Assembly: GCA_903879645.1 (NCBI GenBank)
Contig: CAIRMK010000210.1
Location: 1 to 61,744 of the forward strand
Source: an uncultured Bacteroidota bacterium
GTDB taxonomy: Bacteria; Bacteroidota; Bacteroidia; Flavobacteriales; Flavobacteriaceae
Direction: 5' to 3'
Length of the DNA: 61,744 nt
The notes beneath the pieces were generated by a model. That model was not told where the DNA came from, searched no databases, and was given only the letters and a program-made list of their open reading frames with translations. The position numbers were made by a program, and so were the translations under genes. Below, piece after piece: positions 1-61,744 of the stretch. Each line of letters begins with the position of its first letter. Positions within the stretch are counted from its first letter, which is position 1.

Positions 1-569
1 AAAAGTTTTCCAATGATAGGCAAAATATTTTTAGTATAAAAACGATAGCCCTGTTTGTAAGGTGTTTTTTCGGGAACAGAAGTTTCTAAAATGACAAAAA
101 TCCCATTAGGTTTCAATACTCTTAGTATTTCAGCAAGACCTTTTTCTAAGGTTTCAAAATTTCTAATTCCAAAAGAAACAGTAATGGCATCGAAGTGGTT
201 GTCAGGGAAAGGCATATTTTCTGAATCACCAATCACCATATCAATAATGTGGTCTAACTTTTTTTCGGCAATTTTCTTTTTTCCTACTTCTAGCATACCT
301 GCGGAAATATCCAAACCGATAATTTTAGTGGCATTGGTTTTAGTCATTAAAATTGCCAAATCACCCGTTCCAGTTGCAATGTCAAGAATAGTATCTGGGT
401 TTTTAGCCGCTACTAAATCCAATACTTTTTTACGCCATTTCACATCAATTCCAAAAGAAATTACACGGTTTAATCCATCATAGTTCCCCGAAATGTTATC
501 AAACATTTGAGTAACTTGTTCCTTTTTACCAAGGGAAGAATCTTTGTATGGAGTGACGTTTTTTGACAT
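1..569 (-). CDS. ubiE: Demethylmenaquinone/ubiquinone methyltransferase UbiE/MenG (3' end runs off the window)
   Basis: Minus-strand translation from ATG at 569 reads [48 protein letters not shown]...[12 protein letters not shown]...GLDISAGML...FGIRNF. Absent from the ORF track because it is truncated. Confidence 0.93.
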
Positions 570-657
570 TTTTTTAATACAATTTTTGAGGAGCAAAAGT
601 ACAAATAATAAAAATTGAAATCCCAATAAACAAATCCCAAATTACCATTAGTAGTTT

Positions 658-1140
658 TTATTTTTTTATAAATGTCTGAAAAGTAAAGTCAAAATTGTGT
701 TTTTCGTCTTTGGGATGGAATTCTTCAAAGTCAACTTTCCATTTGTTAGCGTTGATTTCTGGAAAATAAGCATCGGCTTCAAAGTTGGCATGAACTCTAG
801 TCAATTCGATCTTATCAGCAAAATCTATCGACTGATTGTAGATTTCAGCACCACCTATAATAAAGACATCTTCCTCTTTAGGAGAAATGGCTATGGCCTC
901 TTCAATCGAATTGACCACAATGCAATCTTCTACGGTATAATCTTTTTGACGGGTTATAATAACATGAGTTCTGTTGGGTAAGGGTTTTGGAAAACTTTCA
1001 AATGTTTTTCTTCCCATTATTATATAGTGATCAGTAGTAATTTGTTTGAATCTTTTAAAATCATCAGGTAAATGCCAAATTAATTGGTTGTCTTTTCCTA
1101 AAGCATTGTTTTCAGCGGCAGCTGCAATAAGAGTAATCAT
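658..1140 (-). CDS. folA: Dihydrofolate reductase
   Basis: LIWHLPDDFKRFK, IMGRKTFES, PLPNR and IIGGAEIY motifs. Confidence 0.97.
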   Translation of the reverse strand: MITLIAAAAENNALGKDNQLIWHLPDDFKRFKQITTDHYIIMGRKTFESFPKPLPNRTHVIITRQKDYTVEDCIVVNSIEEAIAISPKEEDVFIIGGAEIYNQSIDFADKIELTRVHANFEADAYFPEINANKWKVDFEEFHPKDEKHNFDFTFQTFIKK

Positions 1141-1472
1141 TAAGTTATTTTTTTGTTTTCGATTTCGTTATTAAGATGTTCAATTTTCTTTTCTTGCATG
1201 GTCATTAAGCGGTTTATTTGTTCTCGTTCCCAATTTTTATTCATGAAACTATCGGTAATGAATACTTTAATAAAGTGCAAAACAAAAATAAACAACCAAC
1301 TTGTTATTGCCCAAATATACCAATTAATAGATTCTTCCACTTTTATCCATTTATTGATAATGAAAATAAAAATGCTTCCTATAAAAAATAAAACAAAGTG
1401 AAAATACAATCTTTTTTTCTGTTTGATTCTTTTGCGTGCATAATCATACATTTCATGTTGATCGTTGTTCAT
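1140..1472 (-). CDS. 2TM domain-containing membrane protein
   Basis: YDYARKRIKQKKRLYFH followed by two hydrophobic segments and a WEREQI tail; translationally coupled to folA. Confidence 0.8.
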   Translation of the reverse strand: MNNDQHEMYDYARKRIKQKKRLYFHFVLFFIGSIFIFIINKWIKVEESINWYIWAITSWLFIFVLHFIKVFITDSFMNKNWEREQINRLMTMQEKKIEHLNNEIENKKIT

Positions 1473-1710
1473 AAGGTGAAAATTTGAATTTAAAGATACA
1501 ATTTATTTTGAAAACTCGATTATGGCAATTGGATATAATTTAGTAAGAAAACGTTTTCTTATTTTTATATTTGTAAATAACTTACTATAAATTAAGAATA
1601 TAAAATTTTTTCAGGGTCAATTTTGATAAAATAATAATTCTGCATAGGAGGTGTAAAATGTATGTTTTTATTGTGTTACTTTGCCTCATTAATCTATAAA
1701 TTAATTAGTT

Positions 1711-2007
1711 ATGTCAATTAAGAAGCAAGTTATAAAAACAAAACCGGTTGTTAAAGTTACCTTTTCAATCGAGGCAAAAGAAGCGACTACAGCTGCTGTA
1801 GTAGGAGATTTCAATAATTGGAATCCATCTGAAGGAGAATTGTCTAAGTTAAAAAGCGGTACTTTCAAAGCGGCTTTTGATTTGCCAAAAGACAATTCAT
1901 TTGAATTTAAATATTTGGTGGATGGTAATTATGTTAACGAACCAGAAGCTGATAGCTATCGTTGGAATGAATTCGCAAATGCTGAAAATAGCGTTTTAGA
2001 AGTATAA
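1711..2007 (+). CDS. Isoamylase early-set / CBM48-like glycogen-binding small protein
   Basis: VVGDFNNW and FEFKYLVDG motifs. Confidence 0.85.
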   Translation: MSIKKQVIKTKPVVKVTFSIEAKEATTAAVVGDFNNWNPSEGELSKLKSGTFKAAFDLPKDNSFEFKYLVDGNYVNEPEADSYRWNEFANAENSVLEV

Positions 2008-2025
2008 GGTTTAGTTTGTTTGTTT

Positions 2026-2070
2026 AAAAATCCGTTTGGCAATTTATTTGTTAAGCGGATTTTTTGTTTT
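2026..2070 (+). terminator. Intrinsic terminator
   Basis: AAAAATCCGTTTGGCAA...TTGTTAAGCGGATTTTT hairpin followed by a T-run. Confidence 0.65.
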
Positions 2071-2428
2071 TACTAAAGAATGAAATTTTGTTGAAAATAG
2101 ACTAGAGCTTTGATGTTGTGATACATAAATAGGAAGTTAAGTTAAATTAAATATTTATGATAGTATCACTTAGAAATACGATTTTATATCACATAACTGT
2201 GTAATATATTTTTATTTATGTAAATATATTGTGCAAAAAAGAGTATAAATTTTGTTGTAATCAATAAAAACAAAAAATACCCGTTTTTTTGGTTAGATTT
2301 GGTTCATGTCGATTGTGGGATCAGAATTGCAAAATAGGCATCAATTTTATATTCAATTCCTAGATAGTATTCATTAAAAATGTCAATATCAAGTATTCTT
2401 TTTTTTGTTTAGAGTAAATTATTTTAAT

Positions 2429-3253
2429 TTAAACCGCCACCATTCCTTTAATATGAGGATGTGGATCATATCCTTCAAGAGTAAAATCCTCAAAAGTAAA
2501 ATCAAAAATGTTTTTGATATTTGGATTTAGTATCATTTTTGGTAATGCTTTTGGCTCGCGAGAAAGTTGTAATTCTACTTGTTCAAAATGATTGTTGTAG
2601 ATGTGTGCATCGCCAAAAGTGTGAATAAATTCTCCTACTTCCAAATCGCAAACTTGAGCAATCATCATTGTGAATAAAGCATAAGAAGCAATATTAAAAG
2701 GAACGCCAAGAAAAATATCGGCACTTCTTTGATACAATTGGCACGATAATTTTCCATCCGCTACATAAAACTGAAAGAACGCATGACAAGGAGGCAATGC
2801 AGCTTTTTCATTGGCTACATTTTCTGAAAATGATTTAGAAGTATCCGGTAAAACTGACGGATTCCATGCAGAAACCAACATTCTTCTACTATTGGGATTG
2901 TTTTTTAAAGTGTCTATCAACTCTGTGATTTGATCAATCTCTTCACTATTCCAATTGCGCCATTGGTGGCCGTAAACAGGTCCCAAATCACCATTTTCAT
3001 CTGCCCATTCGTTCCAAATATTTACTCCATTTTCTTTTAAATACCCAATATTAGTATCGCCTTTTAAAAACCAAAGCAATTCATAAATTATCGATTTTAG
3101 ATGCAACTTTTTAGTTGTAACCATCGGAAAACCATCAGCCAAATCAAACCGCATTTGATAACCAAATACACTTTTGGTTCCAGTTCCTGTTCTATCTCCT
3201 TTTTGGGTTCCGTTTTCTAAAACGTGATTTACTAAATCGTGGTATTGTTTCAT
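2429..3253 (-). CDS. thyA: Thymidylate synthase
   Basis: [31 protein letters not shown] and GDAHIY motifs. Confidence 0.98.
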
Positions 3254-3320
3254 TTTTTTTTATGGTGATGTGGTAATTTGTTGATTGGAATAACCAAATT
3301 AAGAAAAAGTCGAATTAATT

Positions 3321-3950
3321 TTAAGATTCTCTCTTAGAGATTTCATCGCGAATTCGAGCTGCTTTTTCATAATCTTCGTCTTGAACAGCACCTTCTAGTA
3401 GTTCATGTAATTCGGATAAACTATGTTTTGTGAAGGCATTTTCGGGTTTTGAAGTGTCGCTTTCAATTCCGAAAGTTTCAGGAGTTGAAAGAACTCCGTC
3501 ATCATCGGGGTTTTGACCTTCTATTTCAGATGGATTGGCATTTAAAAAAATTCCGGCTTTGTCAAGGATATTTTTATAAGTAAAAATAGGCGCAGAAAAA
3601 CGCAAGGCTAAAGCGATAGCATCGGAAGTACGCGCATCAATAATTTCTTCAATTTTGTCTCTCTCACAGATAATACTAGAATAAAAAACACCATCAACGA
3701 GTTTGTGAATGATCACTTGTTTTACCACAATGTCAAACCGGTCAGCAAAACTTTTGAATAAATCATGGGTTAAAGGACGTGGTGGTTTGATTTCTTTTTC
3801 TAAAGCAATAGCAATTGATTGTGCTTCAAAAGCGCCAATTACGATAGGTAATTTTCTATCGCCATCCACTTCATTCAAAATTAAAGCATAGGCGCCATTT
3901 TGTGTTTGACTGTAGGATATTCCTTTTATGGTAAGTTTTACTAAACTCAT
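3321..3950 (-). CDS. Bifunctional nuclease family protein (DUF151) with C-terminal UVR domain
   Basis: LPIVIGAFEAQSIA, RPLTHDL, DARTSDAIALA; EDYEKAARIRDEI UVR tail. Confidence 0.9.
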   Translation of the reverse strand: MSLVKLTIKGISYSQTQNGAYALILNEVDGDRKLPIVIGAFEAQSIAIALEKEIKPPRPLTHDLFKSFADRFDIVVKQVIIHKLVDGVFYSSIICERDKIEEIIDARTSDAIALALRFSAPIFTYKNILDKAGIFLNANPSEIEGQNPDDDGVLSTPETFGIESDTSKPENAFTKHSLSELHELLEGAVQDEDYEKAARIRDEISKRES

Positions 3951-4109
3951 TATCTATTATTTCAAATGTGAAAAACAAAGAATCAATCTTTTACAGGTGA
4001 TTTTTGTATTGATTGCAAAGTAACAAAAAACTTTCGCTTTTTTAAACAAAAAAATAAGCTACCTAAAAATATTTTCAGATAGCTTATCGCATTTGAGTTA
4101 GTTTTATTT

Positions 4110-5078
4110 TTAAGAATTACTTGCTTTAAATTCTTTTAGTTTTTGAGTCAATCTTGGAATGATATCTAAAGCATCCCCAACAATTCCATAATCAGCAACT
4201 TTAAAGAAAGGAGCTTCAGGGTCGGTGTTGATTACTAATTTTACTTTAGACGAGTTGATTCCTGCAATGTGTTGAATCGCTCCAGAAATTCCTACTGCAA
4301 TATATAGATTGGCAGCCACAGGTTTTCCTGTTTGACCAACATGTTCACTGTGAGAACGCCAACCTAAATCGGAAACTGGTTTAGAACAAGCAGTAGCTGC
4401 TCCAAGAACAGTTGCTAATTCTTCTAACATTCCCCAATTTTCTGGACCTTTCATTCCACGACCACCAGAAACTACAATATCAGCATCAGCGATAGTTACT
4501 TTTCCTGTTGTTTTTTCTACTGATTCTACTTTTGTTGTGAAATCAGCATCGTTTAAACTTGGAGTGAAATCTTCTTCAACTAATGAAGAATTGTTTTCAA
4601 CCAATCCGAAAGAGTTTTTCGCTAAACAAATTACTTTAACGTCTGTTGAAATTTCTGTGATATTGAAAGCTTTATTAGAAAAAGCATTTCTTTTCACTTG
4701 AAAAGGGGAGGTTGAAATAGGCAATCCAACTACATTAGATGCAAAACCAGCATCTAAACTTACCGCCACTAGTGGAGCAAAATATAAACTGTCGGTTGTT
4801 GAAGAAAGAACGATTACTTTTGAGCCTTCTTTTTGAGCGGCTTGTTTTACTACATCGGCGTATGCCTTAGCATTGAAATTCGCTAATTTATCATTAGTTA
4901 TTTTCAAAACTTTAGCAACACCATATTTTGATAATTCGGAAACATTTTCTGTATTTACTGTTACTGCTGTAACGGTTGTGCCAAGAGAATCAGCTACTTT
5001 TTTTGCATAAGAAGCTAATTCGAAAGCCACTTTTTTGAATTTTCCGTCTGCTGATTCTGCGTATATTAATAATGACAT
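4110..5078 (-). CDS. etfA: Electron transfer flavoprotein alpha subunit
   Basis: VSGGRG, HVGQTGK, YIAVGISGAIQHIAG, INTDPEAPFF. Confidence 0.96.
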   Translation of the reverse strand: MSLLIYAESADGKFKKVAFELASYAKKVADSLGTTVTAVTVNTENVSELSKYGVAKVLKITNDKLANFNAKAYADVVKQAAQKEGSKVIVLSSTTDSLYFAPLVAVSLDAGFASNVVGLPISTSPFQVKRNAFSNKAFNITEISTDVKVICLAKNSFGLVENNSSLVEEDFTPSLNDADFTTKVESVEKTTGKVTIADADIVVSGGRGMKGPENWGMLEELATVLGAATACSKPVSDLGWRSHSEHVGQTGKPVAANLYIAVGISGAIQHIAGINSSKVKLVINTDPEAPFFKVADYGIVGDALDIIPRLTQKLKEFKASNS

Positions 5079-5150
5079 AATTTTTTTGTTTAAAGTTAAA
5101 GTTTCAGGTTAAAAGTTTTACCACTGAAAACTGCGACTGAATACTGACTA

Positions 5151-5897
5151 CTATATTACTTTTGCTTCGTTATGTAATGCGTTTACCAATCCGTCTAAAT
5201 CAACTGCAGAAAATAATTTTACTGCCGATTTTGCTGCTGGTTTTTCAAATTTCACCGCTTTAGTATTGTTGTTAGCCGCCACAGGTTCTAAAACAGTTAA
5301 AACTTTAGTTCTCGCTGTCATAATTCCACGCATATTAGGAATACGTAAATCTTTTTCTTCCACTAATCCTTTTTGCCCACCAATGATTAACGGTAATGAG
5401 GTAGATACGATTTCTTTTCCACCGTCAATTTCTCTTCCTGCTTTTACAGAAGTACCATCAATAAAAATTTCAGTACAAGAATTAACAAAGTTGTACTCTA
5501 ATAATCCGGCTAACATTCCAGGAACCATTCCCCCATTGTAGTCTAATGATTCTTTTCCGCAGATTATTACATCATAACCCCCTGATTTTACCACTTCGGC
5601 TAATTGTTTTGCTACAAAAAAACCATCAGTTGGAGTTGCGTTTACACGAATGGCTTCATTTGCTCCAATCGCTAAAGCTTTACGTAATGTTGGTTCGGTA
5701 TCGGCACCACCCACATTTACAATAGTTACAGTGGCTCCTTGTTGTTCTTGAAACCAAATAGCACGTGTTAAACCATACTCGTCATTTGGATTAATTACAT
5801 ATTGAACACCGTTTGTGTCAAATTCAGAATCGCCATTCACGAAGTTGATTTTGGAAGTAGTATCAGGCACATGGCTGATGCAAACTAGTATTTTCAT
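5151..5897 (-). CDS. etfB: Electron transfer flavoprotein beta subunit
   Basis: MKILVCISHVPDT, NPNDEY, ALAIGA, CGKESLD, RIPNMRGIM. Confidence 0.96.
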   Translation of the reverse strand: MKILVCISHVPDTTSKINFVNGDSEFDTNGVQYVINPNDEYGLTRAIWFQEQQGATVTIVNVGGADTEPTLRKALAIGANEAIRVNATPTDGFFVAKQLAEVVKSGGYDVIICGKESLDYNGGMVPGMLAGLLEYNFVNSCTEIFIDGTSVKAGREIDGGKEIVSTSLPLIIGGQKGLVEEKDLRIPNMRGIMTARTKVLTVLEPVAANNNTKAVKFEKPAAKSAVKLFSAVDLDGLVNALHNEAKVI

Positions 5898-6098
5898 TAT
5901 ATATTTTTTAAAAAGTTTTTTCTGAGCGTAAAAGTATAAAATATATTTCTATTACTTATATGCGCGCATACTATTTTTTCAGTATTATATCGATTTCGTA
6001 AAGGATATAAATGAAATATCTAATTTATTCACTCGAAATGATTGAAATGGCGCCTTATAATTATGACTAAAATATGTTTTTTAATCATTTTAAATTTT

Positions 6099-6106
6099 TA
6101 CTTTTG
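6099..6106 (+). promoter_or_regulatory. Bacteroidota sigma-A -7 box (TAnnTTTG) upstream of pdhB
   Basis: TACTTTTG about 33 nt before the ATG. Confidence 0.55.
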
Positions 6107-6138
6107 CTATCCAAAATTGATATTAAGAAATTTTATAT

Positions 6139-7116
6139 ATGAGAACTATACAATTTAGAGAAGCGATTGCCGAAGCAATGAGTGAAGAAATGCGTCGCGA
6201 TGAAGCCGTCTATTTAATGGGTGAAGAAGTTGCTGAATATAATGGAGCTTACAAAGCCTCAAAAGGAATGTTGGACGAATTCGGACCAAAAAGAGTTATT
6301 GATACTCCTATTGCCGAATTAGGTTTTGCTGGAATTGCTGTGGGGTCAGCAATGAATGGGTGTCGTCCGATTGTAGAATATATGACCTTCAACTTTTCAT
6401 TAGTTGGAATTGATCAAATAATAAATAATGCTGCTAAAATGCGACAAATGTCGGCTGGACAGTTTCCAATGCCGATGGTTTTTCGTGGGCCAACAGCTTC
6501 TGCTGGACAATTAGGAGCAACCCACTCACAAGCTTTTGAGAATTGGTTTGCCAATACTCCTGGATTAAAAGTGGTAGTTCCATCTACCGTTTATGATGCT
6601 AAAGGTTTGTTGAAAGCGGCTATTCGTGATAATGACCCTGTTATTTTCATGGAATCAGAGCAAATGTATGGAGATAAAGGAGAGGTTCCAGAAGGAGAAT
6701 ACATAATTCCATTAGGAGTTGCTGATATTAAAAGAGAAGGAACCGATGTAACAATTGTTTCTTTTGGAAAAATTATCAAGGAGGCTTTTATTGCAGCTGA
6801 TGAATTAGAAAAAGAAGGAATTTCTTGCGAAATTATCGACTTGAGAACAGTGCGTCCAATGGATTATGATGCCATTATCAATTCGGTTAAAAAAACAAAT
6901 CGCTTAGTAGTTCTTGAGGAGGCTTGGCCTTTCGCTAGTGTAGCTTCTGAAATTACTTACATGGTTCAAGAGAAAGCTTTTGATTATCTTGATGCACCTG
7001 TTCAAAGAATTACCACTGCTGATACTCCAGCGCCTTATTCTCCATCTTTATTGAAAGAATGGTTGCCAAACGCAAGTGATGTTGTTAAAGCTGTCAAAAA
7101 AGTTATGTACAAATAA
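6139..7116 (+). CDS. pdhB: Pyruvate dehydrogenase E1 beta subunit
   Basis: GEEVAEYNGAYK, DTPIAE, FRGP, ATHSQ, IDLRTVRP. Confidence 0.95.
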   Translation: MRTIQFREAIAEAMSEEMRRDEAVYLMGEEVAEYNGAYKASKGMLDEFGPKRVIDTPIAELGFAGIAVGSAMNGCRPIVEYMTFNFSLVGIDQIINNAAKMRQMSAGQFPMPMVFRGPTASAGQLGATHSQAFENWFANTPGLKVVVPSTVYDAKGLLKAAIRDNDPVIFMESEQMYGDKGEVPEGEYIIPLGVADIKREGTDVTIVSFGKIIKEAFIAADELEKEGISCEIIDLRTVRPMDYDAIINSVKKTNRLVVLEEAWPFASVASEITYMVQEKAFDYLDAPVQRITTADTPAPYSPSLLKEWLPNASDVVKAVKKVMYK

Positions 7117-7137
7117 TAATAAACTATTATATTTGAG

Positions 7138-7172
7138 GCTTCATCAGAGTTATTTTGATGAAGCTTTTTTTT
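7138..7172 (+). terminator. Intrinsic terminator after pdhB
   Basis: GCTTCATCAGA...TTTGATGAAGC stem followed by T8. Confidence 0.7.
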
Positions 7173-7178
7173 GTCGCT

Positions 7179-9659
7179 ATGAAAAAAATATTTTTTTACT
7201 TTCTTTTCATTGGATTTATTAACTCAAGTTTTGCGCAAACAAAAGTTAGTGGTGTTATTGTGGACAATAAAAATCAGCCTATTTCATATGCAAACATAGT
7301 TTTTAAAGGTTCTAATGAAGGTACTCTCAGTGATGAAAATGGGAAGTTTTATCTAGAATCTACTAAAAATTATAAAGTCATTGCAGTTGCTTTTGTAGGC
7401 TATACTACTAAAGATGTTGATTTGGATAAAGCAGTAACTTACAATATGAAAATTGTGCTTACTGGAGAACAAGTACTTCAAGAAGTTGTTATTTACAATG
7501 GGAAGACCTCTAAAAAGAAAAATCCTGCCTTGGCTATCCTAAGAAAAATTTGGGAACGAAAAAGAAAGAATGGTTTGCAAATGTTCAATCAGTATCAATA
7601 TGAGAAGTATGAAAAAATAGAATTTGATATGAATACCATTGACAGTGCCTTTATGAAAAATAAAGTTTTTAAAGGAATGGAATTCATTTTCAAAAAAGTT
7701 GATACTTCAAAGGTTACTGGAAAAACGTATTTGCCAATTTTTATAAATGAATCTTTGTATGATGTTTATGGGGATAATAAATTCAATAAGCAAAAAGAGA
7801 TTATTAAAGCCAATAAAAACTCAGGAATTAATAATGTAGACGGTGTTAATGCGTTCATCAAAGATTTATATACCGATTATAGTATCTATAATAATCACCT
7901 AAATTTCTTTGATAAAAGTTTCACCAGTCCAATTTCCACTACAGGAATTGATGTTTACAATTATGTGTTGCGGGATAGTGCATTTGTGGATAAAAAATGG
8001 TGTTATAATATTGTTTTTTATCCAAGAAGAAAAAATGAGCTTACCTTCAAAGGTGATTTTTGGGTTAATGATTCAACTTATGCTATCAAAAGTATTACTA
8101 TGGCAGTTTCTAAAAGTGCCAATATTAATTGGGTAAAAGATATTTATATCGAACAAGAATTTGATGTTGTTAATGATTCTGTTTTTCTTTTAACTCGAGA
8201 TTATATGATGTCTGATTTTGCATTGAATAAAAAAGAAGATTCTAAGGGGGTTTATGGAAAGCGAACTACGCTGTATAGAAATCATAAGTTCAATGAACCT
8301 AAGCCAGAAAAATTTTATAAGGAAGAGGTTAATTATATAGATAATGATGTTTATGCTAAAACGGATGACTATTGGGAGAAAAATAGATTTGAAAAACTCA
8401 ATAAAGATGAAGTAGGTGTTTATAAAATGCTCGATACTTTAAAAACTGTCAAAAAGTTTAAGCAAATGTATAATCTTGTAAGTATACTAGGTAGTGGATA
8501 TATTAATTATCACAAATTTGACTATGGCCCTATCTTTTCATCTTTTGGATATAATGTCGTTGAAGGCTGGAGATTACGTGTTGGGGGAAGAACTTATTTT
8601 GGACACAATGATAAATGGCGTTTACAGGGATATACTGCTTATGGGTTTAAAGATGATAAATTCAAATATGGATTGTCTGGAAAATGGATGATTGATACTA
8701 AAAATAGAATTATCATCTCTGGAGGAAATAGAAGAGATGTTGAGCAAATAGGAGCAAGCTTAACTACGACAAATGATGTGCTTGGTAGGAGTTTCGCTTC
8801 ATCAAGTGTTTTTAGTTCAGGAAGCAATGGTAAGCTAACAAATATTAATTTAACTAATGTAGCCATAGAAATTGAACCAATAAAAAATATGATTTTCCAA
8901 ACTGGTTTTTCCCATAGAACACTAGAGTCAGCATCACCGATTTTTAGTTTGGATTATTATACCGATGATACTCATACAACAACAAAAAGTGATGTAAGGC
9001 AATCGGAGGTAAACCTTCAAGTAGAATATTGTCCTAATAAAAAAACTATTGGATATGGCGTAGAACGTTCCGATGTTGATAATCCCTACAGTAGATTTTT
9101 TATAAATTATAGTCAAGGATTTAAAGGAATATTGAATAGTGATTTTGATTATAGTAAACTTCAATTGTATTACAATCAACCTTTCTTGATTGGTCCATTG
9201 GGAAGGACAGATTTAACTATGGAGTTGGGTAAAACTTATGGAAAAGTACCTTTGGGATTGATGAGCGTTATTCCTGGAAATCAAACTTATTTTATTATTG
9301 GAAATACTTTTAGCAATCTAAATTTCTATGAATTTGTAACGGATCAATACGCCACCTTACAGTGGAATCATAATTTTCAAGGACGATTACTTTCTAGAAT
9401 TCCTATGATGCGTAAACTGAATTGGAGAGAGATTATAGGTGTTCGAGCCGTTTATGGAACTATTTCAGATCAAAATAGATTGCTTAATGCCTCAAATTTA
9501 GAGTATAAAGCACCCACAATACCCTATTGGGAATATAGTGTCGGCATTGGAAATATTTTCAAAGTTTTTAGAATCGATGCTAGTTTTAGAGGGAATTATA
9601 GAGATTTACCTGGGACTAGTAATTTTACGATAAAAGGTGAAGTTGGCTTTCATTTTTAA
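7179..9659 (+). CDS. Outer-membrane protein with carboxypeptidase-like regulatory domain and DUF5686-type barrel
   Basis: Signal peptide MKKIFF...SFAQ; VSGVIVD..ANI..GTLSDENGKF domain; C-terminal Phe. Start moved from 7155 to 7179, past the upstream terminator. Confidence 0.8.
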   Translation: MKKIFFYFLFIGFINSSFAQTKVSGVIVDNKNQPISYANIVFKGSNEGTLSDENGKFYLESTKNYKVIAVAFVGYTTKDVDLDKAVTYNMKIVLTGEQVLQEVVIYNGKTSKKKNPALAILRKIWERKRKNGLQMFNQYQYEKYEKIEFDMNTIDSAFMKNKVFKGMEFIFKKVDTSKVTGKTYLPIFINESLYDVYGDNKFNKQKEIIKANKNSGINNVDGVNAFIKDLYTDYSIYNNHLNFFDKSFTSPISTTGIDVYNYVLRDSAFVDKKWCYNIVFYPRRKNELTFKGDFWVNDSTYAIKSITMAVSKSANINWVKDIYIEQEFDVVNDSVFLLTRDYMMSDFALNKKEDSKGVYGKRTTLYRNHKFNEPKPEKFYKEEVNYIDNDVYAKTDDYWEKNRFEKLNKDEVGVYKMLDTLKTVKKFKQMYNLVSILGSGYINYHKFDYGPIFSSFGYNVVEGWRLRVGGRTYFGHNDKWRLQGYTAYGFKDDKFKYGLSGKWMIDTKNRIIISGGNRRDVEQIGASLTTTNDVLGRSFASSSVFSSGSNGKLTNINLTNVAIEIEPIKNMIFQTGFSHRTLESASPIFSLDYYTDDTHTTTKSDVRQSEVNLQVEYCPNKKTIGYGVERSDVDNPYSRFFINYSQGFKGILNSDFDYSKLQLYYNQPFLIGPLGRTDLTMELGKTYGKVPLGLMSVIPGNQTYFIIGNTFSNLNFYEFVTDQYATLQWNHNFQGRLLSRIPMMRKLNWREIIGVRAVYGTISDQNRLLNASNLEYKAPTIPYWEYSVGIGNIFKVFRIDASFRGNYRDLPGTSNFTIKGEVGFHF

Positions 9660-9688
9660 TCTGAATTTTTCAGATTCTTTAATCGTTT

Positions 9689-10282
9689 ATGGATAAAGCA
9701 ATATTGTTTCTTTCATCAAAAGATGAAATCTTAAAATACATTCTTGACACTTTTGGAAATCCTATTATCCAAAAAAGAGATGAGGGTTTTGCTTCTATGT
9801 GTCATATTATTCTTGAACAGCAAGTATCAATTGCGTCTGCAAAAGCTTGTTATGTCAAATTAGAAAATCATTTTAAAACAATTTCGCCCGAAATCATTTC
9901 CAATTCAGACGATTTAGAATTGAGGAATTGTGGTGTTTCTCGTCAGAAAATAATTTACCTAAAAGATTTAGCTAATAAAGTTCTTTCTAAAGAAATTGAT
10001 TTTGAAAGTTATGCTATAAAATCCGAAGAGCAAATTCGCAAAGAATTAATCACTATTAAAGGAGTAGGGAATTGGAGTATTGAAGTATATCTTATGTTCT
10101 GCTTGCAATCACCTGATATTATTCCTCTTGGTGATATTGCAATTAAAAATACTTTGAAAGAACTGTACAATTGTGAAACCTTGGAAGAAATGCAATCAAT
10201 TTCTGATAATTGGAAGCCATTTCGAACTTTTGCCTCTTACACCATTTGGCATTATTACTTAACGAAAAGGAATAAAATTTAA
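9689..10282 (+). CDS. DNA-3-methyladenine glycosylase (AlkA, HhH-GPD family)
   Basis: ILEQQVS, LITIKGVGNWS HhH motif, PLGDI, WKPFRT. Confidence 0.9.
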   Translation: MDKAILFLSSKDEILKYILDTFGNPIIQKRDEGFASMCHIILEQQVSIASAKACYVKLENHFKTISPEIISNSDDLELRNCGVSRQKIIYLKDLANKVLSKEIDFESYAIKSEEQIRKELITIKGVGNWSIEVYLMFCLQSPDIIPLGDIAIKNTLKELYNCETLEEMQSISDNWKPFRTFASYTIWHYYLTKRNKI

Positions 10283-10354
10283 GTTAACTATATAAATTTA
10301 GCACAATTGTTTTTTATTAAATAGGCTAAGTTGCGTAAGTTCTTAAAATTTTGT

Positions 10355-10362
10355 TATTTTTG
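10355..10362 (+). promoter_or_regulatory. -7 box upstream of the membrane pyrophosphatase
   Basis: TATTTTTG with TTG about 22 nt upstream; supports a start at 10396 rather than 10351. Confidence 0.5.
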
Positions 10363-10395
10363 CCACCGATAAAATTTATAACAAAAATTATATTT

Positions 10396-12963
10396 ATGGA
10401 ATCAATGATGATTTATGTGCCTATTGTAATGGCATTAATTGGATTAGCTTTTATGGCAATCAAAAGATCTTGGGTTTTAAAACAAGATGCCGGTGATGGA
10501 AAAATGAAAGAAATTTCAGATTACATCTATGAAGGTGCCTTGGCTTTCCTAAAAGCAGAATACAGATTATTAGCAATTTTTGTTGTTATAGCAAGTATTG
10601 TTTTAGCGGGTATTACTTTCTTACCAGGTGTTAAAACAGATATTTTAATTGTTGTAGCATTTATTTTTGGAGCTTTCTTTTCGGCTTTAGCTGGGAATAT
10701 GGGGATGAAAATTGCAACTAAAACTAACGTAAGAACTACGCAAGCAGCTCGTACAAGTTTGCCACAAGCATTAAAAGTTTCTTTTGGTGGTGGAACTGTA
10801 ATGGGATTAGGTGTTGCTGGTTTAGCAGTTTTAGGATTAACAGGATTTTTTATTGTTTTCTATACAATCTTCATGAAAGGAGCTTGGACTTCTACTGAAG
10901 ACATGACTAAAGTGCTTGAAACTTTAGCTGGTTTCTCTCTTGGAGCTGAATCTATCGCATTGTTTGCACGTGTTGGTGGTGGTATTTATACTAAAGCTGC
11001 TGACGTAGGTGCTGACTTAGTAGGTAAAGTTGAAGCTGGTATTCCAGAAGATGATCCACGTAACCCTGCTACAATTGCAGATAACGTTGGAGATAACGTA
11101 GGTGACGTTGCAGGTATGGGTGCCGATTTATTTGGTTCTTATGTAGCAACAGTTTTAGCTGCAATGGTTCTTGGTAATTATGTTATCAAAGATATGGGTG
11201 GAAATCTTAAAGATGCTTTCGGTGGAATTGGACCGATCTTATTGCCAATGTCTATTGCAGGTTTCGGAATTTTATTCTCAATCATTGGAACAATGGTTGT
11301 AAAAATATCTGATGATAACGCTAAAGAAGCACAAGTTCAAAAAGCATTAAATATTGGAAACTGGATTTCTATTGCATTAACAGCAATTGCTTGTTTTTTC
11401 TTAGTAAAATTCATGTTGCCAGAAACTATGAAGATGACTTTCTTTGGTGAAGGATTAAAAGATATCTCTTCAATGAGAGTTTTCTACGCTACAATTGTTG
11501 GATTAATTGTTGGTGGTGCTATTTCATCAGTAACAGAATATTATACAGGTTTAGGTACAAAACCAGTTTTGGCTATAGTACAAAAATCATCAACAGGTGC
11601 TGGAACTAACGTAATCGCAGGTTTAGCTACGGGTATGATTTCTACTTTCCCAACTGTATTATTATTTGCTGGTGCTATTTGGGCATCGTATGCATTTGCT
11701 GGTTTCTATGGTGTGGCTTTAGCGGCTTCTGCTATGATGGCTACAACAGCTATGCAATTAGCAATCGACGCTTTTGGACCAATCTCTGATAACGCTGGTG
11801 GAATTGCTGAAATGAGTGAATTGCCAAAAGAAGTTCGTACACGTACAGACATCTTGGATTCAGTAGGTAACACTACTGCTGCAACAGGAAAAGGTTTTGC
11901 TATCGCTTCTGCTGCATTAACATCTTTGGCTTTGTTTGCTGCTTATGTAACATTTACTGGAATTGATGGTATCAACATCTTCAAAGCACCAGTATTAGCC
12001 ATGTTGTTTGTTGGAGGTATGATTCCAGTAGTTTTCTCTGCATTAGCAATGAATTCTGTAGGTAAAGCCGCAATGGATATGGTATATGAAGTTCGTCGTC
12101 AGTTCAAAGAAATTCCAGGAATTATGGAAGGAACTGGTAAGCCAGAATATGGTAAATGTGTTGAGATTTCTACTAAAGCGGCATTACGTGAAATGATGTT
12201 ACCAGGAGTTTTAACTATTGGTTTCCCAATTGCAATTGTATTATTAGGTAAATTAGTTTACGGAGATAACAACCAATTAATTGCTGAAATGTTAGGTGGT
12301 TATATGGCAGGTGTAACAGTGTCAGGTGTACTTTGGGCTGTGTTTCAAAATAACGCTGGTGGTGCTTGGGACAATGCTAAAAAATCATTCGAAGCTGGTG
12401 TTGAAATCAACGGAGAAATGACTTTCAAAGGTTCTGATGCTCACAAAGCGGCGGTAACTGGAGATACAGTTGGAGATCCATTCAAAGATACTTCAGGTCC
12501 ATCTATGAACATCTTAATCAAATTAACTTGTTTGATTGGATTAGTAATTGCTCCTATCTTAGGAAACGGTTCTGCTCCAGAGGGAAAAGAAATGAAATGT
12601 ACTATCGAAATGAAATCATCTTGCTCAGAAGATATGGGTAAATGTGACATGGACAAATGTGCAACGATGACTAAAGACGAATGTTCAAAAATGTGCGATA
12701 GTCTTAAATGTACTCCAGAGCAAAAAGAAAAATGTTTATCTCACTATGATGCTAACGGAAAATATGTGGCTCCAAAAGAGTGTGAAGAAGGTGAAGGTAA
12801 ATCTTGTTGTGAAAAAGGAGATAAAAAAGTAAAAGTAGAAATGACCAATGAAAATGGTAAAGCAAAAGCTACGGTTACAACAACTGAAAAAGGGAATGTA
12901 AACAAACAAGTTTTTGAAGGTTCTTTGGAAGATGTGAAAGCAAAAGTAGAAGCTTTGAAATAG
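10396..12963 (+). CDS. hppA: K+-dependent, probably Na+-translocating membrane pyrophosphatase with Cys-rich C-terminal extension
   Basis: GGGIYTKAADVGADLVGKVEAGIPEDDPRNP, DNVGDNVGD, GNTTAA (Ala signature of K+-dependent enzymes), GDTVGDPFKDTSGP. Confidence 0.95.
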   Translation: MESMMIYVPIVMALIGLAFMAIKRSWVLKQDAGDGKMKEISDYIYEGALAFLKAEYRLLAIFVVIASIVLAGITFLPGVKTDILIVVAFIFGAFFSALAGNMGMKIATKTNVRTTQAARTSLPQALKVSFGGGTVMGLGVAGLAVLGLTGFFIVFYTIFMKGAWTSTEDMTKVLETLAGFSLGAESIALFARVGGGIYTKAADVGADLVGKVEAGIPEDDPRNPATIADNVGDNVGDVAGMGADLFGSYVATVLAAMVLGNYVIKDMGGNLKDAFGGIGPILLPMSIAGFGILFSIIGTMVVKISDDNAKEAQVQKALNIGNWISIALTAIACFFLVKFMLPETMKMTFFGEGLKDISSMRVFYATIVGLIVGGAISSVTEYYTGLGTKPVLAIVQKSSTGAGTNVIAGLATGMISTFPTVLLFAGAIWASYAFAGFYGVALAASAMMATTAMQLAIDAFGPISDNAGGIAEMSELPKEVRTRTDILDSVGNTTAATGKGFAIASAALTSLALFAAYVTFTGIDGINIFKAPVLAMLFVGGMIPVVFSALAMNSVGKAAMDMVYEVRRQFKEIPGIMEGTGKPEYGKCVEISTKAALREMMLPGVLTIGFPIAIVLLGKLVYGDNNQLIAEMLGGYMAGVTVSGVLWAVFQNNAGGAWDNAKKSFEAGVEINGEMTFKGSDAHKAAVTGDTVGDPFKDTSGPSMNILIKLTCLIGLVIAPILGNGSAPEGKEMKCTIEMKSSCSEDMGKCDMDKCATMTKDECSKMCDSLKCTPEQKEKCLSHYDANGKYVAPKECEEGEGKSCCEKGDKKVKVEMTNENGKAKATVTTTEKGNVNKQVFEGSLEDVKAKVEALK

Positions 12964-12980
12964 TACTTCGAAATTATAGA

Positions 12981-13016
12981 AAAAAAATGTCTCGCGAAAG
13001 CGAGACATTTTTTTTT
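12981..13016 (+). terminator. Intrinsic terminator (bidirectional shape)
   Basis: A7-TGTCTCGC-GAAA-GCGAGACA-T9. Confidence 0.88.
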
Positions 13017-13269
13017 GATTAAATTCCTGATAATTTCAAAATGAGTAACTATTTTCAATCAGAATATTTACGTTTATATTGATTATTTTAATTTATAATT
13101 GGAATTTTTACAGCGATTAGATTTTCAAAAAGTACTTTGTAAAACACAAATTAGAGATCTCTTATAAATAGTCATTCTTATCAATAAACTACAATTAATT
13201 TTTACTCCTTAATTTGTCAAATCCTTTCCGATAAACTACTTTTGCCGGAGTTTTAATTTCAAAACACTT

Positions 13270-14172
13270 TTGGAAACAAATCAGTCTACTTTATCTCCTT
13301 TAAAGATCTATCACGATTTTAAACAAATCACTAAAGCTGGATTGGCTATTAGCGTTGTTTTTTCTTCTATTGCTGGATATCTTTTAGGTTTTTCTGATCA
13401 GCATCCTTTTCGTTGGTTAACATTGTTTATGTTGGCAATAGGAGGGTATTGCATGGTTGGGGCATCAAATGCTTTTAATCAAGTAATCGAAAAAGACCTA
13501 GACGCTTTAATGGACAGAACTAAAAATCGCCCTGTAGCTTCAGGGAGAATGTCTCCTAATGTGGCTTTGTTTGTTGCCAGCCTACTTACCATTATAGGTT
13601 TAATACTTTTGTACTTAATCAATCCCAAAACAGCGATGTTTGGTGCGATATCCATATTTCTATATACGAGTGTTTATACACCCTTAAAAACCATTACGCC
13701 ATTATCGGTTTTTGTTGGTGCTTTTCCTGGAGCCATTCCTTTTATGTTGGGTTGGGTTGCAGCGACTGATCATTTTGGAATAGAAGCAGGGACATTATTT
13801 TTAATACAGTTCTTTTGGCAGTTTCCTCATTTTTGGGCAATCGGTTGGTTCTTGTTTGAAGATTATGAAAAAGCAGGTTTCTTTATGTTGCCAACAGGGC
13901 AAAGAGACAATAAAACAGCAACACAAATTATACTGTATTGCCTTTGGTTGATTGTAGCTTCATTGTTGCCTTATTTGGGTTTTACAGGTCAGCTTCATAT
14001 TAGTCTTGTTTCGGCACTATTAGTTTTTGTTTTAGGTTTATGGATGCTTCTTTATGCTGTGAAATTATACAAACAAAGAACACCTAAAGCAGCAAGAGTA
14101 TTAATGTTGGTGAGTGTTTCATACATTACCTTATTACAAATAATATATATAACAGATAAATTTTTACATTAG
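13270..14172 (+). CDS. cyoE: Protoheme IX farnesyltransferase (heme o synthase)
   Basis: NQVIEKDLDALMDRTKNRP, YTPLK, GAFPGAIP, WQFPHF; TTG start with TACTTTTG promoter at 13237-13244. Confidence 0.95.
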   Translation: METNQSTLSPLKIYHDFKQITKAGLAISVVFSSIAGYLLGFSDQHPFRWLTLFMLAIGGYCMVGASNAFNQVIEKDLDALMDRTKNRPVASGRMSPNVALFVASLLTIIGLILLYLINPKTAMFGAISIFLYTSVYTPLKTITPLSVFVGAFPGAIPFMLGWVAATDHFGIEAGTLFLIQFFWQFPHFWAIGWFLFEDYEKAGFFMLPTGQRDNKTATQIILYCLWLIVASLLPYLGFTGQLHISLVSALLVFVLGLWMLLYAVKLYKQRTPKAARVLMLVSVSYITLLQIIYITDKFLH

Positions 14173-14174
14173 TT

Positions 14175-14753
14175 ATGATGACAATAGAAGAACATAAAGC
14201 AAGAACATCAAGATCCTACAAGCTCTTGTTGATATTTGCAATGATTAGTATGACTATGATGTTTGCTGGTTTAACCAGTGCACTTGTAGTGAGTAAGTCA
14301 AGACCTGATTGGTTGACCAATTTTCAATTACCTTCAGCGTTTACGTATAGTTTAATCACTATACTATTGTGTAGCGTTACTTTTCATTTGGCAAAAAGAG
14401 CTATTAAAAAAGACGACAGAAAAGGGACAACAACCTTTTTATTGACCACATTAGTACTGGGATTTACCTTTGTTTTCTTCCAACTTCAAGGGTTTGGACA
14501 GTTATTTGAAAATCATTTATACCCTGTTGGAGGTTCGGGTTCTATTACTATTTCTTTTTTGTATGTGTTAGTGTATCTGCATCTTGCGCATCTTTCAGGT
14601 GGAATTATTTCATTATTAATTATAATTTATAATCATTTTAAACAAAAGTACAATTCCACACAATTTCTTGGTATTGAGCTAGGTGCAATGTATTGGCACT
14701 TTCTTGATTTCTTGTGGGTTTATTTATTTTTGTTTTTATATTTCTTTAAATAA
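14175..14753 (+). CDS. Cytochrome c oxidase subunit III family protein (short paralogue)
   Basis: MMFAGLTSA, LHLAH, YWHFLDFLWVYLF. Confidence 0.9.
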   Translation: MMTIEEHKARTSRSYKLLLIFAMISMTMMFAGLTSALVVSKSRPDWLTNFQLPSAFTYSLITILLCSVTFHLAKRAIKKDDRKGTTTFLLTTLVLGFTFVFFQLQGFGQLFENHLYPVGGSGSITISFLYVLVYLHLAHLSGGIISLLIIIYNHFKQKYNSTQFLGIELGAMYWHFLDFLWVYLFLFLYFFK

Positions 14754-14796
14754 GAAAAAAATGTAAATTTGAAAACTTTTTAACAAACAACTTTTT

Positions 14797-15831
14797 ATGG
14801 GATCGACAGTTACTACTGCAAATACTGTAGGAAAAACATGGGATGGCGGAAATGAGCCATTAGGAGCAAGTTACGGAAAATTAATGATGTGGTTTTTCAT
14901 CGTTTCAGATGCATTAACATTTTCAGGATTTTTAGCTGCTTACGGTTTTTCAAGATTTAAATTTATCGAAACATGGCCTTTGGCAGATGAAGTGTTTACT
15001 CACTTTCCGTTTGCTCATGGAGTAGCATTGCCAATGTATTATGTGGCTTTGATGACTTTCATCTTAATCTTCTCCTCTGTTACAATGGTATTGGCCGTTG
15101 ATGCAGGACATCATATGAAGCAAGGTAAGGTTGCATTTTACATGTTTTTAACCATCATTGGAGGATTAATCTTCGTTGGTTCTCAAGCATGGGAGTGGAA
15201 AAACTTTATTCATGGTGAATATGGTGCTGTTGAAACTAAAGGAGGAAGTATTCTTCAGTTTGTTGACAATACAGGTAAAAGAGTTGCCTTAGAAGAATTT
15301 GCAGATACTAGCATTCCTAAAGAAAGAGAGCAACTTACTAGAGGTAAAGGGAAATGGTTTATGGAAGAAGGATCATTGCCAACTTATTCTGTTGAGCAAG
15401 TGCAAGCGGGTTTTAAATCGCATCCTAATTTATTGGTACGAATTGAAACAATAAATACTCCAGAAACTATTTTAACTGCAAAAGGGTTGAACGAAAATGC
15501 ATCCTTGAACTCACCAAAACATAAATTTGTTTTATCAAGAGCAGAGTCTGAAAGAAGATTAGCTGATACTAAATTAGTAGTAGAAGGAGCTAACTTACAA
15601 AGAAACGAATACGGAAGTAAATTGTTCGCTGATTTCTTCTTCTTCATTACTGGTTTCCACGGATTCCACGTATTCTCTGGAGTTATGATTAATATCATTA
15701 TTTTCATCAACGTTCTTTTAGGAACGTATGAAAAAAGAAGAACCTATGAAATGATTGAAAAAGTTGGACTTTACTGGCACTTTGTCGATTTAGTTTGGGT
15801 TTTCGTATTTACATTCTTCTACTTAGTTTAA
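14797..15831 (+). CDS. Cytochrome c oxidase subunit III with large soluble insertion
   Basis: KLMMWFFIVSDALTF, TGFHGFHV, GLYWHFVDLVWVFVF. Confidence 0.92.
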   Translation: MGSTVTTANTVGKTWDGGNEPLGASYGKLMMWFFIVSDALTFSGFLAAYGFSRFKFIETWPLADEVFTHFPFAHGVALPMYYVALMTFILIFSSVTMVLAVDAGHHMKQGKVAFYMFLTIIGGLIFVGSQAWEWKNFIHGEYGAVETKGGSILQFVDNTGKRVALEEFADTSIPKEREQLTRGKGKWFMEEGSLPTYSVEQVQAGFKSHPNLLVRIETINTPETILTAKGLNENASLNSPKHKFVLSRAESERRLADTKLVVEGANLQRNEYGSKLFADFFFFITGFHGFHVFSGVMINIIIFINVLLGTYEKRRTYEMIEKVGLYWHFVDLVWVFVFTFFYLV

Positions 15832-15852
15832 TATTTTTAGAAATTATATATT

Positions 15853-16203
15853 ATGTCACACGAACACGTTTCTAATACAAAAAGAATTTGGATGGTTTTT
15901 GGAATACTATCTGTTGTAACAACAGTGGAAGTATTTTTAGGAATTCAAAAACCTGCAGCATTACACATGACTAATATTTTAGGCATGAATTTATTGAACT
16001 GGATATTCATTATCCTTACAATTTTTAAAGCTTATTACATTGTTTGGGCTTTCATGCACATGGAAGGCGAAACTACAACGTTGAGAAGAGCTGTAGTTTG
16101 GACTGTAATTTTCTTAATTTTATACCTAGTTTTTATTTTGTTAACAGAAGGAAACTATATATTTCAGGTATTTAGAGATGCCACTATTAAGTGGAATTTT
16201 TAA
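15853..16203 (+). CDS. Cytochrome c oxidase subunit IV family protein
   Basis: Three TM segments, KAYYIVWAFMHM motif, operon context. Confidence 0.85.
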   Translation: MSHEHVSNTKRIWMVFGILSVVTTVEVFLGIQKPAALHMTNILGMNLLNWIFIILTIFKAYYIVWAFMHMEGETTTLRRAVVWTVIFLILYLVFILLTEGNYIFQVFRDATIKWNF

Positions 16204-16220
16204 CACTATATTAATTCAAG

Positions 16221-16250
16221 AAAAAGGTACGCAATTGCGTACCTTTTTTT
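16221..16250 (+). terminator. Intrinsic terminator
   Basis: AAAAAGGTACGCAATTGCGTACCTTTTT perfect inverted repeat. Confidence 0.8.
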
Positions 16251-16280
16251 ATTTTTGTAACACCAAATTTTCAAGATACC

Positions 16281-16937
16281 ATGAAAAAGAATATTGTTCT
16301 CTTTATATTATTCATCCTTCCTATAGTTGCGTATCTTTTTTTTGCATCTGGAATTAATAGTTTTGCCAAACTTCCTACAATAACCAAGAACATTCCTGAA
16401 TTAAACAATTGGAAAACCTTAGATGATAAACCGGTAGTGTTAACTAATAAGATAACAATTCTTGGTTTTATTGGGCAAGATGTTTTGAAACACAAAGGCA
16501 ACTTCTTTAATCTGTATGAAAAGATATTTGATAGAAATAAAAACTTCAAAGATTTTCAAATGGTGATGATTATGCCCGATGGAACGCAAGACCAAGTAAG
16601 GGAACTCCAAAAAGACTTATTAAAATTAGGGACCCAAGCAGGATGGAATTTTGCTTTTGGAACTCCAGAACAAATTAATTCCTTTTATGATAAATTGAAA
16701 TTAGTAGGTAAGCTCGATGCAAGTTTGGGAACGCCAAATGTTTTTATCATTGATAAGAAAAGAAATTTAAGAGGCAGAAAAGGACATGATGAAAAAGGAA
16801 AGCCTGAATACAAAGAAGGCTATAACACCATTTTTGTATCCGAATTGTATAACGAAATGACCGATGACGTTAAAATCATCTTAGCTGAATATCGTTTGGC
16901 ATTAAAAAAGAATCACAACGCAACAAGAGAACTATAA
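16281..16937 (+). CDS. Membrane-anchored SCO-like thioredoxin-fold protein lacking CxxxC
   Basis: N-terminal TM; WNFAFG and VFIIDKKRNLRG parallel the adjacent SCO protein; no cysteines. Confidence 0.65.
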   Translation: MKKNIVLFILFILPIVAYLFFASGINSFAKLPTITKNIPELNNWKTLDDKPVVLTNKITILGFIGQDVLKHKGNFFNLYEKIFDRNKNFKDFQMVMIMPDGTQDQVRELQKDLLKLGTQAGWNFAFGTPEQINSFYDKLKLVGKLDASLGTPNVFIIDKKRNLRGRKGHDEKGKPEYKEGYNTIFVSELYNEMTDDVKIILAEYRLALKKNHNATREL

Positions 16938-16940
16938 GCG

Positions 16941-17621
16941 ATGAAAAACAAATCCTACATTGGAATTTCATTTATTATCTTGATTTTCGGAATCATCTTT
17001 ATTCCTAAAATTATTGATAGAATAAAAAATGGAACGATTGTTCAGAATGACAGAATGAGCCTTTCTAATGAAATAGTAAAAGGAGAAACTTTACAAAAGG
17101 TCGGTCCAGCACCTAAATTTGAATTGACTGATCAAAACAATACCAAAATCTCTAACAAGAATTATGAAGGGAAAGTCTATGTGTTAGAATTTTTCTTTTC
17201 CACTTGTCCTTCCATTTGTCCAAGGATGAATAAAAACATGATTCAAATTCAGAATAAGTTCTTGGAAAACGGGAATTTTGCCATCGCCTCTATTACTATT
17301 AATCCAGAGAATGATACGCCAGCAGTTTTAAAAGAACATGCCAAAAAACTGGGAGTTACTTCTGACAATTGGCATTTCCTTACAGGCAATAAAGAAGATA
17401 TATTTAACTTGGCCAACAAAGGATTTAATCTGTATGTTGGAGAAAACAATAAAGCGGTTGGCAATTTTGAACACTCAGGGCTTTTTGCGCTGATTGATAA
17501 AAAAGGAAACATCCGTTGCAGAAAAGACCAACAAGGAAATCCAATCATCTATTATGATGGACTTGAAAAAGAAGGCGTACAAGCAATAGAAGACGATATT
17601 AAAGTATTATTAAACGAATAA
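16941..17621 (+). CDS. SCO1/SenC copper chaperone
   Basis: FFFSTCPSICP, NPENDTP, WHFLTG, EHSG. Confidence 0.93.
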   Translation: MKNKSYIGISFIILIFGIIFIPKIIDRIKNGTIVQNDRMSLSNEIVKGETLQKVGPAPKFELTDQNNTKISNKNYEGKVYVLEFFFSTCPSICPRMNKNMIQIQNKFLENGNFAIASITINPENDTPAVLKEHAKKLGVTSDNWHFLTGNKEDIFNLANKGFNLYVGENNKAVGNFEHSGLFALIDKKGNIRCRKDQQGNPIIYYDGLEKEGVQAIEDDIKVLLNE

Positions 17622-17623
17622 TC

Positions 17624-18166
17624 ATGGAAAATAAAGCAGTAGAAAATAAATTTAGAACACCCATTATCATTGTTTCAATAGTAATTCCGGTGGCGGTAGC
17701 CCTACTTTTTAGTGTGCGTCTTAAAGATTTTGGAATCAATGTAGCACCGCTATCCTTTTTACCTCCCATATATGCTACCATAAACGGAATTACAGCCATC
17801 CTTTTGCTTTTGGCAGTAAATGCTATTAAAAAAGGAAAGCGACTTTTACATGAACGATTAATGACTGCTGCTATTGCTTGTTCAGTTGTTTTCTTAGTGA
17901 TGTATGTTGCTTACCACATGACTGCCGAAGCGACTAAGTTTGGTGGCGAAGGAGCGATTCGATATGTTTACTTTTTTTTATTAATTTCACATATCATTTT
18001 GTCCATTTCAATTATTCCTTTAGTACTTTTTACTTATGTAAGAGCGTTGTCTGAACAATTTGATAAACATAAAAAACTAGCCAAAATTACTTTCCCGTTG
18101 TGGCTTTATGTTGCGGTTACAGGCGTTATTGTTTATCTAATGATTGCTCCTTATTATGCTAATTAA
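17624..18166 (+). CDS. DUF420 membrane protein (cytochrome oxidase-associated)
   Basis: HERLM, FLVMYVAYH, LISHIILS, HKKLAKITFPLWLYVAVTG. Confidence 0.88.
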   Translation: MENKAVENKFRTPIIIVSIVIPVAVALLFSVRLKDFGINVAPLSFLPPIYATINGITAILLLLAVNAIKKGKRLLHERLMTAAIACSVVFLVMYVAYHMTAEATKFGGEGAIRYVYFFLLISHIILSISIIPLVLFTYVRALSEQFDKHKKLAKITFPLWLYVAVTGVIVYLMIAPYYAN

Positions 18167-18431
18167 ATTTTTAGAAAATAGAAAAAAGAATATAGAAAAT
18201 AGACCATCTTCTATAAAAGTAATCGTCTATATTCTATTCTCTATATTCTATTCTCTTAGCACAAATGCGCAATGCGCTATGTGTCGTGCTTCTTTAGAAA
18301 GCGAAGGGAATAATGCAAAAGTAATAGCCGTTAATGATGGAATTATCTATCTGATGGTTATTCCGTATCTGCTTGTGGGCATTGTGGGAATTGTAGTCTA
18401 TAGAATGTACAGCAAGAAAAAACAACAGTAG
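18156..18431 (+). CDS. Small exported/membrane protein with AQCAMC (CxxC) motif
   Basis: Signal peptide ending TNA-QCAMC, then NDGIIYLM and a C-terminal TM with a basic tail; ATG at 18156 overlaps the end of the DUF420 gene. Confidence 0.75.
   Translation: MLIKFLENRKKNIENRPSSIKVIVYILFSIFYSLSTNAQCAMCRASLESEGNNAKVIAVNDGIIYLMVIPYLLVGIVGIVVYRMYSKKKQQ
18172..18257. repeat. 7-nt-periodic inverted repeat (TAGAAAA-type left arm, TATTCTA/TTCTCTA right arm)
   Basis: Four heptamers + TAGAC, 20-nt loop, GTCTA + four complementary-type heptamers. Confidence 0.75.
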
Positions 18432-18473
18432 TTATAATTATGTAATTGAAGTATCGTTTCAATAGTAATGGTT

Positions 18474-19184
18474 TTAGAAATTAAAGGTTGTAATTATAGG
18501 AGAGTGGTCACTTAAATGATTCCATTTTTCAAATGGTTCAATGATAATGTTGTTTAGATTGTTAAGAAATGAGGTAGAAGCGAAATAATAGTCTATATGA
18601 TAAGGTTTTAGTAAGTTTCTATGTAAATAAAATGTAGGACATGATTCTTTTCCTTGTTGTTCATTTGTGAATTTATGATATAAACTATGAATTCCAATTT
18701 CTTCCAATTCGCGTACAACATCAGAATGATTCCACCATCTATCCCATTCATCCCAAATTACATTACTATTGAAATCTCCGGTAATTATCGAATTATTAAA
18801 ATTTATTTTATTAATCTGTAAATACTTCCAAAATTGACCAATGTAACCAAAATTAGGGGATTTATTTTGATGAGTCCAAACAGCGAGAAGTTCAAATTGT
18901 TCATTTATGAGACAAGGTAAAAAGTGTTTTACTTTATGATCTTTATAATTATCAGACCAATCTAATAACTTTAAATTAGTATTTTCTTTAGCAAAAATTC
19001 CAAGCCCTTTATTTTTGGGGTCACCAATCCACAAATAATTATTGGCCCATTGGATGTATTTATGATCTTTAGTTTCTGCTGGATTTTCACATTCTTGTAT
19101 AACAAAGATATCAGCGCTTAAATCAATAAGGCTTTCAAATTTTTTTCGAAATGCTCCATTACAATTCCAAGTTATTATTTTCAT
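18474..19184 (-). CDS. Endonuclease/exonuclease/phosphatase (EEP, ExoIII-like) family protein
   Basis: TWNCN, DIFVIQEC, GDFN, HIDY and SDH catalytic motifs. Confidence 0.9.
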   Translation of the reverse strand: MKIITWNCNGAFRKKFESLIDLSADIFVIQECENPAETKDHKYIQWANNYLWIGDPKNKGLGIFAKENTNLKLLDWSDNYKDHKVKHFLPCLINEQFELLAVWTHQNKSPNFGYIGQFWKYLQINKINFNNSIITGDFNSNVIWDEWDRWWNHSDVVRELEEIGIHSLYHKFTNEQQGKESCPTFYLHRNLLKPYHIDYYFASTSFLNNLNNIIIEPFEKWNHLSDHSPIITTFNF

Positions 19185-19491
19185 TTAGCACTGTTTTGTA
19201 TGTAATATTAGTTAATTAAATAAAATAAGAATTAACTAAAGTATATAGACAAACATTTTTTAGATTATTTACACTTATTTATAATTTGTTTACGCTACAT
19301 AATTAATCGTTTAAAACAAATGTACTTAATAGTAAGACTTGAAAACTTTCTGCAAATTAAAAAAAGCATGCTTTTTTATAGATGTAAATGTTCAATAATT
19401 GCAACTTGCAAATTTTATTTTAAATCTAATAGAGGTATATTTTTTATTTAAGTAGGTTCCATAATGAGGTTAAATAATGTTTACTAGGGCC

Positions 19492-19768
19492 TCGCAAAGT
19501 TGCTGGCGGCCAAGAAACATTTTTAGGGGGTCAGCAACAATTCTCGGGGGTCAGCAACGTTGCTGGAGGCGTCAGCAACATTGCTGGGGGGCTTCCAACG
19601 TTGCTGGAGGTGTCAGCAACATTGCTAGAGGCGTCAGCAACATTGCTAGGGGGGCTTCCAGCGTTGCTGGAGGCGTCAGCAACATTTCTGGGGGGGCTTC
19701 CAATGTTGCTGGAGGTATCAGCAACATTGCTGAGGGGGTATTTAGAATTTTCAGTGAGATATTATTTG
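19492..19768 (+). repeat. GC-rich tandem array of 12 near-palindromic units (period 20-21 bp) with conserved 3' flank; element copy 1
   Basis: 14-bp cores start at 19492, 19512, 19532, 19552, 19573, 19593, 19614, 19635, 19656, 19677, 19698 and 19719. Consensus is CAGCAACRTTGCTG or TTCCAACGTTGCTG, with GAGGCGT or GGGGG(G)Y linkers. Confidence 0.93.
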
Positions 19769-19830
19769 AGTATGCTCAATAAACTGTGTCAAGAATAAAA
19801 CTTTAAACACCAACTCACTTGCGAATTTAA

Positions 19831-21222
19831 CTATTCCATCCCATCAATCTTTACATTCATTTTTCCGGTAGTAGTGATAAATGCAATGATAGCATTGTTG
19901 GTTAATTCTACTTTTTCAAATTCAAAATCATTCAAGGTACCGTTAACAAAAACGCCTTTCATTGGCGAATAGTTGTTCAGATAAGGCAATAAGCTTTTTT
20001 TGCCTTCGTCAAGATTTTCTTTGATGGAGTAATGACAACTTTCTTCTATTTTCTTTAAGATTACTCCTTGCAAAAGCCAATTGGCAGTTTTGGTTAAAAT
20101 TCCTTTAGAGTTTAATACATAATCCATTTGTTCAAAATAAATCTCTTTAGTAATGGCATTGTAATTTGGTATGCCACTTAAATAAATACTTCCATTAATG
20201 CTTCCTGTCATGTCAAGTGCAATAATCATCTTACCATCTTTTGCCCATAAATCTACCTTTTGCACTACAATTTTTCGACTTCCAGAGGCAAATTCTTTAC
20301 CTTGAAAATTTTTTGTAATAATGCGAGAAGCACTTTCATAGGTAGAAATAGCAGCTACAGTGGCGGTTGTTTTGTCTGGAACTTTGGTCACTGGTTTAAA
20401 TGAAATCGCCTCTTTATCAAAGGTAGCTTTGGGTTGTTCTCCTACCATAGTTTGCATGGTACATTTCAATCCCAAATCCATTTTGATTTTGTTTTTTTGT
20501 AAAACAGCATCTGTTACATACACTTCTATCGGAGTCATTTTAAACCATGTTTCATATTGTTGGCTAGTTTCAAAAGGCTTACTCATGGTTTGCAAAACGT
20601 TTAAAACATAAGGTTTGAAGTCGCATGATTTTTGAATAGCATCATCAATCTTTTTAGCCATCTTAGCTTTAAACATTGATAAGGTAGGATTGATAATATA
20701 AGTAATTGGAACTTTTTTTCCTGCCACTAAAATAGTAGGGCTTTCGCTCCATTGAAAATCTTCGATTACTGAATTCGTATTCATTTTCCAATTGGATAGT
20801 TTAACGTTACTTAATAGGATGATGGTGCCGTTGAGTTCAATCTCTCTAGTGTCATTCAATCCCATAAATTCGGTGCCGTATTTGAATTTTGCCCAGATCT
20901 TTAAAGGCAAGAAAGATTCTATTTTACCGTCTTTTTCAACAAGTTTTATGGGAGCCGTTTTCCAAATCTTCATTTCCGTTTTGTCATCTTCTAGATTATC
21001 ATCTTGATAAATCAGTCCGGATAATGATTTGTTGAGCTGATTTTCTATTTCTTTAAGCGAAATTTCCATGGGCATGCTAACAAAAGAGGTAGTAGTTTTA
21101 TAAGCCATAGGAACATTTTGAGAAGGTTCAGGTTTTAAAGAGGCAATTTTACTAGTTGAAGAACAACTAAATAGAAGGAAAAACAGGATGATATTGGATA
21201 AGTGAAGAAAAAACTTTTTCAT
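19831..21222 (-). CDS. DUF4403 family lipoprotein
   Basis: Lipobox LFSC; length and composition resemble Bacteroidota DUF4403 proteins (family from recall). Confidence 0.7.
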   Translation of the reverse strand: MKKFFLHLSNIILFFLLFSCSSTSKIASLKPEPSQNVPMAYKTTTSFVSMPMEISLKEIENQLNKSLSGLIYQDDNLEDDKTEMKIWKTAPIKLVEKDGKIESFLPLKIWAKFKYGTEFMGLNDTREIELNGTIILLSNVKLSNWKMNTNSVIEDFQWSESPTILVAGKKVPITYIINPTLSMFKAKMAKKIDDAIQKSCDFKPYVLNVLQTMSKPFETSQQYETWFKMTPIEVYVTDAVLQKNKIKMDLGLKCTMQTMVGEQPKATFDKEAISFKPVTKVPDKTTATVAAISTYESASRIITKNFQGKEFASGSRKIVVQKVDLWAKDGKMIIALDMTGSINGSIYLSGIPNYNAITKEIYFEQMDYVLNSKGILTKTANWLLQGVILKKIEESCHYSIKENLDEGKKSLLPYLNNYSPMKGVFVNGTLNDFEFEKVELTNNAIIAFITTTGKMNVKIDGME

Positions 21223-21357
21223 TTTAAAAGCAAAATTAATTTGGGTGTGAATGTAACAAAAATACTAATTTAACGTCTGATAAGGATATGTTAAATTAGT
21301 GGTATTCATTTTAAAACTCTTAAATTTGCATACTATTTTCACTTTGAATAAAAGAAT

Positions 21358-22797
21358 ATGAAAAATGCCAGCTTTAAAATAATGATGCTTATGGTATTGT
21401 TTTTGGGAATTATTGCCCGAGCACAAACCAAAAAGTGGACGCTCAAAGAGTGTGTAGATTATGCTCTTAAAAATAACATTTCCATAAAGCAAACAGAGTT
21501 AGACGAAGAAACTACAGCGATTGGTAAAAAAGCTGCGATTGGTAATTTTTTACCTACTCTTAATGCCAATGCCTCCCATTCGTGGAATATTGGTTTAAAT
21601 CAAAACATCACTACAGGATTATTAGAAAATCAAACTACACAGTTTACATCGGCGGGATTAAATTCTAATATCACTATTTATAACGGTCTTCAAAATCAAA
21701 ATAAATTAAGAAAAGCCAACCTGTCTATCATTGCAGCTCAATATCAATTGTCTAAAATGAAGGATGATATTTCTTTGAATGTAGCGAATGCTTATTTGCA
21801 GATTCTTTTCAATAAAGAAAATCAAAAAGTTCAAAATGAGCAATTAGCTTATGATGAAAAACAACAAAAAAAGAGTGAGGAAATGGTGGCCGCAGGCATG
21901 GTGGCTCGTGGCGATTTACTTGATGTAAAGGCAACTGTTGCTGCTGACAGACAAAAAGTAATTACTGCCGAAAATACGTTGTTTATTTCCAAGTTAAGTT
22001 TGGCACAATTATTACAAATAGAAGACTTTCAGACTTTTGATGTTGCTGATGTTGATTATGAAGCAAAACCAAGTCAAACGATGCTTGAAACACCAGAAAA
22101 AATTGTTGATAAAGCAAAACAAGACCGAGTTGAACTTAAAATTGCCCGAGCTAATTTAGAAATTGCTGAAAAGGATGTAAAAATTGCTAAAGGTGCCTTT
22201 CAGCCAAGTTTAGTAGGATTCTATAGTTTTAGTAGTAGAGTAAGTTATGCTGATAGGATAGTTGGATTTGAACAAAATGCAGCGTATCCAACATCGGTTA
22301 TTGGTCAGGTTGAAGCTACTGGGCAAAATGTTATACAACCAAATTATTCAACAGTTTTAGGAAAACCACTACCATTTTTTGATCAATTTAGTAGAAATAA
22401 AGGGCATAATTTTGGTGTTCAGTTGAATATCCCAATTTTAAATGGTTTTTCTGCTAAAAACAATGTTGATCGTTTAAAAATTGCTTTGGAACGAGCTAAA
22501 ACTACTGAAAAGCAAGCTGTGCTTGATTTAGAAAGAAATGTTTACACTGCAATAACTAATGCCAAAGTTGCCTTAAATGCTTACGATGCTGCTGTTGCTG
22601 CCTTTGATGCTAGAAAAGAAGCGTTCAATTACGCAAAAGAGAAATATGCTGTGGGTATGATGAATAGTTTTGATTTCACACAGTCACAAACTTTGTACAC
22701 CAATGCACAATCGGAAGTGTTAAGAACTAAATATGATTATATATTTAAAGTTAAAATAGTAGAGTTTTATTTCGGAATTCCAATCATTGAAAAATAA
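21358..22797 (+). CDS. TolC family outer-membrane efflux protein
   Basis: Signal peptide, WTLKECVDYALKNN, two OEP repeats, KYAVGMMNSFD. Confidence 0.92.
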   Translation: MKNASFKIMMLMVLFLGIIARAQTKKWTLKECVDYALKNNISIKQTELDEETTAIGKKAAIGNFLPTLNANASHSWNIGLNQNITTGLLENQTTQFTSAGLNSNITIYNGLQNQNKLRKANLSIIAAQYQLSKMKDDISLNVANAYLQILFNKENQKVQNEQLAYDEKQQKKSEEMVAAGMVARGDLLDVKATVAADRQKVITAENTLFISKLSLAQLLQIEDFQTFDVADVDYEAKPSQTMLETPEKIVDKAKQDRVELKIARANLEIAEKDVKIAKGAFQPSLVGFYSFSSRVSYADRIVGFEQNAAYPTSVIGQVEATGQNVIQPNYSTVLGKPLPFFDQFSRNKGHNFGVQLNIPILNGFSAKNNVDRLKIALERAKTTEKQAVLDLERNVYTAITNAKVALNAYDAAVAAFDARKEAFNYAKEKYAVGMMNSFDFTQSQTLYTNAQSEVLRTKYDYIFKVKIVEFYFGIPIIEK

Positions 22798-22804
22798 GAA
22801 TGTC

Positions 22805-24109
22805 ATGTCAAAAAAGAAAATTTACATAATTGTAGCGGTTATATTATCTATAGTTGTCCTTTTAGTACTATTAAAATCAAAGGGGGTTATTGGGAAGAAT
22901 GATGATTCTAAAGAAGTAGAAACTGCCAAAGCCAATGAAATTACAATTGTAGAAACAGTTTCAGCTACAGGAAAGATTCAACCCGAAGTAGAAGTAAAAA
23001 TATCTTCTCAAGTTTCTGGAGAAATTATCGACCTACCTGTAAAAGAAGGACAAGTAGTGAAGAAAGGCGATTTACTTGTGAAAATAAATCCCGACGTGTA
23101 TACTTCAGGATTAAATCGTTCGGTGTCTAATTATTCAGGTACAAAATCTGGATTAGATCAAGCAGATGCTTCTTTCAAAGAAGCACAAGCGAGTTATGAA
23201 AGAAATAAAACATTATTTGATAAAGGTATTATTTCAAAATCTGATTGGGATAAAGCAACAGCTTCTTTTGAAGTTGCTAAAGCAAATAGACATACAGCTT
23301 ATTTTAATGTACAAAGCGCTTCAGCCTCAGTAAAAGAAGCTAAAGACAATTTGGGAAGAACAATTATATATTCTCCAAATGATGGGACAATTTCTAAACT
23401 TAGTGTAGAACTTGGAGAAAGAATCTTAGGAACGCAACAAATGGCAGGAACAGAATTGTTGCGTGTGGCAAACTTAAATAATATGGAAGTTGAAGTAGAT
23501 GTAAATGAAAATGATATTGTAAAAATAAATATTGGTGATGAAACTAAAATTCAAGTGGACGCTTATTTGAAAAAAGAATTTAAGGGAATTGTAACTAGTA
23601 TTTCTAATTCTGCTAGCACAACAACTACAGCTGATCAAGTAACCAATTTCAAAGTAAAAGTGAGAATCTTAAAAGAATCTTACTTGGACTTAATTAAAGG
23701 AAAACCAGATACATATTCACCTTTCAGACCTGGAATGACTGCCACAGTGGATGTAATTACAAAAAGAAAACAAAATGTTATTGGCGTTCCAATTAGCGCT
23801 GTAGTTATCAAATCAGACACAACAGCTACTAAACCTGTTGTAATGGGAGATGACAAGAACAAAGTAAAATCTAAGAGCGATAAGAAATACGAGTGTGTTT
23901 TTGTGAAAGTAGGGGATAAAGCAAAAATTAGAATTGTAAAAACTGGAATTCAAGACGATACTAATATTGAAATTTTATCTGGTTTGAAAAAAGGAGACGA
24001 AGTGATTACAGGTCCTTATGTTACGGTGTCAAAAGAATTAAATTCTGGCGATAAAATTAAAAAAAGTACTTTACCAAAAGACAAGGATAAGGACAAACCC
24101 AAAAAGTAA
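22805..24109 (+). CDS. Efflux periplasmic adaptor (MFP, MacA-like)
   Basis: ATGKIQP, VSGEI..LPVKEGQVVKKGDLL, SPNDGTI, RPGMT, GLKKGDEV. Confidence 0.92.
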   Translation: MSKKKIYIIVAVILSIVVLLVLLKSKGVIGKNDDSKEVETAKANEITIVETVSATGKIQPEVEVKISSQVSGEIIDLPVKEGQVVKKGDLLVKINPDVYTSGLNRSVSNYSGTKSGLDQADASFKEAQASYERNKTLFDKGIISKSDWDKATASFEVAKANRHTAYFNVQSASASVKEAKDNLGRTIIYSPNDGTISKLSVELGERILGTQQMAGTELLRVANLNNMEVEVDVNENDIVKINIGDETKIQVDAYLKKEFKGIVTSISNSASTTTTADQVTNFKVKVRILKESYLDLIKGKPDTYSPFRPGMTATVDVITKRKQNVIGVPISAVVIKSDTTATKPVVMGDDKNKVKSKSDKKYECVFVKVGDKAKIRIVKTGIQDDTNIEILSGLKKGDEVITGPYVTVSKELNSGDKIKKSTLPKDKDKDKPKK

Positions 24110-24121
24110 TTTATTCTTAAA

Positions 24122-24781
24122 ATGAGTTACATTCTCAATATTGAAACTGCTACTAAAAATTGCTCTGTTTCATTGGCAAAAAATGGAGAAACTTTGATTT
24201 GTAAAGAAATTTCAGAGCAAGGATATTCCCATGCCGAAAAATTGCATGTCTTTATTGATGAAATTTTAAAAGAGTCTGCTATTGCAATGTCAGATTTAAA
24301 AGCTATAGCAGTAAGCCAAGGACCAGGTTCTTATACAGGTTTGCGTATAGGTGTTTCTTCGGCTAAAGGTTTGTGTTATGGACTTCAAATACCATTAATT
24401 GCTATAGATACCTTGAGCACTTTAGCAATTCAAGTTCAAAATGAAGACGGTTTGATTGTTCCGATGATTGATGCTAGAAGAATGGAAGTTTATAGTGCTA
24501 TTTTCAATTCAAAAAAAGAAATGATTCGTGAAGTTCAAGCCGAAATTTTAACAGAAGAAAGCTTTATAAACGAAACAGAAAAAATTTATTTTATTGGGGA
24601 TAGTAATGAAAAAGCAAAGTCTGTTTTAAACAAATCAAACTTTATATTCCTTGATAACATTATATACCCATCTGCAAACGAAATGGGTGCGATTTCGCAT
24701 ACTAAATTTTTAAAAGAAGATTTTGTAAATGTAGCTTATTTCGAGCCGTATTATTTGAAAGATTTTATGTTTGCAAAATAA
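24122..24781 (+). CDS. tsaB: tRNA t6A biosynthesis protein TsaB
   Basis: LNIETAT, HAEKL, GPGSYTGLRIG, IDARRMEVY. Confidence 0.95.
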   Translation: MSYILNIETATKNCSVSLAKNGETLICKEISEQGYSHAEKLHVFIDEILKESAIAMSDLKAIAVSQGPGSYTGLRIGVSSAKGLCYGLQIPLIAIDTLSTLAIQVQNEDGLIVPMIDARRMEVYSAIFNSKKEMIREVQAEILTEESFINETEKIYFIGDSNEKAKSVLNKSNFIFLDNIIYPSANEMGAISHTKFLKEDFVNVAYFEPYYLKDFMFAK

Positions 24782-24785
24782 TAAA

Positions 24786-25613
24786 CTACTTTTTAGAACC
24801 TTCTCTAGTAAAAGGTTGAATGATTATGCCTGCTTCATCAAAAGTAGTCTTACATTGTTCTAATACATCAGAAGAAACAGCGCCAAAATCTTCGTTTTTA
24901 GACCATGGACGAATTGCAAGATGAATAGCATTATCTGTTAAATCTTTTACTGAAACTGATGGAACTGGTGTCTGCAATACTTTAGGATGTGATTGCAGCA
25001 CTTTCATCACAATATCTTTTGCTTCTTTTATATTAGTGTCGTAAGATAAAGTAAATACCAAATCAGCCCTTCTATTGCCTTCCAAAGAAAAATTTGTGAT
25101 AACTCCATTAGACAATACTCCATTGGGAACAAATATAATTTGGTTATTGGCTGTTAGAAGTTTAGTTACAAATATTTGAATTTCTTTTACTGTGCCATTT
25201 ACTCCTTGTGCTTCTATAGTATCACCCACACGGAAGGGTTTAAATAATATTATCAGCATTCCTCCAGCAAAATTTGATAAGGATCCTTGTAATGACATTC
25301 CAATAGCTAAACCAGCAGCTCCCAAAATTGCAACAAAAGAAGAAGTTTCAATTCCAAGTTTTGAAATAAATGTTACAAAAAGTAACACTCGTAATACCCA
25401 AATTAAGATATCAGCCAAAAATTTAGATAGTGTAGGGTCTAAATCTCTTTTTATCATTATTCTCTTTACCAAATTATTGATAAATCGAATTGCATATATC
25501 CCGATAAAAAGGATAATTAATGCCGATATTAATTTTGGAGAATAGTCAACAAGGACTTTCATAAACCCTTTTATATACCCTTCTGCTGTAAAAAAATCTT
25601 TTTCTGCTTCCAT
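24786..25613 (-). CDS. mscS: Small-conductance mechanosensitive channel
   Basis: LGAAGLAIGMSLQGSLSNFAGG, PFRVGD, VPNG. Confidence 0.92.
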   Translation of the reverse strand: MEAEKDFFTAEGYIKGFMKVLVDYSPKLISALIILFIGIYAIRFINNLVKRIMIKRDLDPTLSKFLADILIWVLRVLLFVTFISKLGIETSSFVAILGAAGLAIGMSLQGSLSNFAGGMLIILFKPFRVGDTIEAQGVNGTVKEIQIFVTKLLTANNQIIFVPNGVLSNGVITNFSLEGNRRADLVFTLSYDTNIKEAKDIVMKVLQSHPKVLQTPVPSVSVKDLTDNAIHLAIRPWSKNEDFGAVSSDVLEQCKTTFDEAGIIIQPFTREGSKK

Positions 25614-25622
25614 AAATTGTAT

Positions 25623-25649
25623 AAAAAATCACGCTACAGTAGCGTGATT
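25623..25649 (-). terminator. Hairpin/terminator downstream of the dodecin gene
   Basis: AATCACGCTAC-A-GTAGCGTGATT preceded by an A-run. Confidence 0.6.
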
Positions 25650-25770
25650 AATTTTTTTCAAAGATATAATTTTTTAAATAAATTTTAATCGTCATTAACT
25701 TTTCTAGTAATAAATTTAGATTATCATTTTAAAAATAAAATTAACGTGGCTAGATTATAATCACAATCTT

Positions 25771-25971
25771 TTATTCTATTTCAAAACTTAATTTCAAATT
25801 TACTCTGTATTCAGTTACTTTGCCCTCTTTTACCATTGCGCTTTGTTCTTGAACATAAACAGAACGAATATGTTTTAATGACCTTGCGGCTTGTTCTACT
25901 GCTTTTTGTGTGGCATCTTCCCAACTTTTCTCAGAACTTGATAGCACTTCAATTACTTTTAATACTGCCAT
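25771..25971 (-). CDS. Dodecin family protein
   Basis: MAVLKVIEVLSSSEKSWEDA...EYRVNLKLSF (66 aa); start corrected to the second Met. Confidence 0.9.
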   Translation of the reverse strand: MAVLKVIEVLSSSEKSWEDATQKAVEQAARSLKHIRSVYVQEQSAMVKEGKVTEYRVNLKLSFEIE

Positions 25972-26064
25972 AATATGATAATTTAAATAATGATTAAAGT
26001 TACGATTTATTTCATTAAGCATATAGAAAAAACAGCAGAATTTAACTGTTTTTTCTATGTAATA

Positions 26065-26427
26065 TTATCCATGATATACTCGAGAAGCTACTATTACACC
26101 TTCTTTTATTTCTAAAACTTCAGCGACTAACATGTCTCCTTCATTTTGAACCGTTCTTACATATTCCATAAAGACTCTATCTGAGTTTGCGGTTAGTGAT
26201 GTGACTTTATAATTTAAGGTTGGTAATCGATCAAATGCCTCTTGCCACCAATTTCTTAATGCGTTTTTACCCATGACTAAACCATTAGTTTCTGGATGTC
26301 GTATTTTTAATTTTGGACTAAAGTGTTCAGCTTCATTATCATATAATGAAAGTAGTTTTTCTAAATTATGGGAATTAAATGCTTCAAACCAAGCATGTGC
26401 AATAGAAAGATTTTTTTGACTTGTCAT
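26065..26427 (-). CDS. SnoaL/NTF2-like protein
   Basis: WFEAFNSHNLEKLLSLY..., GKNALRNWW, SRVYHG. Confidence 0.85.
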   Translation of the reverse strand: MTSQKNLSIAHAWFEAFNSHNLEKLLSLYDNEAEHFSPKLKIRHPETNGLVMGKNALRNWWQEAFDRLPTLNYKVTSLTANSDRVFMEYVRTVQNEGDMLVAEVLEIKEGVIVASRVYHG

Positions 26428-26457
26428 AGTAGTAAAAAGAAGCCACGTTTTACGTGG

Positions 26458-27324
26458 CTAAAGGTTCTTTAAATTTATAATTTCTTGCTCTGTAAGTACT
26501 CTCCAATTTCCTCGAGGAAGATTTTTTTTAGTTAATCCAGCGAATGCAACTCTATCGACTTTAATTACTGTGTATTTGTAATGTTCAAAAATAGCACGAA
26601 CAACTTTTACATTTGGAGTTCTTAATTTAATACCGATTTCATTTTTTGGTTCATTTTCAATATAGCTTATCTCGTCTACAAATAATTTATGACCATCTAA
26701 TGTTACACCTGTTGATATTTTTTCTAAATCTTCAAATTTCAAATTTTTATCTAATGTGACTTGATAAATTTTTGTTGATTTTTGATTGGGTAAACTAAAT
26801 TTACGAATGATATCCGTATCGTTAGTGAACAATAATAAACCAGTAGTGTTTTTGTCCATTCTCCCAACAGGAGAAAGCGAAGAAGTTGAGGCGCCTTTTA
26901 TCAATTCTAAAACATTCCTATGTTCTACTTCTTCGTTAGAAGTTGTAAAGTTCTTAGGTTTATTTAAAACAAAATATTCTTTTTTTTCAGGCATCAAAGT
27001 TGCTCCATCAAAATTTACAACATCACCGGGTTTTACTTTGTAGCCCATTTCAGTTACAGGTATTCCATTTACTTTAACGTTTCCTGATTGAATATAGATA
27101 TCAGCATCACGTCTAGAACAAGCGCCAGAATTGGAAATATATTTATTCAAACGTATTTCATCCGATTTTATTGGTTTTGGTATGTTTGGAGAATCTTTTT
27201 TAACTATTGGTTTTCTATTTTGAGAACGTTTATCCATAGCAGGCTTGGGAGTGGATGAAGTTTTTTTTCTATTACTGCTTGGTTTGCTTGGCCCAGTTCG
27301 TTTATTATTATTGGAATTATTCAT
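26458..27324 (-). CDS. rRNA pseudouridine synthase (RsuA/RluB family) with S4 domain
   Basis: RLNKYISNSGACSRRDAD, LNKP, PVGRMDKNTTGLLLFTND. Confidence 0.92.
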   Translation of the reverse strand: MNNSNNNKRTGPSKPSSNRKKTSSTPKPAMDKRSQNRKPIVKKDSPNIPKPIKSDEIRLNKYISNSGACSRRDADIYIQSGNVKVNGIPVTEMGYKVKPGDVVNFDGATLMPEKKEYFVLNKPKNFTTSNEEVEHRNVLELIKGASTSSLSPVGRMDKNTTGLLLFTNDTDIIRKFSLPNQKSTKIYQVTLDKNLKFEDLEKISTGVTLDGHKLFVDEISYIENEPKNEIGIKLRTPNVKVVRAIFEHYKYTVIKVDRVAFAGLTKKNLPRGNWRVLTEQEIINLKNL

Positions 27325-27391
27325 GCTTTTAATTTTTGCAAATATACTCTTTTTGAGCTTAACTATTGTGGCTAAAATGAAAGCAAGTTTT

Positions 27392-28171
27392 TTAGAAAAT
27401 TTTCTGAATTACACTATATTTATTTTCAAGTATATCAGAAAGAATTTTTGGATTGGCATTGGTGTAAAAAAGTTGTGAGCTTATTTTGTCTATTTCTCTT
27501 AATCCAACTTTTTCTAATAATACAGCTTTAGTTTGTTTTGCAACAGCTTCACCAGAATCAATTATTTTTATAGTATTGGGTATTATGCTTTTTATCTGTG
27601 GGATTAAATAGGGGTAATGACTACAACCTAGAACCAGATAATCTATGTTGGATTCAATCATAGGATTTAGATATTGATTTAATAATTCCTTCATTTCAAC
27701 AGAATTAATTTTACCATTTTCAATTAGTTCTACTAACCCAAATCCAATTTGTTCAATAATTTGAATATTTTTAAATTGTTCTACACTTTTATAAAACAAG
27801 TCACTATTTAATGTTCCTTTGGTAGCAAGAATTCCTATTTTTTGTGTTTGAGAATGCAACGCTGCAGGTTTAATAGCAGGTTCAATACCAATAAATGGAA
27901 TTGTATATTTTTCTCTTAATTCTTTTATTGCATTTGTTGTTGCAGTATTACAAGCAACAACTATTATTTTACAATTTTGATTAAGAAGAAACTCAGTGTT
28001 TTTTATACTTAAATGAATGATTTCTTCTTTTGTTTTTTCACCATAGGGTGCATTTTTGCTATCAGCTAGGTATATGGTGTTTTCATTAGGCAACAAAGTA
28101 TGAATTTCTTTCCATATAGAAGTGCCTCCAATTCCTGAATCAAAAAGTCCTATAGGATTATTATCTGTCAT
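27392..28171 (-). CDS. murI: Glutamate racemase
   Basis: FDSGIGG, PYG, VACNTAT, LGCSHYP. Confidence 0.97.
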   Translation of the reverse strand: MTDNNPIGLFDSGIGGTSIWKEIHTLLPNENTIYLADSKNAPYGEKTKEEIIHLSIKNTEFLLNQNCKIIVVACNTATTNAIKELREKYTIPFIGIEPAIKPAALHSQTQKIGILATKGTLNSDLFYKSVEQFKNIQIIEQIGFGLVELIENGKINSVEMKELLNQYLNPMIESNIDYLVLGCSHYPYLIPQIKSIIPNTIKIIDSGEAVAKQTKAVLLEKVGLREIDKISSQLFYTNANPKILSDILENKYSVIQKIF

Positions 28172-28237
28172 AAAACAAATGTAAAAAAAAACAGCTCAAA
28201 TTAATTGAGCAGTTTTAATTATTTTAAAAGAGAAATA

Positions 28238-28738
28238 TTAAAATCCTAAGTCTTTTTTTACATCAGCAGTTAAATCTGGACCATCAGCAAGTAAAAGATC
28301 AGCAACATTTAATACATATTGATATCCTTTAGCTTTTCCTACTTTTTGAATAGACCCTTTTACTTTTTCAGTAATTGGTTTCATAAGATCCGCTTCTTTT
28401 TTCTGTAAATCTTTTTGAGCAGTTTCTTGATAATCACTAATTCTTTTAGCCATATCTTGAACTTCTTGCTGACGTGTTTGATTTACAGCATCAGTAACAG
28501 TAGTTGATTCTCCATCATATTTTTTTAATTTAGCTTGATACTCATCAACCATTGTTTTGTATTCAGCAGTATAAGTATCACTCAATTTTTTTAATTGATT
28601 TTGTGCCTCAAGAACAGCTGGCATTTTTGACATGATATCATTAACATCTACATGAGCTGTCTTTGTTTGTGCATTGATAGTTTGAAAACCAACTAAAGCT
28701 ATAGCAGCTATCAAAAAAGTTTTAAATTGTTTCATCAT
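28238..28738 (-). CDS. OmpH/Skp periplasmic chaperone
   Basis: Signal peptide, AHVD, coiled coil, DLTADVKKDLG; located downstream of bamA. Confidence 0.88.
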   Translation of the reverse strand: MMKQFKTFLIAAIALVGFQTINAQTKTAHVDVNDIMSKMPAVLEAQNQLKKLSDTYTAEYKTMVDEYQAKLKKYDGESTTVTDAVNQTRQQEVQDMAKRISDYQETAQKDLQKKEADLMKPITEKVKGSIQKVGKAKGYQYVLNVADLLLADGPDLTADVKKDLGF

Positions 28739-28768
28739 TCTAAGTGTATTAATTATTGTTTGTATTTA

Positions 28769-29767
28769 TTAAGGTTTATTGTTTTTTGCGTCTTCTTTTG
28801 TTTTTTTTGCTGCTTCTCTATCAGCTATAACTTTGAGTCTTTTTTCTTCAGCAGCTTTTTTCCTATCTTCAATTGCCTTTTTTCTATCATCAAGAGTTTT
28901 CTTCTTCGCTTCCTCTGCAACTGCTTTTTTTTCTGCTACTTTATCAATAGTGTTACTTTTTATGCTATCTTTTGCTATATTTGTTATTGGCTTATCAGAA
29001 ACTGTGCCAGTTTTTTTACCAGTCTTTTCTTCTAAAAGCTGTTTTCTTTTGGCATCGGCATCCGCTTTTTTCTGATCGGCAGCAATTTTTTTGTCTTCAA
29101 TCATTTTTAATCTATCTGCCTTTCTTTGTTCAATTAATTTCTGTCTATCAGACAGCTCAGGATTATCATCAATCATGTCTTGTTTACGTTGTTTTTCTTC
29201 ATCAAGTTTTTGCTGTTTTTTTGAAACTTGTTCTCTTTTTCCAGCACGCATTAGAACTTGAACAACTCTATCACTAATATCATGCTTTTTTGCTGCAAAA
29301 AGCATAGTTAAATCTGATGATTTGTCAAAAACATAGTCGTATTTTTTGGCATCTGCGATATCTTGAACGGCATTAAAAACTTGATCTTGTATCGGTTTTA
29401 TCAAAACAGATTTTTGGGTTATTAAATCGCCATTTGGTCCGAATTTTTTTTGAGTATATTCAATTAATTCATTTTCTTGAAATGTAATTTCCTCTTCTCT
29501 TTCTTCAATAAGTTCTTTAGTCAACAAAACTTTTTCAGTTTTTAAAGCTTCTTTAAGTTTGTTGATATCATTTTTTTTGGTCTCAATTTCTTGCTTCCAT
29601 TTTTCGGCTTTCTGATCTAATTGATTTTTAGCTTCAGCATAATCGGGTACTTTTTCAAGAATATATTCCATATCAATATACCCAATTTTAATCCCGCGTG
29701 ACTGCGATTTTACATTGTATGTAATTAATAATGATATAATTAATGCTAACGATATATATTTTTTCAT
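28769..29767 (-). CDS. OmpH/Skp chaperone with long charged C-terminal tail
   Basis: KIGYIDMEYILE, PIQDQVFNAV, YDYVFDK, then a K/E/A-rich helix. Confidence 0.88.
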   Translation of the reverse strand: MKKYISLALIISLLITYNVKSQSRGIKIGYIDMEYILEKVPDYAEAKNQLDQKAEKWKQEIETKKNDINKLKEALKTEKVLLTKELIEEREEEITFQENELIEYTQKKFGPNGDLITQKSVLIKPIQDQVFNAVQDIADAKKYDYVFDKSSDLTMLFAAKKHDISDRVVQVLMRAGKREQVSKKQQKLDEEKQRKQDMIDDNPELSDRQKLIEQRKADRLKMIEDKKIAADQKKADADAKRKQLLEEKTGKKTGTVSDKPITNIAKDSIKSNTIDKVAEKKAVAEEAKKKTLDDRKKAIEDRKKAAEEKRLKVIADREAAKKTKEDAKNNKP

Positions 29768-29800
29768 AACTTTATTGTTTAGAAATGTTAAGCAAATATA

Positions 29801-32518
29801 CTAAAATTGTTGACCAATAATAAAATGTGTTTGCCATCCACTTTTTACACTAGATCCTGGGACTGGATCAAACCCATCCGCAAAGTCAATTCCTAATAGT
29901 CCAAAGGCAGGCATAAATATTCTTATACCAAATCCTGCTGACCTCTGTAATAAGAACGGATTATATTCCCTAAAATTATTATAGGCTGCTCCAGCTTCAA
30001 GAAAAGTTAGACCATAAATTGATGCAGCGGCTTTTAATGTTAATGGATATCGCAACTCCATTGAAAACTTATTATAAATAGTTCCTCCAGTTGATGCTGA
30101 TAATGATTGGTTTGGATAACCTCTTAACTGAATTACTTCTCTTCCATCTAATGCATAATTAGCCAAGCCATCTCCTCCAAGGAAATATCTTTCAAAAGGC
30201 ACAACGCCTCTAGCTGAATTATAAGCGCCAAGGTAGCCAAATTCTCCTAAAGTTTTCAAGACTAATGCATGTTGGTCATCTCCATAAAGTTTAGTATACC
30301 AATCCATTTTTGCTTTAACTTTATAGTATTCTAGCCAATTAAATCTTTTTTGGTCAACTTTGGCTTGATCTATATCAGCTTCTTGATAATTATTTACTTT
30401 AACATACCCTGTAATAGGAACTCCATTTTTAATTACAGTTGTTAGTTTTATATAATCTCCAGTGTTAATATATGTGTTTAATGGGTCTACTGTGCTATAG
30501 TAACCAGCTCCAGGATTAGTTAATTTATAATCCGCTTGATTGCCTAAATCTGCATAATTTATACCATTAAACATAGAATAAGGAAGAGTAAATTTTGCAT
30601 TAATACCAAATTCCGATCCTTTTGTTGGATATACTGGGTTTACTCCTTTGCTATTTCTTGTTAATCCAATATTAAAAGCAAAGTTTTTTGAAGAACCATT
30701 TCCAAAAGTAAACAATCCTGTATTATAATTGTGTAAATCATAATGTTGAAAACTTAATGCCGTTGACAATACAAAATAATCATCAGGGATAGTTAACCTT
30801 TTTGCAATTCCGACTGAAAGAGAAGTTATATTGAAACTTTTACTTTTATCTATACTAGTATAAGATCCAGAATATAAATATTGCTTGCTTTCAGATATAG
30901 AAGTTGAAAAACTAATTGGTTTTTTGCCACCAAGCCAAGGTTCAGAAAAAGAAAGGCTATAAGTTCTAAAGAAAGTACTTGCTTGAAGTCGTAAAGCAAC
31001 TTTCTGACCATCTCCCATTGGAAGAGGATGATAAGAATCTTTTTTAAATAAATTTTGTATTGAAAAATTATTAAATGAAAGCCCTAATGTTCCAATAAAA
31101 CCTCCTCCGCCATAACCTCCCTGGAGTTCAACCTGGCTTGAACCTTTTTCTTTTAGGTTGTATTCAATATCTACTGTACCAGCTGTTGGGTCAACATTTT
31201 TAAATTTTGGATCAATTGCTTCTGGATCAAAAAATCCTAATTGACCAATTTCTCTAATTGTTCTTACTAAATCTTCTTTGCTATATTTTTGCCCAGGTTT
31301 AGTTCTTAATTCGCGATAAATAACTTTATCATTTGTTTTATCATTCCCAACAACAGAAATTTTATTGAAATAAGCAATTGGACCTTCAGTAACTCTTATT
31401 TCAAAATCTATAGAATCATTAGCAGTTTTAACTTCAACAGGATTTATATTTGAAAAAAGATATCCATTATTTTGATATAAATTTGTAATGTCTTCTCCAT
31501 CAGGTTTAGTTTTATCGGCAATTCTTTTTTCAAGTAATACGCCATTATAGATGTCACCTTTTTTAATTCCTAAAATGTTATTTAGTAACTGATCGGAATA
31601 TACTGAATTTCCTAAAAATTTAATATTCCCAAAGTAGTATTTTTTTCCTTCTTCTACTTTAATATTGATTCCAATTTTATTTTTTTTCTTATCTAACCAT
31701 ACAGAATCACTTATTATTCGAGCGTCTCGATATCCATTTTCTTTATAAGCATCAACAACTTTGACTAAATCTTCATCATATTTCTTTTTTATGAATTTAG
31801 AAGCTTTAAAAATTCGTATCGGATTTATTTGTTTTGTGTTTTTCATGGCCATTCGAAGTTTTTTATCAGTTAACTTCTCATTACCTTGAAAGGTGATATG
31901 CTTTATTTTTATTTTTTCACCTTTGTCTATAGCGACAAGTAAATCAACACCACTTTTGGTAGTGTCAACTATAGTTCTAATGTTTACTTTCGTTTTAAAA
32001 AATCCATCTTTTTTATACTTGTTCTCTAAATAGTTTTTAGTTGTATTTAGAAGATTTTCATTAACAATTTTTCCTTTTGTTAAACCATTTTCTTTAATTA
32101 AGTCATCTACCTTGTTTTTTTTAACTCCCACAAACTTAACTTCATTTAACTTTGGTAATTCTATAATATTCAAATCTAAGTAGATACTATCTCCTTTTAT
32201 ATCATTTATATAAAAATCAATATCACTAAATAAACCAAGTTTCCCTAATTTTTTAATAGCATTACTAACCTCTTCTCCAGGTACTGCAATATTTTGACCT
32301 TTTTCTAAACCTGAAAAAGTCACAACAGTTTGTTGATTATAGCTAATTTTTCCTATGACATTTACTTTTGCAAGAATATATTTTTTTCCTTGATCAAAAG
32401 ATATTTTATCTTGTGCATTTGAATGAAAAACAACCCCTAAAAGTAAAATTGTTATGAATATTTTAATATAGTTGTTTAGCACTCTATGTTTGTTTAATTT
32501 GTTCACTTGTTTTTCCAA
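29801..32518 (-). CDS. bamA: Outer-membrane protein assembly factor BamA
   Basis: POTRA repeats (GNDKTNDKVIYREL), LRGY loop motif, C-terminal GQQF. Likely TTG start at 32518 (MEKQVNKLN); the ORF track start is 32614. Confidence 0.93.
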   Translation of the reverse strand: MEKQVNKLNKHRVLNNYIKIFITILLLGVVFHSNAQDKISFDQGKKYILAKVNVIGKISYNQQTVVTFSGLEKGQNIAVPGEEVSNAIKKLGKLGLFSDIDFYINDIKGDSIYLDLNIIELPKLNEVKFVGVKKNKVDDLIKENGLTKGKIVNENLLNTTKNYLENKYKKDGFFKTKVNIRTIVDTTKSGVDLLVAIDKGEKIKIKHITFQGNEKLTDKKLRMAMKNTKQINPIRIFKASKFIKKKYDEDLVKVVDAYKENGYRDARIISDSVWLDKKKNKIGINIKVEEGKKYYFGNIKFLGNSVYSDQLLNNILGIKKGDIYNGVLLEKRIADKTKPDGEDITNLYQNNGYLFSNINPVEVKTANDSIDFEIRVTEGPIAYFNKISVVGNDKTNDKVIYRELRTKPGQKYSKEDLVRTIREIGQLGFFDPEAIDPKFKNVDPTAGTVDIEYNLKEKGSSQVELQGGYGGGGFIGTLGLSFNNFSIQNLFKKDSYHPLPMGDGQKVALRLQASTFFRTYSLSFSEPWLGGKKPISFSTSISESKQYLYSGSYTSIDKSKSFNITSLSVGIAKRLTIPDDYFVLSTALSFQHYDLHNYNTGLFTFGNGSSKNFAFNIGLTRNSKGVNPVYPTKGSEFGINAKFTLPYSMFNGINYADLGNQADYKLTNPGAGYYSTVDPLNTYINTGDYIKLTTVIKNGVPITGYVKVNNYQEADIDQAKVDQKRFNWLEYYKVKAKMDWYTKLYGDDQHALVLKTLGEFGYLGAYNSARGVVPFERYFLGGDGLANYALDGREVIQLRGYPNQSLSASTGGTIYNKFSMELRYPLTLKAAASIYGLTFLEAGAAYNNFREYNPFLLQRSAGFGIRIFMPAFGLLGIDFADGFDPVPGSSVKSGWQTHFIIGQQF

Positions 32519-33230
32519 ATCTTCGTTCTCTTTTTTGATAGCTAATAATGGCTTCATATAAATTTTCGTCAGTAAAATCGGGCCATAAAACATCAGTAAA
32601 AAATAATTCTGCATAAGCTATTTGCCATAGCAAGAAATTACTTATTCGGTGTTCGCCACTTGTTCTAATTAATAAATCTACATCAGGTAGATTGTGTGTG
32701 TAAAGATGCTGATTTATAATTGATTCATCAATAGTGTCTATTGAAATTATATTATTTTTAACTTTATAGCCTATGTTTTTAACAACATTTAATAATTCTT
32801 CACGTGAACCATAGCTCAAAGCTAGGGTTAAAGTCATACGAGTATTATCCTTTGTTTTATCAATAACATCATTTAATTCTTTTAAAATGGACTCGGGTAA
32901 TTTTGATAAATTTCCTATCGAATTTAATTGAATATTGTTTTTTTGTAATGATTTAAGTTCTTTTTTTAGAGAACGAACTAAAAGTTTCATCAAGGTATCA
33001 ACTTCTAATTTTGGCCTGTTCCAATTTTCTGTTGAAAACGCATATAGGGTTAAGTTTTCTATCCCCAATTTAGCACATGTTTCAACTGTAGATTTGACCG
33101 ATTTTGTACCGCTCTCATGTCCAAGAGTTCTCAATAAACCTTTTTGTTTTGCCCAACGTCCATTACCATCCATAATAATAGCAAGGTGTTTAGGTAAATT
33201 ATCTTTATTTATTGACTCTATTAAACTCAT
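32484..33230 (-). CDS. uppS: Undecaprenyl diphosphate synthase (isoprenyl transferase)
   Basis: HLAIIMDGNGRWA, YAFSTENWNRP, IRTSGEHRISNFLLWQ, RRFG. Confidence 0.97.
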   Translation of the reverse strand: MSLIESINKDNLPKHLAIIMDGNGRWAKQKGLLRTLGHESGTKSVKSTVETCAKLGIENLTLYAFSTENWNRPKLEVDTLMKLLVRSLKKELKSLQKNNIQLNSIGNLSKLPESILKELNDVIDKTKDNTRMTLTLALSYGSREELLNVVKNIGYKVKNNIISIDTIDESIINQHLYTHNLPDVDLLIRTSGEHRISNFLLWQIAYAELFFTDVLWPDFTDENLYEAIISYQKRERRFGKTSEQIKQT

Positions 33231-33234
33231 ATTT

Positions 33235-33915
33235 TTAATCTGCGCAATAACAAGGTTTTTGTCCAAAAGTGTACGTTAAAGTAAACCCAGTAAACACATA
33301 CCAGTCTTTGCTATTTATATTTCCAAATTTTAATGATTCTAAATTTGGATTTTTAGGTAAGCTACCATCTAAATTATCTGTCATCGAATATCTTGCACCA
33401 ATTTCAAACCCTAATATCCATTCTTTTGTTATATTAGATTTAACGCCAACGGTCATTGGAATTGCAAATGTTCCATGATTCATATCTTTTTTTGTTATTC
33501 CATTTAAAACATATAATTCATCATAATTGGTATAACATAATCCGGTGAATATATATGGAGTAATTTTTGTTCCAAATTCATGAAGGTTAAAATCAAAAAA
33601 ATTGAACTCTAATCCAGCTGAAACTTCTTTAATATTGTTTTCAAAATTATAACCTCTCAAATATCTACCGGGCACCTTTGAATCTAAATCATTAGCGGTA
33701 ATCTTTGATTGTATGTACGAAAATCTCCAAGCATGTCTTGGACTTTTATTCCATTTATATATAAAACCATAAGCTAATTCATTAGGATTAACATAATTTG
33801 TTTTTCCAACATCACCAATATAATTACTACCACCAAGAAAAACTCCGATTTCATTTATCTGAGCATTTGATTTTGTTAATCCTAATATAAAAATAAATAA
33901 AAATATTTTTTTCAT
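33235..33915 (-). CDS. porG: Small outer-membrane beta-barrel, T9SS PorG / DUF6089 family
   Basis: Signal peptide, EIGVFLGGSNYIGD, TDNLDG, DWYVFTGFTLTYTFG..PCYC; position upstream of uppS-bamA. Confidence 0.75.
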   Translation of the reverse strand: MKKIFLFIFILGLTKSNAQINEIGVFLGGSNYIGDVGKTNYVNPNELAYGFIYKWNKSPRHAWRFSYIQSKITANDLDSKVPGRYLRGYNFENNIKEVSAGLEFNFFDFNLHEFGTKITPYIFTGLCYTNYDELYVLNGITKKDMNHGTFAIPMTVGVKSNITKEWILGFEIGARYSMTDNLDGSLPKNPNLESLKFGNINSKDWYVFTGFTLTYTFGQKPCYCAD

Positions 33916-34080
33916 TAATCGAAAAATAGCGTGCAAATATAACAATTATAGACACTAATAAAACATGAGATTAGTATTTATAATAAATTAAAATTGATGC
34001 AATTATAGTTGAAATTAAAATTCACTTAAAATAATCAACTATTTAACGGAAAAAACGGAAATGTAGTATCGTAACAAAGA

Positions 34081-34965
34081 TTAATTTCTTTTGTCTTCGC
34101 CCCAAAGAAGTTTGTTTCTAAGTGTTTTTAAGAAAGTTTCATTGGGAATTTCGACCATATTGATTTGGAAAGGTGTTTTTCTAATAGTTAAGACCGAATT
34201 ATTATTCAGCGTTGCAATTCTTGAATCTAAAGAAACTAAATATTGATCTTCACGCCCAGAAACTTTTAGTTTTATTTTGGTATCATCAGGAATTACTAGT
34301 GGTCTTGCGTTCAAATTATGTGGTGCTATAGGCGTAATCACTAATCCCTTTACTTCTGGTGTTAAGATGGGACCACCGCAACTTAAAGAATATCCTGTAG
34401 AACCTGTTGGGGTTGAAATTATTAATCCATCTGCCCAATAAGAATTTAGATATTCATCATTTAATGAAGTTTCGATTGTAATCATTGAAGTAGTGTCTTT
34501 TCTACTGACAGTAACTTCATTCATTGCAAAATTCATCTCATTTATTTGTTCGTTTTCTGGAGAACATTCTAAACTTAAAAGTGTTCTTTGAGAAATGGAG
34601 TAGTTTTTTTCTAAAACTAATTGTAAAAAGGTTTCAATATTTTCTTTTGGAACTTTTGCTAAAAACCCTAATCTCCCGGCATTAATACCGATAATAGGTA
34701 TTCCAGAATCTCTTACAAACGTAGCTGCTCTTAAAATAGTTCCATCACCGCCTATACTCACTAAAATGTCAAAACTCGAGTCCAAACACTTATGGCTCTT
34801 AAACGTTTTATAGTCTCTTTTTAGAATTTCTTGACTGTATAATATTTTCAAAAAATTTTCTTCAATAACTAATTCTACATTATTATCATTAAAAAATAAA
34901 AATATATCCTTAATGATTGGTCGTGTGTCGTTTTGATAATATTGTCCGAAGATGGCTATTTTCAT
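34081..34965 (-). CDS. nadK: NAD kinase
   Basis: GGDGTIL, GINAGRLGFL, NE, DGLIISTPTGSTGYSLSCGGP. Confidence 0.96.
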   Translation of the reverse strand: MKIAIFGQYYQNDTRPIIKDIFLFFNDNNVELVIEENFLKILYSQEILKRDYKTFKSHKCLDSSFDILVSIGGDGTILRAATFVRDSGIPIIGINAGRLGFLAKVPKENIETFLQLVLEKNYSISQRTLLSLECSPENEQINEMNFAMNEVTVSRKDTTSMITIETSLNDEYLNSYWADGLIISTPTGSTGYSLSCGGPILTPEVKGLVITPIAPHNLNARPLVIPDDTKIKLKVSGREDQYLVSLDSRIATLNNNSVLTIRKTPFQINMVEIPNETFLKTLRNKLLWGEDKRN

Positions 34966-34975
34966 TTTTTTTAGA

Positions 34976-35635
34976 TTACATATTTAAATACTTGTCTAAA
35001 TACTCTGAACGTTCTTTTAAATTATTTAAATAATTATCTTCATTATGCTCTGAAACAATTTCGTAGTTATATCTTCTAAAAGTTTGAATAATGTCGTTCA
35101 TCCCTCCTAGCGCAATTTTGATTGTGACTTGAACACTTTCCAAGTCCGCTTCAGAAATGAAAAGCCCCAATAATTTTCCGTTATTACTTTCAATAATTTG
35201 AGTAATTTGACTCATTGAATACTCTGAAGCACTCTTTTTTACAACAATAATTCCGCCTTGTTCTTTTAAAAAAGGGGTTTCATGAAAAAATTTCACTATG
35301 TCTTCTAATTCGTAATAACCTAAATAAGCATTTTCTTGATTTAATACAGGAACAATATTAGTGTGGTTTTTTGCAAATACCTCCAATACATCCAACCATA
35401 TCATGGTATCTCTTGCAAAAAAACCTTCCAAAGCATATTTGTAATCCATTACTTTCTTGTCAGTATCAAATGTTTCAACATCAGCAGCAGCAATGCATCC
35501 AATATAAGTTCCCTCATTTAGTACCGCAAAATGAGAATAAGGAACATCTATGAAAAATTCTTGAAGTGCCTCAATAGTTTGTTGACCATCAATGGCTTTA
35601 TCGTCGTTATTAATGTAGTCTATAATTTCCGTCAT
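34976..35635 (-). CDS. CBS-domain protein (AcuB-like)
   Basis: Two CBS-like repeats plus an ACT-like C-terminus; upstream of nadK. Confidence 0.75.
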   Translation of the reverse strand: MTEIIDYINNDDKAIDGQQTIEALQEFFIDVPYSHFAVLNEGTYIGCIAAADVETFDTDKKVMDYKYALEGFFARDTMIWLDVLEVFAKNHTNIVPVLNQENAYLGYYELEDIVKFFHETPFLKEQGGIIVVKKSASEYSMSQITQIIESNNGKLLGLFISEADLESVQVTIKIALGGMNDIIQTFRRYNYEIVSEHNEDNYLNNLKERSEYLDKYLNM

Positions 35636-35749
35636 ACTTTCATTTCATATAAGTAGTGCAAAATAATCAAATTTTAGAACATAAAACCTTATTTTAACTT
35701 TGTATTTTTGTAATCAGAATTTCAAAATTGAAATTATCTTAAAAGAACT

Positions 35750-36463
35750 ATGACAAAATTAAGTGTAAACATCAACAAAATTGCCACTTTAAGAAACGCT
35801 CGTGGCGGAAATGTACCCGATTTATTGCAAGTAGCCAAAGATATTCAAAAATTTGGGGCACAAGGAATCACAATTCATCCCCGACCAGATGAACGTCACA
35901 TTCGGTATCAAGATGCTCGTGATTTGAAACCAATAGTTTACACTGAATTCAATATTGAAGGAAATCCACAACATAATTTTATTGATTTGGTTTTGGAATG
36001 TAAACCAGAGCAAGTAACTTTAGTCCCAGATGCTATTGGGGCAATAACATCATCATCAGGTTGGGATACACTAAAACATCAATCCTATTTAACCGAAGTG
36101 ATTCAAGAATTTCAAAGAAATGGAATTCGTACTTCAATATTTGTAGATCCAATTTTAGAAATGATTGAAGGAGCAAAAGCAACGGGAACTGATAGAATTG
36201 AACTTTATACAGAAGAATTTGCGCATCAATATGGCGTAGGAAATTTGAAAGGAATTGAACCTTACACCAAAGTAGCATTATATGCCAATGAACTAAATTT
36301 AGGTATAAATGCAGGTCACGATTTGAGTTTAGATAACATTAAATTTTTCAAAGAAAACATTCCTGGCTTATTAGAAGTTTCTATTGGTCACGCATTAATT
36401 TCGGAAGCATTATACCTTGGTTTAGATAATGTCGTTAACATGTATTTGCAAAAATTAAAGTAA
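35750..36463 (+). CDS. pdxJ: Pyridoxine 5'-phosphate synthase
   Basis: LSVNINKIATLRNAR, HPRPDERHI, NAGHDL, SIGHA; TATTTTTG promoter at 35703-35710. Confidence 0.96.
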   Translation: MTKLSVNINKIATLRNARGGNVPDLLQVAKDIQKFGAQGITIHPRPDERHIRYQDARDLKPIVYTEFNIEGNPQHNFIDLVLECKPEQVTLVPDAIGAITSSSGWDTLKHQSYLTEVIQEFQRNGIRTSIFVDPILEMIEGAKATGTDRIELYTEEFAHQYGVGNLKGIEPYTKVALYANELNLGINAGHDLSLDNIKFFKENIPGLLEVSIGHALISEALYLGLDNVVNMYLQKLK

Positions 36464-36464
36464 G

Positions 36465-37226
36465 ATGTTATATTCAAGAATTGAAGGTCAAGGAAGAGCC
36501 CTATTAATCATTCATGGATTTTTAGGAATGTCAGACAATTGGAAATCGTTTGGCTCACTTTATGCTACAGAAGGGTTTCAAACCCACATGTTGGATTTGA
36601 GAAATCATGGAAAAAGTTTTCATTCGGATAATTTTAGTTATGACGTAATGTCGAAAGATGTCTTAGAATATTGTCAAGAGCATAATCTGCATAAAGTTTC
36701 TATAATTGGTCATTCAATGGGTGGAAAAGTGGCAATGTTGTTTGCAACACTATATCCCGAAATGGTTGAAAAACTAATTGTGGCAGATATTGGTCCAAAA
36801 TATTATAAGCCACATCACCAAGATATTTTTGCAGGATTAAATGCCATTGATTTTTCTTCAAAACCTAGCCGAACAGAAGTAGAAGAAATATTATATCCCT
36901 TTATATCTGACTTTGGAACTAGACAATTCTTAATGAAAAATTTGTATTGGATTGAGCCAGGACAATTAGGTTTCAGATTCAATTTGGAGGTTTTTAATAA
37001 AGAAATAGAAGTTATTGGAACGGCTTTACCAGAAAAAAATATCTTCGAAAAACCAACTATGTTCATTCGAGGAGGAAATTCAAATTATATTTTGGACGCG
37101 GATTTGCCCGAAATCAAAAAACATTTTCCGAATTTTGAATTAGTAACAATTCCAAATGTTGGACATTGGTTACATGCTGAAAATCCAAAAGTATTTTTTG
37201 AGGAAACGGCAAGGTTTTTGAAATAA
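36465..37226 (+). CDS. Alpha/beta hydrolase (YbfF-like esterase)
   Basis: HGFLG, DLRNHG, GHSMGG, GHWLHAENP. Confidence 0.92.
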   Translation: MLYSRIEGQGRALLIIHGFLGMSDNWKSFGSLYATEGFQTHMLDLRNHGKSFHSDNFSYDVMSKDVLEYCQEHNLHKVSIIGHSMGGKVAMLFATLYPEMVEKLIVADIGPKYYKPHHQDIFAGLNAIDFSSKPSRTEVEEILYPFISDFGTRQFLMKNLYWIEPGQLGFRFNLEVFNKEIEVIGTALPEKNIFEKPTMFIRGGNSNYILDADLPEIKKHFPNFELVTIPNVGHWLHAENPKVFFEETARFLK

Positions 37227-37259
37227 AGTGCAAGAATTTATAAATTAAATATTTTAAAA

Positions 37260-37610
37260 ATGAAACTACTTTTAAGAATACTTATCACTGCAATTCTTGT
37301 TATGGTTATTGCTCGATTTATGTCACCAAATGTTATTTTAGCTGATGGAATTCAAACCTCATTTATGGTGGCAATAGTACTAGGGCTTTTAAACTTTTTT
37401 GTAAAACCAATTTTGGTGTTGTTTACCTTGCCAGCAACAATTTTAACCTTAGGATTGTTTCTATTAGTAATAAATGCTATTATAATTATGCTGTGTAGTC
37501 ACTTTGTCACTGGTTTTCATGTCAATTCATTTTTTACTGCATTGTTGTTTAGTATTATATTATCTCTTTCACAATCATTGGTTTATAAACTTACAGAAGA
37601 CAATAAATAA
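37260..37610 (+). CDS. 4-TM 'phage holin family' (YvlD/DUF360) membrane protein
   Basis: LGLLNFFVKPIL..TLPATILTLGLFLLVINA. Confidence 0.85.
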   Translation: MKLLLRILITAILVMVIARFMSPNVILADGIQTSFMVAIVLGLLNFFVKPILVLFTLPATILTLGLFLLVINAIIIMLCSHFVTGFHVNSFFTALLFSIILSLSQSLVYKLTEDNK

Positions 37611-37699
37611 TACTTTAAAAATCAATAAAATAAAATTGGTTGGGTTGCATAAATGTTATAATTTTGCCACCCAATTTTATTATGTAAATTATTATCAAA

Positions 37700-39025
37700 A
37701 TGGATATTAAAAGAGTTGCAATTGATGCAGTAAATGAAGTAATAGTGCTTACCGTTCCACACATGGATTATAAAGGTCAAGTAGCCAAAAGAATAAACGA
37801 AAAAATGCCATTGGCAACGGTAAAAGGTTTCCGTAAAGGAGCAGTACCAAAAGCACTGGTAGAAAAACAATATGGAGCAGCTATAAAAGTTGAAGAAGTA
37901 AATAAAGTGGTGAGTTTAGCTCTTGAGCGTTTCTTGCAATCGGAAAGAATTAATCTTCTTGGAACTCCACTACCTAAAGTAAATGAAAATTTTTCTTGGA
38001 ATGATGAAGAATTAACTTTTGAATATGAAATAGGAATCGTTCCTGAATTTGAAATTGATTTGGATGCTAAAAGTGATGTTGTAAAATACAAAATCATAGC
38101 GGATGACAAGATGTTAAATGACCAAATTGCAAGAATTCAAAAACAATACGGAAAAATTATTTCACAACACGAAGTTGCTAAAGGAAATGATGTTTCGGGT
38201 GTATTTGTAAATGAAGAAGCAGGAATCAACAATAGAACCACAATCGATTTAGAAGAACTTGCTGATGCAAAATTAGCTAAATCTTTTATTGGTAAAAAGG
38301 TTGGAGATGTGGTTAGCATGAAAACTAAAGGTTTGTTTCATGATGCTCACAAATTAATGGATTACTTGGCAGTTCCTCATGATGATGTTCATGATTTAGA
38401 CATTGAAGTAACATTTACAATTGACGAAGTGGTAGCTCACGAACCAGCGGAATTAAATCAAGAATTATTTGATAAACTTTTTGGTGCAGGAAATGTGAAT
38501 TCAGTTGAAGAATTGACAGCAAAAATAAAAGAAGATGCCGAAAAACACTTTGCTACACAAGCAGATCAAAAGTTAATGGCAGATGTTCAAGATTTCTTAA
38601 TCGAAAACAATAAATTCGATTTACCTAAAGAGTTTTTAGTAAAATGGCTACAAACTGTTGGTGAGAAAAAATTATCTCCAGCAGAAGCTGAAATAGAATA
38701 CAATCGTTCAGAAAAAGGATTGCGTTTTCAATTAATTGAAGGTAAAGCATTAGCTCAAAGTAATATTCAAGTGAATTTTGAAGATTTGAAATCATTTACT
38801 AGTACAGCAATTCGTCAACAAATGGCGCAATATGGGCAAACTAATCCAACTGATGAAGAAGTAGAAGGAATTGTAGCTCGCGTTTTATCAAACCAAGAAG
38901 AAGTAAAAAGATTATCAGAACAAGTGGTAGCTGATAAAATGTTGAAATTATTTGTAGAAAAAGCAAATCCAACAACTAAAGAAGTTACTTATGAGCAATT
39001 TGTTGCAGCAATGTACAACGAATAG
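37700..39025 (+). CDS. tig: Trigger factor
   Basis: GFRKGAVP ribosome-binding motif; upstream of clpP-clpX; TAATTTTG promoter at 37659-37666. Confidence 0.93.
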   Translation: MDIKRVAIDAVNEVIVLTVPHMDYKGQVAKRINEKMPLATVKGFRKGAVPKALVEKQYGAAIKVEEVNKVVSLALERFLQSERINLLGTPLPKVNENFSWNDEELTFEYEIGIVPEFEIDLDAKSDVVKYKIIADDKMLNDQIARIQKQYGKIISQHEVAKGNDVSGVFVNEEAGINNRTTIDLEELADAKLAKSFIGKKVGDVVSMKTKGLFHDAHKLMDYLAVPHDDVHDLDIEVTFTIDEVVAHEPAELNQELFDKLFGAGNVNSVEELTAKIKEDAEKHFATQADQKLMADVQDFLIENNKFDLPKEFLVKWLQTVGEKKLSPAEAEIEYNRSEKGLRFQLIEGKALAQSNIQVNFEDLKSFTSTAIRQQMAQYGQTNPTDEEVEGIVARVLSNQEEVKRLSEQVVADKMLKLFVEKANPTTKEVTYEQFVAAMYNE

Positions 39026-39049
39026 ATTATAAAATAATTAGTATATTTG

Positions 39050-39082
39050 AGCGTCAAAATTAAATAGATTTTGACGCTTTTT
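39050..39082 (+). terminator. Intrinsic terminator after tig
   Basis: AGCGTCAAAAT...ATTTTGACGCT followed by a T-run. Confidence 0.75.
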
Positions 39083-39089
39083 ATATTAA

Positions 39090-39127
39090 GACAGTTTGTC
39101 ACTTAAAATAAAAGGTACGACCTTTGC
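39090..39127 (+). promoter_or_regulatory. Putative sigma-54 -24/-12 promoter with upstream GACA-N3-TGTC palindrome, before clpP
   Basis: GG(39114-39115)-TACGACCTTT-GC(39126-39127) gives GG-N10-GC; GACAGTTTGTC at 39090-39100. Confidence 0.5.
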
Positions 39128-39205
39128 TTTAAACAGACAACTATAAGTTTTAGTTCTATAACTTTAAACTTTGAAACATATAAACCTTTTAAACTAAAAT
39201 TTAAA

Positions 39206-39877
39206 ATGAACTACGGAAAAGAATTTAAAAAATTTGCTACCAAACACCAAGGTGTAAACGCAATGTATTATGACAAAATTGTCGGTGCAATGACACCAAC
39301 AAACATGACCCCTTATATTATTGAAGAACGTCAATTGAATATTTCTCAACTGGATGTTTTTTCTAGATTAATGATGGACAGAATCATCTTTCTTGGTACA
39401 GGAATTGATGATCAAATAGCCAACATCGTTCAAGCGCAATTACTTTTTTTAGAAAGTGCTGATGCGTCTAAAGACATTCAAATTTATCTAAACTCTCCAG
39501 GCGGAAGCGTGTATGCTGGTTTAGGAATTTATGATACTATGCAATACATCAAGCCAGACGTAGCGACCATTTGCACAGGCATGGCAGCATCAATGGGTGC
39601 CGTTTTATTGTGTGCTGGTGCAGCAGGAAAACGTTCTGCATTACCACATTCAAGAGTAATGATTCACCAACCATCAGGTGGAGCACAAGGAGTTGCTACC
39701 GATATGGAAATCAACTTACGTGAAATGTTGAAATTGAAAGATGAATTGTATAACATTATATCGCATCATTCAGGACAAACATTTGATAAAGTGCACAAAG
39801 ATTCTGAACGTGATTATTGGATGATTGCTGATGAAGCAAAAGAATACGGAATGATTGATGAAGTTTTAAGAAGATAA
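39206..39877 (+). CDS. clpP: ATP-dependent Clp protease proteolytic subunit
   Basis: DVFSRL, YLNSPGG, AASMG, MIHQP. Confidence 0.98.
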   Translation: MNYGKEFKKFATKHQGVNAMYYDKIVGAMTPTNMTPYIIEERQLNISQLDVFSRLMMDRIIFLGTGIDDQIANIVQAQLLFLESADASKDIQIYLNSPGGSVYAGLGIYDTMQYIKPDVATICTGMAASMGAVLLCAGAAGKRSALPHSRVMIHQPSGGAQGVATDMEINLREMLKLKDELYNIISHHSGQTFDKVHKDSERDYWMIADEAKEYGMIDEVLRR

Positions 39878-39883
39878 ATTTAA

Positions 39884-39943
39884 AGTAATTAGTGATTAGT
39901 AAATAGTGAAGAGCTATTTATTAATCACTTTTCACTAATGACT
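39884..39943. repeat. 7-nt-periodic inverted repeat in the clpP-clpX spacer
   Basis: AGTAATT AGTGATT AGTAAAT AGTGAAG / ATTTATT AATCACT TTTCACT AATGACT. Confidence 0.72.
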
Positions 39944-39948
39944 AAAAA

Positions 39949-41181
39949 ATGGCAAAAGAAAAATTAGAATGTTCCTTCTGCGGAAGAAAAAAACCAGAAA
40001 CCAATTTATTGATTGCTGGAATTGATGCACATATTTGTGATCGTTGTATCGAACAAGCGCACGGGATAATAGTAGAAGAACTAAAAACCAATTCCAATGC
40101 GAAAGTAACTACTGATTTAATTTTACGCAAGCCAAAAGAAATCAGAGCATTCCTTGATGAATATGTAATTGGTCAAGATCAAACCAAAAAAGTAATGTCG
40201 GTTGCTGTGTATAATCACTATAAAAGATTGATGCAACAACAACACCATGAAGATGTAGAAATTGAAAAATCAAACATCATTATGGTTGGACAAACTGGAA
40301 CTGGAAAAACTTTAGTGGCAAAAACGATTGCTCGAATGTTAGACGTTCCATTAGCGATTGTAGATGCTACAGTGCTAACGGAAGCGGGTTATGTAGGTGA
40401 AGATGTAGAAAGTATCTTAACCCGATTGCTTCAAGCAGCCGATTATGATGTTCCAAAAGCTGAACGTGGTATCGTCTTCATTGATGAGATTGATAAAATT
40501 GCTCGTAAAAGCGATAACCCATCCATAACGCGTGATGTTTCTGGAGAAGGTGTGCAGCAAGCCTTATTGAAGTTACTAGAAGGAACGGTTGTAAACGTAC
40601 CACCAAAAGGAGGTAGAAAACATCCAGACCAAAAATTTGTTGAAGTAAACACTCAAAATATTTTATTCATTGCGGGTGGTGCTTTTGACGGAATTGAAAG
40701 AATCATTTCCAAACGATTAAACAGAACAGCAGTTGGATATGCTACGTCTAGAAATGTTGACAATATTGATAAAGACAACTTGTTGCAATACATTATTCCA
40801 AAAGACATTAAAGATTTTGGATTGATTCCTGAAATTATTGGTCGTTTGCCAGTATTGACCCACATGGATCCATTGGATAGAGAAACATTGCGTTCTATTT
40901 TAACCGAGCCTAAAAATGCATTAATCAAACAATACGAGAAGTTGTTTGCTATGGATGATGTAGTGTTTACTGTCACTAATGAAGCTTTAGATTATATCGT
41001 TGACAAAGCTTTAGAATATAAATTAGGAGCTCGTGGATTACGTTCTTTGTGTGAAGCGATATTAACTGATGCGATGTATGAATTGCCAAGTACCGAAGAG
41101 AAAGTACTGGAAATCGACAAAGAGTATGCCGAACATACTTTAAATAAAAATTTACTCAAGCGATTAGAAATTGCTTCTTAA
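39949..41181 (+). CDS. clpX: ATP-dependent Clp protease ATP-binding subunit
   Basis: CSFCG zinc finger, [33 protein letters not shown]. Confidence 0.98.
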
Positions 41182-41190
41182 ATAAAAAGT

Positions 41191-41229
41191 AAAATCCCGA
41201 TTTTGATATTTCAAAGTCGGGATTTTTTT
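41191..41229. terminator. Bidirectional terminator between clpX and the convergent small gene
   Basis: AAAATCCCGATTTTGA...TCAAAGTCGGGATTTT. Confidence 0.8.
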
Positions 41230-41266
41230 AGGACTAAAAGTGAAGTCTGTTTTAACTACTACAACT

Positions 41267-41641
41267 TTATGCTTTTGGTTTTTTAACAGGTGGACTATCG
41301 TCTACCACAAAACCATAATCGCCTAAGACTTTTGGGTTTTTAGCATATATATATTTTAATACTTGAGCGCTGTTTTGAACAATAGCTCTAATACCTGGCA
41401 AATCAAGATCACGTTGTCTATAATACTCTTCTGCTTTTTTAGCTGCTTCTTCCGCTTTTTCATGGTGCGTTTTGCAGGGCGCTACTTTAGGGCCTTCTAC
41501 CGTCCAACTAAAATCTTGTTGTGCATTAAGTGGCGAAGCTACTCCATCTGCTACATGTTTTGCATAAATTTTATTAGCTAAATCTAATAAATCGGTGGTT
41601 CCTTTTGGAAGGACAATTCTACCGTTGGTTCTTGTTGCCAT
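41267..41641 (-). CDS. Hypothetical 124-aa alpha-helical protein
   Basis: Clean ORF with an AT-rich AAAAATT-ATG start context; helical pattern (LLDLANKIYAKH...AEEAAKKAEEYYRQRD...LGDYGF); no recognisable motif. Confidence 0.8.
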   Translation of the reverse strand: MATRTNGRIVLPKGTTDLLDLANKIYAKHVADGVASPLNAQQDFSWTVEGPKVAPCKTHHEKAEEAAKKAEEYYRQRDLDLPGIRAIVQNSAQVLKYIYAKNPKVLGDYGFVVDDSPPVKKPKA

Positions 41642-41718
41642 AATTTTTAGAGTTTTTAATTGGTAATGACTTTTATATTGATATTAATAAGTGTATTATA
41701 ATATTTTATCATAATTAA

Positions 41719-41826
41719 CAAATAATATCTCACTTAAAATTCTAAATACCCCATCAGAAATGTTGCTGACCCCCAAGAATTGTTTCTAGACCCTCAGCAA
41801 TGTTGCGCGACCCCCGGTAATATTAT
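41719..41826 (-). repeat. Second, 3-unit copy of the palindrome-array element
   Basis: Minus strand reads GCGCAACATTGCTG-AGGGTC-TAGAAACAATTCTT-GGGGGT-CAGCAACATTTCTG-AT-GGGGTATTTAGAATTTTAAGTGAGATATTATTTG. The last 34 nt match 19735-19768 with 1 mismatch. Confidence 0.9.
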
Positions 41827-41856
41827 TGTATTTATTTATAAAACATCTTTAATAAA

Positions 41857-41885
41857 AAAAGTTACACCTAAAGAGTGTAACTTTT
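41857..41885 (-). terminator. Intrinsic terminator downstream of the methyltransferase gene
   Basis: AAAAGTTACAC-CTAAAGA-GTGTAACTTTT. Confidence 0.75.
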
Positions 41886-41977
41886 ATTGTTGCTTTACTT
41901 TGTGGGCACAAGCGTGATGTTTGCGCTAGTGATGGGGAGTAAAAAAAGTAAAGTTGTTGAAGAAATAATTACTTGAG

Positions 41978-42703
41978 TTATAGTTTATGCATTATAAAAA
42001 TGGTAGGGCGGTTGTGTAAATCAATTTTGGCTTTCTTCCAATCAGCAACACGCATGGTTTTTATATATTCTGTAGGAAGGGTAATATCGGCAGCAATACA
42101 CAAATGGGTGTTGGGATGAAGCGTTTGTAACAAATCTTCAATCAATTTATTATTTCGATAAGGAGTTTCAATAAAAAGCTGTGATTGGTTTTTATCGTTA
42201 GAAAGTTTTTCAAAATTCTTTAAAGCGGCTTTCTTTTCAGATTTATCAATAGGCAAATAGCCATTAAAAGCAAAACTTTGTCCGTTCATTCCTGAACCCA
42301 TCATAGCCAATAGAATAGAAGAGGGGCCTACTAAAGGAATGACTTGAATGCCTTTTTCGTGTGCCAATTTTACAATGGCGGCACCAGGATCGGCAACACC
42401 AGGGCATCCAGCTTCGCTCATGACACCTACATTGATTCCTTCAAGGCAAGGTTGAATCATTTGATTGTGTTCGGCAACTTCGGTATGTTTATTTAGAGTG
42501 CTTAATTGTAAGGAGGCTTGCACTTTTTCGGGTACAATGCTTTTAATAAATTTACGAGCTGTTTTTTCGTTTTCTACAATATAGCAGTCAATAAGTTCAA
42601 CGGCTCTTTTTACTGTTTGAGGCAACACATCATCAGGATTGCTTTCTCCAAGAGTGATAGGGATGAGGTATAGTCTTCCTTTGGTGTTGGTGGTTGAATT
42701 CAT
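41978..42703 (-). CDS. SAM-dependent tetrapyrrole-methylase family protein (RsmI-like)
   Basis: LYLIPITLG, SEAGCPGVADPG, PLVGPSS, FIETPYRN. Confidence 0.9.
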   Translation of the reverse strand: MNSTTNTKGRLYLIPITLGESNPDDVLPQTVKRAVELIDCYIVENEKTARKFIKSIVPEKVQASLQLSTLNKHTEVAEHNQMIQPCLEGINVGVMSEAGCPGVADPGAAIVKLAHEKGIQVIPLVGPSSILLAMMGSGMNGQSFAFNGYLPIDKSEKKAALKNFEKLSNDKNQSQLFIETPYRNNKLIEDLLQTLHPNTHLCIAADITLPTEYIKTMRVADWKKAKIDLHNRPTIFIMHKL

Positions 42704-43170
42704 TACGAATGTTTGGCTATTAGTTTTTGCGCTAATATATCGGTAGATTCATCTAACATTTCATAAACCATATCGAATCCGTTTTGCAATCCATAATATG
42801 GATCGGGAACATCAACATTATCATCAGGAAAAAGTTCTTCTAGAATTAATTTTACTTTGGCTTTATGAGCTTCAGTTTTGGCTAAAAAAATGACATCATC
42901 ATAATTGGAATTGTCCATTACATAAATATAATCGAACTCATCAAAAAAATCAGGAATAAAGTGTTTCCCTTTTTGATTAGAAATATCAATGCCGTGTTTT
43001 AATGCCGTAGCAATGGAACGCTCGTCAGGTTGTCTTCCAACATGCCAGTGGCCTGTACCTGCAGAATCAACTAAGAATTTATCTTTGGGAAGTTTAGATG
43101 CCAAGATACCTTCCGCCAAAGGAGAACGGCAAATATTTCCTAAACATACCATTAAAATTTTAACGGGCAT
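42703..43170 (-). CDS. Low-molecular-weight protein-tyrosine phosphatase
   Basis: VCLGNICRSP, DSAGT, VPDPYY. Confidence 0.96.
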   Translation of the reverse strand: MPVKILMVCLGNICRSPLAEGILASKLPKDKFLVDSAGTGHWHVGRQPDERSIATALKHGIDISNQKGKHFIPDFFDEFDYIYVMDNSNYDDVIFLAKTEAHKAKVKLILEELFPDDNVDVPDPYYGLQNGFDMVYEMLDESTDILAQKLIAKHS

Positions 43171-43227
43171 AATATAATTTAGTTACTTTTTTTACTTATA
43201 AAGCGCAAAAGTAAGAAATACGAATAA

Positions 43228-44655
43228 CTAAAGAGATAATTTTTTGTGAATATCTTCAACAAATTTTTTGAACTGTTTGTCAGTAGAGACTAGGTTGTCA
43301 ACAGTTTTACAAGCATGTAAAACGGTAGCATGATCTCTGTCTCCAATTTGTGAGCCAATGTTTGCTAAAGAAGCTTTTGTGAATTTTTTAGCAAAAAACA
43401 TAGCCAACTGTCTGGCTTGAACCACATGACGTTTTCTTGTTTTTGATTGTAAAGTGTCTATATCCAATTGAAAATAATCAGAAACTACTTTTTGAATGTA
43501 GTCTATTGATATTTCACGTTTCACATTTTTGACAAATTTCTCTACAATGCTTTTGGCTAAATCTATTGTAACTTCCTTTTTGTTGAAAGAAGATTGAGCA
43601 ATCAAAGAAATGATGGCGCCTTCTAGCTCACGAACGTTAGATTTAATATTTTGTGCTACATATTCTACAATTTCGTTTGGCATTTCAACACCATCACGAT
43701 ATAAAATATTTTTTAAGATAGAGACTCTCGTTTCGTAATCTGGTTGGTGTAATTCGGCAGACAATCCCCATTTGAAACGCGATAACAAACGTTGTTCGAT
43801 ATCTTGCATGTCAACAGGTGCTTTATCTGAAGTAAGAATTACTTGTTTTCCATTTTGATGTAAAAAGTTGAATATGTGGAAAAATACATCTTGAGTTCCT
43901 GTTTTTCCCGAAAGGAATTGTACGTCGTCAATAATTAAAACGTCTATCAATTGATAGAAATGAATAAAATCGTTACGATTGTTTTTCTTAACAGAGTCAA
44001 TATATTGCTGCGTGAATACTTCAGCAGAAATATACAATACTGTTTTTTCAGGATATTTATCTTTGATTTCAACCCCAATAGCGTGAGCTAAATGGGTTTT
44101 CCCCAATCCAACACCTCCAAAAATTAATAAAGGATTGAAAGAAGTTCCACCTGGTTTGTTTGCCACGGCCATACCTGCAGAGCGCGCTAAACGATTAGAG
44201 TCTCCTTCAAGAAAATTGTCGAAACTATAATTTGGATTAAGTTGTGATTCAATTTTTAAGTTTCTAATTCCAGGGATTACAAACGGATTTTTAAGCTCTG
44301 GATTTAGATTTTTAAAAGGAGCATCTACTTCTTGTGATTTAATAGGACTACGATGAGCAGATGGCAATTGTTCCGTAAAAGGTTGTTTATTGCCATAAGT
44401 GTTTTCCATTTTAATTTTATAGAGTAACTTTGCGTTTTTTCCGAGTTCTTTGGTTAAGGCAACTTTTAGTAATTTCACATAATGTTCCTCCAACCATTCA
44501 TAGAAAAATTTACTAGGAACTTGAATATAAAGTGCGTTGTCTGAAAGTTCAACTGACTTAATTGGTTCGAACCAAGTTTTGTAGGCTTGTTCTTGAATAT
44601 TATCTTTTATAAAAGACAGACAGTTTTCCCATACCGATTGCGCAGTTTTGTTCAT
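43228..44655 (-). CDS. dnaA: Chromosomal replication initiator DnaA
   Basis: NPLLIFGGVGLGKTHL, LIIDDVQF, RLLSRF, NVRELEGA, RDHATVLHA. Confidence 0.98.
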   Translation of the reverse strand: MNKTAQSVWENCLSFIKDNIQEQAYKTWFEPIKSVELSDNALYIQVPSKFFYEWLEEHYVKLLKVALTKELGKNAKLLYKIKMENTYGNKQPFTEQLPSAHRSPIKSQEVDAPFKNLNPELKNPFVIPGIRNLKIESQLNPNYSFDNFLEGDSNRLARSAGMAVANKPGGTSFNPLLIFGGVGLGKTHLAHAIGVEIKDKYPEKTVLYISAEVFTQQYIDSVKKNNRNDFIHFYQLIDVLIIDDVQFLSGKTGTQDVFFHIFNFLHQNGKQVILTSDKAPVDMQDIEQRLLSRFKWGLSAELHQPDYETRVSILKNILYRDGVEMPNEIVEYVAQNIKSNVRELEGAIISLIAQSSFNKKEVTIDLAKSIVEKFVKNVKREISIDYIQKVVSDYFQLDIDTLQSKTRKRHVVQARQLAMFFAKKFTKASLANIGSQIGDRDHATVLHACKTVDNLVSTDKQFKKFVEDIHKKLSL

Positions 44656-44841
44656 ATTCTTGTTAAATTTCTAATTTATTTTAAAGGTTCTCTTACAAAA
44701 AAAAAGGGAATTTTTTTCGTGATTTTTGGGTTAACAAATATGTGAACAAATTTCCTTAAAAAAAAATAATAAGGGGTTGATTTTTTAAAAATTTTGTTGT
44801 AAAGAGAAAAATAGATATAGATAAAAAGTAAAAAAAGATAG

Positions 44842-45240
44842 ATGAACGGACACGAAGTACAAGTTAGAGTTAGATATGGAGAAACCGACCAAATGGGGGT
44901 AGTTTATCATGGTAGTTATGTACCCTATTTTGAGATAGGAAGAGTAGAATGGCTAAGAGATAAAGGGGTTTCATACAAAAAACTAGAAGAAAGTGGAATT
45001 GCATTACCAATTGTTTCGATGCACTTAAATTTTAAGAAACCAGCGCATTATGATGACCTATTGATTGTCACTACTAAACTTCGAAACTATAGTGGTGTAA
45101 AGATTGAATTTGATTGTGAAATTCGTAATGAAAATGAAGAGTTATTAACAACTGCTCATTTTATATTGGTTTTTGTTGATACAAAAAATGGAAAACCAAT
45201 TGTTCCGCCACAGCATCTTTTGGATATTTTGAATGAATAA
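44842..45240 (+). CDS. Acyl-CoA thioesterase (YbgC/4HBT family)
   Basis: RVRYGETDQMGVVYHGSY..FEIGR. Confidence 0.92.
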   Translation: MNGHEVQVRVRYGETDQMGVVYHGSYVPYFEIGRVEWLRDKGVSYKKLEESGIALPIVSMHLNFKKPAHYDDLLIVTTKLRNYSGVKIEFDCEIRNENEELLTTAHFILVFVDTKNGKPIVPPQHLLDILNE

Positions 45241-45242
45241 GA

Positions 45243-45848
45243 TTATTCTTTTAATTTTATCTCAATTTCAAACATAGTATCAAAAATGTCGAATATAGAT
45301 TCGGCATTTTTTTTTCGAGTTGCAATTTCAATTTCACAACTCATTTCCATTTTTTGAGAAATGATTTCTAGATTTTTTTCTTTAATCACTCGCATTACTT
45401 TATTTATGTTTTTGTAATCAAAAGATATGATATAATGTATGTCTATGGTTTTTTCGATAATTTCGGAAACTTCCAATGCCATTTGCGCAGAGGTTCGATA
45501 GGCTGAAATCAATCCGCCAACACCTAATTTAATTCCTCCAAAGAAGCGAACTACAACAACTAAAACATTAGTAAGACCAAAGGATTGAATTTGCCCATAG
45601 ATTGGTGCTCCAGCGGTATTGCTTGGTTCGCCATCGTCATTGGCTCTAAATTGGATTTTATCAGTTCCAATTTGAAAGGCATAACAATAATGAACGGCTC
45701 CATAATGTTGCTTTCGCAAAATATCTAAATGAGTTTTGATTTCATCTTCTGAAGTTACTGGAAAAGCGTATCCATAAAACTTGCTGTTTTTTTCTTTAAA
45801 TAGAATTTCTTCAGAAGGGGATAAAATGGTTTTGTAAGAGTCGTTCAA
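45243..45848 (-). CDS. YigZ/IMPACT family protein
   Basis: EKNSKF, HYCYA, DDGEPSNTAG, VRFFGGIKLGVGGLISAY. Confidence 0.93.
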   Translation of the reverse strand: MNDSYKTILSPSEEILFKEKNSKFYGYAFPVTSEDEIKTHLDILRKQHYGAVHYCYAFQIGTDKIQFRANDDGEPSNTAGAPIYGQIQSFGLTNVLVVVVRFFGGIKLGVGGLISAYRTSAQMALEVSEIIEKTIDIHYIISFDYKNINKVMRVIKEKNLEIISQKMEMSCEIEIATRKKNAESIFDIFDTMFEIEIKLKE

Positions 45849-45851
45849 AAC

Positions 45852-46460
45852 TTATAAAGGCAAATGTTTTTGATTGAATAAATCTACAACATCTTCTTGA
45901 CCTACTTGTAAATTCCAAACATTAATTCCAATACTAGCTGCGGCATCGGTATTTATTTTTTTATCATCTACAAATAATGTACGTTTTGGAGATAAATCAT
46001 GTTTATTTATTATATAACTATAAATGCTAGCATCAGGTTTTCTCATCCCCATTTCATAAGAATAATATACTTTTTCAAAACATTGGTAAAAATCACTAAA
46101 GAAGGAAACGCCCACTTTATGTTCAAATTTGCTGATGTGTATTTCGTCAGTATTTGTCAATAAAAACAAACGGTATCTACTGGAAAGCATTTGTAAAAAT
46201 TCTAATCTATAAAGAGGGAATTCACCGATTATGGTATTCCAAGCATGTCTTATTTCTTCAACACTGGCATTAGGGATAAACTTATGAAAGCAATTAATAA
46301 ATTCAAGTTCAGATATTTTACCTTTTTCAAATAAGTCATTCATTTCTATAAGTTCTTCATTTGGGGCAGGTAAACCTAGTTTTTTGAAAGCTTCTACTTG
46401 AGCTTCTTTCTCCAAATTGATAAAAATATCACCGAAATCAAAAATTATAGTGTCAATCAT
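45852..46460 (-). CDS. HAD-family phosphatase (YihX-like)
   Basis: IFDFGD, LTNTD, KPD, FVDD. Confidence 0.9.
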   Translation of the reverse strand: MIDTIIFDFGDIFINLEKEAQVEAFKKLGLPAPNEELIEMNDLFEKGKISELEFINCFHKFIPNASVEEIRHAWNTIIGEFPLYRLEFLQMLSSRYRLFLLTNTDEIHISKFEHKVGVSFFSDFYQCFEKVYYSYEMGMRKPDASIYSYIINKHDLSPKRTLFVDDKKINTDAAASIGINVWNLQVGQEDVVDLFNQKHLPL

Positions 46461-47460
46461 GATTGAAAAATATTAAAAGTTCATCTTCAAGAATTTGTTG
46501 TTGTTTTACATTTTTACACTTAATAAGTGGAGCTCTTATTCCTTCAATAAAAGGTTTTTTACCTTTAAAAATTCGTGCTTCGTCCCAAATACTTTCATCT
46601 ATAAATGTTTGCAAAGTTTGTCTTCCACCTTCAATAATCACTGATTGAATGTTGTTATTAAATAGATAATCAGCAATTTGAACACCTATTTTTTTTGAAT
46701 AATCGATTTCAGTTCTTGAAAGAAGAATAGTTTTTGCTTGATTATCAAAGATATGATTTTCTTTTGAAATTTTATTATTTTGGTCCAAAACTATTCTGAT
46801 TGGATTATTTCCTGTCCAATCTCGAGTTGTTAATGAAGGATTATCGTCTATAATTGTGTTTGTTCCGACCAATATTGCTTGTTCTTCGCTACGCCATTTA
46901 TGGACTAATTGACGTGAATAATCATTGGTAATCCATACAGGTTCTTTCTTTACTTTTGTTAATGGTGCAATAAAACCATCTAAACTTTTAGCCCATTTTA
47001 AAATAATGTAAGGTCTTTTTTTATTGTGAAAAGTGAAAAAACGTTTATTGAGTTCGTTGCATTCATCTTCTAGAATTCCAACTATTACATTTTTTCCTGC
47101 TTCAATTAGTTTTTTTATTCCAGTTCCAGCAACTTTTGCAAAGGGATCCATGGTTCCAATAACAACATTTGGGATATTGTTTGCAATTATCAAATCGCAA
47201 CACGGAGGAGTTTTTCCAAAATGGCTGCAAGGTTCTAAACTTACATATATAGTAGCTTTAAAAAGTAATGATTTATCTTTAACTGAATTTATAGCAATTA
47301 CTTCTGCATGCGGTTCTCCAGCTTTTTTATGCCAACCTTCTCCAATAATTTCATCTTTATATACTATAATGCTACCAACCAATGGATTTGGGTGAGTAGT
47401 TCCCAATCCGTTTTTTGCTAATTCGATGCAGCGTCTAATATATTTTTCATGTATCTTCAC
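46453..47460 (-). CDS. ribD: Riboflavin biosynthesis deaminase/reductase
   Basis: PNPLVG, HAE, LEPCSHFGKTPPC, IEGG. Confidence 0.96.
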   Translation of the reverse strand: MKIHEKYIRRCIELAKNGLGTTHPNPLVGSIIVYKDEIIGEGWHKKAGEPHAEVIAINSVKDKSLLFKATIYVSLEPCSHFGKTPPCCDLIIANNIPNVVIGTMDPFAKVAGTGIKKLIEAGKNVIVGILEDECNELNKRFFTFHNKKRPYIILKWAKSLDGFIAPLTKVKKEPVWITNDYSRQLVHKWRSEEQAILVGTNTIIDDNPSLTTRDWTGNNPIRIVLDQNNKISKENHIFDNQAKTILLSRTEIDYSKKIGVQIADYLFNNNIQSVIIEGGRQTLQTFIDESIWDEARIFKGKKPFIEGIRAPLIKCKNVKQQQILEDELLIFFNHD

Positions 47461-47486
47461 ATCACAAAAATAAGATATTCTTTATA

Positions 47487-47975
47487 ATGAATTCTATAAT
47501 AATAAGAGAAATCCAACAAGGAGATAACAAGGAAATTGCCAATGTAATTCGTCAAGTTTTTATATCAGATAAATATCCTAAAACAGGAACTGCTTTTGCT
47601 GATTCTCAATTGGATTCCATGTTTGAAGCTTATGATAAACCCAAAGCAATTTATTTTGTAGTGGAAGATAATGGAAAAATCATAGGTGGAGCAGGAGTGA
47701 GCCAGTTGGATAATTCAGAGGAAAACATTTGCGAATTACAAAAAATGTATTTCTTGCAAGAAGCGAGAGGAAAGGGAATCGGATTTGAAATGATTCAAAA
47801 ATGTTTACAGAAAGCAAAAGATTTTGGTTATGAAAAATGCTATTTAGAAACATTACCCGAAATGTTAAGTGCTCAAAAATTGTATATGAAAGTAGGGTTT
47901 GAGTATCTTTGCGCTCCCCTTGGAGGAACAGGTCATACAAGCTGCCCAGTTTGGATGTTAAAGAGTTTATTATAG
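47487..47975 (+). CDS. GNAT acetyltransferase
   Basis: ELQKMYF..ARGKGIG, YLET, AQKLY..GF. Confidence 0.9.
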   Translation: MNSIIIREIQQGDNKEIANVIRQVFISDKYPKTGTAFADSQLDSMFEAYDKPKAIYFVVEDNGKIIGGAGVSQLDNSEENICELQKMYFLQEARGKGIGFEMIQKCLQKAKDFGYEKCYLETLPEMLSAQKLYMKVGFEYLCAPLGGTGHTSCPVWMLKSLL

Positions 47976-47999
47976 TTTAAATTTGTTTATAATAGTTTA

Positions 48000-48860
48000 A
48001 TGTTATTAAAAGAATATAAATCAACGTTTTTAAAAGAGCTTTCTTCTTTATATGATGAAAAGGAAATTGAGAGTTTCTTTTATATTGTATTGGAGTCTTT
48101 TCATAATATAAAACGTATTGATTTGGCTTTGAATCCTGCTATGGAAATGGACGCTATGCAATTGTCTCGTTGGCGAAATGTTTTGGACGAACTGAAAAAA
48201 GAGAAACCGATACAATATATATTAGGAGAAACTGAATTTTATGGATTGCCATTTCTTGTAAATGAAAATACACTAATTCCAAGACCCGAAACCGAAGAGT
48301 TGGTGGAATTGATAATTTCTAATAATCGAACAATCCAAAAATCTTATATTCTAAAGATTCTTGATATTGGAACTGGTAGCGGTTGCATTGGAATCTCATT
48401 GGCTAAAAATATTGCCAATAGTCAAGTTGCTTTACTTGATGTTTCATTAAGAGCATTGTTAGTTGCTAAGAAAAATGCAGCGATTAATAAAGTTAATGTG
48501 GATATAACCCACATGGATATTATTGAAACAACTGATTTGAACACACAATTTGATATTATAGTTTCCAATCCACCCTACGTTAGAAATCTAGAAAAAGCTG
48601 AAATCAAAACTAATGTTTTAGAATATGAGCCTCATTTGGCTTTGTTTGTTGAGGATCATGATGCATTACTTTTTTATAGAAAAATTGCACAATTAGCCAA
48701 GAAAAATCTATCTGAAAATGGACAATTGTATTTTGAAATCAATCAATATTTAGGAAAAGAAACTGTTGAATTATTAGAAAATTTAGGATTTAAAAATATC
48801 AAATTAAAGAAAGATGTCTACGGAAATGATAGAATGATTTCGTGTAGTTTATATAAATAA
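48000..48860 (+). CDS. prmC: Release-factor glutamine methyltransferase
   Basis: PIQYILG, LIPRPETEEL, LDIGTGSGCI, SNPPY. Confidence 0.96.
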   Translation: MLLKEYKSTFLKELSSLYDEKEIESFFYIVLESFHNIKRIDLALNPAMEMDAMQLSRWRNVLDELKKEKPIQYILGETEFYGLPFLVNENTLIPRPETEELVELIISNNRTIQKSYILKILDIGTGSGCIGISLAKNIANSQVALLDVSLRALLVAKKNAAINKVNVDITHMDIIETTDLNTQFDIIVSNPPYVRNLEKAEIKTNVLEYEPHLALFVEDHDALLFYRKIAQLAKKNLSENGQLYFEINQYLGKETVELLENLGFKNIKLKKDVYGNDRMISCSLYK

Positions 48861-48861
48861 A

Positions 48862-50112
48862 CTATTCATATCGCAAAGCCTCGATAGGATCCAATTTAGA
48901 AGCTTTGATGGCAGGGTATAAGCCAGAAACTAAGGCTACTATAAAGCTTGTAATGACCGCTGCAATGATTGCTCCCCAAGGAATAACAAAGCCAAATTCC
49001 ATTAAGGAGGCCATTAGATACCCTACTAAAATTCCAAAAATAATTCCAACGAAACCACCAATTTGTCCAATTAATAATGTTTCCATGAAAAATTGCCATG
49101 CAATAGTGCCACGTTTGGCTCCCAGTGATTTTCGAACTCCAATTTCACGTGTTCTTTCGGTAACAGAAACTATCATGATGTTCATTAATGCTATAGACGA
49201 ACCAAGGATGGTAATGATTCCAATAATCCAAGCAGACAGACTTAAAACCCCAGTCATTTCAGCAATTCTATTTACTAAATCATCACTTCTTGAAATTCCG
49301 AAATTGCTTTCTTCTACTGGATTTAATCTTCTAATTTGACGCATCGTTACGGTAGCATTATCCACTGCTTGTTCGAGCAATTCTTTTTTATCCACCATAG
49401 TGCTGATAGTATAATTTATTTTAGGTGCTGAAAACAAAGAGCGTGCCACTTGAATCGGAATCAACACTCTTAAATCCTGGTTATTTCCAAAGGTGGAACC
49501 TTTTTCTTTAAGTACTCCAATTACTTTGAATTTAGCTCCTCGAACCGATATGATTTTATCAATTGGATTGACATCTTTTAATAATCCTTTGGTAGCAAAA
49601 TCACTACCAACAACACATGAATACGTATTGTTTGAAATATCAAAACTATTAAAGTTTCTTCCTTGCACTACTTCAAATCCTCCGTTGGCAGTAAAATATT
49701 CATCAACACCAAGAACAGCAACTTCTGGATCGGTTTTTTGATCTTCATATTTAACTTCGGCAGTTGCAGTTGCAGTAAAGGAAAGCGATGTATGAGTAAA
49801 TGGATAATTGTATTTTTCTTTATACTCTTTAGCTTCAGGATAGGAAATAATTGGATTTATTTTTTCAATTTCTCCACCACCTTGGTTTCTAGTTTTAAAT
49901 TCATATTGGTTGATGCTGAAGGTATTGGAACCCATAGAAGCAAATTTAGAATTCAAGTTGCTATCAATGGCAGCAACCACGGTAAGAATTCCAACTAAAG
50001 CGGTGATTCCAATGGCAATGATAACAATAGTAAGTATCGTTCGCAACAATTGTGCGCGAATCGAACTCATGGCAATCTTTATATTTTCTCTGAAAACTGC
50101 ATTCATAATCAT
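48862..50112 (-). CDS. ABC transporter permease (MacB/FtsX family)
   Basis: [53 protein letters not shown]. Confidence 0.92.
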
Positions 50113-50200
50113 GATTTGACACGAAATTACGGTTTTTGTTACAAGTTTGTGGTATAAGAATTATAAATTATTTTAAAAAGTATGATATTTGCCAAATGAA

Positions 50201-50258
50201 TTTTAAATATTAGATATCAGATATTAAATATTTAAAATCTAAAATTTAAAATCTAATA
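50201..50258. repeat. 7-nt-periodic inverted repeat in the hisS leader
   Basis: TTTTAAA TATTAGA TATCAGA TATTAAA / TTTAAAA TCTAAAA TTTAAAA TCTAATA. Confidence 0.6.
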
Positions 50259-50264
50259 TTAAAA

Positions 50265-51626
50265 ATGGCATCTAAACCAAGCATTCCTAAAGGCACACGC
50301 GATTTTTCTCCTGTTGAGGTTTCTAAACGTAACTATATTATTTCTATTATGAGAACTCATTTTGAGAACTATGGTTACCAGCCTATAGAAACTCCAAGTT
50401 TTGAAAATTCGGATACCTTGATGGGAAAATATGGTGAAGAAGGCGATAGATTGATTTTTAAGATATTGAATTCTGGAGATTATTTGGATAAGGTTTTAAC
50501 AGAAGAATTACAAGACATAAATTATAAAAAACTAACAACCAAAATCTCCGAAAAAGCCCTTCGTTACGACTTGACCGTTCCGTTTGCACGATATGTGGTA
50601 CAACACCAAAGTGAAATTGAGTTTCCGTTTAAGCGTTATCAAATTCAACCGGTTTGGCGTGCCGATAGACCTCAAAAAGGACGTTTTAGAGAATTTTATC
50701 AGTGTGATGCCGATGTAGTTGGTTCGAATTCGTTGTGGCAAGAAGTAGAGTTGGTGCAATTGTACGACTCGGTTTTTGCTGAATTGGGTTTGAATGGTGT
50801 TACTATCAAAATCAATAATCGTAAAATATTATCGGGAATTGCTGAGGTGATTGGTGCTTCAGATAAATTGATTGACTTTACCGTTGCTTTAGATAAACTG
50901 GACAAAATAGGAGAGGACGGCGTTAAAAAAGAAATGCTTGAAAAAGGAATTTCGGAAGAAGCTTTAGTAAAAGTGCAACCGTTATTCAATTTTACTGGAA
51001 CAATTCAAGAGAAAATTGAGAAATTGTCGGCATTACTTTCATCATCGGACGAAGGAATGAAAGGCATTGAAGAATTGCGATTCATCTGTGACAACGTGAT
51101 TCAATTAGGTTTGCAAAAAGCCATTTTAGATTTAGATGTAACGTTGGCTCGTGGTTTGAACTATTATACTGGAGCTATTTTTGAAGTTTTGGCACCTGCA
51201 GGAGTGGCAATGGGAAGTATTGGTGGCGGCGGACGATATGATGATTTGACCGGTATCTTCGGGTTGAAAAACATGAGTGGCGTAGGAATTTCGTTTGGAT
51301 TGGATAGAATCTATTTGGTTTTAGAAGAACTGAACTTGTTTCCAGAAACGGTAACGACTTCTACTAAAATTATGTTTTTAAATTTTGGCGAAAGCCAAGC
51401 TTTTGAAGCGATGCAAACCATTCAGAAATTGCGCACTCAAAATATTAAAGCCGAGTTTTATCCTGATCCTGCTAAGATTGACAAACAATTTAAACATGCC
51501 GAAAGAAGAAACATATCTTTTGTTGTGAAAGAAATTGCTAACGGACTGTTTACCTTAAAAAACATTGTTTCAGGCGAACAAACTCAAGTTAGCTTTGAAG
51601 AATTGGTTGGGAAATTAAAATATTAA
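50265..51626 (+). CDS. hisS: Histidine--tRNA ligase
   Basis: [52 protein letters not shown]. Confidence 0.98.
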
Positions 51627-51650
51627 AAGTTAGTTTAAATTCTATATATG

Positions 51651-51681
51651 GGCTGTTTCATTAGTAATGGAACAGCCTTTT
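51651..51681 (+). terminator. Intrinsic terminator after hisS
   Basis: GGCTGTTTCATT...AATGGAACAGCC followed by T4. Confidence 0.7.
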
Positions 51682-52003
51682 CCCCTTTGAAATGTTAAAT
51701 CCCCCATTTTTTAAAAACCATATAAATTTCAAAAACTATAAGTCGTTCGAGAGCTCGAATTCTCTCTTGTAGTTTTCAAGATACAGTTTCCGAGTAGGAA
51801 TTGTCCCAAGAAAGTTTCGGCAAAGTTTTTATATTTATAAAACAGAAAAGCCACGCAGTAAACGCGGCTTTCCATTTTAAGAAAAATCATAAACCCCTTT
51901 TGAAAATGATTTTCCTCTTATTTTTTAATTTCAATCCTTTTTATTAAAGAAAAGGTGGGGTTTGTTTGGTATTTAAAAAGTTATTATTCTATATATATGA
52001 GAA

Positions 52004-52031
52004 GAACCACGCTTAAAAAAGCGTGGTTTTT
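52004..52031 (-). terminator. Terminator-like hairpin downstream of the giant T9SS gene
   Basis: AACCACGCTT-AAAA-AAGCGTGGTT. Confidence 0.7.
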
Positions 52032-52057
52032 CGGTCGTCAAACCATTATTCTTAACC

Positions 52058-55000
52058 CTAATTAAAAATAATTTTTTTCGATGTATCTCCTTTGTCCGTT
52101 TTTACTTTGACAATATAAGTTCCGGTGCTCAAATCTCGAATAGGTACTTGGATGTTTTGTTGATTTTGATCTTTTACATCAAATTCATTTACCAATTGGC
52201 TCAACATATTGAAAAGCGATACTTTTTCTACCGTGGTATCAATCACGTTGTTTTTTATGTTTAAAATATTACTTGCATTGGCATAAGTGATATCAATTCC
52301 ATTATCTAAATCAAAAGTATTTGTAGCTAGTGCCGAAGTATTTTTAAAGGTTAAAGAAAAACGAGTTTCCGTTAAACCGGCGGGTACTTGTACTGTATAT
52401 TTTTGAGAGGTAACATTGTGATAAATTCCAGTGGTATTGTCAAGAATATAAATTTTTTGATTGGCATTCCAATGTTCTGTTTTGTCAACCATTATATCAA
52501 CTGACCCCGCCACATTAGTTTTTATTCCAAGAGGGTAGGTTTTGTTAACATCAAAATATCCAACACCTTGAATGTTCAATCGAGTACCGCTATTCATAAA
52601 ATACATATCATTAAGTTGATTATCAATATTAGCACCATCATATCCAATATCAATTCCTTCAGTGGCATGATTTTCCATAAATCCTAAAAGAATTTGACGG
52701 TGATAATTATCGGTCGATGTCAATCCTAAACGTACTCTTTTAAAGGAGTCAGTTGGCACAAAATCTTCGGCATTATATCCTACTGCTGTGCTAACTATAG
52801 TTTGTTTGAAAAGAGTATTTGAGTTGATGGCATCATCTTCTTTTACAAAACCTCTTATACTATTATCAAAAGTTACGGTTCCTCCAATTGTAGAGCCTAC
52901 AATAAAGAATCCTTGTCCTACAGGAATGTATCTATTTGGTATTTTAGAACTTGTACCGATACCACTTATAGTTACTGGTGCTACTGGTCCTGTCCCACCA
53001 GTTAAGTTAAGTGCTGAATAGCCTCCTTGATAATTAGCTACATTATGGGTATTATTATTACTAGCATGTTGCCAAAAATAGATAGTACCTGTTATGGAAT
53101 CACTATTGTTAATGATAAACGCATTAGAATCAATTGCAGATGGATAAGGATTTCCTGAAAGGTTTAGATTTCCGGCGGCAATTGATGTAGTTATTCCTCC
53201 ATTATTTGGTTTACCAACAAAAGTATAGTTTTGAGTTGCAGTTGCAGCACCACTGCCTTTTAAGGTATATCCTTGAGCGGGTAATAATGAGCCAGTAGGT
53301 CCAACCGACGCCCAATTTGCATAAGCATTGCTAAGATTTTGGTATTTGAATATCCAATAACTACTTAATGTTATGGGGCTTGTAGGGCTACCATTTAATC
53401 CACTAGTCCATGATATGTTTTGTGGAGTACTTGTAGTTCCGTCTTTCATCACAACATCAACTGTGAATACATTATTATTTGAACTTGTATTGATTGGTCC
53501 AACAGGCGATGACCAATAGTTATAGTTATATAAGTTAGATTGTCCTTGTTGATCTCTATGAACATTACCCGCACTCGTTACATCTAAATCACTAATGGTG
53601 GTTTGAACAAGTTGTGATTTTCCGTTTAAAATAAGTGTGCCATCTAATTTTAAATACCAATCATTTTGAAGTTTAGTATCATTATTCATTGTTATTGTTG
53701 CACTTGGGTCAACAAACATTCCTAAGTCAATATTATTTGATATTTCAGTAATATTATGTTTGACTTGAATTATTGACCAATCTTGATCCATAGCATCCAA
53801 TCCTCTAATATCATTTGTAGAATCGTCAATTGCCGTTGCAAATGAACCTGCTCTTTTTGTTACAAATGGCATTGGAGCTTGTTGTACATAAATATTTTTA
53901 AAATTGTATAGCTTCATACCTGTTCCTTTATCTACTGTTGCGGTCGTTAAATCGTCAACAATATCATCTTTATAAGTATCCATTCTATAGTAACGCAATA
54001 AATTGGCAAAAGGTAAAGCAGGAATTTTTTTAGGGATGATTGCACCTCTAACTTGAGAACTTGTATTTTGAATTTCTTGATATACCATTTTCTCCACTTG
54101 ATCATCGGTTAGAGCAGTATTAAATACTCTAATCTCATCGATTTTTCCTTTAAAATACTTTGTATTAGCCGCTGGATTTTTACCTAAGGTTAATTTTGTA
54201 GCATCAGCAGCAATATTTCCAGTTGCCGTTTGAGAAGCTACTAACACTCCATTTAGATACAATTTAACTAATCCACCGCCATAAACGGCTGCGACATTAT
54301 ACCACTGTTTTGTGTTCAAGGTAAGAGTACTATATGTAAGAGTTGTACTATTTACTGCAACCTCTAATTTTTTTGCACTAGTCACTCTAATTTGAAATTT
54401 GTCTTGCCCTACAATCAGGCCATCTGAACTAAAAGCACTGTTTAAATCAATCCAAGCCATTAAGGAGGCATTTGCTAATCCTCCAAGAATTGGGGCGTTT
54501 TCTGCATAGTCATTTCTTCCATCAAAATCTAATTCAAGTTTTCGATTCAAGTCTCTTGGTGAACCTATCACATTTGGATTCGTATCAAAAGAGTCTAATA
54601 TTCCATCTTTGTCTATATCTACAGAGCCATCTATTTTTCCATCATTATTAGTGTCTAAACTACCATATAAACCAGTTTGAATATCGTTAATTCCATCATT
54701 ATTGGAGTCTAAATCTAAATAGTCTGGAATTCCATCACCATCGGTATCTTGAGCATAGGCTCTTGAAGTAGTTCCAAAGCCAACATAGTTATCATATAAA
54801 TCTAATATGCCATCTTTATCACTATCTACTAAATCTCCTTTTCCATCATCATTAATGTCGCCATCTCCATTTAACATTCCAGCTTCATCAACATCAAAGA
54901 ACGAATCATTATCACTATCTAAATCTAAGTAATTAGGGACGCCATCACCGTCAGTATCTGGAATCGAATAAGTTCCAGCAGCGATTTGAGCATCTATAGC

Positions 55001-58000
55001 ATCGTGAAGCCCGTTATGATTGGCGTCTACCCATAAGCTAGGATCCATTTTAGATGATCCATTACTATAGGCTTTCAACCCGGCTTCTTCAACATCCGGA
55101 ATGCCATCATTTTCATCATCTAAGTCAAAGATGTTAGGAATTCCATCACCATCAGAATCTACATACAATTGACTAATTGTAATATCATCCATTGCAAAAT
55201 CATTTCCACCACCTCCAGCTGCATTGTTTTTAATTTTTATAATAAAATCAGACACATTACCTAAATTGACAGTTGTAGTATAATTTAACCAATTGGATAA
55301 TGAGGGGCCACAAGTATTATCTAAAGAATTGGTAGCTGAACATCTACCTATATCCCCTGTATTATAGCTTGCAATTAATGTAGCTCCCGTTACATCCCTA
55401 AATTCAATTGTAATATTTGGTAAAATAGTTCCACTAAGATTTCCCTGTCTCATTAGGTTCATAACCCAAAAGCTAAAAGTTGTTGGAGTATTAGGTAGAA
55501 CACCATTAATGACTGCCTGATAAAAATAAGAACCGGCAGAAAAATCAGCATTAAAAATAGCCATTCTTCCATAAAGATCTCCTGTATGGTCTCGTTGATC
55601 TGTCCAAGCTAAATCATGGTGAAGATTTTCTGGATCTGATGATATACCATTAGTATTAGTTACTAAATAATTAACGCAATATTCACCGTCATCAAGCACT
55701 CCAGAAGAATTAGACGCACAATTATTTGCGTTTGTAGTTATATTATCTTCATAACAAGAGGTAGTAGTGGCACCAGGAATGTTAATATTAATTTGTCCTT
55801 TTGTTTTACCAGCTCCAAAAGTTTCATTTAAAAAAACATATTGAACTAAATTATTTGTAGGATAATTAAGTGCATCTGCTTGTTCTTTGATGTCTGGAAT
55901 TCCGTCATTATCATCATCTAAATCTTTATTATCAGTAACTCCATCTCCGTCAGTATCTAAATAAGTTTGCACTCCTAATCCGGTTAAAGCAAAAGTAAAG
56001 GGGGTCATTCCAGTTGCATTTGTCATTAATGAAATTGTAGCTGTTTTGGTCCCTTTAATAGTTGGGTTAAAGGCAATTTCGAATGTACTACTGCCTCCCG
56101 GAGCTATAGAAGAACTTGGGACTAAAGTCATATTAAAATCACTAGCATTAGTTCCTGTAAAAGACGTAGCTCCAATAAATAATGTTCCAGTTCCTGTATT
56201 TGTAATTGTATAAGTAATTATTACAGAACCACTATCAATAGATACATTCCCAAAATCTGTAAGTTTTGTAGGTGTAGGAGTAGTATCACCATTTGAAATA
56301 GCAACTCCATTAGTATTGGTTACGGTCATAACTAATGTTCCACCAGTTCCTTGTATTTTATAAGTGAATGGATTTTTAGTACTATCATTATTAACTATGC
56401 TAATTGTTGCAGTTCTTGTACCTGTTCCACTAGGCGTAAATAATACTGTGAAAGTTGAGCTTCCAAATGCAGCAATTGTAGCGCTTGGTGACGTTTGAAT
56501 TGAAAAATCAGCAGCATTGGTTCCACTAAAAGATAATGCACCAATTGTTAATGGAAAATTACCACCATTAATAATTGTAAAGGTTCTTGTAGATGCAACA
56601 GTACTGAAATCTGTCCAATTTGAAGTTAAAGGTGTTGTTGAACCATTGGTAATGCTTGATGCATTTCCTTGTATTGTTATTCCTTGTACTACACCAGTTC
56701 CTTGAACCTTAAATGTAAATGGATTTTTGGTACTATCATTATTTACAATGTTTATTGTAGCAGATCGAGTACCTGTTGCACCAGGAGTAAATAAAACTGT
56801 AAAGGTAGTACTTCCAAGAGCTGGGATACTAGAACTTGGAGATGTTTGAATCGAAAAATCAGTTGGATTTGTTCCTGTAAAAGTAATTGCTCCGATAGTT
56901 AATGGTAAAGTGCCAGTATTATAAATTGTATAAGTTCTAGTTATTGTTACAGTACTAAAATCAGTCCAATTGGAAGTTGATACAGTTGTTGATCCATTAG
57001 TAATAGCAGCAGAATTTCCTTTGATAGATATAAGCTGGGTGGCACCTGATCCACTAACAGCAAATGTAAAAGGATTTTTGGTGCTATCATTGTTAACAAT
57101 ACTAATTGTTGCATTTCGAGTTCCTGTAGCACTTGGAGTGAACAGTGCTGTAAATGTAGTACTTCCATAAGCAGCTACAGTAGCACTAGGTGCCGTTTGA
57201 ATCGAAAAATCTGAAGCATTCGCTCCTGTAAAAGTTATTGTTCCAATATTTAGAATAACATTTCCGCTATTAATAATGGTAAAAGTTCTTGTATTTGTTA
57301 TATTGCTAAAATCTGTCCAATTGGTTGTTGTTGTTGTAGATGATACATTTGTTATTGTTGTAGCATTTCCTTGAATTGAAATTCCTTGAGCAACACCTGT
57401 TCCTTGTAATGCAAAAGTGTAAGGGTTATTACTGGAATCATTGTTGATTATTGAAATTGTTGCTGTTCTAATTCCAGCAGCAGATGGATTGAATGTCACA
57501 ATAAATGTAGTACTCGATGAATTTCCTACAGAATTGGAAGGAAACGTTGTTACACTAAAATCACTTGCATTTGCTCCAAAAAAAGAGATGGCTCCAATAT
57601 TTAAGATACCAAGTCCAGTATTATTTATTGTAAAAGTACGTGTTGAATTGGTTGTGCTAAAATCTGTCCAGTTGGTTGTTGAAGGTGTTGAACTGCCATT
57701 AATAATTGCAATAGCATTGCCTGTAACATTTATTGATGAATAGTTTACAGTTGCTATAACGGCAGTTCTCGGCGATGAAGAACAAGTACCATTAACAGCT
57801 TCTACATAGTATGTAGTTGTAGTAGAAATAGAAGGCGTTGTAAAACTTGATCCAAAACCAATTGAAGAACCTCCGGTTAAATTGGCATACCAATAAGGTG
57901 TACCCGCGGATGGAGTTGCTCCTATAATAGTTGTTCCAGTTCCAGTTCTTGTTGATGGTACCGTTGTTGTAATTGTAGGAGTTGTATAAATTGTTAATAA

Positions 58001-60112
58001 TTTTGTAGAAGTATCATCGCTACATCCCACACTTGAAGCTGTAAGGGTAAGTGTTACGCTTCCGGCATTAATGTCTGCGGCACTCGGTGTATAAGTACAA
58101 GTAGACAATGAGTTTGCATTTGTAAAAGTACCAGTACCGTTTGAAGTCCAGGTTAATGTAGTATAGTTTGTCGCTGCTGCCCCAGATGTAATGTTTACTG
58201 CAGAAGAACTTGAACAAGTTGAGATTGCATCACCTGCAGTAGCCGTGGGAGCAAGTATATTCAATGCCTTTGTAGATACATCATTAAAACAAGAGCTTAA
58301 GCCTATTGCCGTAAGAGTTAATATTACACCTCCGTCTAAATTATCAGCTGCACTAGGAGTATAAGTACAAGCAGTTAATGAATTTGGATTGGTAAAAGTT
58401 CCTGTACCACTAGAAGTCCAAGTTATGCTAGAATAATTTGTTGCACTTGCTCCAGCAGTAATATTTACTGTTCCAGAAGCATTGCATAAATTTATTACGG
58501 TTCCCGCATTTGCTGCTGCAGGAGAAGTAATTGTTAAGGTCTTGGTAGATGTTGCTGTACAACCAGCGTTCGTTGCTGTTAAAGTCAAAATTACACTTCC
58601 AGCAATAATATCTGCAGAACTAGGAGTATAGGTGCATGCAGTTAATGAATTAGCATTTGTAAAGGTACCACTTCCACTACTTGTCCAAACTGTATTAGTT
58701 TGATTGGTTGCAGTTGCTCCTGCACAAACATTAGTCGAAACATAAATGGAGCAAAAAGATATTGCAGTCCCAGCATCTGCTGTTGTAGCTGGGCTAATGG
58801 TTAAGGTTTTAGTTGATATTGCAGTTGTACATGGTGAATTCCCACTAACAGTTAATGTTAATGTTACATTTCCTGAAACAATATCCGAAGCGCTTGGTAA
58901 ATAAGTGCATGTAGTTAATGAATTTGCATTTGCAAATGTGCCGGTTCCACTTGAAGTCCAAAGAATTGAAGTATAATTTGTAGCATTTGCTCCAGTCGTA
59001 ATATTTACTGCTCCAGTTGTTGAACAGGTATTAATTATCGTACCAGCTACTGCAGTTGGAGATGGGACAACAGTTGTATTGGCTGAGTTATTTGAACTAA
59101 TTGTACTGTTGCAGGTTCCAGAGGATAAATTTGTTATAGTAATAGTTGTCGTTCCAGCATTTAATAATGAAGTTGAAAAAGTTCCTATTCCTGGACTTCC
59201 TGAGGTGAAACTCATTGTTGCAGTGTTTCCGGTTGCTGTAGTTGACCCAGATAGATTATATTTGACTGTATAAGTTCCTGTACTTAGTGATGTTGAGCGT
59301 AAAGTAACTACTGAACTAGATGAAACACATAATGGTCCTGTTGCAGAAGCAGACGAGGTTAAACTATAGCTTGGACAGGTAAATATTATTGTCATATAGC
59401 CTCCAGCTCCACTAGCTCCACTAGCTGAGCCAGTACCGCCGCCGCCGCCGCCGCCGTAGTTGTTTCCAATTGTTCCATTTGTATTACTTAAAATACTTCC
59501 AGTACCTCCAGCTCCAGCATTTGTTCCACCAGATGATCCAGCAGTAGGTATAGTTCCAGCAGCTCCACCATTTCCAGTTAATGCAGCCCCACCACCACCG
59601 CCACCACTTCCAGTAGTAGATCCAGCTTTACCAGCACCTCCAGTTTTATTTGTAGACCCACCAGTACCAGTTCCACCGGTACCAGCACTTCCACCAGCAC
59701 TTCCAGTTCCACCACCACCACCATTACCACCATTTGCAGTAATTGTTGTTCCTCCAAATGTAGCTGTTGTTGCGCTTCCATTTCCTCCATTTGAGACTGT
59801 GCCTGTAGTTCCCGCTGTTCCAATTGTTATAGGATATGAAGTTCCAGACGTAACGGTTATGCTAATGTTTTGTGAAAAACCACCTCCACCGCCACCTCCA
59901 CCGCCATATTTGGTGCCACCACTACCACCATGCCCACCACCACCACCAGCACCATAGGCATTAACTTGAATAGATGTAACACCTGCTGGAGGAATAAAAG
60001 TTCCCGAGCTTGTATATGGTATAGTAGTTTGAGCATATCCAAAACCAACTATCATTAATAGTAAAATTAAAAAGATAAATTTTATTTCTGCTTTATTTAA
60101 ACTTGTTCTCAT
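52058..60112 (-). CDS. 2684-aa T9SS-secreted multidomain surface protein: Gly-rich domain, 4 PKD/Ig-like repeats, Ig domain, 5 choice-of-anchor-D-like repeats, DxDxDG Ca-binding repeats, LamG, T9SS type-A CTD
   Basis: Signal peptide; repeated WTSSGTGTF and NWTDFS..RTFTI..NPFTF units; DTDGDG/DSDNDS motifs; WYNVAAVY...FKGKIDEIRVFN LamG; LSTGTYIVKV..KKIIFN CTD. Confidence 0.9.
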   Translation of the reverse strand: MRTSLNKAEIKFIFLILLLMIVGFGYAQTTIPYTSSGTFIPPAGVTSIQVNAYGAGGGGGHGGSGGTKYGGGGGGGGGFSQNISITVTSGTSYPITIGTAGTTGTVSNGGNGSATTATFGGTTITANGGNGGGGGTGSAGGSAGTGGTGTGGSTNKTGGAGKAGSTTGSGGGGGGAALTGNGGAAGTIPTAGSSGGTNAGAGGTGSILSNTNGTIGNNYGGGGGGGTGSASGASGAGGYMTIIFTCPSYSLTSSASATGPLCVSSSSVVTLRSTSLSTGTYTVKYNLSGSTTATGNTATMSFTSGSPGIGTFSTSLLNAGTTTITITNLSSGTCNSTISSNNSANTTVVPSPTAVAGTIINTCSTTGAVNITTGANATNYTSILWTSSGTGTFANANSLTTCTYLPSASDIVSGNVTLTLTVSGNSPCTTAISTKTLTISPATTADAGTAISFCSIYVSTNVCAGATATNQTNTVWTSSGSGTFTNANSLTACTYTPSSADIIAGSVILTLTATNAGCTATSTKTLTITSPAAANAGTVINLCNASGTVNITAGASATNYSSITWTSSGTGTFTNPNSLTACTYTPSAADNLDGGVILTLTAIGLSSCFNDVSTKALNILAPTATAGDAISTCSSSSAVNITSGAAATNYTTLTWTSNGTGTFTNANSLSTCTYTPSAADINAGSVTLTLTASSVGCSDDTSTKLLTIYTTPTITTTVPSTRTGTGTTIIGATPSAGTPYWYANLTGGSSIGFGSSFTTPSISTTTTYYVEAVNGTCSSSPRTAVIATVNYSSINVTGNAIAIINGSSTPSTTNWTDFSTTNSTRTFTINNTGLGILNIGAISFFGANASDFSVTTFPSNSVGNSSSTTFIVTFNPSAAGIRTATISIINNDSSNNPYTFALQGTGVAQGISIQGNATTITNVSSTTTTTNWTDFSNITNTRTFTIINSGNVILNIGTITFTGANASDFSIQTAPSATVAAYGSTTFTALFTPSATGTRNATISIVNNDSTKNPFTFAVSGSGATQLISIKGNSAAITNGSTTVSTSNWTDFSTVTITRTYTIYNTGTLPLTIGAITFTGTNPTDFSIQTSPSSSIPALGSTTFTVLFTPGATGTRSATINIVNNDSTKNPFTFKVQGTGVVQGITIQGNASSITNGSTTPLTSNWTDFSTVASTRTFTIINGGNFPLTIGALSFSGTNAADFSIQTSPSATIAAFGSSTFTVLFTPSGTGTRTATISIVNNDSTKNPFTYKIQGTGGTLVMTVTNTNGVAISNGDTTPTPTKLTDFGNVSIDSGSVIITYTITNTGTGTLFIGATSFTGTNASDFNMTLVPSSSIAPGGSSTFEIAFNPTIKGTKTATISLMTNATGMTPFTFALTGLGVQTYLDTDGDGVTDNKDLDDDNDGIPDIKEQADALNYPTNNLVQYVFLNETFGAGKTKGQININIPGATTTSCYEDNITTNANNCASNSSGVLDDGEYCVNYLVTNTNGISSDPENLHHDLAWTDQRDHTGDLYGRMAIFNADFSAGSYFYQAVINGVLPNTPTTFSFWVMNLMRQGNLSGTILPNITIEFRDVTGATLIASYNTGDIGRCSATNSLDNTCGPSLSNWLNYTTTVNLGNVSDFIIKIKNNAAGGGGNDFAMDDITISQLYVDSDGDGIPNIFDLDDENDGIPDVEEAGLKAYSNGSSKMDPSLWVDANHNGLHDAIDAQIAAGTYSIPDTDGDGVPNYLDLDSDNDSFFDVDEAGMLNGDGDINDDGKGDLVDSDKDGILDLYDNYVGFGTTSRAYAQDTDGDGIPDYLDLDSNNDGINDIQTGLYGSLDTNNDGKIDGSVDIDKDGILDSFDTNPNVIGSPRDLNRKLELDFDGRNDYAENAPILGGLANASLMAWIDLNSAFSSDGLIVGQDKFQIRVTSAKKLEVAVNSTTLTYSTLTLNTKQWYNVAAVYGGGLVKLYLNGVLVASQTATGNIAADATKLTLGKNPAANTKYFKGKIDEIRVFNTALTDDQVEKMVYQEIQNTSSQVRGAIIPKKIPALPFANLLRYYRMDTYKDDIVDDLTTATVDKGTGMKLYNFKNIYVQQAPMPFVTKRAGSFATAIDDSTNDIRGLDAMDQDWSIIQVKHNITEISNNIDLGMFVDPSATITMNNDTKLQNDWYLKLDGTLILNGKSQLVQTTISDLDVTSAGNVHRDQQGQSNLYNYNYWSSPVGPINTSSNNNVFTVDVVMKDGTTSTPQNISWTSGLNGSPTSPITLSSYWIFKYQNLSNAYANWASVGPTGSLLPAQGYTLKGSGAATATQNYTFVGKPNNGGITTSIAAGNLNLSGNPYPSAIDSNAFIINNSDSITGTIYFWQHASNNNTHNVANYQGGYSALNLTGGTGPVAPVTISGIGTSSKIPNRYIPVGQGFFIVGSTIGGTVTFDNSIRGFVKEDDAINSNTLFKQTIVSTAVGYNAEDFVPTDSFKRVRLGLTSTDNYHRQILLGFMENHATEGIDIGYDGANIDNQLNDMYFMNSGTRLNIQGVGYFDVNKTYPLGIKTNVAGSVDIMVDKTEHWNANQKIYILDNTTGIYHNVTSQKYTVQVPAGLTETRFSLTFKNTSALATNTFDLDNGIDITYANASNILNIKNNVIDTTVEKVSLFNMLSQLVNEFDVKDQNQQNIQVPIRDLSTGTYIVKVKTDKGDTSKKIIFN

Positions 60113-60184
60113 AACTATTTGGGTTTAGTTATTGATGTTTTATTGAATTAATTTTATTAATTCTGATCTATTGATTTGACAAGC

Positions 60185-60255
60185 CAAAAATAGGGATGAA
60201 TAGGAGTTTAAAAAAATATTTGATCGATTAAATACTTAAAAAATCGATTAAATAC
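60185..60255 (-). promoter_or_regulatory. -7 box plus upstream 13-bp direct-repeat pair for the giant T9SS gene
   Basis: Minus-strand TATTTTTG at 60192-60185; ATCGATTAAATAC at 60223-60235 and 60243-60255. Confidence 0.6.
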
Positions 60256-60381
60256 ATTTTTAATATGTTAAAGTAAGAAAAAAATTATATGTATTATTAA
60301 CTTAATTGAGCTTTTTATTAAATAAAATAGATTGATTAACAATGTTTTACAAAACAACTGAGAAAAATAAAATGAAGAGTT

Positions 60382-60419
60382 AAAAAAAAGTCTTAAACAA
60401 TGATTTGTTTAAGACTTTT
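60382..60419 (-). terminator. Terminator of the original tRNA-Met locus
   Basis: AAAAGTCTTAAACAA-TGAT-TTGTTTAAGACTTTT immediately 3' of the tRNA fragment. Confidence 0.8.
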
Positions 60420-60426
60420 ATATTTT

Positions 60427-60475
60427 GTAGCGAGAGGGAGATTTGAACTCCCGACCTCAGGGTTATGAATCCTGC
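60427..60475 (-). pseudogene. 3' half of a tRNA-Met(CAT) gene (anticodon arm to acceptor end); att site of an integrated element
   Basis: Minus strand reads GCAGGATT-CAT-AACCCTGAGGTCGGGAGTTCAAATCTCCCTCTCGCTAC. The anticodon loop, T-arm and 3' acceptor strand are present; the D-arm and 5' strand are absent. Confidence 0.88.
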
Positions 60476-60540
60476 TTCAAATACTTGATAATCAAGTAAT
60501 TAAGTGAGTAAATTGTGATTTGTGTCACAAAAGTGTCACA

Positions 60541-61639
60541 ATGAACTACGAATTCAAACGATTAAAATCCTTTCTTCAAGCCGATTCCAGAGTGGGAATT
60601 TCATTCTTTTTCAACGGAAAAAGATATAGGTATTACAACGCAAAAATTTTGAATCTTGATCTGCAACCAAATCAATGTGAGGATCCAGAAAAACAAATCA
60701 AATTGCATGAAATGTTAATTGCATTTCAAAACATGTTGGAGAAAGGTTGGAGACCAACCGATGCAATCAAAAATGATGTTGAAGTAAAAATTGAAAACAT
60801 ATTACTTGAGCATGCAGGACAACAAGCATTGAAACAAAAGTTGTCAGTAAAGTACAGTTCTTATTATGTACGCGATTTAAAAAAAGCGGCAAGTTGTATT
60901 GACAACTTTGTCAAGATCCAACAGTACAGAAATCTTAAATTTTCTGAATTTGATATTTCCAAAGCAAGAGAATTGTTGCGATTCACAAGTGATTCTTCAA
61001 GAGTACAATTCAATTTCAAGATTGTTTACTCTGCGTTACTTGGTGAAATGTTTGAAGCCTATAAACTTCCGAATCCATTCAAATCAATCAAACTTAAGAA
61101 GAAAGAAGAAGTCCTTCACAAACCAATCAAGGATGTAAAATGTACATTAGAGGAAATTTCACAATACAATATAGATTTACATGTGTGCTGTTTGATTACA
61201 TATGGTTGTTTGTTACGACCGCATGTTGAAATTCGTAATTTGAAATGGGGATTTTGCAGATGATATGAGTTATATCAGTTTGTCAGGTTCAAGAAACAAA
61301 GGAAAGAAAAACAGGATTGTTCCTGTTCCTAATTTTGTAAGAGAGAGACTCAATAGAGGCGAAGATGAAAACAACATCTTTTCAGGAAATCCATACGCAT
61401 ATAATGAAGATTACTTCAAGACACTTTGGTCAAGGTATAAAAAGAAGTCAAAGATTTTGAAACAACACAACACACTTTATAGTTTCAGACATACTGGTGC
61501 AATTAAGGTTTATGAGAAAACAGGTGACTTGACAAAATTGCAGCATGTAATGGGACATAGTACCTTGCAAGTTACCCTTACTTATTTGAGAGGATTGGAA
61601 ATAAAACAATTGTCCGTTTCTGATATGCCAGAGTTATGA
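60541..61639 (+). pseudogene. Tyrosine recombinase/integrase split by a frameshift near 61247-61250
   Basis: Frame 1 carries YGCLLRPHVEIRNLKW (catalytic Arg). Frame 2 continues DFADDMSYISL..RNKGKKNRIVP..YSFRHT..MGHS..TLTY (K, HxxR-like, H and Y). Confidence 0.85.
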
Positions 61640-61744
61640 TGGTTGATAACTATTTTGTGAGAAAGATTTCCAAACACTTTTTTACTTCTGTAAATTTGTG
61701 GAATCATGAAATTACGAAGCACACATATTACACCCACATTGGAA

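What the first reader, a model, noticed from the sequence alone, without database searches (positions are those of the whole stretch)
41719..41870. Second copy of the array element, with fewer units and conserved flanks, 22 kb away on the other strand
Seen: the minus strand holds 3 units (cores at 41808-41795, 41788-41775 and 41768-41755; 20-bp period). They are followed by GGGGTATTTAGAATTTT(A/C)AGTGAGATATTATTTG, which is 33/34 identical to 19735-19768. The 5' sides are also similar: AATAATATTACCGGGGGTC vs AATAATGTTTACTAGGGCC, and AGGTGTAACTTTTTTTATTAAAG vs AGGTATATTTTTTATTTAAG. Inference: this is a dispersed cassette of fixed leader, variable-length array and conserved trailer. Both copies sit next to non-core genes between housekeeping blocks. 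That points to an undescribed mobile or regulatory module rather than a local slippage repeat. This is the best candidate for a new system in the window.
Basis: partly seen in the sequence, partly recalled or inferred. Interest (0 to 1): 0.8.

Follow-up and report, generated by a model that had tools for sequence, protein, structure and literature searches.

The report
21-bp repeat arrays beside orphan genes
The short repeat block is real and is the shrunken upstream array of a small uncharacterised gene whose relatives almost all carry their own 21-base-period array; such arrays likely act as in-phase protein-binding rows, and this genome holds dozens of them, many without a gene.

Summary
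Observation confirmed; the interpretation needs shifting. The copy at 41870-41719 is not a free-standing leader-array-trailer unit. It lies 78 bp upstream of a 124-aa orphan gene (41641-41267). In 28 of 30 loci of this gene family examined, the strongest upstream repeat period is 21, 42 or 63 bp, while the unit sequence changes between loci. This locus is an exception: it keeps only three 20-bp units. The 19.5-kb copy and a third on another contig are gene-less siblings that keep the 21-bp core. The genome has 59 further such intergenic arrays, and 9 of 9 members of a second orphan family have one upstream (background 41 of 2253 ORFs). The arrays are non-coding and mostly dyad-symmetric, with no terminal inverted repeats or target duplications. 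The protein is predicted to be a basic antiparallel homodimer. Best reading: a mobile array-promoter-gene cassette whose array is a helically phased binding row; binding is untested. Constant-length 20-21-nt bacterial repeats are published (PMC8161180); I found no paper linking them to genes. This scan noted the gene-array rule before on other Bacteroidota DNA.

The parts
41813..41870 (-). Leader of copy 2; its first part is the 3' arm and T-tract of the upstream gene's terminator-like hairpin
   Evidence: 36/58 identity to 19430-19487 on the fixed diagonal; hairpin 41885-41857
41753..41815 (-). Contracted array: three 20-bp quasi-palindromic units, resembling the 5' units and last unit of copy 1; the 21-bp core is missing (deletion inferred)
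41719..41752 (-). Trailer, likely degenerate terminal units running into the promoter region; ends 78 bp before the ATG
   Evidence: 33/34 to 19735-19768; degenerate-unit reading is by eye
41642..41718 (-). AT-rich spacer, likely promoter and 5' UTR; in 18 of 25 family loci a TAnnTT(T/A)-type box lies 47-51 nt before the ATG, but not a clean one here
   Evidence: consensus from PMC2483708 passage; no shuffle control
41267..41641 (-). 124-aa orphan gene; basic (pI 9.1), predicted helical hairpin with a 54-residue helix, predicted antiparallel homodimer
41191..41226 (.). Hairpin between clpX and the orphan gene; a similar hairpin follows clpX in relative G118, so it is likely clpX's terminator used from both sides
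   Evidence: by eye
19430..19487 (+). Leader of copy 1
19488..19734 (+). Copy 1 array, about 12 units, 20-bp units at the 5' end then a 21-bp core with two unit types; no orphan gene follows
   Evidence: RNA fold z -7.2
19735..19768 (+). Trailer of copy 1; likeness to copy 2 ends at 19768
18474..19184 (-). Endonuclease/exonuclease/phosphatase-family gene in the same inserted block as copy 1; not seen at this site in 24 relatives

Best explanation
The element is the upstream repeat array of a 124-aa orphan gene, and array and gene likely form one mobile cassette whose non-coding, dyad-symmetric units are predicted to serve as a row of protein-binding sites on one face of the DNA helix. Shown: the gene-array coupling, the fixed 21n period with free sequence, the lack of a general coding signal, patchy presence at many chromosomal sites, and gene-less sibling arrays. 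Predicted: the protein is a basic, two-fold symmetric rod. Inferred and untested: dimers of it (or a host nucleoid protein) bind the dyads with loose sequence preference and pack along the array with a 21-bp step, which would keep the period while unequal recombination rewrites the units, and would control the promoter just downstream. Inferred: cassettes are copied to new intergenic sites and decay, leaving solo arrays (copy 1, C217) and broken genes (C238); at this locus the array has lost its 21-bp core. The enzyme that moves them is not identified.
For: Top upstream lag is 21, 42 or 63 in 28 of 30 family loci, downstream controls at most 0.64; exceptions are this locus (20) and L056 (83-84). 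24 non-redundant loci fall into 17 site groups; array likeness tracks protein identity (Spearman 0.41, 18 of 2000 permutations; base composition not controlled). Gene in 6 of 250 other genus genomes. Genome period spectrum 21:56, 42:49, 63:46 regions against 20:3, 22:8. Second orphan family (predicted similar helix layout plus fibronectin-III-like domain): 9 of 9 loci with an array against 41 of 2253 ORFs. Dyad symmetry in 19 of 22 family arrays, mirror control 5 of 22. Stop-free frames as expected by chance under the conditional null (15 vs 12.3; 70 vs 67.1). Homodimer score 0.75, best control 0.00; that mark was reached by 20 of 30 solved pairs and 1 of 23 single chains; contact agreement at least 92%, pLDDT at least 88; two-domain fusions exist. 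140 of 163 stored 110-135-aa homologues have pI above 8. Promoter-like box lies between array and ATG in 18 of 25 loci. 8 of 13 array sequence clusters include a member upstream of an orphan-family gene.
Against: No DNA-binding domain was recognised and no binding was tested. Proteins 70-80% identical have weakly related arrays, so binding would have to be sequence-tolerant. Periods of 31-32 bp (three turns) are absent and there is no 10-11 bp sub-period, tighter than helical phasing alone needs. Fibronectin-III and carboxypeptidase-regulatory fusions suggest surface or protein-binding roles. This gene is intact although its own array has lost the 21-bp period. Dyad symmetry holds in only 24 of 50 genome arrays, with the mirror control at 16 of 50. 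Sibling arrays were found in only 1 of 5 other genomes tested. A distant second-family homologue in G146 and two other orphan genes in G000 (C88, C83 161-aa) lack an upstream array; the C528 gene has one downstream. No sequence homology between the orphan families was detected.
Confidence: 0.45

Rival explanations
1. The arrays work as RNA: transcribed hairpin rows that bind the protein or are cut into 21-nt pieces.
For: Copy 1 folds at z -7.2; dyad symmetry 19 of 22; basic protein; PMC8161180 reports transcription of 52-nt repeats in B. coagulans.
Against: Arrays often follow a terminator-like hairpin and lie upstream of the promoter-like box; copy 2 folds weakly (z -2.0); no Rfam match in the window; dyad units fold well whether or not they are transcribed.
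Confidence: 0.15
2. The array is the mobility signal: single-stranded hairpins acted on in trans by a host transposase or recombinase (REP/BIME- or MITE-like), with the gene as passenger or helper.
For: Solo siblings in G000, G103 and an unrelated array at the DUF4403 site in G146; 17 site groups among 24 loci; broken gene copies.
Against: No flanking inverted or direct repeats beyond chance in 51 arrays; no shared end sequence across array families; no transposase beside either window copy; does not itself explain the fixed period.
Confidence: 0.17
3. The period is a mutational ruler of the host (slippage or repair duplicating 21-bp segments); arrays grow neutrally in recently acquired DNA and carry no function.
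For: 20-21-nt repeats occur in many bacterial groups (PMC8161180); load differs between relatives (none clear in 200 kb of G072, two in 200 kb of G023, 3.7 per 200 kb in G000); this gene survives with a contracted array.
Against: Position is fixed 100-310 bp upstream of the gene across proteins down to about 40% identity and not downstream; 9 of 9 vs 1.8% background in one genome.
Confidence: 0.13
4. The arrays encode 7-residue-repeat peptides (a coiled-coil partner or leader of the rod protein).
For: 21, 42, 63, 84 are multiples of 7 codons; copy 1 holds a 101-aa ATG ORF (19477-19782); the first null gave excess stop-free frames (18 vs 8.3; 77 vs 46.9) and 11 of 50 genome arrays had a synonymous excess.
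Against: The excess vanishes when stop number is held fixed; 14 of 22 family arrays and 17 of 50 genome arrays have stops in all six frames, including the very regular C94 array; no synonymous excess in family arrays (0.229 vs 0.245); 20-bp units break the frame; copy 2 has no ATG.
Confidence: 0.07

Closest known systems
Constant-length 20-21-nt bacterial tandem repeats (Subirana and Messeguer, PMC8161180; parts 1-4 of 5 read)
   Same: Non-coding, several species-specific sequence families per genome, fixed length with free sequence, uneven load between relatives; the authors note two helical turns and suggest a protein that polymerises on them.
   Different: That paper is on Bacillus, does not mention Bacteroidota or Flavobacterium and links no gene family to the repeats in the parts read. 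Here arrays sit upstream of specific orphan families, with multiples up to 84. Their 2020 J. Bacteriol. survey was not held and supplements were not read.
BrickBuilt MITE of Porphyromonas gingivalis (PMC4596501; abstract and part 1 of section 7 read)
   Same: Bacteroidota, intergenic, leader + tandem array + tail, dispersed copies.
   Different: 23-nt unit, one sequence family, IS5-like terminal inverted repeats; none found here, and no linked gene.
Iteron and centromere arrays (P1/F/R6K iterons, sopC, parC); recalled, not from a call
   Same: Phased sites upstream of a gene whose product would bind them.
   Different: No Rep, ParA/ParB or ParM domain; chromosomal; no match in plasmid or phage sets; unit sequence drifts quickly.
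REP/BIME with RAYT; recalled, not from a call
   Same: Palindromic intergenic repeats, a gene-linked copy plus dispersed copies.
   Different: The linked gene has no transposase match; few copies per sequence family; strict tandem period.
CRISPR and TIGR arrays; recalled, not from a call
   Same: Leader-like side, degenerate end units, neighbouring small gene.
   Different: No unique spacers; no cas-like or PADLOC match for the gene.

Membership tests
Constant-length 20-21-nt bacterial tandem repeats | Repeat length 20-21 nt dominates the genome's tandem repeats | tested here: met
   21:56 regions, with 42:49 and 63:46; 7- and 14-bp microsatellites are the next class
Constant-length 20-21-nt bacterial tandem repeats | Several sequence families per genome, species-specific | tested here: met
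   13 clusters plus 18 singletons; this unit pattern in 0 of 400 other genus genomes
Constant-length 20-21-nt bacterial tandem repeats | Generally non-coding | tested here: met
Constant-length 20-21-nt bacterial tandem repeats | At least four repeats | tested here: met
   Met by copy 1 and C217; copy 2 alone has three
MITE (BrickBuilt-like) | Terminal inverted repeats | tested here: not met
   Own flanks score 14.27 vs swapped 14.43 over 51 arrays; short AT-rich inverted matches at copies 1, 2 and C217 seen by eye only
MITE (BrickBuilt-like) | Target-site duplication | tested here: inconclusive
   No direct-repeat excess, but 2-5-bp duplications would be invisible and no near-identical empty site was available
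Iteron/centromere array | Adjacent Rep or partition protein | tested here: not met
   No Pfam, NCBIfam or PHROG match; fold searches show only generic helical matches
Iteron/centromere array | Cognate protein binds the array | not testable with these tools
   No protein-DNA test available
CRISPR array | Constant repeats with unique spacers and cas genes | tested here: not met
   Contiguous units without spacers; neighbours are not cas
REP/RAYT | Linked HUH tyrosine transposase | tested here: not met
   Neighbouring genes of both window copies have no such match; the rest of the genome was not searched for one
Known structured RNA | Rfam match | tested here: not met
   0 matches at gathering threshold in the window

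The most novel reading that the evidence does not exclude
Bacteroidota carry a superfamily of transposase-free mobile cassettes in which a rod-shaped homodimer reads a 21-bp ruler rather than a sequence, polymerising on its own dyad array and on solo copies seeded around the chromosome. These proteins would be the missing partners that explain the constant-length 20-21-nt repeats of bacteria.
Probability: 0.25. Interest if true: 0.85.

Novelty: new variant of a known kind. Interest (0 to 1): 0.66.

Why it matters
Why many bacteria keep tandem repeats of constant 20-21-nt length but free sequence is an open question (PMC8161180), with a polymerising protein proposed but none named in the parts I read. 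The tight coupling to small, expressible orphan proteins supplies candidates and a direct test, and this one genome offers many array-gene pairs, solos and a natural core-deleted allele.

Tried and rejected
Leader/trailer conserved elsewhere: not found. Gene in phages, plasmids, viral contigs: no match. Pfam, NCBIfam, PHROG, PADLOC, PDB sequence and fold searches of the 124-aa protein: nothing specific (best Z 6.8, 69, 112-114); Atlas neighbours unnamed, DUF6261 only at 0.77. Profile homology between the orphan families: none; only the predicted helix layout is alike. Coding: an apparent stop-free excess did not survive the conditional null. 7-bp microsatellite origin and 10.5-bp sub-period: no lag signal. 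Terminal inverted repeats and target duplications: none beyond chance. Expression: no RNA holder listed. tRNA/tmRNA integration site: none in the window. Phylum-wide draw found only 2 of 400 other genomes, one weak. An exact empty site for copy 2 could not be defined because clpX and the methyltransferase are not neighbours in the relatives seen. Literature searches without a relevant hit; led to the Subirana papers. Earlier-findings look-ups by sequence and by genome returned nothing.

Full report
Observation. The minus strand at 41815-41753 holds three quasi-palindromic 20-bp units, then a 34-nt trailer 33/34 identical to 19735-19768. The leaders match 36 of 58 on the array-fixed diagonal (0 of 20000 shuffles) and homology ends at 19430/41870; searched freely the leader is unremarkable (213 of 3000 controls). 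Contigs from other runs reproduce copy 2 exactly and copy 1 in pieces. The genome has a third array of this sequence on C217, between convergent genes, without leader and with 9 nt of trailer. Copy 1 and C217 align unit by unit; copy 2 resembles the 5' units joined to the last unit, so an internal deletion is inferred. The host is a Flavobacterium, judged from named homologues.

What is conserved. The leader, trailer and unit were not found in other genomes (60, 150 and 400 searched). The gene 78 bp downstream of copy 2 (41641-41267, 124 aa) is the anchor. It matches no Pfam, NCBIfam, PHROG, PADLOC or PDB entry, occurs in 6 of 250 other genus genomes and has 583 representatives at 50% clustering, including two-domain and Ig-like fusions. 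Of 30 family loci scored, 28 have their top upstream lag at 21, 42 or 63; downstream controls reach at most 0.64; arrays end about 100-310 bp before the ATG. The 30 include this locus and six near-duplicates. Left out were five loci with too little upstream DNA or only a fragment (L017, L020, L022, L030, L060), three repeats of loci already counted, the C238 pseudogene, a weak hit (L033) and a two-domain homologue that by eye also has a 21-bp array (L032). The exceptions are this locus (20) and L056 (83-84). Units differ widely; likeness tracks protein identity (rho 0.41, 18 of 2000; copy 1 stood in for this locus; composition uncontrolled), and 24 loci fall into 17 neighbourhoods. A TAnnTT(T/A)-type box lies 47-51 nt before the ATG in 18 of 25 loci, not cleanly here (Bacteroidetes -7 consensus from a passage of PMC2483708), which would place the array upstream of the promoter.

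Sites. At the DUF4403 3' end, 17 of the 24 best-scoring relatives have the small gene next to DUF420 within 65 bp, none has the EEP gene, and one (G146) has an unrelated, gene-less 21/42-bp array. After the methyltransferase, 0 of 24 relatives show the orphan gene or clpX (two loci are short), and four relatives lack the gene after clpX. So both window sites are derived. A 5'-truncated copy of the gene lies on C238.

Genome-wide. Regions by period: 21:56, 42:49, 63:46, against 20:3, 22:8, 31 and 32:0. After removing 8 inside long ORFs and 9 microsatellite-like, 59 remain; at least one (C238) is probably coding and some at contig ends may be halves of one array. With copy 2 they form 13 sequence clusters and 18 singletons; 8 clusters include a member upstream of an orphan-family gene. 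A second family of about 224 aa has 9 loci in the genome and all 9 have a 21/42/63/84 array, against 41 of 2253 ORFs in the background. Its model has helices at 15-30, 43-93, 97-102, close to 15-35, 46-99, 103-108 in the 124-aa model, plus a fibronectin-III-like domain; sequence homology between the families was not detected. Against generality: a distant homologue in G146 and some other orphan genes lack an upstream array; sibling arrays were found in 1 of 5 other genomes (G103, a solo after a terminator); 200-kb samples gave none clear in G072 and two in G023.

Nature of the array. Coding is not the rule: a first null suggested excess open frames and 11 of 50 arrays with synonymous excess, but with stop number fixed the counts are 15 vs 12.3 and 70 vs 67.1, and many arrays have stops in all six frames. 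The 101-aa ORF over copy 1 is therefore likely incidental. Dyad symmetry is significant in 19 of 22 family arrays (mirror control 5 of 22) and 24 of 50 genome arrays (control 16 of 50); no 7- or 10.5-bp sub-period. No terminal inverted repeats or direct repeats beyond chance in 51 arrays. No Rfam match.

Protein. Homodimer score 0.75 against best control 0.00 (mark reached by 20 of 30 solved pairs and 1 of 23 single chains; contacts agree at least 92%; pLDDT at least 88). The contacts (66-66, 59-77, 53-84) describe an antiparallel rod with the N-terminal arm and C-terminal strand at its ends. From helix geometry (my estimate) it would be some 60-100 A long; 21 bp is about 71 A, so the match is only of scale. 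The protein and 140 of 163 stored homologues are basic.

Mechanism. The best fit is a cassette of array, promoter and gene in which a symmetric protein packs along phased dyads, keeping the period while units turn over; copies land in intergenic gaps and decay to solos or broken genes. Coupling, period, non-coding state and patchiness are shown; the dimer is predicted; binding, regulation and the route of movement are inferred (0.45). Rivals: mobility signal (0.17), RNA (0.15), neutral ruler (0.13), heptad peptide (0.07).

Known systems. Constant-length 20-21-nt repeats are described for Bacillus and stated to occur in many groups (PMC8161180, parts 1-4 of 5 read); this array meets their defining features. 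PMC6749651 was read in part 1 of 5 only. BrickBuilt (PMC4596501, abstract and part of section 7) has a similar layout but is a MITE with terminal inverted repeats. A link between such repeats and gene families was not found in my searches; the 2020 survey and all supplements were unseen and may bear on this. Earlier notes of this scan reached the same gene-array rule on other Bacteroidota DNA; I had seen it first. They are not independent support. Verdict: real, a new variant of a known kind, interest 0.66.

Noticed in passing
window 41896-41929: Short palindromic element after the methyltransferase that matches dispersed sites in several Flavobacterium genomes; looks like a genus-wide REP-like repeat.
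   Followed up: no
G000:C369:1831-2440 (L143) and G000:C44:7274-7944 (L142): 21-bp arrays directly upstream of Cro/C1-type HTH_26 genes; alternative candidates for the array-binding protein.
   Followed up: partly
G000:C260:3292-3941: Array with an 84-bp period: six copies of one box spaced 41, 84, 84, 84, 84 bp upstream of a second-family gene.
   Followed up: partly
L085 and L130 (G146:C254/C436): An unrelated 21/42-bp array occupies the same DUF4403 3' site as copy 1 and starts next to a 7-bp microsatellite; possible insertion hot spot.
   Followed up: partly
window 18172-18256 and 50199-50266: 7-bp microsatellites; 28 regions of period 7 genome-wide, and relatives carry different 7-mers in the start of the same small gene.
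   Followed up: no
window 19410: A contig in run X3 joins the copy 1 leader to different upstream DNA with a terminator-like hairpin: possibly a further copy or an allele without the EEP gene.
   Followed up: no
window 19769-19795: A contig in run X6 has 17 gaps just after the trailer, so the right junction varies between strains.
   Followed up: no
G000:C238:23734-23946 (L015): 5'-truncated second copy of the 124-aa gene with a weak 21/42 signal upstream (0.62).
   Followed up: partly
window 52058-60112: 2684-aa ORF with 351-bp and other internal repeats and glycine-rich tracts, likely a large surface protein.
   Followed up: no
L068: A record titled as an archaeal MAG holds a locus nearly the same as Bacteroidota locus L024; likely misbinned.
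   Followed up: no
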